DNA of 64,000 nt, from assembly GCF_000002075.1 (NCBI RefSeq), contig NW_004797496.1, positions 969,120 to 1,033,119 on the forward strand. The letters are read 5' to 3'. Source of the stretch: Aplysia californica. Lineage: Eukaryota. The notes under the pieces are model-generated. The model was not told where the DNA came from. It ran no database searches and saw only the letters and a program-made list of their open reading frames with translations. Shown piece after piece: positions 1 to 64,000 of the stretch. Position 1 is the stretch's first letter, and each line of letters opens with the position of its first letter. Made by a program: the position numbers and the translations under genes.

Positions 1-1057
1 TATATATATATATATCTCAATAGAACTACTTGTTTGGAAAAGCAAATCTTGCTTGTAAAGACTCATATAACAGCAAGTTCACAGCAAAAGTGATTGGGCA
101 TAGATCTACATGACATTTCAAGCTATCAAAGCTATATGCTATATAAATGAAAGCTGTCAAAAGTCAACACTATTTACTGAAAGTGCACCTAGCTCTTTAT
201 CTCCTATACAAAATACTGGCAGGTGATTGGAGCAGGCACCACTGGTATGTCCTACTTCTTTACTTTCCACATGCTGTTTCTGTCTGTCTGTCTTACTTTT
301 TCTCATCACTAAATGACCATTAATGTGTCTCTGTTTTTTTTCATCAAACAGAAAACAAAAAAACTAAAATTCTGGGCTCTCTTGAGAACTTCACTCTTAA
401 GAATCTCCCAATTTACTACACTCTGTAGGTGTTAGTGATTGATTCTTCTTCTTTCCTTACCTTTTGTTCTTCTGTATAGCTATATTTCTTTCTCCGTGTT
501 TCAGGCAGCAGTTCTCGTGCTAATGGCTTTATATAATATAAATGCTCAAACTAAACTTTCGACAATTTATACACAATAACTTTTTAAGATTTGAGGTATC
601 CACAGACCTTTTGCTTAGAAACAGGAGCTGCTTAAACCCAGCACAAAAGGAGCACAGGACCGTAACAACAATCAAGTCACCACAAAATGCTTCTGAATAC
701 CCAACCCCAATTCACCCCCCCCCCCTTCCCCATCCCCCAAGCCCTTTCTTCTCCATCCCCTCTACATCTTGAGTTCGTAAGTTCCCTGTTCAAGAATAGC
801 TCTTTTCATATTTCAATGATATAACAAAATACAATGGAGCTATTGACAAAAAGTAATTTTTTTTATACCTCTTTTTAAAGACCTTGAATTTCCATTAAAA
901 TAAATATATAAAATGGATCAAAGGGCAGTCATACTGTAAAATTTCATAGATGTGCTATATGGCACAGTGTAACTGTGTGCACAAACAGATGGATGGGACA
1001 AAAAGAAGGTCCTTGTGATACTCCAGAAGACGAATCTTAGCGGGCAGGCAACAAGAC

Positions 1058-1223
1058 GAATAGAGAAGAAAAAAGGAAAAGAAAAGGGAAAAGAAGAAGA
1101 GGAATGGAAAAAAAAGAGGAAGGGAAAAGAAAAAGAGGAATAGAGAAGAAAAAGAGGAAGGGAAAAGAAAAAGAGGAATAGAGAAGAAAAAGAGGAATAG
1201 AGAAGAAAAAGAGGAAGGGAAAA
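1058..1223 (+). repeat. Purine-rich (GA) low-complexity tandem repeat abutting an assembly gap
   Basis: Repeated AGAAGAAAAAGAGGAA units followed by Ns. Confidence 0.85.
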
Positions 1224-2424
1224 NNNNNNNNNNNNNNNNNNNNNNNNNNNNNNNNNNNNNNNNNNNNNNNNNNNNNNNNNNNNNNNNNNNNNNNNNNNNN
1301 NNNNNNNNNNNNNNNNNNNNNNNNNNNNNNNNNNNNNNNNNNNNNNNNNNNNNNNNNNNNNNNNNNNNNNNNNNNNNNNNNNNNNNNNNNNNNNNNNNNN
1401 NNNNNNNNNNNNNNNNNNNNNNNNNNNNNNNNNNNNNNNNNNNNNNNNNNNNNNNNNNNNNNNNNNNNNNNNNNNNNNNNNNNNNNNNNNNNNNNNNNNN
1501 NNNNNNNNNNNNNNNNNNNNNNNNNNNNNNNNNNNNNNNNNNNNNNNNNNNNNNNNNNNNNNNNNNNNNNNNNNNNNNNNNNNNNNNNNNNNNNNNNNNN
1601 NNNNNNNNNNNNNNNNNNNNNNNNNNNNNNNNNNNNNNNNNNNNNNNNNNNNNNNNNNNNNNNNNNNNNNNNNNNNNNNNNNNNNNNNNNNNNNNNNNNN
1701 NNNNNNNNNNNNNNNNNNNNNNNNNNNNNNNNNNNNNNNNNNNNNNNNNNNNNNNNNNNNNNNNNNNNNNNNNNNNNNNNNNNNNNNNNNNNNNNNNNNN
1801 NNNNNTTAAATATAGTCAGCAAAGAGTCAACTGATAATATTATGTACTTTCCCTTCTGACTTGTGCTCTGAAGAGCAAGAACTTAATAATAATAATAATG
1901 GAAAGTAGTTTGTCAATTCGCATCATTTTCTTATGGGCATGATTTATTTCACACTAATGGAATACACACTTAAGAGAAAATGTGTGTAATATTTTCGGTG
2001 AAATTTTCCAAGACAAACAAAATCAACACTAGAACAAAAATGTTTGCTGCCAGATCATACAAAAAAATAATTTCTTTAAAAAGCTATGGTTTGTGAGCAC
2101 AAATGAAGACTACAGGAAAAAAATGGAAGAGTTGCAATTTTGTGATTCTGAGAAATTTTAGTTCTCAATGTTTAAAATATTAAATCTCAAAAACAAAACA
2201 AAAATTTCTCAGTTTCCTTTTACATCGACCCTGCCATTTTTCTCTCTTTCAAATGTGAGTTGTGAGGCCTCCATGGGGAATAACTCAAAATAACCTTCAA
2301 AATGAGATATGCTGCAGTTTTTTCCCTGTTGTCTGCAGATCCACAGCTTTTTTAAAGTCCTATTTTGGAATGAATATTTTCAGAGCTCTGTGAAGCGCTT
2401 TGAAAAATCCTGAAAAGGAGTTGA

Positions 2425-5400
2425 TCAGCAGCTTCTGCGCGCAGAAGTCTTGTCTGCCTTAGGTACCAGATAGATGTCTTTGGTCAACATGGAGTACAAA
2501 ACAGGGGTCTGTTTCTTGGAGTCCTGGTGTGGCTTCTCTGTGTTCACAGAAACCATGTCTCTGATCATCAGTCCTGTCACAGAGGTCAGTTGTCTCACAA
2601 GGCTTTTGTCTCCCCGGTTCCTGCTCAGGACGTTGTAAAGACAAGTGATGAACCATGACCCTTGATTTTCCCGACGAAAAGCGAAATATCCTGAGAAAAG
2701 AAAAGAGAACACGTTCAGTTATTTGTTGTCATAAGCAATCTGTTCCCCCCCCCTCCCCCACATACACACATGCTCATATGCATTAATACTAATCTTTTAC
2801 TCTCTGTCTCAATGTTGACAGTTAAAAATATTTGTGAGACAGTGTGGTGAAATCAGGCGCTAATCAAAATAATGATACTGAAGAAACCCGCATTTTTATC
2901 GAATTACTGTTTTTTGGCTCAAAAACCTTTTTTGTCCATTTAAAAACACATCTCTGTTTTGACCTTTCTGAAAAACGTTCATTAAAGGCATTAAAAATGC
3001 AAAGTTTTCGTTTCCACGTTCCATGGACTCTCAAGCTATGGAAAGAACCAAACTATGGTGGCCATTTTCTCGTTAATTTTAGCTCTGAAACTAAGTGACA
3101 CCACCTACTTCAATCGCAAATATCTCCACTTGTTTCCAAGATAGAGGAGTATTTGTGTCACGACGCAGTGAAATCAGGCGCTCGTCAACTTATGGGCATG
3201 TGAAGTTATTGCTGTCATCTAAAAGCTTATTCATTTGCCTTGTTTTCAAGGAAAAAAATACCCATCTATCCTGAATAGAGTTGGAGATATTTGCAATTGA
3301 AGGAGGTGGGGTCGCTAGGTTTCAGCGGTAAAATTCGAGAGAAAATGACCCCCAAAGTTCGGAAACTTCAATAGCTTGAGAGTCCTTGAAAACTGAAAAA
3401 TTACATGTTCTGTGCTTTTAATCAACATTTTTCAGTCAAATACACTAGGAAATGTGTTATTATAAGGACAGAAAAGGTGGTGAGCCAAAAAACCAAATTT
3501 CAATAAAAATTGCCAACTGGCGGAAAAATACCTGTTTCTTCGTTTTTATTATTTTGACATGCACCTGATTTCATCACGATGCGTCGCATTTTTTTTCATC
3601 AAAAACAGGACAAACAAGCAATCTTTAATTAAGATGATGCAGCTAACTCCATATGCCCAAAAATTGACGAGCACTTGATTCCACAGCGTCATGACATTCT
3701 TGTTCCCGAGTCATGAGTTGCCCACCTCCTAATTCAAAGGTCTGAACTAGATCAACCAGGGAATAGAATGTTTACTATCACATCAAAATCCAGTTTGCAA
3801 AAGAAATGTTCAGCCAATTTCTGTTCGCCTCGGAAAAAGTGATAGTGGTTGGAGGTTTGCAACTTGTAGGCTCTGCTTATTTACTAATCCTCTATTTTAT
3901 AATGACAATAAAAATAATAATAATAATAATAATAACCACAAAANNNNNNNNNNNNNNNNNNNNNNNNNNNNNNNNNNNNNNNNNNNNNNNNNNNNNNNNN
4001 NNNNNNNNNNNNNNNNNNNNNNNNNNNNNNNNNNNNNNNNNNNNNNNNNNNNNNNNNNNNNNNNNNNNNNNNNNNNNNNNNNNNNGCTTATATCCACAGC
4101 ACACTCTATCCTTTATACAACTATAAGTAAAATGCCAGCAGATCCCAAAACACCACTCTGAAATAGTGTCATTTTCCCAGGGAGCATAATGCAGTGCAAA
4201 CTGCAGATTACATGTCCATGTGCTGAAACATTAACAAACTGACACAACCTTTAATTGTCTATAGCCAGGCACCCATTTCCATGAGGGTGAGGTGAGGAAG
4301 ATTTGCTTCTCAAAGACACAACGTTGGGGCCCTGATAGGATTCAAACTCATGACCTGATGGTTGAGAGTCCGAGAACCGAACCACTAGACCACTGAACCC
4401 ACATCTGTCCATCTTACTCTTTCACTGCATAAAATTACTGTTACTGTGTCAGTGTACTTCTCTTTACTCAGACAAGAGCTGGAGAGAGACCATTGCTCCA
4501 CATTAAACACCTATCACAAGTAGAATTAGAACAAGTCATGATCTTTGGCCTGCAAACACAACACATCCCACTGAATTCCTACCTAAATAGGATCTGCAAG
4601 GATACCCCACCCGACTGCCCGTTGTGCGACTGCCAGGATGAAACAGTATCACACCACCTTTTTACCTGCCCTGTGCTTAGCGACCGGCGTAGTATACCTA
4701 CCTACCTGCCTCCCCAGACATCGGAAATACTCTATACAGCGACAAAACACAGCTGATAAAAACCTGTAAATTTTTTACCATATGAACAGGCCAAAGGGCT
4801 AGAACTAAAATGGCCGCTGGATCGGAAAAGTAAAGTAAAGTAAAGTAAAAGTAAACACCTATCACTCCAACAATTTTTTTCTTCTTTTCAATCCCTTTGC
4901 CACAGGCCAGAGTAAAATCAGAATAGATGTTTCAAGTCAACATGAAAAAAACCCACTCCATTGATCTCTTCAACCTGCCTGCATTTTGATGACTGTTATG
5001 TACAAGGCATATTTTTTTTTTTTCAATCAACGGAGGCCCCTCATCTTTGAAACAACCATATTGTGTTTCTCCAAGATGATATTATGGTTGGATGAAGATT
5101 CTTCTTCTTTACTTTCCCGCTGTTGATTCTGTCTGTCTCTCATGTTTTTATTTTCAGATCATTATTAGCATAATTGAGTTGGTGTGCATCTCTTTACCTA
5201 GCCACAAGACAACCTGAATGGTTTATATACATGATGTATATAAAAATTTCTTTTATTTCTCGTTGGGATTGATTTAGAATGCTGGCCTTGAAGTAGGTCT
5301 AAATTAAATATCAAGACTAGTTCTACCTGGCTGCTCAAAATTTGTGAAGTGATTTTATGTTTGCAACAGCATTTTTATATAGCCTTGTACGTACATACAT

Positions 5401-8400
5401 CAAACATGCTTATTATAGTGAAACACATGCAAATTGAACAGAATTTTAAGTCCCGAAGTCTTCTTATTTGTCTATATATATAATAATATATTCTTTGTAT
5501 TTTATAACAAGTACACAACCAAATTCGTACTTAACAAATAGGTTTCAACATCCCGCCAATTTTGCTTCGTGTAAGCTAAACAGTAATTCTGTTAGTCTGT
5601 CTGCTCGGATGAAGTATCCCTGTCAGCTTGGGTTGGCCCTGACAGGCAAATTCGAAGGAACCCGCCTCCAAAATGATTTAACACTTACAGTACTGTCTGC
5701 AACTCAAGTCACAAGGCTGTAGTATGCGCTTATTTCTACTGGTGATTTTAGTTGCCGATTCGACCAGGCACACTAAATATAATTAAATAACGAATGTATC
5801 CCCTGCACTGAAGTAAATACCAATAAAAGTGTTTCTACGGCTACGCAGGTTTTTTTAGTTTTGAAAAATGGTTTCAGCATTCTAAACTGGTGCATTACTT
5901 GAAGGTATTTCACTATTTGAGCCTTCGGTACTGTAAGTGTTAAATATGTCGATGAGGGCATAAAACACAACAGCTACATATGGTCGCTTTTTAAGACAAG
6001 CCGGCTAACCAAGATTTCGGGGGTTTCCAGAAATCTTGACCAACACCAAAAGTGGGCATTGCCCTACCAATAGGAGAAGTTTGGTTTCATTAGTGCGTAT
6101 ATATGTTTGGTTATAGATTACATAAAGCTCTCCATGTCTTTTAAAGAAACTGAACAAGGGGCAAAAACTTTAACTTCGATTTTCTCAAAACAGCATTTTT
6201 TGGGATAGCTGCCTTGTGTTTAAAAGCGACCATATGTACAACAGGCAGACTTCTCCTTTCAATGTGGTGCAGTACCTGGAGGGGTGGCGTACATCACCAG
6301 AAAGTCCAGGTAACAAGGAGCAGGGCTCGCAACATTCACAAAGCAAGGCTCCCGTTGTACTTCAGAGCGTATTCTTTGGGGTGCAGGGCTCGCAACATTC
6401 ACAAAGCAAGCCTCCCGTCGTACGTCAGTGGGTACCCTTTGGGGTGCGGGGCTCACAACATTCACAAAGCAAGGCTCCCGTCGTACGTCAGTGGGTACTC
6501 TTTGGGGTCTTCAGAAAATGATAAACCATAAAGGTTGATGCACACGGGAATTCTTTCTTCACAGAATGATACATGTATAAAATTATATGCACAAAAATTT
6601 TACAAACTACTGCACAGTAAGATATTGATGAATTAATCTAAATTATACATATATATGGACAATATGGTTGAAACTGTCCAAGATGGAAACCATTTGTTGA
6701 GAAGGAAAGTGGTTGTCTTATACAGGTGGAGGTCTTGGACAGTCGGGTCATTATTATAATATAAGAAAGGTAGAAAATAGAGTCATTATAAAAAAGTGTG
6801 AGATGAAAAATGGGAAGTGGTTGGCAGTCCAGGTGACTGTTTTAGACGGGTGGCCTGTAGATCTACACCTAGCGCAACTTGCACAAAGGGCGTCCGAGAT
6901 TTGTTGCCCTTATCCGAGAAGGCATGGTGTTCGATCTTTCCTACCATAAGATCAGGGGTGTGGCTGAAAGACAGCAGTAAGAAGGAGCCAAGGCGTAGCA
7001 GTAGAAAGGATGCAGAAAGAGCCAAGAGCTTAGAGGAGGGGGCAAAGGAGGTGAGGGGGTGGGGGCAGAAAGTGGAGACAAAAACAGACGACAGAACATT
7101 GTTTATGGGGTGTGAAACATTTACAATTTTACAATTGCATATGGTCTCATTTTTGTTGCTACATCTTTCATCTTTTTTAAATTCAATTTTCTTCTATCTT
7201 TTTATTTTACACATAATATTATATGAATGCCACATAATATATTACACCTGCCAAGCAAGTGTATACTTTTACGCTTTTTTTATTTCACACAATTTTGCCA
7301 AGTATGATTTTTTAAGGTCAATTTTGAGGGACCATATCTTGGGCTGTCTTAGGTGACCTATTAATGTGTCAGATGATGCAGAATTCATTTAGCTTTAAAT
7401 TGGTATGCAGTATGAGTGGTTAGTACAAGGCTTTAACACAATTATTGGGTGAATACATTTTCAAGTTTCTTTTGGACACCACTGTAGTATTAGGACAAAG
7501 ATGAAAAGATAAATAATTTCCTTTGTAAAGACACAAACAATATTCCAGATCAAATGACTTATGTTCGGAGCAACACCTATGAGTCTTTAGTCACGTCTTA
7601 CGGTATCCTGACCAAACATCAGCCTCATTCTTCTTACTGAGGAGGTCTGCACGGCTATTTACCGGCTCTAAATTACCATTATTATGTCAATGTGCTTTCC
7701 TCTACTAAAACCTTCTCAAACTCAAAACAGCAGAGGATTAATCAAGCCGTTAAATCCAAAGAGACATTAAAAATGGTGAAATATTTACAGGCAAAATGAT
7801 TCTTCGTGTTACATCATCTGTAGAGATAATTCAGAAAAAAGAATACCTTCGTTCCTCTTGAGGTCCTTGCCCATTCTTTTCTTCTTCTTCTATCAAACAA
7901 GCGTCAAGAGCATCACGAAGGTGGAGATTGCCCAAAGTTGGAGGTAAATCCTCTGTGGCTAAACGAACAGGTTGCAGCACTGGAAGTTCCATTCCATCAT
8001 CTAAACGAGAACCCCTGCATGCCTAAAGATAAAAGATTATTAAATAAATATTAAGAGCAAATTGCTTCATGTAAGCACATAATATATCTATGATCTAAAA
8101 GGTTTCGATGGAGGCGTAAAAAATTTTCAGGGACATAAAAGGCTTTCATTTCTTTTCATTACTGCCATCAGCAGCAAGTGAAATTTTCTCTAATTAAGAT
8201 AATTAATAAAATTTTCCAGGTTTTACATTGTCATCTCGGCCACTAGTATGTTTTACTCTTGACTGTCCACCTATGTCTTTCCGTCTTCCTTTGTAACTTG
8301 ACTAAATGATTGCTGTGGGTGGCTGGAGGGCACCAGTGGTAGGTCCAACTTTTTTACTATTCCTCTTCAATTTCTCCCTATCTTCTTTTTTTCTCAACAC

Positions 8401-11400
8401 TTTCGTTATGTTCATCTATTATACTTTAAAAAAAAATTTTAATCATAATTTTACAAGCAAGTTGCTGTGATTGACACAGAATGATGTGAGGCACAAGGGC
8501 TAAAGGTGGACAATGCATAATGAGGACTGACAGCATCAAAGTATTGACTGGGCTAGAGGATATAACAAAATGCACCAGAGCAGCTGACGACTGTAAACAA
8601 TGGCAGGCTATTACACGTCATCCGCTGAGCTAGAGACGACACCTCCAGACACAGATTTTAAAAGCAAAATGAGCAAAAACTGAACACAGGTTCAAGAACG
8701 GTAGATAAGCCATTCTCAGTTTGTTGGAAGGAAACTCCACATTCTCTAGAAATGGGTGGTTGGAGGTGCCACTTAAGTACTTCTTTTCTGTCGCTCTGTT
8801 GCTTCAAGCAGCCCGTTTTTCTCTCTTCCTTCTCTTGATGACTGTTATTGTGTTGATGTGTTTCTCTTGACTCAGAGACTATTCCCTTTAATGGAAGATC
8901 CCTTCTCCTCAAAGGTGGATATATACCAAAAGGGAAAATGACTCTTTGTCTTCCTATCTCTTACATTCTTACATTAATTCTATTTCAATTTCTTACAAAC
9001 GTTCAAGTTTAATTTTTTACAATAAAAATGAAAGGATTCCAAATCCCCGTTTTTTCCCCCCTCTATATCTTTTGAATTGCAGCTTACCTTAACACAATAT
9101 AAAGGAATCATGCAGATCTGGTTAACACAAATGAATTTTGGACCATTTCATCATTCCTCTCGGCTGAGTCATCCCCCCCCCCTCAACTCGCTGTTACCTA
9201 TAGTTATCAACACACGTCACACATCACTTGTTCCATACGCTGAAGGGCCAATAACACGATCAGTTAAAACTGACAACTGGTTCATCCTCTTTGTGATAAG
9301 AAAAACTACATATGATGAAATCTAGGTAAAAATACTTCTTTTTTGTGATCTTCTAAATCCAACAAGAAAAAGAGTCACACACGAGTCATTTTGTTAATTT
9401 TGATATGCTGGTTCGGAATTTGATGTTATTTTTACAATAGGATGTAGTCTTCAATAAGTTTACAAACAAAATTTTTATCGTTTGTGGGCCGCAGGCATAG
9501 ACTGTCCGGTCGGCTGGATGCTTTTTTTGCTTCAAGCTGGCAAGCCTTGACAATTAAATTAATAGCAAAAAAACATAAATAAAAGAGAAAGACAAAAGGA
9601 AACCTGAAAAAGAACAACTAATTGGTCTTGGAGTGGGGAGAAAAGGTTTGAGGATTGGACCAGGGGTCTCATTCCAATACTTTTTGAGGACCGATGGCCT
9701 TATTTATACACAATAACGTGTCAAGGTTTGGCAAGCAAGGGCACTGACCTGAATAAAAAACAATTTGGGTTTTCCAATGAGGCTAGGGCAATTTCTGTCT
9801 CTGAATTTTTCCATTATCAGTCTCGTCTCGACTTGTCCATCCCTGGTAGAAATGGTGTCTTCTATTTGATAGCCAGATTGCGTGGCTTCCATCCTAGAGT
9901 TGCCGTGTGAGGAGATGGCCACGACAAGACAGTCGCAGTCAGAGTGATCTTCTCTTGATACTGAATCAAACAACAACTTTGTTAAAGTAGAAACAAAATT
10001 TTTAAAAAACAACAAATAACAATAAAAAACAGCAACAAAAGAACTTCAGAAACTGTATGACAATATAGATGAAAATCTCTTGCAAAAGAAATAAATTTAC
10101 AATGTATGGTGGTAAATTTTTTTAACCTTTGCCTTACTTGGACCTTTTACTTGGGATCAACAATCGTTCTTTCAGAAGACATACAATGAGGAAAGCAGAA
10201 AGTCATAAATGTAGCATACTATTCTTTACTGTGTACTTTTGAGTCACTCTGGAGTTATAGACTATCAGATATCGGGTTATAAGCATACATGAAAAAACAA
10301 ACGGAAAGACAATTGGGATATTTTCCGTCTTTGAAGAAAAAAGTACATCTGTAGAAAAGCTTCTTTTTCCTATTCTATTCAGACGTTGGTGTAGTCTTCA
10401 TACCCTAAATAATATCTATTTTCTTTAAATCACACATAAATCATTTGGTTACTCTTTTAAATTTATCTTTGATTTACGCAATACCAAAGTTTACCATTAT
10501 GAATAAGTTGTAGCAACTCATTCCTGGTCACATCCCGGAAAGTTCGTATTTCAAAATCCAGAGAGGTGAACAACTCTTGAAGTCGCCTGAAGTCCTGCTG
10601 GCTTCCATCTCGTGAGCGTTGTCCTGAGAAGTTATGGTTGACGATGATGATAGCGACACCTCTACGCTCATGTGAGAAGTTGTAATTGTCACTGCTATCC
10701 AACGCTGGTACAGGATTGTCAGAACTTGTAAGAGAAAAAAGAAAAAAGTTGAAAAGGGTTATCCACACATGGAATTGCTTTCAGACTAGATACCACATGC
10801 ATAATTATAATTGCTGAGCAAACAGTATTACTACTCATGTCATTTGTTTGGTATTTCCTTTTTAGATTAGCCGGGTTTGTCCTGTTGTCATTCTTAAGTT
10901 GTGTTTTTATTGCTTAAACTTTCTTCACCAGGCTTACCTTTCTGTCAGTTCATGAGAACACTGCAAGGCAAAATGTCATACATAGGCTACCAAATGACTT
11001 GCTTGGTTGTCAAACAAGAACTCCACATTTTGGTGTATTGAATCTCTTTGCTTTCTTAAAGGAGAAACTTCCCTTTTGAAAGATGTTACGTACGAGCTGA
11101 AGTTTGGTAAGACAGAATATGAAAATTCTGATCAAATTACAATATTATTTAGAAACAAATATGGAGACACACTTTTTAAGTTTGCAAAGCACCTTTCTAG
11201 TAACGAATCTTCCACAACCATAAAAAAACTTAAAAGATGGAATGCATCGGCACTACACTCTCTTTGCAGGGTTGAGTTCCTGGTATCTCCCCTCTATGAT
11301 GTCAAATGGGGGAATGCATTAGACCAAATTCATAGTTGATGAAGTATCAATTCAAATTATATAAAAAATGTTGATATTATTAATATTGTAAGTCTTGAAG

Positions 11401-22500: not shown

Positions 22501-25500
22501 ACTTCATAGCGAATTGTGTGCCGGATGGATAAAATTGTAAAATTACAGCCTTCTATTATATGCGCAGATACCATCTTTTCTGAGTATCTGCACCAATGTT
22601 ATGTCGTTCATGTTCCAAAAGTTTGACAGATTTTGACAATGCCTTTTTTTATATTGTTTTTTTTTCATTCATGCTGGTCCAAAAAAAATTACCATTTAGC
22701 ATTGCCGACTCCAGCGCGTCTAACGAAATAACCAGACAAGTTACAACGTCCGTTCTTTTTTTAAGTCTCAAGAGCATAAATGCGTGCTTTGGGTGCACTA
22801 AATGAGAATTACCATAAATACAAGGATACACCTTAAATTGTACGTTGAAAAGTACCAAAAATTAGGTCGGCCCAGATAGAGCGGCGACAGGGAGCTGACC
22901 CCCGTGACCCCGACGTGATAAGGCGCCCGGCGGGGAACCCCCTTCAGCAACTAAAATTCCACTGCCGGTGCGCCGTGTTCTGTGCTTAAAGTCCAACTCT
23001 ATTGTGTCTTCTTTGCGTTGAATAAAGGATTTAAAAGTAATATGCACTTAATTCATCCTACATATGAAAGGTTTTTTGCCCAATAACCTGTCCACATGTG
23101 TACAAATCCTCTTCGTATTGGCAGTTGATTGGCTGATGAAAGAAACCACCAGAGGACATAGAAATGGTATACAGCTGACCCCGGAAAATCAAAGGTCCTA
23201 AGGAGAGATGCACAAGGAAAGAAGCAGGTTACAATAGATGGAAATGCTCTAGAAGATGTTGTATACTTCTGCTATCTTGGGAGTATAATTGACAGAGAGG
23301 GAGAAACAGGTGTTGAAGTAAAGTCGCGCATTGGAAAAGCACAGACTGCTTTCATATCTTTGAATAGGATTTGTAAGACCAGATATCTCACTTAAAACAA
23401 AACTGAGGATTTTTAATTCAAATGTGAAGTCAGTCTTGTTGTACGGATGTGAGACATGGAACGCATCACAGACTTGCATAAAAGAGGATCCAGTTTTCTT
23501 GAACAAGTATCTAAAAATTTACTGAGGATGAGATGGACAGACAGGGTCACCAACAAGGAAGTGTTAAGGAAAACAAGACAGATCCTAGTCATAGATGAGG
23601 TAGGAAGAAGGCAGTGACGATGGATTGGACATACTCTCAGGAAGTCAGGCAGCTGCAAAACAAAAAAAGTGTTGGATTGGAATCCGCATTGTAAAAGATC
23701 AAGGGGAAGACCTTGTGGAACATGGAGAAGAATCACTGAAATGTATGTACAGAAAACTGGGAGGACATGGAATAACATCAAGAGGCTAGCCCACAATAGA
23801 GAAATGTGGAAAGTGTTTGTCCATGGCCTATACCCTGGTGCAGGGTGAGAAAGGCAATGATGATGTGTACAAATATATGCAAAATCATGTAAGCCTATTC
23901 TTGCATAGAAAATAGCAATATAAGAAGAATTTGTTTGAACTAATGCACCATGTTACTGGTGCTAATCAATAGAGTACTCTGCCTTGTTTCTTTTGCAATA
24001 TATTTCTGTTTTGATCAAGTTCCTTGAATGGCTTGAATTTTTTATTTTTGGGATGTCTACAGTAGGTCCTACTCCTTTTCGATCACCCTGTTGTTTCTTT
24101 CTCTGGTCTTTTTTTCTTTTTCTTTTTCCCAGCTCTTACTGGTGTTTTTTGTGTCGATATGCTTCTCTTTCATCAAACGAACATGTATTTGTCATTGATT
24201 TTGATAAGACTTTTGTTTCTTCACAGCGGTGGGAGTCGCGTGGGGGCGGCGGCACAGAAGGAGTCTGACTTTGTGGCCGATATGTATAACATGAAGCACA
24301 AGAACCGCGGCATCGCTGTCATATTCAACAACAAAGTCTTCCACAGACGCCTACAGATGGGCGATCGGCAGGGCACAGATGTAGACTGTGAGAACATGTA
24401 TAACCTCCTCAGTACAATGGGCTTTGATGATATCAGGACTTTCCATGACTCAACTGTTAAGGAAATGAGACAAGAAATGCAGCAAGGTTGGACATTCCTG
24501 CTTTCTTGGCTGATGTGATGCTATGCTTCATTTTAGAAATTAGAAAATAATCTACAGCACTCTCTACCTAAGAATGGGGTTTGACAGAGAATCTGGCCCA
24601 TCAAAGAATATACTTTTTTTGTCTCCTGATGACTGCGTTTTTAGATAGAGACCACTTCATAAACATATTTGTATGTATACAAGCCATTCTCAAAAGGAGA
24701 TCTGGGCCGGAGTAACTTTTTTCCTTCACTTATATTGTGGCAAACAACGTAAAAAGAGATATCATGTGAGGCTTTTTCAATGAAAACATGACCAAATAGG
24801 TACTGACTAGAAGAACATTAGCTCAAGTACACCACTCACTTTACAAGATAGTGTCAAAGATTTGAATTGTAGTGCGTTTTTTATGTTTATTTTTATAGCT
24901 TGGTCATGTAGGTGTCTTTTAGCAGGTTCTGTTGTGAATACCAAACCAATTGGACACTCAAAGGGTAATCAGGGTTGATAAAATAAGGTGCCACTGCCAA
25001 AACTCAGTTTAGAAAATGTTCTTATTGTAATCTCAATATGTTCCCTTTAGATCAGAGGGATTAAAATGTGTGATCTACACCTGTACCTTTTTACGGCCAG
25101 TTTAGAAAATGTAATATCAATATCCTATAAGTCAAAGAGATTAAAATGTGTGATCTTCACATGTACTCTTGTAAGGCATCGCACATTGTTTTTCTGAAGG
25201 AATGTTTGATCAAGAGTATATAAACCATACAGTAGCAGTCATTATCAATGCCTTCCGCCCCTGGCATGGTATAGGTCACATAAAAGCTCGTTCCGTTTAT
25301 CTCTGTCCTGGGCCATCCTTCCAAGCTCGTTCCAAGTGAGCTTCAACTCTCTCATGTCCCTTTCCACACATCTCCTCCATGTTTCCCGTGGCCTGCCCCT
25401 GCCTCGTTCTCCCTGTGGGTAGAACGAAGTAAAAATATAAAACGTCGAACCTACTCTAACGGCCATCTAGGATAAGACAATCACCTGTACAAATGGCCAC

Positions 25501-28500
25501 TTCTTATATTTCCTCCTTTGCGTATTTTTTGCTCAATAATGACACTGTGTAAGATGGCCACCTCCCTAATAGGGATACTTTTCTCCTCAACAATGGGTGG
25601 CTGCCTTGGATCGTTTCGACTGTATATCATCTTGAATGACATTTAATAATCTGGTGTTTTCGATATTAAAAATTAAACTGTTAAACGTATGTCAAGGTCT
25701 ATTATTAGTATAAAATTTCGAGAACAGGAGTTGAAGTTCAAGAGAAGTTTAGAAATGGATCATCTTTCCTGAGAAATCTGTTGCCCTCACTAATCCATTG
25801 TTCTGACCTCAATCTGTTCTCATGGTGTTTGTTAAGTGCTCTGGTATGGGCTTCTCCTTCTTTCCTATCAAACATCTAGATCTATTGTTCTTGTTAAATC
25901 TCTCCTCCTTTTTTTATTTTTATGGTACTCTAAAATAACACCCAATCTTCTGCACTTTTATACTTGTGTTTCAAATGTCTTAAAACACTATTTAAAACAA
26001 CAAAAAGATGTCTGGGATGCTGTATCCCTCTCAGCGTGGGTTGACCCTGACAGGTAAGGGTTAGAAGCCCGCCTCCCAAATATTCTAAATTGTGTTGATA
26101 GGGGCATAAAAACATATACATTTAAAGACGAAATTTTTTAATGAATTGATTACTGGTGCTGTCACTAATCTGTTGCTGTCATCACAATTTGTTTCTCCCT
26201 CAGTGTCAAAGGAGGACCACACCCAGAACGACTGTTTTGTTTGTGTGATTCTGAGCCACGGGAAGGAGGGATATGTCTTTGGACAGGACGACAAGGTCCC
26301 CATTGATGAGCTGGTTTTGCCCTTCAAAGGAAACAACTGCCCATCGTTAGGTGGAAAACCCAAGCTCTTTTTTATACAGGTACAGTTGATATGCTTTGTA
26401 TGTTAAATTAATGGTAATGTACTACCTTTCTAAAGAAGAGTTTGTTTGGTGTTTTTTAAATTTTGATTCTAATTCTTTTTTTTAAGGGGAGGGGGGTTAA
26501 TTGAAGTGAGAAGCTGGGGATTTTTTGTGTATGTCTGTGTGTGTGTGTTGAGCGAGTTTGACAAAAAGGATAAATCTGGGTGAGTTTGGTTTTATTTTCA
26601 GTTTTATAAATATTTGATTTGAAATGGACAAATAAGATATCTGGATCATGGAACCATGCTTTGAAAAACTTTGAATTATTCTTCCTTGGCAGTTCTAAAA
26701 TCGAAAACAGTAAGCCTCTCTGCTCTGGCAATACCCAGTTTTCAAAATTAATTCTTACACATAACCAAAGCCACTCTAGTGTGGGTAAATATTGAGACCA
26801 CGCATGGGTTAATATTGAGACCACGCATGGGTTTTTGGGGTCCAGTTTGGGGCCTGACAATGTTTAAGTGTTTTAAGAAACTTCCCTTAACAAATTATAT
26901 GCTGAATCAAATGGAAATACTTCCTATTTCAAAGAGATAGCTCCATAAAGTCTGTTTCATAGCTCCATAAAGTCTGTTTCATTTAATTGTTAGCCAATGC
27001 TTTATTGAAATTTTAAATGCTTTGCACATTTTCTCTAAATGCTCATTTAATGATTTTAAAAGCTAAAAATTAAAAAAATGACATCAAACGTAAAGACGTG
27101 AAATTTAGAGGGTAAGTGCTACTTGTCATTTCAAATAAAGTGACTCTAGCTTTTTTTATGTTTTTCATTATTTTTTTGGGTTGTAATTTTGACTATTTCT
27201 TCTATTTTCTATCTAATATGCTAGTCCTTTAAAAGTGATAAAACTACTTATATACAATTTCAAGAAAAGCTAGTGTTATTTTCTTAGTATCTGTATACTG
27301 ATTATTAATACGTGAGGCATCGTGGTCAAATTCAGGCGCTCGTCAAAATACTGAAATCGAAGAAACTGGCATTTTTCTTCTGGTGTGGCAATTTTTATAC
27401 TCCATATGCTCAAAAATTAATGAACACGTGATTCCACCACGTCATGACACATGTGTAATTATTTCATAGACAGCATGGGTAGTTTGGGGATTTTTAGTTT
27501 TGAAAATGATCCTTCAGATTACGTAGTTTCGCTCTGATATTTGCAATTTTAATGATTACTTAACTGAGAATGATTCTCAAAACTGAATATATTTTTTTAT
27601 ATTTGAATGGAATACTTTGTAAAAAATGAGAGAAAAACGGGAAAAAATCATTCATTTGTAGATTTTGGTACCAAGAAGTAGTGTGCGGCATTAACAGTAC
27701 CTTTGAAAATGACAAGTGGCTGCCTGTCAGACGGGATGATTTAACGCTCTATGCAGAGATAAAAGGGAGGGGGGGGAGCTCTCGTGGCCTAGAGTTAAGG
27801 TGTTGACCTCTCATTCAAAGGTCCCAGGTTCGAATACGGATAGCGACCGAAAAATTTTCTTCTCTACAGTGATCTCCTTTCATCTCCTTTCTTGCTCTCT
27901 AGCAATGTTCTGTCGTCTGCCTTTGTCTCCTCTTTCTGCCCCCACCCCCTCACCTCCTTTGCCCCCTTCTCAATAGTGCACTGTACTGTCCTCTTGGCAG
28001 GCTTGTCGAGGAACTGACCTGGATTCTGGGGTAGAGGTGAGCGACGCCGCTCCGGATGAGGAGGAAAGCATGGAGGAGGAGGTGGTCATGCGGAGGATCC
28101 CAACGGAAGCTGATTTCCTCATGGCTTATTCTGTTGTTCCAGGTGAGACTTTTATGTTCTCATGGCTTATTGTGATGTTCCAGGTGAGACCTTTTTGTTC
28201 TCATGGCTTATTCTGTTGTTCCAGGTGAGACTAACTGGTGCCCAATGAAATAAAAAAAGAACTTCGGAGAAACATGAAACCCCGAAAGGCATAAACTATA
28301 CTACAGTGGCTGAGAAGACCGCCATGAATATGGAGTTGGAATATTCATTCATAAAAAACTGAATGCCGTTCAGGGTTGCCGACTAGTTTCCTGTCGACTC
28401 ATCGCCATACACTTGAAAGCATCACCATTCAATATCACTGTCATTCAAGCATATGCACTAACAGCAGAACATGATGATGAAGAAGTGGAGGAATTCTTCT

Positions 28501-31500
28501 TCCTACTCCAAGAAGTACTGGGCGAAACACCAAAAAAGGATAGGTGGTACAAGGCCACTAAAATTCTAAGATTGGGGAAGATGGAGCGAAAGACTGGGAA
28601 GGAAGCTGCGGACCCTACTGCAATACCAACACCAATACATAAGGCATCAAGGAGATGGACGTGGTGCTGCCCAAGTGGAGATTTACGTTACATCAGATAG
28701 ACTACATCATGGGCAAGCGTCGCTTTCAAAGCAGTGTCAACATTGCCAAGACCAGAAGTTTTCCAGGAGCAGACGTTGGCAATGATCACAACCTTGTCAT
28801 AATGACATTCTCACTTCGTCTTAAAAAGTGCAGGAAACAAGGAATCACCCAGATCAAGTTCAACCTTGAAAGACTCAAAGACCCAACCATATAAAAATAT
28901 TTTCAAACTAACTTAGGAGGAAAGTTTGCTCCACTCCTAGCGCTAAATCAAGATGATACAGAAGTTGACTCCCTTACAAACACTTTCAACACCGTCATGA
29001 CAGAAACAGAAAATCAGCTCCTGTGGAAACATTGCGTGAAAAGAAGCCCTGGGTCACAGATGACATCCTTGACCTATGTGAGAACAAGAAAAGGGAACCA
29101 GAAGGTGCAAAAGAATACAGAGACGAATCTGCACGTGAAAAGGGGAATGAGAGGAGCTAAGGAGAAGTGGATTGAAGAATAGTGTGAAGAAATAAAAAAT
29201 AGAAGACAGCTTGAATCAAAACAACAGTAAAAAGGCTTACCTATCATCAAAGATCTCACAAGTACCAAACTAGGGTGGACCACTTCAATACAAAGTAAAG
29301 AAAGGAAATGTCTAACGGAGGAACAAGAAGTTCAGAACCGGTGGACAGAATATTGCTCTGAACTGTACTCCCACAAAACCACAGGAGATCCAAGAGTGCT
29401 CAATGTCTCCCAATCACAAGATAATAACAAAAGCAATATCTTAAGAGAAGAGATAGTAGCAGCAGTCTCATCACGGAAGAAAGGGAAATCAGTTGGAATA
29501 GACAACATCACAGCAGAAATAGTCCAAGCAGGTGGAGACTCTGTGATAGACTTGCTATGGATAATCTGCAACAAGATCTGGCAGACAGGCGAATGGCCAA
29601 CCCAATGGACTCAATCCTTGATCATCGCCCTTCCCAAGAAAGGCAATTTTCAACAATGCCAAAACTATCTTGACTGTTAGCCTGATTAGCCATCCTAGTA
29701 AAGTAATGCTTAAAGTCATTCTCAACAGACTGAAACCACATACAGAGAAAATCATAGCAAAAGAACAGGCAGGCTTCAGGACAGGGCGCAGCTCTGCTGA
29801 ACAAATATTCAACCTGAGAATCATCATGGAAAAGTACTTCCATCACCTGCAGGAGCTTCTCCAAGTATTTGTGGACTTCAAAAAAGCTTTTGAGAGAGTA
29901 TGGCAGGAAGCTTTGTGGGCAACCATGAACTTATACAATATCAACACCAACCTGATCAAAGTCATAGAAAAGCTGTACTTCAAAGCTACGAGCGCAGTCT
30001 TTTTCAACAACTTTGGGGAATGGTTCCAAACAACAGTGGAAGTGCGCCAGTGTTATCTGCTCTCACCTACTCTTTTTAACATTTTCTTGGGGAAGATCAT
30101 GACAGATGTTCTTGGAGATCACGAAGGAACAGTCAGTGGGGGCAAAACGATTAATAACTTACGTTTTGCAGACGACATAGACAGCCTTGCGGGACAAGAG
30201 CAAGAATTGGTCAGCTTGGTAGACCGTCTTGAAAAGACCTCCGCAGCCTACAGCATGTAAATCAACACTGAGAAGACCAAACTGATGTCTAACAGCTACA
30301 GGAACATCACAGTGGACATCCAGGTCAACAACCTGAGGCTTGAGACCGTACGCAGCTGCTTCAAATACCGGAGTGCAATAGTGACTGATGAAGGATCAAA
30401 GCGAGAAATAATCTCCTGAATAGTGCGTACTTCAGCCACAATGACCAAGTTGAAAACCATCTGGAATGACAGAAATATCACCGTCAGATCAAAGATCAGA
30501 CTGATGTATTCCTTGGTCATGTCAGTATTTTTGTATGCATGTGAATCCTGGACCTTGAATGCCAACCTTGAAAGAAGGATCATAGCTGTGGAGATGAGAT
30601 TTTTCCTAAAAATCCTTGGTATCTCGTACAAAGATCACATCACAAATGATTAAGTTAAACAACGGATCAAAAATGAAATTGGTCCATATTCTGACCTTCT
30701 CACTTTGGTCAGGAAACACAAAATGCAATGGTATGAACACATCACCTGTTCATCCAGCCTTGCCAAGATGATCCTGCAAGGCAGCGTCCAGGGAAAAAGG
30801 AGCAGAAGCAGACCGAAGAAAAGTTGGGAGAACAACATCAAGGAATGGACAGGCCTGGAATTCAAAGACACGCTCAGGAAAGCTGAAGACCGGAAGGAGT
30901 GGAGGAAGCTGGTGGCCAACTCTTCAGAAGCGCCTCGATTGACATCCAGTCTATGGGATAGGTGAAGGTGAATAAGAACACTGTCCAAGATGATGTTGAC
31001 CTGTCTACCACAACTATTTTTCTTCACGAGCATGGATGGCTGCCTTGGACAATTTCGCTTGCATTTGATGTTTCAAGCAAATACCCTTCTTCAACACAGC
31101 TTGTACTACTTGTAGCTTAGACAATTTATTTGATGAAATTATAAAGTTCTGTTGCCAGTTCTGAAAACAAAAGACTGACTCTGATCTACAGTTTAAGCCA
31201 ACTACTCCACATTTTTTCATGCATGCGAAAGTATCTACCATTTTCTTTTTCTTTGCCTACTTCATTAGGAGTCCCTTTGATAGTCCTGTCCTTCTTCTTA
31301 CTTTATACTTACTGACTTTTTACTTTTTCATCCTCTGTTGCCGTAAAGCGTCGAGGGGAGATGCAGTTTTCTTTGGTAGGCCAGCTCCACAGCTCTTTCA
31401 GTTGTGATGTTATGTTTTCTTAGGGTTTCTTACTTTATAATTGTCGCTATTATTGAAGCCTAAGTTATCTTGCCTGCTCCTTTTCTGTGTGAGAAAGTTA

Positions 31501-31832
31501 TGTTTTTTTAAGTGTGTTTTACGCAACCGCAACTACTGGATGTTGTGTTTCGAAAAGTGTGTGAAGTTCAAAATAAGAATTTGTCTCATTCCTTTTGAAC
31601 AGGATATTTTGCGTGGAGAAACTCAAGCCGTGGTTCATGGTTTGTTCAGGCCATCTACGACGTATTCTCGGAGCACTGGGAGAAAATGGATGTCCTCTCC
31701 ATGATGACTAGGGTCAACAAGAAAGTGGCTTATGACTTCCCATCCAACGCCAGCAAGGAATTCATGAATCGGAAAAAACAGATCCCATGTATCACTTCAA
31801 TGCTCACCAAAGATGTCTATTTTAAAGGATGA
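16545..31832 (+). CDS. Caspase B: canonical caspase-3/7-like effector caspase, 293 aa, 6 coding exons: 16545-16554, 21079-21142, 24227-24486, 26204-26379, 28001-28142, 31603-31832
   Basis: GT-AG introns, phases consistent (10+64+260+176+142+230=882 nt). Prodomain MDMDTVDALGEPTESDVVDA (two DxxD sites); YNMKHKNRGIAVIFNN, RQGTDVD, CVILSHG, GKPKLFFIQ|ACRG, EVSD|A linker, IPTEADFLMAYSVVPG|YFAWRNSSRGSWFVQ, KKQIPCITSMLTKDVYF. Confidence 0.95.
18385..20649. mobile_element. Degenerate unclassified DNA transposon in caspase B intron 1
   Basis: Motif GTAACACACG(T/A)AAC recurs in both orientations (about 18538, 18703-18753, 20235-20272, 20445, 20624) around a decayed coding-like interior; left end probably lost in the N-gap. 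Confidence 0.5.
23130..23865 (+). mobile_element. 5'-truncated degenerate LINE fragment (RT C-terminal region)
   Basis: FCYLGSII..EVKSRIGKA..KLRIFNSNVKSVLLYGCETW..RWTDRVTNKEVL; ends in (TGA)n. Confidence 0.85.
25243..25400 (-). mobile_element. Short LINE 3' fragment
   Basis: PQGERGRGRPRETWRRCVERDMRELKLTWNELGRMAQDR, typical of an RTE-type ORF C-terminus. Confidence 0.75.
27773..27975 (+). mobile_element. tRNA-headed SINE, family 2 (partial)
   Basis: Head GCTCTCGTGGCCTAGAG..GGTTCGAAT, nearly identical to 17830-17900; body related to about 6790-7100 (-), 50420-50795 (-) and 58595-59010 (+). Confidence 0.7.
28118..28231 (+). repeat. 41-bp tandem repeat (about 2.8 units) spanning the caspase B exon 5 splice donor
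   Basis: ctcatggcttattctgttgttccaggtgagac... starts at 28118, 28159 and 28200; each unit has CAG|GTGAGA. Confidence 0.95.
28260..30972 (+). mobile_element. Degenerate RTE-like non-LTR retrotransposon (APE endonuclease + RT) in caspase B intron 5
   Basis: Fragmented ORFs: NITVIQAYA..HDDEEVEEF, QIDYIMG..DHNLV (endonuclease), QAGFRTGRS, VFVDFKKAF, LSPTLFN, NLRFADD (RT), YACESWTL, GSVQGKRSRSRPKKSW; many stops and frameshifts; ends in (GGTGAA)2. 5' boundary approximate. Confidence 0.9.
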
Positions 31833-34800
31833 GTGAAAAATGTTTGTTATGTGGTTTTTATTTTATGGTGCCTTTTATTATTGATTTTGTTTGCACGAAT
31901 AGTGTGTAACTGCACTAAAACAAAAAATTAAAAAACTGAAGTAATTAATGTACATCCATATCAAGAAATTAAAATTGGGCTTGACTTCAATGTTAAAAAG
32001 ATTTTTTCTTTTAATTAACCATTTCCTGTTCATAGTCAATGGTTGTATGATGTTATGATGTGGATTGGCACTCAAGAAGGGGACATGCAACCCCCCAAAA
32101 AAGTTTCAACAAATTCTCTGCTCACATTCTTTGCCAACAGTGGCCACCCATTTGTTCAGTTTCTTGTGCACTAAACATCCTTAAAGTGTTCATATTTCTT
32201 GCGTTTACTACAAGTAAAAGTAAATTCTGATGTACTTTTCATTCTAGAAATAGTAACAAGGCTGCAGTTTAACGTCAGTGATGTGTAATTGATCATAGTC
32301 AAATTCACCATTGAGGAAGTATCACTTGAGCAACAAGGCATGTGGCTGGATTGAACATTTTTTCTGGGCTTGTATTGGCCGGCTTGAACAGGAAAGGGTT
32401 AAAATAGAGGAAATTGTTCGTCGCATGCTATTTCTTGCACTGAAAACATCCCGATTTTTTTTGCTCAGAATTTGTAAGGTGCCAAGTGCAGTGAAAAGAG
32501 AAAAAAAAATTAGATAAAAAAAAATAACCCAGTTGAAATTGTCAAGTACAGGCACCCATATAAAGGAAAAAGTGGCTGTCTTAGACAGGTGGACATCTTG
32601 GATGGCCTCATTATGATACAGGCCTATGTAAGGCAGCGTGGGGAAATCAGGTGCTCTTCAAAATACAGAAATCGGAGAGACTGGCTTTTTCCCGCCAGTT
32701 TGAACATTTTTATCGAATTGTTATTTTTGGCTCAGCCGTCAACCTCTTGTATGTCTGTATAAAAACACATTTTCTTGTGAATGTTACTGAAAATTATTGA
32801 TTAAATGCTCAAAATATGTCGTTTTTCTGTTTTCAAGGACTCTTTAGCTATTAGAGTTACCGGTACCAAACTTTGGCGGCCATTTTCTCGCTTAATTCAC
32901 CACTGAAACCAGGTTACCTGCTTCCTTCAATCGCAATATCTCGAGTTCTATTCAAGATAGATGGATATCTATTTCATTGCAAGCAAGGCAAATAAATCAG
33001 CTTTCAGTATGTATGTAGTATGGGTTTTACGGCGCTCGCCGTCAGATGATACCATAATTCCCCATGCTCAGAAATTGACGAGCGCCTGATTCCACTGTGT
33101 CACGACACATATATAGAAAAAAAAACTTGAGGGGGGGCGGGGGCGGGGGAGAGTAGGGAGTGGCAGTTTGTACAGTTGATTGTCTTAATAAAGTTAATAA
33201 AGTGGCTGTTAGAGTAGGTTTGACTGTACTTTTTAAGAGTGTATAATAAATATATTTGCTCTTGATCGACTGTTTTATTTTGCTCTTTCTCACCCTTCCC
33301 TCGTGGAAAGAGAGAAAAAGAAAGAATGAAAAGATTCAATGAGCACTCAGTTTTACTTCCTCCTTACTGCTGTAGTTTTTTTCTGTATAAATGTTTTCGC
33401 AAAGTTCAAGTGTATAATTTTTTTTAAATGTTGGGGTTCAATGATATTTTTATTTAGTATTTTGTTTCGATGTAGTACTATGCTTTTCAATTTTGTGTGA
33501 TGCTTTTCCTATTGTATTCTGCTGAACTCTTTGTTTTTTTATCACCAACGTGCTATGAGAGTGGCCACAGTCAGATGAAGACCCAAGTCAAACCGACCCA
33601 GAATGGCATTCCTTTTACAATTACCTATCACCACATCATAAAACAGTGGTAACATATTTCCAAGATTAGTTTTAAAAAATCAATACTACAGCTCGAGTCA
33701 ATAAAAGACATGAAATTAACCCCTTGACTGATAGCCATAAGCCCTCCGCGTTTGCTAAGGAAATTTCCCCAGTGGCTGTGTATGACACAATCTCCTTTTT
33801 GAATGGCTATAGCTCGCTTACTAATAAAGGCTAGATATAGCAAAGTGAATATCAAATAAAAGAGAAATGAACCTAAAATCCATTGGTGTTCATAATTTTT
33901 AGGTATAACTATTCTGTAGAAGAATTTGGCAGGTGAATGTTAGACTTTTAAAAATTCCATCTCCATGTTCGAGGTCCTTGTCATCTTGGAGATTAGATCT
34001 ATGACAAAAAACTTTTTTCAGATGAATTGAAATCTTTGTCATCACTGTCTGCATCTTGATAAATTTCTGCAATAACCTGATCCGTAGACCTAGTCAACCT
34101 CTGCAAAGCCATCGTGGCGAATGTAGAGTGCTCACAAAAACCTCAGAGAGGCAGACTGACTTCGTCATTCGCGCACAGTTTACTACACACCGTGTCTCTT
34201 TGTTTTAGCTACCTCATGGGAATCCCGGGACTAACCGCCTAAAAATGAACATGATTTCATCTGCAAGTGGACAGATAATGCAGGGATGTAACTCTTGTTA
34301 TTCAAAACTAGAAGCGAAGATATGTACGAAACAATTTTGGGATTTTTTTTCAGGAGTACCAGGTACGCCCACAATGCACACAGGAGGGAATTGGGAACGC
34401 CCACAGAGCAGGCCAGGGTTTAAGGAAGTTGTTTAAAATAGTACAAAACATTGATAAATGGCATAGGCTGTTATATGGTATCACGTTGATGGTATTGCAT
34501 TAAATTATAATTATATTCAGCATTCTTTTTGTGTCTGGAATTGATGGTGTATTTCTGAGCGAGGAGATCATGCATGAAGTGATTGTACTATGAGATTTGT
34601 GCGTGCCTTTTCTTTATATTTCGCCTATTACTGTTACTATGTTGTTAACATGGACACTGGAGTTGTTTTAACAAATTTATTTTGCGAGAAAGTCTGTTAT
34701 AGAGGCATGCTTAACATATATTATTGGTGTCAGGCGTTTTTGTGCTGAGCCTGAGGTTCATAAATGTCATCCCTTTTGTACTGTTGTGGGACATAATGCT

Positions 34801-37069
34801 CTGTATCAAGTGTAGATGTGAGCTTACCCTGAAAGGACATGCAGGAGGTTAGTGGATACAGATGCCACTGGTAAACTGGTAGGTCTGACTCATGGAGTCT
34901 GCATGATTCTTTGAGAGTCGTGGCACAATGACTGCTGTTCATCTTCTCGGCTAGCGACAGCGATCCTTTCCATGTCTTCAGTTTCAGCTTCTGTCTTTCC
35001 TCTCAAACAACTATCGTCTTTATCTCCCCTCCTTTTTTTGTGTGTTTGTTACTCCCTTGTTACACCTCTAATCTTCGGCACTTATGTGACCTTATTGTGT
35101 TGCAAGTGTCGTAAAACACTTACTAAAACTAAAACTGTCTTGGCACACGTGCTGGACATTGTTCTGTATGTGCTCATTGCCCTCTCCTGCAGTTTTGTCA
35201 TTCCTATACTAGCTGTGTGGACCCATCCCAGTTGCTTGCTGTGCTGTGTATATTATTAACCTGCCCTGCCTGCGGATGTGATTGATCAGTTGGTGTATCA
35301 CAAAGTCATTTGGTGGGTGGTTGAACGACACCACTGGTAGGCCCTCCTCCTTTTCTTTCCCTGTGTTGTTTCCATCTGCCTGTCTGCCTTGCCTTTTCCC
35401 AGCACCAAACGACCGTTGCTGCGTTGATGTGCTTCTCTTTACTCTAACAAATAATAAAATAATACAAAGTCAAGTTTCTCCTGTTGACCACTCCTGACAT
35501 TCCATTGTAAGAGTAGCGACTGTTGATTGATTGTTCTGTACAGACCATCTGCTTTGTAATTGGTGATTTCTTCCCACCATTGTTCCATCTTTACTTTTTG
35601 AATCTTTCTGTCTCCTTCTCTCTGTCTCTGCCTGTTTGTTTGTCTGTCTCTCCCTCTCTTTCACTATAGCAAAAGCCTTCCCCTTTAGGGTGTACCTTCT
35701 CAGAATATATTGATACATGTATTTGTTTGTGAAGAAATAGGTTAAGAAGTGTAAATTATTATGTACATTCACTGACATTTCCCACCATATGATCTGTTGC
35801 TTGAGATGTGAAATGAATGGATGCAATGAAATAAAATGGAATGTTAGAATACTCTATGATAATGGGCCTCTGTTTTTGAAAACATATTTTTTGGTGTCTC
35901 TTACTCTTACTATTTGTTCTTGCTTCATTGCTGTTTAACAAGTGACAGATCAACATCTGTAGCACATTTTGCCATTAACGTTTACGTGTTTAGTAAGAGT
36001 TTTATGGTGCTTGCAACTGCATAAGGCCATTTGAGCCTGCGAAACACCAGTTGACTGCATTCACAACAGTTCACAGCTCAACAAACTACAATGTCTGACA
36101 AGAGTTAGAATCCTCCCCCTTTTCTGTGACAATGCCTGTTTTTTCTGTAGTGTAGTCCTGGTCATCACTTTGTGGGTGGTTGGAGGGCGCCGCTGGTAGG
36201 TCCTATTTCTTTACTTTCTCTCTGTTGTTTCTGTCTGTCTTACTTTTTCCCAGCACTAAATGACCATGTCAATGTGCTTCTCTTTACTCAAACTCAAGTC
36301 ATCATCTTCTGCCATTGTCTATTACTTTCACTTTCAGTTGCTTTTTATAACCTGTTGTCAGCTTCCATTGTATTCCATTTCGACAATAACAATGACAATC
36401 TTTATTCATCTCACAGGGAGAAACTTGTCTTGATTGTTTACAATTGCAGTGGATGTTATATATATTGCAAAGGATAGGTGCACTCACGCATACACACAAG
36501 ACAGGACATTAGTAAATACATGACCTTTCCTCACTTTCCATCTGTTGTGATGGTATACAATGTAATAATCCATTCATTCTGCCTCACCTCCTCAAACTCT
36601 CCACCTGAGCACCAGTGCTTGCCCCCTTGTGGGATGGGTGGGTTTGAGGGTGCAGCTGGCGGTTTCTACTTCTTATCTTTCCTGCTGTTGTTTCTCTCTA
36701 TGTGTCTTACTTTTTCCCAGCACTAGATGACTTCTGCCCTGCGCTGACAAAACGCCTTTTTCTTATTCACAACAGTTTTGAGAAATCGATGATTCTTTTC
36801 TCTCACTTTCTGAGCTCCAAAGAAAGTTGTTGAGTCAGAGCTTCCAATTCTTACTGAACAACAGTGACAAGGGCTATGTCTCAGACAACAAAAAAATTAG
36901 ACTAGTGCACTAGGGTGAAAACAAAAGAGTCTACAATGTGATCAAAAAACATATTATATTATTATTTGGAAATAATTCTCTCTGAACCTCTGATCAGAGA
37001 TAAATAAGTTTTGAGGTTTGTTCTTAGCTTTCTTTACTTTGCTCGTGAGGATGTGTCAAGATATGGTAT

Positions 37070-37312
37070 TTGTGAGCTGTGCTGACAAAATGAGCAACTT
37101 CTCGCAATCCACTAAAGGAGATATTGACCAAAAACGAAACTAGGGTCAAATTTGTAGATTTTCTATTGATGCCATATTCTTTAAGTATAACATGCCTTTT
37201 ATTGTTTTATACACTTATAAATTGTACAAACTTCACCTATAATAAGCATGGTGTTCCTTTTTCTAGAGGGCTCAAATCTGAGAAGTGGCTCATTTTGTCA
37301 AATGGTGTCACA
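37070..37312. mobile_element. About 240-bp MITE
   Basis: TIR core TGACAAAATGAG...CTCATTTTGTCA; near-identical copy at about 42012-42253. Confidence 0.75.
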
Positions 37313-40300
37313 TTTGTTTTCCATGTTCAAGGCTTTTGTGTGTCCGGAGCATTGACATGGACTTTCCAGCTTCAGACACAGCTCTGAGTTACATTGTCAA
37401 GATGCACGTCTTTTAACTGTGTGTTGTCGAATTGTGTTATTTTTGCTTTCATTTTGTTCTAAACCCAGTTTTGTTAAAATCGCCCCTGTGATATTGAAAT
37501 ATCACACTTGAAATATCACACTTGCACTGTAAAATTACATTTGTAAACATTCAGTTAAACTTGCACATATTATATATGATTATCGTTATGATAGCATAAT
37601 TAATTCTTTACTTATTCTTGATGGATTTATGTTTGGAAGTGCTTATTTGGGCTGCATCCTAAATAAGGTCACCCACATTATATCTCATTAGTCCCCATAA
37701 GAATATAATATTATGTTACTTTTGAGTGTTGAGGGTTTAAATGATCGACAATATTTCTAAATTTTTTGGGGGCTGTTCTTTATGGGTTATTATTTTGTAT
37801 GGGTGTGAGTCTAGATCAAGTAACGTCTTTTTAAAAATTAATTGTTCGTCCATTTTTACATTTAGTGAAATGTGCTCAAAATTAGTGAAAAGTTTTATGA
37901 GTTTGGAGGTTACCTGGAATTATTCTGAGGCTCCCCGTTGGGCGGGTGAATGTGACCGTGAAGGAGCAGAAGATCGAAGTACTCTGTCTGTACTATTTGC
38001 CAAGTCCATGAAACATTTGCTCACGGTGTGTTAATGACTAAGTTGCCTGACAATGAAATTATACAATAAATATACATCTATATCCAATGAGCAAAACTGT
38101 TTTTTCTTCCAATTTTTTGAAAATTTTGTACCATATGCCCTCGCCTTAAACACGACCCTGCATTATATCACAGTAACAGGGGATGGGGGAGGGGGGGGAG
38201 ATATGCTTTTACTCCAAAATCAGCCCGTTTTTGTAGGCTGCTCATGTAATATGGGATGGATCTGATGTGCTGGAGGGGATATCAGCATGTGTGAAATCAG
38301 GTACTAGTAGGCATAAAAAATTAGTGTCATACCTTTAACAAATGTTGGTTGTTGCTTTAAGATAGATTTTTTAATCTATGATTGAGCTCTAAATGCATTT
38401 TATAAAGGGAGTGGGCGGTTGGATCGAGTAATTGTTTAATAGAAAATCCTATTTAGCATTACTTCCTCTTTGTGGGCCTAATCTTGGCTTATAATCATTG
38501 CACTTATAATACGGGGAGCGATTTAGGGTGGGTAGACTTTAAGACCACTTTAATTTTTTTTTTTTATTATTTGCATTATAGGCGAGTATATAAAGTATAT
38601 ATGTGTCCCAGCGTGGTGAAATCAGGCGCTCGTCAATTTTTGGGCATCTGGAGTTATTGGTATCATCTTAAAGCTTATTCATTTTACCATCTTTTGATGA
38701 AAAAGAATACAAGTCTATCTTGAATAGAAGTCGAGATATTTGTGATTGAAGGAGGTCGGGGTCAGCAGATTTCAGAGGCAAAATTAGCGCCAAACTGGCA
38801 GACAAAGTTTGGTGATTTCGAAGCTTGAGAGTCCTTGGAAACTGAACATTTTCATTTGTTGTGCCTTTAATCAACATTTTCAGTAAAATCCACACTGAAA
38901 TGTGTTTTTAAATGGACCTTAAAGGTGTTGGGTCAAAAATAAAAAATTCGATAAAAAAAGCCAAATGGACAGAAAAATGCCAGTTTCTTTGATTTCATTA
39001 TTTTGACGAACACCTAATTTCACCACCCTGCCTCACATATTATATATTCTTTTTGTTTACATCAGCTCAGTTAGGTTTGTTGTGATGTTGTTGCTTTTCT
39101 TGCAATTTCTTGTCTGTCCCTCTGTTGTTTCAGTCTGTCTGCCTGTCTCACTTTTTTCCCCGGCAGCAATTGAGCGTGACGGTGTAAATATACTTCTCTT
39201 TTCTTGAACTCAATTCACAAAGAGATTAACCAATTTCACGGGTGTTTTTGTGTACTAAGAGATACTATGTTCGCTTCTTAGTTAAAAACTTGCTGGATGG
39301 AAGCCAAATCTGCTCGATCGAAACCTGCCAGCGAAAAAAAAACATTTTTCTTTTAATTTTAAATTATCTCCTTTGTCCTCCTTTCCTGTGCTCTTGGCTT
39401 GTTCTTTCATCTGCTTTCCTTTCTGCTCTCTCACCCTCCCACCCCACATCCTCTCTCTGCTCTTCTCTGCCTTGCTCACAGCTCTTTCAATTGCTAGTTT
39501 CAGCAACATCCCTTATCATAGGGTCGGTAAGTCATATATGAGTGAAAAATGTCTGAGGGATAAATATAAAACGACAATTGGAACAAAAGTAACTAAACTG
39601 TAACTGTAAGTTTTTTACTGCTGTCTTCACCTTCAGCAACACCCCTTATCATAGGGTAGATAAGATCATATACCTAGCCTTTCTCATTTATATAAGAGAG
39701 AAAAATCTCAGAGGTCCAATGTGCAAATTGCACGACCCCTTTGTGGTCCTGAAATCTTACTACAGCTGTCACCCGCGTAAAATTCAAAATGAATTCCTAG
39801 CCAAAACGGAAAATGAAAGATATAAACCTAGAACCTGATCTAAAGTACCTTTGAGAGGATGCCTTTTCAAACTTGATGGTAAGGGGCTGTACAAAAAAGG
39901 GAAAAACATCACATGTAAAATATCAGTTGCACTACAGGTTGAAAAACCTCCTGTCAACTACCCCCGATATCTAGCAGGACAACGCAAAGAATCAGTTCCA
40001 CAAAAAAAGTCTGAAAATTGTTGTTTTCAGAGGGCTTTTATTAGGCATAAGAATTTAAATAATTGGCTGCCATTACAGAAATATTGTATAAATAACCTAT
40101 ATCTTTATACATTTAAAAAAAAAGAAAATGACACTTTGAACATACTTACAGAATTGAGTACCCGTATCTTCGTATCCTGAAAGAAACACAATATTATTAC
40201 TATATCCATAAATAAAAGCATTTTGTATATTTCACCTTGTGCCAAAGATGATAAAGCTAAACAAGTTGTAAATCAACCTGATAAAGTAGACACCATGAAC

Positions 40301-40429
40301 ACTCACACACAAAATAATGGCAGCTTTAGGGATACAGAAAAGCTGACAGTGGAACAACTGCAAGGAGGAAATGGTACCATATTTGAAAATGCATTGCATA
40401 ATATATAAAGAGGTAGAGACTGAAAAATA

Positions 40430-40909
40430 CAGTAGAACATGGCTATAGCGGGACTTTTAGTTCCAGAAGAAAAATCCCGCTGTAGGCAATTTCCTGCTAT
40501 AGGAATGCAAAGGGGAATTGCCGAAAAATCACACGCTACACGCTCTCCTCTTCTTTTACTGTCTTTTTGGCCTAGCCTAGGCCTAGGGCAATGACACATA
40601 ACTTTTGGAGTGGCTCATGTAACGCATCTCTCCGCACCATCTCTCTCTGCCACCTGCCCCATCTCACTCATCACTGCACTGGCCAATCACAACGCTGCAC
40701 CGAAGACTGCCTGTTTGGAGCCTACCTACATCCCCCCATCCCCACCCCTCTTCTATCAGCTAGAGCTCACTTGATCTCTCCCGCTACATCCAAGTTCGGG
40801 ATTGTTCAGTTAATTGAGTTTATACAGACAAAAAAAGGGGGATTCCGGTAAAGTCCCACTGTAGGGATTGTTCCGCTGCAGCGGGTGCCACTATAGTCAT
40901 GTTCTACTG
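40430..40909. mobile_element. Tc1/mariner (pogo/Tigger-like) MITE
   Basis: TA|CAGTAGAACATGGCTATAG ... CTATAGTCATGTTCTACTG|TA. Confidence 0.8.
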
Positions 40910-42716
40910 TATAAATATAAATAAAACGACAATTGGAACAAATGTAAACTGTAAGTGTAAGCTTCCAGAGCAACAGGAAATTCACAAGAAGTAGAGAAAT
41001 CCAGAACCCCTACCCTGAGTGATATGTTACTGTGAAAAAAATATAAATACCTGATAACACATGCAAGAAAGATTTATAGCCACCTTGCATTAATCATTAA
41101 GACAAAAACTATATATATCTAACAGTTGTGTGATAAATAACTGACAGTGTAAAAGTCCATTATAATAGAAATGCATAAAAGCCTTGAGTACATATGCTTG
41201 AGTTTTTATATATATATATATATGTGTTGTATATATAGACAGATCTTTTCTTTCCCTGAGAGGTATAACAGTTCCAAAGTCAAGTGATCTTCAGTACTGC
41301 AATGAACAATAAAATAACATATTATTCAACAACAATAACAAAGCAGACTTACAAACTTGAGTATTCGATAAAGCGATGTCGACACAAACAAAAGGCATTC
41401 TTATCTTTAGCCTTCACTAAAAATAAACCTTTTTGCTTACAGTCCACAAGTCTCATCATCTACACAGAAACATCATGGAGAAGGCAGGGGGAACAATATC
41501 ATTTCTGTCGCGGCGTGGTGGAATCAGGCGCTCATCAATTTTTGGGCATATGAGGGTTTTTTTTAAGTTAAAGCCTGGTCATTTGCCTTCCTTTTGGAGA
41601 AAACTATCCATCTATGTTGAATAGAAGTCAAAATATTTGCTATTGAAGGAAGTCAGGGTCGCCTGGTTTCAGAGGTAAAATTAGCTAGAAAATGGCCGCC
41701 AAAGTTTGGTAGCTTCCGTAGCCTTAGAGTCCTTAGAAATTAAAAATTTTCCTTTTTTTTGTGCCTTTAATCAATGTTTTTCAGTAAAATCCACACAAAA
41801 ATGTGTTTTTAAATAGACATAAAAAGTAATGAGCCAAAAAATGAAAATGAGAAAAAAATTGCTCATTGGCCAAAAAATGCCAATTTCTCTGATTTCATCA
41901 TATTGACGAGCACCTGGTTTCACCACGATGCCTCACATGTATCAAGACATCAAAATGTGACAGGTGACTCACTTTCTCTTCCTTTTTGCCATTAATAAAA
42001 CATATAGATCTATGTGAGGCGAGCTGACAAAATGACTTACTTCTCGCAATCCACAAATGGAGATATTGGCCAAAAATCGACATTGGGGTCAAATTTGTTG
42101 ATTTTCTATTGATGCCATATTCTTTAAGTATGACATGCATTTTGTTATTTCATACTTATAAATTGTAAAAGCTTCACCTATAAGCGTGATGTATCTATTT
42201 CCATACATAGGGCTCAAATCTGACAAGTAACTCATTTTGTCAGCATACTTCACATATATGCATTCTAAGTGGGACAGTATAAAAATAATTTTTAAAAACT
42301 ACATTGCTATACTATTATTAGTATCACAAACAGTCAATGGAANNNNNNNNNNNNNNNNNNNNNNNNNNNNNNNNNNNNNNNNNNNNNNNNNNNNNNNNNN
42401 NNNNNNNNNNNNNNNNNNNNNNNNNNNNNNNNNNNNNNNNNNNNNNNNNNNNNNNNNNNNNNNNNNNNNNNNNNNNNNNNNTCATTAGAACAATGTGTGC
42501 CTACCTTAAACATCTCAATAGGAGACAAGAATTTTATTAAGCATAATAAGACAAGTTAAGAATGGCAATAAAAGAATTTTGGCATGACACTTTCTGTAAC
42601 AATGACACACAGGACCTAACCAGTAAAGAAACTTTTATAGGGCAGATTCACACTCCAGAAATCTAAATCACTGCTCAAGTCACTGACATCAAGGCTGTTT
42701 GGTCAAACTGTAGTAA

Positions 42717-42980
42717 GGGGCTGTACAAATATAATCTTACACCTTTTTCGGAACTTTTTGCACCCCCCACCCCATGTCAATATCGCCCTAATATTACAAA
42801 TAAAACAAATTACAGCTTAATTTTGATAAAGTCAACGCTTCGGGACAACAAAAAAAGTAATATTATTAATTGGTTCAAGACCCCAACCCCCCTCCCCTTC
42901 TTACACTTTTCTTACAAAAACCAGGGATACCCCCCCCCCCTTTCCCTTTTCCAGGTGTAAGATTAAATTTGAAGGTCCCC
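42717..42980. mobile_element. PIF/Harbinger-like MITE
   Basis: TAA|GGGGCTGTACAAATATAATCTTACACC ... GGTGTAAGATTAAATTTGAAGGTCCCC|TAA (3-bp TAA TSD). Confidence 0.7.
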
Positions 42981-43705
42981 TAAGAGTAAAGCCCGCAACA
43001 CACCTGCAGTTACACACTCACTGAATTCACTCGAACAGGCCAACCTGCTGGAAGAATGGAAGGTGTGTATGGAAGTGATACAGACTGAGCAGGCGACAAT
43101 GTCATTTTGGCTGGCTTCAGTTGGACATTAGACTGTCCCCGGGGTTTTAAGCACCCCGCATAATTTAGCAAAATTTGATCATTTTTTGCATAATTTCTTA
43201 TTATTTTCCTTTATCATTCTTTGTTAAAATTAGCAGAATCCCATAATTTCACATTTTTGGGCTCAGTCTGCATAATTTCAGAATTTTTTGTGAGCATAAA
43301 ACAGCGTGGACAGGTATGGGAGTGGTTCCGACTGAGTAGGTGACAAAATCATTTTGGCTGGCTTCAGTTGGACATTAGACATTGGCAGGTTAAATATTTT
43401 GGAGGGGGGGCTTGCAACAGGAAGTTGAGGAAGGCAGCGTCCCTAGGATTTTTTTCCTGTCATGAAGAAGATTTTGACACGTTAAAAACACAACTATCAT
43501 TCTGATTATAAAAATAATTATATTTTTCAACACAGTGTATCAAAAGTAAAAGATCTATACATATACTGCTCAATTTATTGATATTTACAAAATTATATTT
43601 TTTCTTATTTATTGAACTGTATTCGATAAGTTCAAGTGTATCTTCGATATTCATAATTATGTTCCGCCGAGACAACAAGAGAATGTTTTCTGTCTACTTA
43701 TGTTT

Positions 43706-44038
43706 AGGCTACCGGACTCGTAATCGTGAGGTAGCTGGTTCGGGGGTTCAAGCTGCGGGCCCGACGTTGTGTCCTTGGGAAAGGCAATTTACACGAAATT
43801 TTCCCACTTCACCCAGGTGAAAATGGGTACCCAGCTATAAACAGTGAAAGATCTTGTCAGTTTGTTAGTGTTTGACTTTGAGCACTTAGCTGCTTGCACT
43901 GTATGCTTCCTGGGAAGCTGAGAATGTTTCTGAGTGTTCTATGGTCTTCTGGGGTAATAATAAAGTGTAAAGCGCATAGAGCTTGCTTTCGAGAGGGGAT
44001 ATGCGCTATACAAAAGCTATTTTTAAATTTATTATTAC
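43706..44038 (+). mobile_element. tRNA-derived SINE, family 1
   Basis: Clear similarity to 11838-12195 and 61092-61425; (TTA)n tail. Confidence 0.8.
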
Positions 44039-44414
44039 TTGCATGGTGTTGATACACACCATGTTCCGGTTTAGCTGACGGGTTTACTCGACAGCTCAAC
44101 TCGAACAATTCTAACTGCAGGTGTGTAGCGGGCTTAAGAGTACCGTACGGTAATCTAAGAGACAGGGCCTGTAAAACTGACACCCGTCTCTGTTTGAAGC
44201 AAGCCACTTGAAAATTCCACAACAATCCAGAGTTCAAGAACACCTCTTTGAGGACTCGAACCAGCCATCTGCACCATAGCCCAGCATGACCTCAACTGAG
44301 CTAACAGTATGCCTGACAAAATGGTGTCAGTTGCAAAGTACACGACTCAAAAACAACAATTTTTACTTCGGACAGACAAATTTACTTCACTTTTGTTTCC
44401 TTACCATTTTCAAA

Positions 44415-44854
44415 TGTGAGGCAGCGCGGTGAAATCGGGCTCTCGTCAATTTTTGAGCATGTAGAGTTATTGGTATCATCTTAAAGCTTGTTCACTTGTC
44501 TTTATTTGGATGAATAAAATATCCATTTGTCTTGAATAAAAGTCAAGATATTTGCGAAAGAATGAGGTGGGGGTCACCTGTTTTCAGAGGTAAAATTAGT
44601 GAAAAAATGGCGCCCAAAGATTAGTTATTCCCTTATTTGAAGAGTCCATGGTAACTGAAAATTTACATTTTTTTGTGCCTTTAATCGACGTTTTCCAGAA
44701 AAATCCTCACAGAAATTAGTTCTTTAATGGGCATGAAAGGTGTTGAGCAAAAAAAACCAAAAATTTGATAAAAATGCACAAACCTGTGGAAAAATGCAAG
44801 TTTCTTGAATTTTATTATTTTGACGAGAGCCTGATTCCACCACGCTGTCTCACA
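44415..44854. mobile_element. About 440-bp TIR MITE family (representative copy)
   Basis: TIR TGTGAGGCAGCG(T/C)GGTGAAATC(A/G)GGC(G/T)CTCGTCAA; other copies or fragments at about 2834-3700, 13420-13856, 27312-27450, 32625-33110, 38602-39038, 41505-41938. Confidence 0.8.
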
Positions 44855-47159
44855 TTTTAAAGGAAATTCAAAGACCTTTTTACGAGTGTTTTCAGCTTCT
44901 GTAGTAAAACTACAAAGCTTACTTATGATGGAGAGCAAATACATACCAAGATTAGACATGGTAAAGATACGGTATCTCTTAACCTCAGCAGACCTAGCCC
45001 AGTTTTTACTCTTTAATAAATTTCAACTTGGAATCTGAATGTCATTGTGTCACCATTGCTGCAGAGGAGAAACACATATTGAGAAAAATGTGAGGTAACA
45101 AGTATAGGAATGGTCCATTACAACACAGGAAAGAAACACAACGCAGAAGCAGCCAGGCACTGTTTTTGTGGACATATGTCGACCTCATATCTAGCCGGCA
45201 GTTTTCAATGGTTAACCCTATCCGTACCCCCTGAAGTCATTTTGTATCCTCAGGGTTGTACTTTTCACATTTTAGAATAATTCTAAGTTCTAGTACGAAA
45301 ATCTCTTTGAAACTTTCAGTATTTCTCAAAAAATCATTTTGACAGACTGCTATGCAAAGCGTACGGATTGGATTACCGAGTAACTTTCCTCTTTGGAAAG
45401 TGGTGGCACAGAGTTCCCCACATTGTATGGATACGATAGTAAAACACGATGTACAGATAGGGATCAAGTCCGCTCAGAACAAGAAAAGTATTGAGAAACG
45501 GGATAAAGAAAAGTATAGCCCCTGTATTTGTAAGCTGCTTGACCTCAGTAAGGTCACAGTTAATGTCTTACAGGAACAGAACAGTGGGCTGCGATCATCA
45601 TGATGCTTAAAGATGTGGAGGGGAGGGGGTTTATACTTTACCCTAACCCTTTGTACTACACATGTGCGTGTAGCAGATTTGACAAACTTCGCGTACAGTA
45701 GCCTCCACCAAAACACACGGCTAAGAAAGGCTCCTACATATGCATTTTTACATGGAGCATGTGTTTGCTTGAACCTATGCAAAGAGAGAAAGGAACTCAA
45801 CCATCTCATTTCCTTGACATTTTTCCGATTACTGTTACTTTTCTTGGCAGTGGGGTAGGGGTGCTTTTACTGAAATGCAACAAAACACAACTGTTTTATA
45901 AAGGATTCTCTGATCACTGGTACTTCTCCAACGGCGTAAAACGAGTGGTGGAATAGCAGAAAGACTGACTCACTGCACTGATGGGCATTAATAGGTCACA
46001 AACAGATAAGAGGAAATTGTTATGGAGTGAGAGTCATAGGGAAAAGAACTCTACCAAGCGGCTTTCCCAGCCACCACTTCGGACTATCCGTCATCTATTG
46101 TAACTCGGTAAATGCAGAAATAACATCAGGCATTCTGGGAGACTTTTCTCTAGTAATTCGTCAAACAGATACGTTATAAGCTCCTTGAGCATGGCTGATA
46201 ATTTGACTAAATCCCTAATCCTAAGGCCTATCTATATCATTAATCTTAAGGCCTATCTAAATGTTCTACAGCATTCACGAATGTTGCGCATCATAGGCCT
46301 GACTAAACATTACAGTCATCAAAACACCAGTGAAAAACCTTCTCTCAGTCAAAGATACATTTCGAGTGACCGATCAAAAGATGTTTCACTCACCTACCCC
46401 CCCCCCCCCCCCCANNNNNNNNNNNNNNNNNNNNNNNNNNNNNNNNNNNNNNNNNNNNNNNNNNNNNNNNNNNNNNNNNNNNNNNNNNNNNNNNNNNNNN
46501 NNNNNNNNNNNNNNNNNNNNNNNNNNNNNTTCCCCCCCCCCCCCCCCCCCCCCCCCACCACATCACTCACCCAGTCCAATATATCTGCAAGGTGTGATCA
46601 TACAGTCCATCACCTCCATTGTGCTACACGAGGAACAGCCTTACCAAGTATCCGGTGGTCTAGACTTGTATTTTCTTATCCTGATGCAAGCTGTAAAGCT
46701 GGGTTGTCGCACACATTATTTCTCTTTGTCAGGCTTCACCCGTTAGTGTGTTTCTGGGATCAAAACACGCGTTTAGAGGAAGTGACTGTGTATTTGGTTG
46801 CTTTTAAGGACAAGCAGGCTAACCCAGATTTCAGGGGTTTCCAGAAATCTTGACCTACACCAAAACTGGGCATTGCTCTGCCTATAACTATAGGAGAAAT
46901 TTGGTTTCATTGGTATGTTTTGTTTGGTCATAGAGAAAACTCTACTTGTCTTTTGAAGAAAATGAACAAGGGGCAAAAACTTTACCTTTGATTTTCTCAA
47001 AACAGCATTTCTCGGGATAGCCCCCTTGTGCATAAAAGCGACCATTTGCACGTCTGAATTATAGTTTAAAAATCCTGTCCAATGGTGAAAGCATGCATTG
47101 GAGCAGAGTGTGTCTTAATTGAATGGTGTGCGTTTAGACGGAGACTACTGTACCACTGT

Positions 47160-50100
47160 TCAAAATCGCACTGAAATTTTCCCACTCTCTTTGGACATAA
47201 TTAGGTCATTATCATGAAACACTACATCGCTGTCTTTCTTTTCATCCCAAGAAGCCTTGTGTTCGGGACTACCGCTGCCCTCTGTGGGCACGGCTTGATA
47301 CATCCCCCCAGAACCCTGCACTGTCGTGTCAGCAACAGGTCCTACATCATGTGGCTTTGTCACTGGCACGGGCCCACTCTCCGCAGGATGAAGGTCAACT
47401 TCCTGTAGCTCAACGACGTTGTTACAGTAAAACTTAACAGGTTGCTGATCTGACTGAGGCATGCTATTCTCATCATTCCCGCTGTTCATTCTCGCCACAA
47501 CATACTTCCTGTTGCGAGACGGACTCGTATCCCCCTCCATGCTTTTCAAACTCGCTCCCGACGACTTCACGGACAGAGACCTTCGACCCCTCTCCACAGC
47601 AACATCTGAGAGTCGCTTCCTTTCCACGTACTTCTTCAGACTGGGTGTGGAAGGAGGAGGAGTATCAGTTGCTCCCGCCTTCACCTCATCCTCATTGCAC
47701 ATCCGCTGATGCAAGGGTATAAGTGCGATGATCACCCCAGCCGTCAGGGTCACTATGCCGGAGAAATAAAGGGCTTGCTCATATGTGCCAAATGTATCCT
47801 GGAACACACCTGAGGCACAGGAAACAAAATCACTTGAAAAGTTCGAATAACCTTTATGAAGTGGCTTGATCAGTATGAATAACCTTTACAAAATGGCTTA
47901 AAAAGTATGAATTGCCTTTCCAAATTTGCTTGAAAAATAGGCAGCCTGTATTTTCACGACATGTCGAAGAAAAAAATTTTAGGCACTTTTTCACGACCTG
48001 TCGCGGAAAAAAAAAGGCTATGTGTGTTTTCATGACATGTCGAAGACAAACCGGCTCTTACCTCAGAGGTCTAGGCCTAGGCCTATTAGCTAAAATACAC
48101 ATTTTTGGGGGGGTCCATCTAGATCTAGAACTAGTTTCCGATTTTGAACCTGTGTTCTATCACCATTCCGATTAAGGTGTCAAAATTACCGGATTTTGGG
48201 ATGGGTGCCAAGAGTGTTTCCAACTTTCCCTTGCGAAACCCATAGCCTAGGCCTAGATCTACATCCTGAAATTCTGTAGGCCTACTTGCTGTATCATCAT
48301 CTAGGACGCAATGTGAGTTTTTAAAAACTTTGAAGAGAGAGAGAGAGAGGGGGGGGGGGGGTAACTTATGCCTTTCTAGCTTCTTGGACGGTAGATATAG
48401 AATCTAAACCTCTGCAGTAAGTTGTAGGCCTATTTGCACGCACTCGATCATTGTCCCTCTGTGTGGCTCGGTTGTGAAAATAACGGCTACCAAAATAATG
48501 ATTTTTCAAAAAGTGAAACTGTGCTCTGGATTTGGCATTTGACAATCAAACGCGTAAACAATGGTGGAAAATGAAAGCATGGAATCTATAGGCTTGGTGA
48601 TTGCACCATTAGGATTGATGTTCCAGGATTTGCGTAGCCTACTGTTAGGAATGCAATGACAAACTGAATAGAAAAGCCCATTTCATGTTGTGTATGTTAC
48701 ATCGTTCTGAGCTCTACTTTCACGTCTCTTGAAGATGAGCTTTTTTACTAGTTCAAGAACATGTTAAAAAAAACAATTCGCAGGTAGATCTAAGTATATG
48801 TCACAGTAGGCTTGAGTAGGCCTAGATTCTAGGTCTAGCCTTCGCCAGCAATCGTTCACCACTTAGCCAGATAGACTAGAGAGCTCTGGGGATTAAATTC
48901 TAGTTTTTAAGGGGTATAAGGCCTAGATCTCTAACTAAGTAAGGAAGAATCAAGATCTAACCTAGAATGAAAACGTCGATCTGTATATATATGATTTCAA
49001 CCCCCTAAATTGATGTTACAAATAAAATAAATATACCACCAAAAAACTATAAAATCAAGACTTAGTCTCTGCTCATGCTGTCATAGCTTCCATAATATTA
49101 AAGTCTATCAAGAACAGGATGAGCTTGAAGTACTGTCACACCGCCGGGTAGTGTTTCGACTCGTCTTTCATTGTGTTATTCTTGGCGGTGACTGATTTCG
49201 AGGACTTTTTGCTGAAAACCTACTTTGTACTGCAGTTCTTACGAAATTTTTCCTCAAACTCACGATACGCTTTAAAAATTCGTCCCACTTCGAAGGGATG
49301 GGGATTTGCNNNNNNNNNNNNNNNNNNNNNNNNNNNNNNNNNNNNNNNNNNNNNNNNNNNNNNNNNNNNNNNNNNNNNNNNNNNNNNNNNNNNNNNNNNN
49401 NNNNNNNNNNNNNNNNNNNNNNNNNNNNNNNNNNNNNNNNNNNNNNNNNNNNNNNNNNNNNNNNNNNNNNNNNNNNNNNNNNNNNNNNNNNNNNNNNNNN
49501 NNNNNNNNNNNNNNGAGAGTCTATGCCCTCCGGCATAAGTGGCATGACCCAGCTGTTCACTGATTGGTCCAAAGAGAAAAACAAGTGGAGAAAATGCACT
49601 TAGATTTTTTTTCCACGACATGTCGTGAAAATACCGGCTGCCTGAAAAATATATAAAACAACCTTTACAAATTCGCTTGAAAGGATTTTTTACTTTTAGT
49701 CTGTACAGTTTCTGGCAAAGTAATGATAACCTTACAGTTTCTTGCAAAGTAATGATAACCTTTACAAATTGTTCAAAAGTACAAATAAACTTTACAGAGT
49801 CAGTGAAAAGTTGCAAGTTGCAATAACCTTCACAAGTTCACTTAAAATCCTTTACAAAGTCACATTTTAAGTCTTACAACATTGCTTAACAAAACAAAAA
49901 CGTCTAACCTGCTATTGGAGGCCCCATAAACGCTCCGATTCCATCGGCGAGGAGAATGAACCCGAGGCCAATTCCGATCTTGTCCGTGCCGATGAGGTCT
50001 GTCATCACAATGATAAGCAAACCCAGCAAGATGCCGAAGCAAATTCCGAAGAAAAAGCTGAGCACGCCCGTCAGAGCCAGAGAGTGGGAGACGGGAAACA

Positions 50101-53080
50101 GGAAGACCATTGCCCCACCCACAGAGCAGGCGCCCACGTAGATGGCCAGGCGGTTCAGACTGGGGATATTACCCACAATGCCTCCTACAATCCCTCCCAC
50201 AAACTCCCCCAGCCCGAAGAGTGTGAGCATGAGAGAGGCCTCCATCTTGGAGTGTCCCACCGATCGGAAGAACTCGGGGCCGAAAGCGATGTAGATGGCA
50301 GCACCCGCGTTCCACAGCACATTGCTGAAAAAATATAATGGTACTTTTTAACAGACAGTAAGTCGAGCACATCATAAATATTTAAAACACCCGAACTGCA
50401 TAATTTGGTGATATGAGCGCGCGGGACACATTTAACATTTTCAGTTGGTAGGAAATTTTGAATTTTGCCCGGGTGGCAACTGAAGCCCAGTCTTATAGAT
50501 TTTAGAACAAAACCATGGGATTTTTAACATACGCAACTTGCACTAGGGACCTCCGAGATTTTTCGCCCTTGTCCAAGAAGGCTAGGTGTAGATCTTTCCT
50601 ACCAGAAGATCAGGAGAGTGGCTGAAAGACAGCAGTAAGAAGGGGCAAAGGAGGTAAAGGGGTGGGGGCAAAAAGTTGAGACGAAAGCAGACGACAGAAC
50701 ATTGCTAGAGGGCAGTAAAGGAGGGGAAAGGAGACAATTTTAGAGACCAAATTTTTCCGTGGCAACCCGTATTCAAACCCAGGACCTTTGAATGAGATTT
50801 TATTTATTGCAACTGCACAAGTTCATACATAACAAATAACAGTTGTAACTCACTGCCAACCAACACCACATACACTGCGGTCAAAGTTCCGTTTCAACTG
50901 CCTACATCCGCTGCAGCCCCTGAAGTTTCGGAGTTCAGAATTTATAAACTGCAGTATTACAACAGGTATTATATTAATGACTCAAGTCATTTACTTGAGT
51001 CACAATGATTTTTTAAAAAACACATTGACATGGTTGGCACACAGGGATAGCAATAAGAAATATGATATGAAGGAAGTGAGTTAATATCATGAGAAAGCTA
51101 TTTTAACTGGAAATCTGCTCATTATGTAAAAATTACTCTTTATGTAAAATGTACAAGTTTTCTTTAACTCATTCGCTACATATTATTTTCTGCTTGCGTA
51201 CGAATTTTTTTCGGAAAGGCGAAATGAGATGATGACTAGTGCGCAGTTCAAAGGTCTTCGGGGCCACAAATTCAAATAAATATTAACATATTATGCACCG
51301 AAATTTTCAGTATGATTTGTAGAATACATCTGTAACGTTTGTTTGTGTATTTTTCAACTTTGGTTCCTGTAAGAGGCGATTATGCAACACAATTTTTCTT
51401 GGATGCGGATAAAATTTGAAAATAAAAAATTAATCATCTTCGGTGAAACTCAAAAAATATGTTTACACCTAGTCAAATGATACATAAAAATCACCATAAA
51501 TGAATAGAGAACTGGAAAATATTGAAAAATTTGCAGTTATTTATATACATTCCATAAAATTTGCACATTTAGATCTTGACATCCGATATTGAAAAAAAAA
51601 ATTAAAAATTTTATAATCTTGAAAAATGGACAAGATGCCTTCACAAACAGAAAAAAACCACTTGTGTCGTGTATGGAATTATTCAGAACCGTATTTGTAA
51701 TAAACCTACACATGTCTTGAGTGGTACTTTTTGTGTAATTTCACAAAAATATTGATTTTTGGGAGAATAAAATAATATGACAGTTTAGATCTAGATCTAG
51801 CACTGAAAAATAATGATTCCTCAATAACAGAACAGTGGCAATTTGAGCCCATTTGTATCAGTATTCTAAAGAAGAGTCCTACATTTCTTTGGTGTGCAAA
51901 ATAATGATGTATTTTGTTGTGAAAAGGGTGTAAGACTGGTGTGTGGGCTATAATTTGAACATCGCGATAAAACAAAGTCGCATACACTTCGAAATCGTGT
52001 TTCAAAACTGAATCAAAACTTCCGATTTTTGGTGGAAAAACGCTTGAACAGGAAGTCAACATTATATATGACCTTTATTTTAACATGGATATATGGATTG
52101 GAATAGAATCTAAGCTAAAATTGAGGATCGGTTCTCGAGCCGCCGGGGGCGGCTTAGCGTACTGACGACACTTTAGCCGCGCCGCCCCCCACGGCTCGGC
52201 GTAGCGAATGAGGAATGAGTTAAAGCTGGTTACGGGAAGCTATGGCATAAACATAAACAAACAAAATACCTGACAAAATAGACGTTGAAGCCTAAGTCAC
52301 AACACAGGCAATACTCTTGTTTTATTCTTTGAGCTTTCGTAAGTTTCTGAAAAGTCAATCAAAATTGAAAGCAAAATGAGACAAGAGCATCACATTTCCA
52401 TTAGTAATGGAAAACAATCTCACAACACCTATAAGACAGGTGTTTACTAGACTGTCTTTGATCAAAATGCACTCACCCATGCTCAAAAATAGGACAGTGT
52501 GATGTAATAAACAGCAACAGGTTGTTTGTTTGAAGTAAGTAGTTGACTTGTTCTTTACCTTTCATGAATAATAATATGATTTTGTCTTATTTGTATGCCT
52601 TCGTAAACACCTCACTATTGAAAGATTAAAAGTTTTTTCGGTTTTTTTAGTAGAGGTTTTACGGCGCTCGCAATTGCATAAGGTCATCTGAGCGTCAAGG
52701 GGTGGATGTCAACAGAGAAGTCCTGACAGGGAATCAGACTTACTGTGCTCACCTCTCTAGCTTCAACAGCACAAGGTCTGCTTTGCTTTGACTATCAAGG
52801 CACCTCGGAAATAGTGGAACAAGAGTGTGACCAACATACAAAACAAATAGAGGCAAAATGTCGATAGTAAGGATTAAAAAAGAAAAAGCAGCAGTTCCCT
52901 GTTGCAGTTTAGGCATAGTTATGAGCATGACATTGATGAATCAGCCCATTTAAAATAACAATTCCACTGAGCACAAGAACTCAAGATGTTAATGTCCCCC
53001 CTTTGGGATTGGCTTAAAGACACTTCAGTCAGTAGCACCGCCCCGCGGGGGTTAAAGATTGAAAGTAAAGGAATACGACC

Positions 53081-53111
<31 letters not shown>

Positions 53112-56100
53112 TCTCATATTTAAAAAAAAAAAATTAATAATGTCCCTTTGTAATAATACAACAGCCCTTTGGTTTGCAGTCTTGTACCCAGTATTAAGCT
53201 TTTGAATAACAATACCAAGACTACTGGTACGAACAAAAAGAATATTCATTAAACCTCAAAATTGCAGCCATCTCTACAGAATACATAAAATCCACAGTCA
53301 GTAAAATAGAGAAAGGAATGAAAAAGTGTCTCTCCTCTCTCTGCCACACTCTTATTCTCAATACAACACCCCTTGCATCACACAGGCGAGCACTTAAAAA
53401 AATACAAACACACCTGTACAGGCTTACACACAAGAAAACAGGTTGCATTTTCATTCAGAGTTCTTACTCACACTTTACACTTCGGTGGCTGGATGCAAGA
53501 ATCTGACAAACGCCATATTGCAATGATTGTGGCATTTGTCGGCATCTTGCACCCAACCACCGACCTTTCGCTACCTCAGACTTACAAAGTTCTATCTGAA
53601 ATTTTGTTCTTTTTTTTGGAGGGGGGGGGNNNNNNNNNNNNNNNNNNNNNNNNNNNNNNNNNNNNNNNNNNNNNNNNNNNNNNNNNNNNNNNNNNNNNNN
53701 NNNNNNNNNNNNNNNNNNNNNNNNNNNNNGGGGGGTCATTTTGAGTTACTGAGACCATGAGGTAAGAAATCAATAAAATTAATGTTCTTTCTCCTCTACC
53801 AAAGCTGTATGATTATTCGGAGTCGTTATCTAGATATTCAAAGAACTGCGTTCGAAAAAGCTTGACAAGATATGAAATTCGAAATCTTTGACGTCAAATT
53901 TCTCACAACTGAGCTATAAAAACTCCTGTAGGCACAGATCCACCTACCTGTGGGGTGTTGTCCTGCTCTGTGGATGCGCTGTCTTCCACTGGTGGTTGTG
54001 GGGGTGGTGGTCGCAACAACATGGCAAATATAAAGATGTGCAAGTTGAGACCCGCTAAGAAGATCAAGGAACCTTTCCAGGAGTATTCTTCAATCAGAAA
54101 ACTGCAGAAAGAAAAAATAAAGACAAATCCTCAATATCATTATCATGTAGGCCTACATCCTTTTTAATAAAAAATCTAATTGAGGACAAAATTTCTTCTC
54201 TTATCAGCCATTTCTTGGGATATCTTCCAGAAGCAAAGTTTCTACAGTTTCTACACTTTCTGTACATATTATTTACACACTGTCATAGTCCAACACGTGG
54301 ACAACATATGGATTCAAACCTGTACCTTCCATATGGTCGACCAAGTCAGTATCTTACAACACCACAGCAGCTGCCTCAGTGGGACACAACAAGTGGAACA
54401 ATAACGACTTCTCAGAACTTATTACTTCCGCTCAATCTTCCAATTTATTTCTAGTCATCATCATTATCAAGTGCCAGACCTACGACAGACATCGGAGATC
54501 ATGGTTCTCCATTCATTCTTTTGCTCGGAAGCTCTTAAAAAAGCTACATTACTTTGATCTTTCCCCGTTACCCATTTATTTAGATTCCCTAAGTAGGTTG
54601 CTCTGGGCCTACCCCTGCTTCATGTGCCTTCAATTTTTCCAGTGAGAGCTAGATGTTCAAGACCTTTATGTCTATTCAGGTGTCCCAAAACCTGCATTTG
54701 TCGTTTTCTGTATGTCTTTAACAGTGAGCGTGCCATGTGGGCTTCATCTAGTACCAAAGCCTGAAATTACTCAAGAGCTTCATACCTGATGAGAGGAGGA
54801 AAGACTGCGGTACCTAAGCCAGAACCACTGGTGGCCAGCCCTGTTGCCAGGCTGCGATATTTGTTGTAGTACAGACCACTCAAAGTGTGAGACGGAGCGT
54901 AGGCGAAGCAGCCGCCAAGACCTGGAAAACAGACAACATGCAGGATTCATTCAAGACAAAAAGTCGTTGACCAAAAGGAAGCATATTATTTTAAATGTTT
55001 CCATTTTAACGATTTTAAAAACAGAACCATGCTTTCAGTAGCATAAGCAAATTAAACGTTTTGAGATTTACACTTCAAAATGAGTACATGATATGTATCA
55101 ACTATTCTAGTTATGTTAATATTAAAAAGAAAGGATCTCATTCAATTTCGTTACATGAATAGATTCACACAACAATTTGTTAAAGAACAACTTCTTGAAA
55201 TAAAAAAAGGAGAAATAAAAAGCTACATTCCTCCATAAACCTTAAATGAGTCAAATCTTGGTAAAAAAAAAGAGCACAGCTTTCCAAAAGCATCACTCAT
55301 ACCTTTCAGGCCTGCCGGAAAGAATGGAAGAAGGTACTGGGACATATACTCACCAACAAAACAACAACATTAAACAAAGCAGACTATCTACTCACCAACA
55401 AAAACCCCATAAAACGGAATCATGGCTCGAAGACTCTGCAGCCAGGGCATAACAAAGAGGCCCACAGCCATCAAGGCAGCACCAAGCAGAGCCACTGCCC
55501 GGTGAGAATACTTGGATGCCAACCAGTTGGCCAGCAGTCCTGAGACAGGAGATGGAAAGGAAGTGGAGTAGGTAGTCAAGACAAGAAGTGGAGATTATAA
55601 AAGGAATACTATAATGTGATAATCTTAAATTGAAGATTAATTTATAGTCTTCAGCTGCGACTGTTAAAGGCTAATATGGAAGGCAGTAGTTACTGGTGGT
55701 ACAAGTTTGCCAGCGTTGCAAAAATTTCTTACATTTAAGAGAACTGTTGCAGAAAAAATGTGCACTTTGTAATGAGATGTTTGTATTACACCCATGAGGG
55801 AGATAAGAAATGAGAATAAAAAGTGCATCTTCTGCAGCAGATAATTAGGCTGAAGAGTGAAAGCAAAAATTCAACTGAATTAACAACAGACACTTTCATA
55901 GCATACCTAAGACATTTTTAAAAAGACTGCTTATGTTTCTATGAAAAAGAAAATAAAATGTCTTCAACAATGACAACTGCGATGTCTATGTCAGAGCATG
56001 GAGTGCAAAAATCAGAAAATACTCACCACGGAGGAGCATACCTTACACAGTCTTATAAAAATGTAATTGAAAGGATATTGCGCCTGCCATTGTGTATAAT

Positions 56101-58015
56101 GAAACCATTCAGGTTGACTGCTTCCTTTCTTCAGTTTTAGTCAGAGCTTTACGGCATTTGCAATACAAAAAGATCATAAAAGTGCAAAAGATAAGAGCTG
56201 TTACAACATAGTAACAAACACAAAAAAGAAGGACGAGAGATAAGGACAATACATGTTTGATGGGAAAGAAGGAGCAAACCACACCAAACCACCCGCCAAC
56301 CACTTATTGGCTGCTTGACCCCTGCCCATCAGGGCCAACCCGTGTTGAGTGGGATACAACATCCAAGCAGATATACAGAGATACTTGATGACAAACATCC
56401 CCCGGCAAGGAACTGAACTCAGGTCTTTTGTGTGTAATAGAGAAAATTCGAACCACTACACCGTCCTAAGTTGATAAAACGCCTTTTTTTCTTCACAACA
56501 GTTTCAAGAAAAAGAAGCTTTTTTGTCAGCATAACCATTGAAAATAGAGTTCTTCTGAAATTTGAATTCAAATTTATTCAAACACTAGTCACATTTTCAC
56601 TTTGATTTTGTCACACAAGTAGGGTAACAGATTAGGCTTTCGGTTTAGCCAAAAAACTAAACATTTTGGCGTCAAAATGAAAAAAGGCATTTTGTCAGCA
56701 TACGGCAGTACACCATGGCACCTATCATAAAAACAATCTTTGAACATACCTCCGCCCATGAAGAAAGCGATGTTGATGGAAGTCATGAGGGAGACCCCTG
56801 TGACATCATTGTTGAAGTAGTTCAGGAACTCCACATTGTAAACTCCAATGGAGCAGCCTGTACCAAATGCAAACACCTGCAGGAGAGTTTTGTTATAGTA
56901 AGAGTTTCACTGCACTTGCAACATAATTAGGTCATATAAGTGACAAAGAATAGATGTGTTACAAGAGAGTGACATACACAAAAAAGAAGGAGGAGAGATA
57001 AGGATGATAGATGTTTGATAAGAAAGAAGGAGCAAACCACACCAGAGCACCCGCCAACCAGCCACACCAGCAGGAAAGTTACACAGACAAAAATTCAATT
57101 TAAAGACATGATCCATGACACGGCATTCACTTCATTCAGTTACAGATACCAGACTGATGAGGATCGAGACATTAATTTTGGTTTGAAAAGTAATACCTCC
57201 TAAAATTGATCATGAATACACATGTACTGGGTTTTGGGAAATCAAGGCCCAAGTCTTCACACGCCAATTGGGTGCACGTGATGTGCACTTGGATCCTTGC
57301 AGCATGAAGAAAATCTGGTCAAGGTAGCTCACAGATAGCTTACTTTGTACCTGGAGTAAAAGTAAAGCTGCCCCCCCCCCTACTCCCCCCCCCCCATTTT
57401 GAACTTCCTTGACCTAATCTAAGCTGCAACATGTACAGCATCCATGAGGGTCACAGTGGGGTTGCAAGGTATGTCTGACAAGAATAAGATACAGTGGGCT
57501 GTGAATGTCAAGATGCATCAAGTATCAAGACTCCAAGAAAGGACAGAGTGGTTTAGTTTTAGTAAGAGTTTTACGGCACTTGCAACAACACAATAAGGTC
57601 ATATAAGTTAAGTGCCGAAGAATAGATGTGTTAGTGTTACAAGAGAGTAACATACACAAGAAAAAAGGAGGAGAGATACGGATGATAGATTTTTTATAGG
57701 AAAGAAGGAGCAAACCACACCAGAGCGCCCACCAACCACCGATAAGGACAGAGTGTGAGTCTTGAAATCAAAACCAAAAAAAAGGAAAATTTGTCAGAGC
57801 CATCATTATATAACAATCACCACATTAGGTCTATACTATACATGCACACATTTTTTTACCTGAATCATGAAGGCTGAGATAATAATGACGAGCCCCCAAG
57901 GGCCTCCTTCGTCCAGGCTATTGACTGATGTCACACTTTTAGAATCTTCTCTTGGTGCCACTTGTGTGTCCGGCAGCACCTGCACATCTCCACCCCCATT
58001 TTCTACACTCTCCAT
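47160..58015 (-). CDS. SLC16 / monocarboxylate-transporter family MFS protein, about 619 aa, exons: 58015-57860, 56876-56750, 55539-55396, 54921-54786, 54101-53948, 52346-52270, 50324-49909, 47809-47160
   Basis: GT-AG introns, phases consistent (sum 1860 nt). MCT signatures: DEGGPWGL (variant of DGGWGW), YYNKYRSLATGLATSGSGLG, IEEYSWKGSLIFLAG, LLRPP, GAFMGPPIAG|VFQDTFGTYEQALYFSG; multiple hydrophobic TM segments and a long polar C-terminal tail. An extra central-loop exon near the gap at 53630-53729 cannot be excluded. Confidence 0.9.
47940..49642. mobile_element. Mutator (MULE)-like non-autonomous DNA transposon in the last intron of the SLC16 gene
   Basis: About 50-bp TIRs GGCAGCC(T/G)GTATTTTCACGACATGTCG; exact 9-bp TSD TGAAAAATA at 47931-47939 and 49643-49651; splits a degenerate AATAACCTTTACAAA minisatellite. 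Confidence 0.85.
51168..52219. mobile_element. piggyBac-like non-autonomous element
   Basis: TTAA at 51164-51167 and 52220-52223; TIR CTCATTCGCTAC / GTAGCGAATGAG (with a 7-bp GAATGAG duplication at the right end); GC-rich subterminal repeats. Confidence 0.8.
57552..57740. repeat. Dispersed ~190-bp interspersed repeat (SINE-like, TTTAG-rich end)
   Basis: TTTAGTAAGAGTTTTACGGCACTTGCAACA..AATAAGGTCATATAAG..GAAAGAAGGAGCAAACCACACCAGAGC also at about 12625-12810, 34990-35135 (rc), 56130-56300, 56895-57062. Confidence 0.75.
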
Positions 58016-61000
58016 TGTTCTGGTCAGTCGCTTAAAACCACAGCTCAGAACAGCTAGCTCAGCGGAGAATCACTGAAGTCATAAAGAGAGAATAAAAGGG
58101 AACCAAAATAACACATATATATGGAGTTGTTGGTGTCAATTTAAAGCTTGTTTGGGTATATGTTTTGTTTTTGATGAAAAAATAAATACCCATCTATGAT
58201 GTTGAATAGAAGTCAAGATATTTGCAACTGAAGAAGGTTGGGGTCGCTAGGGTGTCAAGGGTAAATTTAATTAGCAACAAAAGGGCAGCTCTCACTAGAA
58301 TCCCCCAGATTTTTTTTAGGTCAGGGGGGGATCCACACATGAAGTATTTAATTAAGTTACAATTTGGGTACAAACAGCAAAATATCTGAAAATGAGACAG
58401 GTCCATATAAATCTGCCTTATTATTTCTTGAGTACATGAAACTGACCACATTAAAGAAACTGGAATTTTATTTAATTCAAAATTTTTGTTTAAATTAGTT
58501 TAACACCAGGCCAAGGATAACATATAATAATCATTACTTGGGGAAATTGCCTATATTCATAATATTACTTTGGGAGTGGGCTCTCATAGAGTAGATGTAT
58601 CGCCATGGTGTTTGCCTCTCATTCAATAGAGGTTCGAAACTTGACATGAGAGACTTGAGTGACAGAAAAATTTTCTTCTCTAAAACATTTTCTCCGAATT
58701 CACCTTTCCTGCTCTCTAATCATCATGTTCTGTCATATATGTTTTCGTCTCCACCTTCTGCCTCTTCCTCCCCTCCCCCCCCTCCACCACCCTTCTTTGC
58801 CCCCTCCCCTGGGCTCCTGTATTATACTCTTTCTGATCTGCCTTTCAACTGATGCTACTCCGTGGCTCCTACATTTTTTACTGCTTGCTGTCTTTCAGCC
58901 ACACCTCTTACGGTAGGTAGAATCAAACACCAAGCCTTCTCAGATAACTTAGGCGAAAAAATCTCAGTCGAGGTCCCAAGTGCAAGTTGGGCACGAGATC
59001 CCTTTGGTGGTCATAGAATCGCTGTAGGCTTCGGCCGCCATTCGCGTAAAATTCAGCAGACGAAGTCCAAACTGGCTTACTCTGCTCACCTCTCTAGCCT
59101 CCACAGCACAAAAAAGCCTGCTCAACTATCATTCAAGGAACCCCGGAAATAGCAGTTCAGAAGAGAGTGACATACATGACATACAATAGAAATAGAAATA
59201 GAGGTAAAATGACGATAGTAAGGATTCAAGGGAAAAAAAAAGCACTTTCCCCCTATGTTGTTCCGGCATTGATAAATCAGCCCATACAGTCCTACCTGCT
59301 GTGCATAAAAACATGTTGATATCCTCTCTTTGGGAAAGGCCTATTTTGACAACTTCAGTCAGTAGCACAGCCCTGGGCAGTGGGGGGATTCATCTGCTGA
59401 GTATCAACGTACAACAACGCTACCCCTCTGACCGCCAACATAAAATTGCAGCCTCGAGATTAACCTACGCTACGGTTTGCAAAAATTAAGATTCAAGAGG
59501 AGAATAAGGTGTCTAATCCCTTCATTAAATTTGAAAAAAAACGTGCATACCGAGAGCGGTAACGATAACGGTAGTGGTGTCAATATATAATAAGGTAGAT
59601 CTACTTACTTAACTTTATAACCCGCTAAACTAACCCAGTTACACAAGAAAAGAAGGCTAAAAGTAAGGCGTCAACGAAATTTGCACGCTCGCACCTAAAA
59701 TCTACACATTCAAAAAACTCTTTTGGCTAGATTTAGATCTAGATCTAGATCTAGATCTATATCAGATTCTAATCATACTCAAATTTTGGGATTAAAGTGG
59801 CGATCCAACTGCACCATCGGCCATATCTACAGGTGTACAGACCACACAACAACAAGGTGTTTCACGGTATTGTTTACAAAAATTAATATTATCAAAACCT
59901 TGACCCTGATATTAGTGACATACTTTTCCTTTCGAAATGAAGTAATACTACTTTCCGGAATGACACAAATAGGTATATGTACAATTTTAAGCTGACACAA
60001 TATAATTATAACAAGCAAACTGCTATTTAGAATCTAGGAGCGATGAAAACAAAATATCAAAGGCCAAAAACTGCTATTGACACTCAATGAAAGTACTAGA
60101 TCTAGATCTAGATCTAGACTAGTGATAGATCTAGCTTCATCAATACAAAAGGTAGGTCTAACGTTAAAAACCTAAGAGCTATTAAAACAATAAATTACAA
60201 TAGGCTAAACCCTTTTGAACAAGGACGTAAAGTCATTGCCCAGTGTGCATCTTAATCTTATATTGTACTTAATTTCGGTGCACTGTATCGGTAATTGCAG
60301 TTTATGAAGATAATGTCAATATTCAGTTTTATTATATCAATGCGTAACGGTATTTAGTTTTGTTCTCTGTGTGTCTGTTTCCGGTGTAAACAAGCGTCCA
60401 TAGAAACAAGTTGTGCGAGTTGACCAACAATCAAGATTTTACTTTGCTATCAAAGGAGCTACATGGCCAATGTCTTTGGCGTATATTATCGCGGGCTTAT
60501 AACTGTGTTCAGCTGTTTTCATTCGATAAAACAAAAGCAAATGATTTGTCAGCTCTGCAACTGATGTAACGACTACTGCAAAGTGTTCGCTCCACACGCT
60601 CTGATCTATTATACCAAGGCCTACTTTACTTCTAGTCTGCTTGTACTTGTAAGCCAACAATCTCGCTTAAAAGTCGATCAAATTTTACCAAATTTCACTC
60701 ATATAACAAACATAGTAAGGAGTCTTAAAATCCACAATTAAGTTTGAGGAAAGTGTTCCGTTTCCATGGCTACAGTGGCCATATATATTGGATTTTATTG
60801 ATTTTATGTAGTGAAACCACACTTATTTTAAATTGAAATGTATTGTTTGTTTGTTTTTTGCCTGCATTTTACCAAACCTTAGACCTACAAATTTATCAGT
60901 TGATTTTTTTTCTTCTAAAGAAGTTAAAAGTAAGATTTTTAATGAATTTTTTTCCAGAAGTAGATTTAGAATCTAGTCAAGTTTGCAGATAATCCAATGA

Positions 61001-61091
61001 AAATCCACACTCCAGCAACAAAAATCTATTCTATATATAAAAAATTCAACCGAGAGAATTTTAGCATTACATATTCTCTTCATTCTGAGAA

Positions 61092-61425
61092 GATCGGTTG
61101 CTTAGTGGTATAGGCTCTCGGACTCGCAACTGAAAGGTCGTGGGTACGAATCCCGTCAGGGGCCCGACGTTGTGTCCTTTGGAAAGGCACTTTGCACAAA
61201 TTTTCCTCACTTCACTCAGGTGGAAATGGGTTCCCGGCTATAAACAGTGAACGATCTTGTCAGTTTGATAGTGTTTGAGCGCGTGAAATCTGCAGCTTGC
61301 ACTGTATGCTTCCGCGGACTGTTCTCACAGGATCTGCTGGGGTAATAATAGTTGTAAAGTGCATAGAGCATGCTCTTGAGCATGGATATGTGCTATATAT
61401 ATATGCAACTATTATTATTATTATA
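61092..61425 (+). mobile_element. tRNA-derived SINE, family 1
   Basis: tRNA-like head, same body as 11838-12195, (TTA)n tail. Confidence 0.8.
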
Positions 61426-61584
61426 AGATTCCATGAAGATTGGATGAAAAATGGTGGAGTTATTTTAAAAAGTGAATCGCAAAAATGCGTTTTGAGAAAA
61501 GTGAAAGATTGACTTTATGAGGATATGATGGAGACAAACATGCCCGGTATTTGAAGAAATAAGGCTTTAGGGGGTTCAAAACTA

Positions 61585-62292
61585 TGAATGGGCTTAAGCC
61601 TAGACATCAAGAAAACCAAAACAATGGTGATAAGCAGAAAAACTCCAACCCCAACATTCAATATAAAAATCAATGATGCCACGTACCCTCAAGCAAATAC
61701 AACATTAAAAATTTTTGGACCATTATATCATCAGATGAGAGATGTCATACCGAAATTGAAAGCTGCATTTTCCAAGCAAAAGCAACCTTCCACAAAATGA
61801 AATAGATACTCACAAGCATCAATTTGTCACTGGAAACAAGAAAAAGAGTACTGAAAAGTTACATACCGAGGCAATCCTATTATACGAGTGCGAAGCAAGG
61901 ACAATCAATAAACAGCTACTGAAAAGAACAATTGAGGCGACAGAGTTGTGGTTCAAAAGACACATGCTGTGTATCCCATGGACAGCTAGAAAAACAAATG
62001 AAGAAGTCTTGGTTGAAGCAAATTGTAGATGACAGCTTATGACGAATATATGAAAGCGACAGGCAAATTTCATTGGACACACAATGCGGAAAGAAGCATT
62101 GGAGAATATTGAAACAACAAGCAAGTTTGATGGAAAGAGAGGCAGAGGCAGACAGAGGGAAAAGATAATGAACAAGTTGACAACATGGCTGGGGGCAGCT
62201 AGAGCAACAGACATTGCTGCAATGCAAGACAGTGAAGTGGAGGTCCATAATCACCCACGCCAGTCGGCAAGGCACTGGATGATGATGATGAA
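61585..62292 (+). mobile_element. 5'-truncated degenerate LINE fragment
   Basis: GLSLDIKKTKTMVISR, ILLYECEA, WTARKTNEEVL, GKRGRGRQR; (GAT)n tail. Confidence 0.85.
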
Positions 62293-63146
62293 TGCTATGA
62301 AATAGTTGTAACAGAGGCTAAAGAAGCTTAAAATGACTACAGTTCAAAATCCATAATTTTGAGCCGACTCGGGACTTAAGGGGTATACCCCTCCCCCCCT
62401 TAATTATTTCTCCCTCGTGGGAATTTAAAATGGGAGGCCTATATGCCTCATACTCATACCCAGCAAAAAAGGATAGAATTAAGATATCGTCAACAGTATT
62501 TGAGAGCCTGTAAGATGGAAGTTTGCCCTGAAATCTTTTACAGTAAGCTGAGAATACCAGGAGATCTATTTCAACAAATATAGTTTTCTTCACGGCAATG
62601 AGCAGCTGGTGATTCTGTACTCAAAACCAAATGTACATTACCTAACACCTCTGTTATAATGGTTATGTAAGGTATCAGGATTTAGACATTTCCTTTCTTT
62701 TAATCAGTAGTCACTTTTCAATTTCATGTACTAGAGGGCAAAAATAAAACAAAGAGCCCTTTCAAGTGTGCCCAAAACATTTATTGTCAAAACTAGGTAG
62801 GCCTACTGAGCAGATAGAACTTTGTAATTCAACCGTAGCACACTGCTGTACTTTTAAACTATTTATAATACGTGCCGGCTCATGGTTTTTATGGAGGACC
62901 CAATAATTGACCTAAAAGATGGTTAAAAGAACAGAAGAAAATGTTACCTATTTCTTCCACTCTTATAACGCTCAATTTGCCAGATAGCATTCGTGAAATT
63001 AGTGTGTACCAGTGCAGTATTGTTAAATTATACGTTTTGAAATGGAAAAAATTATCTGAGTCCTAATCTCCTAACTTTTTAGAAGAAATAGCATTAATCA
63101 TTTTCCAATGAATTTAACAGAATTATTCTTTTCTTTCCAGTTAAAC

Positions 63147-63894
63147 ATGGCTGATCAAGATTCACCTCCCGATGCTTTCCTTTACACAGACCCGTCAAAA
63201 ACAAGAGGTGACTCTTTTCTATAAGATAAGATAAGATAAGATACATCTTTATTGTTACAGATCCTGGCTGAAATTTGATAATTTGCTAGCAAGGACCTAC
63301 CATTAAAATAGTCTGCAATGTAAATGGAAACATAATTTGATATTATTTCAAGAGATATTATGGCTTTTATATTCAGGTTTTGTACTTTTGATTTTTTTTC
63401 ATTCATAAAGCACAGACAGATGATGTTTGACCTCTAAAAGAAGAATAGTTCTGATGAGAGAGAAGTAAGTCGACACGACAATGGTCATATCAGGCTGATG
63501 AAAAGTAGGGAAATATGCACAAAAAAGCATAAAATACAAAAACTTAAACTAAGTTAGACAAACCAAAGATTCCATTCACCGTGCCTAAAAATATCATAGC
63601 AAAACTGCCTAATAGAAAATATATTTCAGCTACCATCTCTCTATACGGAGCATTCAGTGGCCACCACTAAGCACAGCATATAGGCCTACTTTTCCTTACA
63701 GTTTGCCTTATGATTTGTCTTTTCAGTTCACACCACCCAGCCTTCGCCTTCAGTGTTCACACCTGAACAAGCAGGCCACTTCGCACCTCGGCAACAATAT
63801 GGTTTTGAACAGCAGCAGCAACAGCAGCAGGCAATCCTTCAGTCTCAGCAGATGATGTCCACGATAATCAACTCCAACATTGTCTTTCCAGCGA
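63147..63894 (+). CDS. 5' part of an unidentified gene with Pro/Gln-rich N-terminus; exons 63147-63207 and 63727-~63890/63894; continues beyond the window
   Basis: Acceptor ttttctttccag at 63140, ATG in acATGg context, MADQDSPPDAFLYTDPSKTR G|gtgact; next acceptor ttttcag gives in-phase VHTTQPSPSVFTPEQAGHFAPRQQYGFEQQQQQQQAILQSQQMMSTIINSNIVFP. Resembles low-complexity N-termini of PLAC8/cornifelin-like proteins, but no diagnostic domain is visible. Confidence 0.6.
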
Positions 63895-64000
63895 GTATGT
63901 CAATTATACAGATGTTGTGGGTATAACAAGATAATGTAGCATTCTGCAGTTCCCTACACACTCACACACGTGTGCGAGTGCGCGCACACACACACACACA

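What the first reader, a model, noticed from the sequence alone, without database searches (positions are those of the whole stretch)
6276..8022. Caspase A intersubunit linker expanded to about 124 aa with a triplicated 21-aa module
Seen: there are about 124 residues between the catalytic Cys and the small-subunit DFL motif in A, versus 35 in B. The linker has DALD|A, an acidic EEEE patch, and three in-frame 63-bp units PQR(VPTD/IRSE)V(R/Q)RE(P/A)CFVNV(V/A)SPA. The last unit runs straight into PCYLDFL, aligning with PTEADFL of B. Established: linker cleavage and L2/L2' loop rearrangement govern caspase activation, and a long linker lets caspase-9 be active without cleavage. Inference: each unit adds a candidate cleavage site (VPTD), a Cys and an SP kinase site. 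This could be a tunable, possibly copy-number-polymorphic activation switch, or allow cleavage-independent activity.
Basis: partly seen in the sequence, partly recalled or inferred. Interest (0 to 1): 0.75.

Follow-up and report, generated by a model that had tools for sequence, protein, structure and literature searches.

The report
Triplicated linker module in sea-hare caspase
A sea-hare cell-death protease carries a real three-fold repeat inside an unusually long linker between its two halves, but long linkers of this kind are already described in mollusc caspases, so the repeat is a small new detail.

Summary
Exon 6508-6276 (minus strand) holds three in-frame 63-bp units (TRF 6320-6508, 91% matches, no indels). 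They are followed by PCYLDFL. The catalytic Cys and DFL are 124 residues apart, against 35 in the neighbouring caspase B.

The gene is the public model XP_005099862.1, "caspase-3 [Aplysia californica]", 400 aa, which uses the same exons. An RNA-like run shows units 3, 2 and part of 1 as one contig, and shows the splice 6276->2690. The upstream splice 7847->6508 was not seen in reads.

The long linker is not special to this gene. Eight other heterobranch relatives have linkers of 63-104 aa, and six caenogastropod relatives have 38-43 aa. Wang et al. 2024 (PMC11543851) already describe bivalve and gastropod caspase-3/6/7 with long linkers (63-286 aa) that inhibit activation.

Only the triplication looks new. 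It adds 42 aa by copying a module that is single-copy in the other heterobranchs. AlphaFold2 predicts low confidence for units 1 and 2.

Copy-number polymorphism and cleavage-independent activity have no support. I rate it a new member of a known kind, of modest interest.

The parts
13177..13203 (-). Caspase A exon 1 (start codon, residues 1-9 of XP_005099862.1). Boundaries are approximate.
   Evidence: tblastn of P0001 on the window gives 100% identity.
11711..11770 (-). Caspase A exon 2 (residues about 10-29). Boundaries are approximate.
   Evidence: tblastn gives 100% identity.
10495..10724 (-). Caspase A exon 3, start of the p20 subunit (residues 30-105).
   Evidence: Pfam PF00656 positions 1-56, E 2.3e-10. 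Splice sites were read. tblastn agrees.
9749..9960 (-). Caspase A exon 4, the p20 core with the catalytic His (SSHG), up to KPKLFFIQ.
   Evidence: Pfam PF00656 positions 52-128, E 2.3e-13. Splice sites were read.
7847..8022 (-). Caspase A exon 5: ACRG (catalytic Cys178) and the first 57 linker residues, including DALD216|A217 (codons 7914-7903) and the EEEE patch.
   Evidence: The donor AAG|GTATTC is the only consensus-like GT in the open frame.
6509..7846 (-). Intron inside the linker (1338 bp). It carries a high-copy dispersed element at about 6793-7174.
   Evidence: It is an intron in the RefSeq model. Summed DNA word depth there reaches about 495,000, against about 20 for unique sequence. 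Copies of the element were found by blastn elsewhere in the window.
6276..6508 (-). Caspase A exon 6: three 63-bp units followed by PCYLDFLVMYATPPG (start of p10).
   Evidence: The donor at 6276 and its splice to 2690 are seen in RNA-like contig 9 of run X15, with GT..AG on the minus strand.
6446..6508 (-). Repeat unit 1 (PQRVPTDVRREPCFVNVVSPA). VPTD242 is encoded at 6498-6487.
6383..6445 (-). Repeat unit 2 (PQRVPTDVRREACFVNVASPA). VPTD263 is encoded at 6435-6424.
   Evidence: Fully covered by X15 contig 13.
6320..6382 (-). Repeat unit 3 (PQRIRSEVQREPCFVNVASPA). This copy abuts p10 and matches the single-copy module of other heterobranchs.
   Evidence: pLDDT rises to 64-75 here.
2425..2690 (-). 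Caspase A exon 7: the rest of p10 (YFAFRRENQGSWF...) and the TGA stop at 2427-2425.
   Evidence: Pfam PF00656 positions 169-233, E 3.9e-09. Best solved relative is caspase-7 p11, E 8.2e-10. X15 contig 9 covers 2400-2689.
28001..28142 (+). Caspase B single exon ACRG...DFLMAYSVVPG, with a 35-residue linker (the comparator).

Best explanation
Caspase A is the Aplysia californica protein XP_005099862.1. It is an effector-type caspase (no CARD or DED, closest to caspase-3/7). It belongs to the heterobranch branch of the mollusc effector caspases that carry a long, disordered inter-subunit linker.

Shown here:
- The linker has 124 residues between Cys178 and Asp303.
- It has a conserved L2 stub (RGSRLDDG).
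- It has a DxxD|A site (DALD216|A217) that aligns with a column found in 14 of the 15 gastropod full-length sequences aligned.
- It has an acidic patch.
- Its C-terminal module (...T-D-V/G-R/K..., a hydrophobic stretch, then SPA before PCY-x-DFL) is single-copy in the other heterobranchs aligned. In the Aplysia gene it is present three times, through two rounds of in-frame 63-bp tandem duplication. Units 1 and 2 are the most alike (93.7%). Unit 3, next to p10, keeps the ancestral position.

Inferred:
- As in the oyster long-linker caspase studied by Wang et al. 2024, the linker restrains zymogen activation.
- Activation goes through cleavage at Asp216.
- The two extra units lengthen the N-terminal tail of the small subunit (L2') from about 44 to 86 residues.
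- They add two further Asp sites (VPTD242, VPTD263) at which that tail could be trimmed.
- The most likely net effect of the triplication is a small quantitative change in activation, or none. It looks like a snapshot of how these linkers grow, not a new switch.
For: Identity:
- The exon-6 peptide found P0001 at 100% identity over 77 of 77 residues (E 8.3e-42) among 1.84 billion representatives. P0001 is named caspase-3 [Aplysia californica]. It maps at 100% to most of the window's seven exon segments; the two tblastn rows below 100% (94.7% and 93.8%) extend past exon boundaries.
- Pfam PF00656 hits exons 3, 4 and 7.
- The small subunit is closest to caspase-7 and caspase-3 chains.
- His124, Cys178 and Arg318 fall in invariant columns of a 101-sequence alignment.

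Clade-wide long linker:
- In a 47-row tree, A lies in a starred (SH-aLRT 96) 14-row clade with heterobranch sequences. The caenogastropod group is its sister.
- Linker lengths are 124 for A, 63-104 for the 8 other heterobranch rows and 38-43 for the 6 caenogastropod rows.
- Without its two extra units, A would have 82 residues.
- Among 107 of 122 stored proteins with both motifs, the median Cys-to-GSWF distance is 56, and 22 exceed 65. Apart from one insect (Diamesa), these are gastropods.

Conserved site and module: alignment A1 and the Asp-site list.

Disorder: AlphaFold2 gives pLDDT below 50 for residues 206-279, while the caspase core is above 90.

Expression and reality of the repeat:
- In run X15, unique intron bins have depth 0.
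- The exons have depth about 35-42.
- A contig joins 6276 to 2690.
- A contig spans units 3-2-1.

Published function of long linkers: PMC11543851 (abstract, passages and Discussion read).
Against: - The junction 7847->6508 was not seen in any read or contig here. X15 shows no depth over 7748-8100 (the tool warns that such holes prove nothing), and the two raw poly-A RNA runs have only about one or two reads on the gene. Use of exon 5 together with exon 6 therefore rests on the RefSeq model, frame logic and homology.
- Seven AG acceptors fit the phase of donor 7847, two of them inside each unit, so shorter isoforms are possible.
- X15 contigs break inside the repeat at about 6478, 6352 and 6326, although all 203 31-mers of the exon are distinct. 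Some sequence variation in that sample is unexplained.
- No close relative (another sea hare) is in the databases. The next best hit has 41% identity, so the age of the triplication cannot be set.
- Whether A's clade is the same cluster as that of Wang et al. could not be checked, because the supplements are closed.
- Li et al. 2016, as cited in PMC7836458, is said to have found the long linker needed for maximal DEVDase activity. The direction of the linker's effect may therefore differ between genes.
- Wang et al. themselves caution that linker similarity between genes is low.
Confidence: 0.72

Rival explanations
1. One reading: the repeat array is a tunable, copy-number-polymorphic activation switch, or it lets the zymogen be active without cleavage as in caspase-9.
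For: - Each of units 1 and 2 carries VPTD, and every unit carries a Cys and an S-P.
- 63-bp units that are 94% alike are a substrate for unequal exchange.
- X15 contigs break inside the array, and the summed depth there is higher than the two listed contigs explain.
- Linker phosphorylation regulates an oyster relative (PMC11543851).
Against: - No variant copy number was seen. X15 matches the reference through units 3-2-1, and 19 of 20 holder runs share the same word fraction of 0.73.
- There is no CARD or other recruitment domain.
- In the oyster, the long linker inhibits activation and does not permit activity (PMC11543851).
- Units 1 and 2 are predicted disordered.
- Unit 3 has lost the Asp.
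Confidence: 0.1
2. The units are partly removed at the RNA level. The AGs repeated in each unit act as alternative 3' splice sites, so that isoforms with one, two or three units coexist.
For: With donor 7847, exon starts at 6508, 6499, 6451, 6436, 6388, 6373 and 6325 all keep the frame, and each has 12-13 pyrimidines in the 20 nt upstream. The junction 7847->6508 was not directly seen.
Against: - X15 contig 13 runs uninterrupted across 6451, 6436, 6388 and 6373, so a form that keeps at least part of unit 1 plus units 2 and 3 exists.
- The RefSeq model uses 6508.
- Only 6508 follows a T-rich tract.
Confidence: 0.12
3. Caspase A is a decaying paralogue, and the repeat is junk accumulating in a gene that is losing function.
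For: - A has an end branch of 0.76, among the longer ones in its clade.
- The position of the vertebrate IETD/IQAD-type site holds MELP (the vertebrate motifs are recalled).
- There are almost no reads in two poly-A RNA runs.
Against: - The 400-codon frame over seven exons is intact.
- His124, Cys178 and Arg318 fall in invariant columns.
- The DxxD|A site is conserved.
- The core is modelled confidently.
- The gene is expressed and spliced in X15.
- The repeat has stayed in frame without indels.
Confidence: 0.05
4. The three units are an assembly artefact.
For: Tandem repeats are prone to misassembly, and the assembly dates from short-read or Sanger times (the runs are from 2011-2013).
Against: An independent 2022 run gives a single 153-nt contig across unit 3, unit 2 and part of unit 1 with one mismatch. 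All 31-mers of the exon are unique, so the array assembles unambiguously.
Confidence: 0.01

Closest known systems
Mollusc caspase-3/6/7 with long inter-subunit linker (Wang et al. 2024, Commun Biol, PMC11543851; e.g. oyster CgCASP3/6/7-like6)
   Same: - It is an effector caspase without a recruitment domain.
- Its linker is far above the under-60 aa stated there for other animals (124 aa here; 63-286 aa there).
- It is found in Gastropoda and Bivalvia.
- Linker sequences are poorly conserved between genes.
- The gene sits next to a paralogue.
   Different: - Aplysia is not mentioned in the main text, and the word 'repeat' does not occur there.
- Here part of the length comes from a recent 3 x 63-bp tandem duplication of the module next to p10.
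- The linker is split by an intron, whereas that paper proposes intra-exonic insertions.
- The active site is QACRG, not QACRS.
- No Thr260-type AKT site was identified here.
- Function in Aplysia is untested.
Heterobranch caspase-3-like proteins (Biomphalaria pfeifferi P0010, Lymnaea stagnalis P0007 and P0008, Candidula P0006, Arion P0009, Elysia P0016, Plakobranchus P0025 and P0031)
   Same: They fall in the same starred clade. They share the DxxD|A site (a gap in Elysia), linkers of 63-104 aa, and the same ...PAPCY-x-DFLVMYATPPGYFAFRR transition into p10.
   Different: Identity is only 37-42%. Each has the pre-PCY module once, whereas Aplysia has it three times.
Vertebrate caspase-3 and caspase-7
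   Same: The fold and catalytic residues match. They are the best solved-structure relatives of the small subunit (caspase-7 E 8.2e-10). They are thought to be activated by cleavage within the linker (established knowledge).
   Different: The vertebrate linker is roughly 30 residues (recalled), with the site about 12 residues after the Cys (recalled). Here the corresponding position has no Asp, and the candidate site lies 38 residues after the Cys.
Caspase-9
   Different: Caspase-9 has a CARD and is activated on the apoptosome. Caspase A has no CARD and groups with effector caspases.

Membership tests
Caspase (peptidase family C14A) | Caspase domain with p20 and p10 parts | tested here: met
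   PF00656 hits exons 3, 4 and 7, covering profile positions 1-56, 52-128 and 169-233. The AlphaFold2 core has pLDDT above 90.
Caspase (peptidase family C14A) | Catalytic His (SHG) and Cys (QACRG) | tested here: met
   His124 and Cys178 fall in invariant columns of 101 aligned caspases. The motifs SSHG and QACRG were read.
Effector caspases (caspase-3/6/7 type) | Short N-terminal segment without CARD or DED | tested here: met
   The precomputed Pfam for P0001 is PF00656 only. The first strand of the fold starts at residue 49.
Effector caspases (caspase-3/6/7 type) | Closest sequence relatives are caspase-3 and caspase-7 | tested here: met
   The best PDB hits of exon 7 are caspase-7 and then caspase-3 chains. 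Database names of the relatives are caspase-3-like or caspase-7-like.
Effector caspases (caspase-3/6/7 type) | DEVD-type substrate preference | not testable with these tools
   This needs an enzyme assay.
Mollusc long-linker caspase-3/6/7 (Wang et al. 2024) | Inter-subunit linker longer than about 60 aa | tested here: met
   There are 124 residues between Cys178 and Asp303. The paper's domain boundaries differ from mine, so the numbers are not strictly comparable.
Mollusc long-linker caspase-3/6/7 (Wang et al. 2024) | Membership of the published Bivalvia and Gastropoda cluster | tested here: inconclusive
   In my tree, A groups with heterobranch long-linker sequences (SH-aLRT 96). A second gastropod long-linker clade, which includes the Aplysia 'caspase-7' P0043, is separate. 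The paper's sequence list is in supplements that are closed, so I cannot say which clade(s) it covers.
Mollusc long-linker caspase-3/6/7 (Wang et al. 2024) | The linker inhibits cleavage activation and is regulated by phosphorylation | not testable with these tools
   This needs deletion and phospho-site mutants.
Caspase-9-like initiators | CARD prodomain | tested here: not met
   No CARD: PF00656 is the only family on record.

The most novel reading that the evidence does not exclude
The array acts as a length rheostat for zymogen restraint. Because every unit carries AGs in the phase of donor 7847, and because 94%-identical units invite unequal exchange, animals or tissues could make caspase A with one, two or three modules. 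Each module would add an Asp site (in units 1 and 2) and lengthen the tail that follows the conserved DxxD|A cut. That cut would also expose an Ala-first neo-N-terminus (ACLI here; AVME, ALPS, APPH, ASPV, AVRV and APEL in relatives). These resemble IAP-binding motifs (recalled from caspase-9 ATPF and Smac AVPI), which would tie long-linker caspases to the expanded mollusc IAP family.
Probability: 0.08. Interest if true: 0.55.

Novelty: new member of a known kind. Interest (0 to 1): 0.3.

Why it matters
The finding gives a concrete, datable example of how the long linkers of mollusc effector caspases grow: by in-frame tandem duplication of the module next to the small subunit. It also shows that in Aplysia these linkers are interrupted by introns.

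It places the sea hare, a neurobiology model, within the published long-linker class. It points to DALD216|A217 as the likely activation site for anyone studying caspase action in Aplysia neurons.

It does not open a new kind of regulation. If the units proved to vary in number or to be alternatively spliced, the gene would be a convenient natural series for testing how linker length sets the activation threshold.

Tried and rejected
- **Module in another gene or mobile element.** I looked for the unit elsewhere in the genome. By DNA, 1 of 1 match is the locus itself. By protein, only the locus scores below E 0.3. Rejected.
- **Relatives of the module in 1.84 billion representatives.** Three hits came back. 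Besides P0001, the other two (P0002, P0003) are unrelated tandem-repeat ORFs. I take them as repeat-against-repeat chance matches.
- **Transcript-derived protein fragments.** I used the 77-aa exon peptide as query, which limits candidates to 42-135 aa. There were 684 candidates and none at E <= 0.001. The whole-protein search (candidates 220-700 aa) found no second Aplysia copy, and the next hit is 41% identical. The protein collections therefore gave no transcript evidence for the 7847->6508 junction. Fragments of 135-220 aa were not covered, and I ran no further search on them.
- **Raw poly-A RNA runs X21 and X22.** They have almost no reads on the gene, so no junction counts were obtained.
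- **Fork at the exon 6 boundary.** I asked whether the X15 contig end at 6478 marks a spliced/unspliced fork or an internal acceptor. The positions do not fit 6508, 6499 or 6474, so this stays unexplained.
- **Literature.** Three searches combined 'caspase' with: 'intersubunit linker' and 'mollusc'; 'long intersubunit linker' and 'oyster', at least 2 of 3 terms required; 'tandem repeat', 'linker' and 'gastropod' (1 paper, irrelevant). A fourth used 'Aplysia', 'caspase-3' and 'caspase-7' (16 papers; none of the 15 listed titles is about Aplysia caspase structure). I found no description of a repeated linker module. PMC3923871 has no occurrence of 'linker'. Li et al. 2016 was seen only as a citation in PMC7836458.
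- **Not attempted.** No fold search was run, because sequence evidence already settles the family.
Full report
**What is in the sequence.**

On the minus strand the window carries a seven-exon caspase gene.
- The exon with the active-site motif runs 8022-7847. It reads ACRGSRLDDGMELPVLQPVRLATEDLPPTLGNLHLRDALDACLIEEEEKNGQGPQEER and ends in phase 2 at AAG|GTATTC.
- The next exon, 6508-6276, starts after TTTTCTGAAG, with an in-frame TGA just upstream. It reads three 21-residue units followed by PCYLDFLVMYATPP.
- Tandem Repeats Finder reports period 63, 3.0 copies, 6320-6508, 91% matches and no indels.
- Units 1 and 2 differ at 4 of 63 bases. Each differs from unit 3 at 8 of 63.
- The array occurs once in the 927-Mb genome, both by DNA and by protein.
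- The distance from the catalytic Cys to the Asp of DFL is 124 residues.
- In the neighbouring, divergently oriented caspase B, the same stretch is one exon with 35 residues.

The only correction is that the donor lies at 7847.

**Identity of the gene.**

That joined step is left out.
- The exon-6 peptide, searched against 1.84 billion representative proteins, returned a 400-aa protein identical over all 77 residues.
- Its sources name it XP_005099862.1, caspase-3 [Aplysia californica].
- It maps back to the window at seven segments: 13203-13177, 11770-11711, 10724-10495, 9960-9749, 8022-7847, 6508-6276 and 2690-2425. Identity is 100%, apart from two tblastn rows that run past exon boundaries.
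- Pfam's caspase domain hits exons 3, 4 and 7.
- The small-subunit exon is closest to caspase-7 and caspase-3 among solved structures.
- His124, Cys178 and Arg318 fall in invariant columns of a 101-sequence alignment.
- No CARD or DED is on record.

**Transcript evidence.**

- Of 24 runs listed for the exon, 20 from 8 studies hold at least half of its 22 sampled words. Two are guessed DNA, nine guessed RNA and nine unknown.
- I laid four runs on 2400-8100.
- Run X15 behaves as RNA. Unique intron bins have depth 0, while the last exon has depth 34.6 and exon 6 has about 42.
  - A 1053-nt contig joins 6276 to 2690 with GT..AG on the minus strand.
  - A 153-nt contig covers 6326-6478 with one mismatch, so unit 3, all of unit 2 and half of unit 1 are contiguous in that sample.
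- Against this, X15 shows nothing over 7748-8100. The tool warns that conserved genes can be filtered and that a hole proves nothing.
- The two raw poly-A runs have only about one or two reads on the gene.
- The junction 7847->6508 was therefore not seen. It rests on three things: the RefSeq model; the fact that 7847 is the only consensus-like donor before the stop; and frame compatibility.
- That same enumeration shows seven phase-compatible AGs, two inside each unit. Shorter isoforms cannot be excluded.
- The X15 contigs also break at about 6478, 6352 and 6326, although all 203 31-mers of the exon are unique.

**Comparison with relatives.**

- A whole-protein search with the public model gave 414 hits at E <= 1e-10. 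The nearest are heterobranch gastropods at 37-41% identity, and there is no second sea hare.
- Among 107 of 122 stored proteins with both QACxG and GSWF-type motifs, the median Cys-to-GSWF distance is 56. Twenty-two exceed 65, and apart from one insect (Diamesa) these are gastropods.
- In a 47-row tree (quick IQ-TREE, linker columns mostly dropped by the 60% fill filter), A lies in a starred 14-row clade.
  - That clade includes Candidula, Arion, Biomphalaria pfeifferi, two Lymnaea, Elysia and two Plakobranchus sequences.
  - It also includes a long-branched bivalve group that I do not trust.
  - The caenogastropod group (Pomacea, Littorina, Nucella, Babylonia and two Logan proteins) is its sister.
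- Linker lengths are 63-104 in the eight other heterobranch rows and 38-43 in the six caenogastropod rows.
- A second gastropod clade, which contains the Aplysia 'caspase-7' P0043, also has long linkers. Its Aplysia gene has the linker spread over three exons.
- The long linker is thus an old, clade-wide trait. Without its two extra units, A would have 82 residues, which is within the range of its relatives.

**Anatomy of the linker.**

- The RG-x-x-LD-x-G stub after the Cys is conserved.
- A column DxxD followed by Ala or Gly is present in 14 of the 15 full-length rows of the alignment. It reads DEVD|A/G in four of the six caenogastropod rows plus DTVD|A in a fifth. In heterobranchs it reads DMSD|A, DDAD|A, DDTD|A, DTLD|A, DTID|A and DQAD|V, and in Aplysia DALD|A.
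- I take this to be the activation site. This is an inference from conservation and from the established rule that caspases cut after Asp.
- The transition into p10, ...(V/I)-x-(S/H/P)-P-A-P-C-Y/F-x-D-F-L-V-M-Y-A-T-P-P-G, is conserved across the gastropod rows.
- Upstream of that transition, the other heterobranchs have one stretch resembling the Aplysia unit: TTDGKK... in Lymnaea, TTGGRK... in Arion and TPTD... in Biomphalaria.
- The unit is thus the C-terminal, best-conserved part of the linker, copied twice more in Aplysia.
- AlphaFold2, with the 101-row alignment, models the core at pLDDT above 90. Residues 206-279 fall below 50. Confidence rises through unit 3 to 64-75. This fits unit 3 as the copy that keeps the structural role, with units 1-2 as disordered additions.

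**Literature.**

- Wang et al. 2024 (PMC11543851; abstract, passages from Results and the whole Discussion read) report several points.
  - These linkers are poorly similar to each other.
  - In one oyster member, deleting the linker increased self-cleavage and DEVDase activity, and phosphorylation of a linker Thr by AKT suppressed heat-induced activation.
  - Aplysia and the word 'repeat' do not occur in the main text. The supplements are closed.
- Vogeler et al. 2021 (PMC7836458, passages read) state that a long linker is found in many bivalve caspase-3/7 members. They cite Li et al. 2016 for its being needed for maximal DEVDase activity. I saw Li et al. only as that citation.
- Three further searches found nothing on repeated linker modules or on Aplysia caspase structure.

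**Verdict.**

The feature is real, expressed at least in part, and correctly read. It is a member of an already described class. The new element is a lineage-specific triplication of the module next to the small subunit.

The mechanism I commit to has three parts:
- a disordered linker that restrains activation;
- a cut at Asp216;
- extra units that lengthen, and perhaps allow trimming of, the small subunit's N-terminal tail, with a small or no functional effect.

The caspase-9 analogy fails on domain architecture and runs against the oyster data.

Noticed in passing
window 7033-7101 and 27903-27971; also 50532-50704 and 58725-58992: A piece of a high-copy dispersed element lies in the linker intron of caspase A. 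Summed DNA word depth there reaches about 495,000, against about 20 for unique sequence. At 94% identity over 69 nt, the same piece also lies directly upstream of the ACRG exon of caspase B, in the same orientation relative to each gene.
   Followed up: partly
window 28118-28231: In caspase B, the end of the ACRG...VVPG exon with its GTGAGA donor is repeated three times in tandem (seen).
   Followed up: no
G000:C24:90375-100341 (loci L005-L009): The Aplysia 'caspase-7' (P0043, 448 aa) is a second long-linker caspase. Its linker region (residues about 242-379) is matched by three separate genomic segments, so the linker there is also split by introns.
   Followed up: partly
window 28413-30260: Plus-strand ORFs with reverse-transcriptase-like sequence (...FADDIDSLAG...) lie downstream of the caspase B ACRG exon, probably a retrotransposon in its intron. 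The motif assignment is from recall.
   Followed up: no
window 6325-6479: RNA-like contigs of run X15 end at about 6478, 6352 and 6326, although every 31-mer of the exon is unique in the reference. The summed depth in 6220-6410 (50.1) exceeds what the two listed contigs give. This may reflect SNPs or a variant array in that sample.
   Followed up: partly
P0001 residue 217 and aligned positions in P0006-P0012: The residues after the conserved DxxD cut begin with Ala (ACLI, ASPV, ALPS, APPH, AVRV, AVME, APEL). They resemble IAP-binding motifs as I recall them. This is untested.
   Followed up: no
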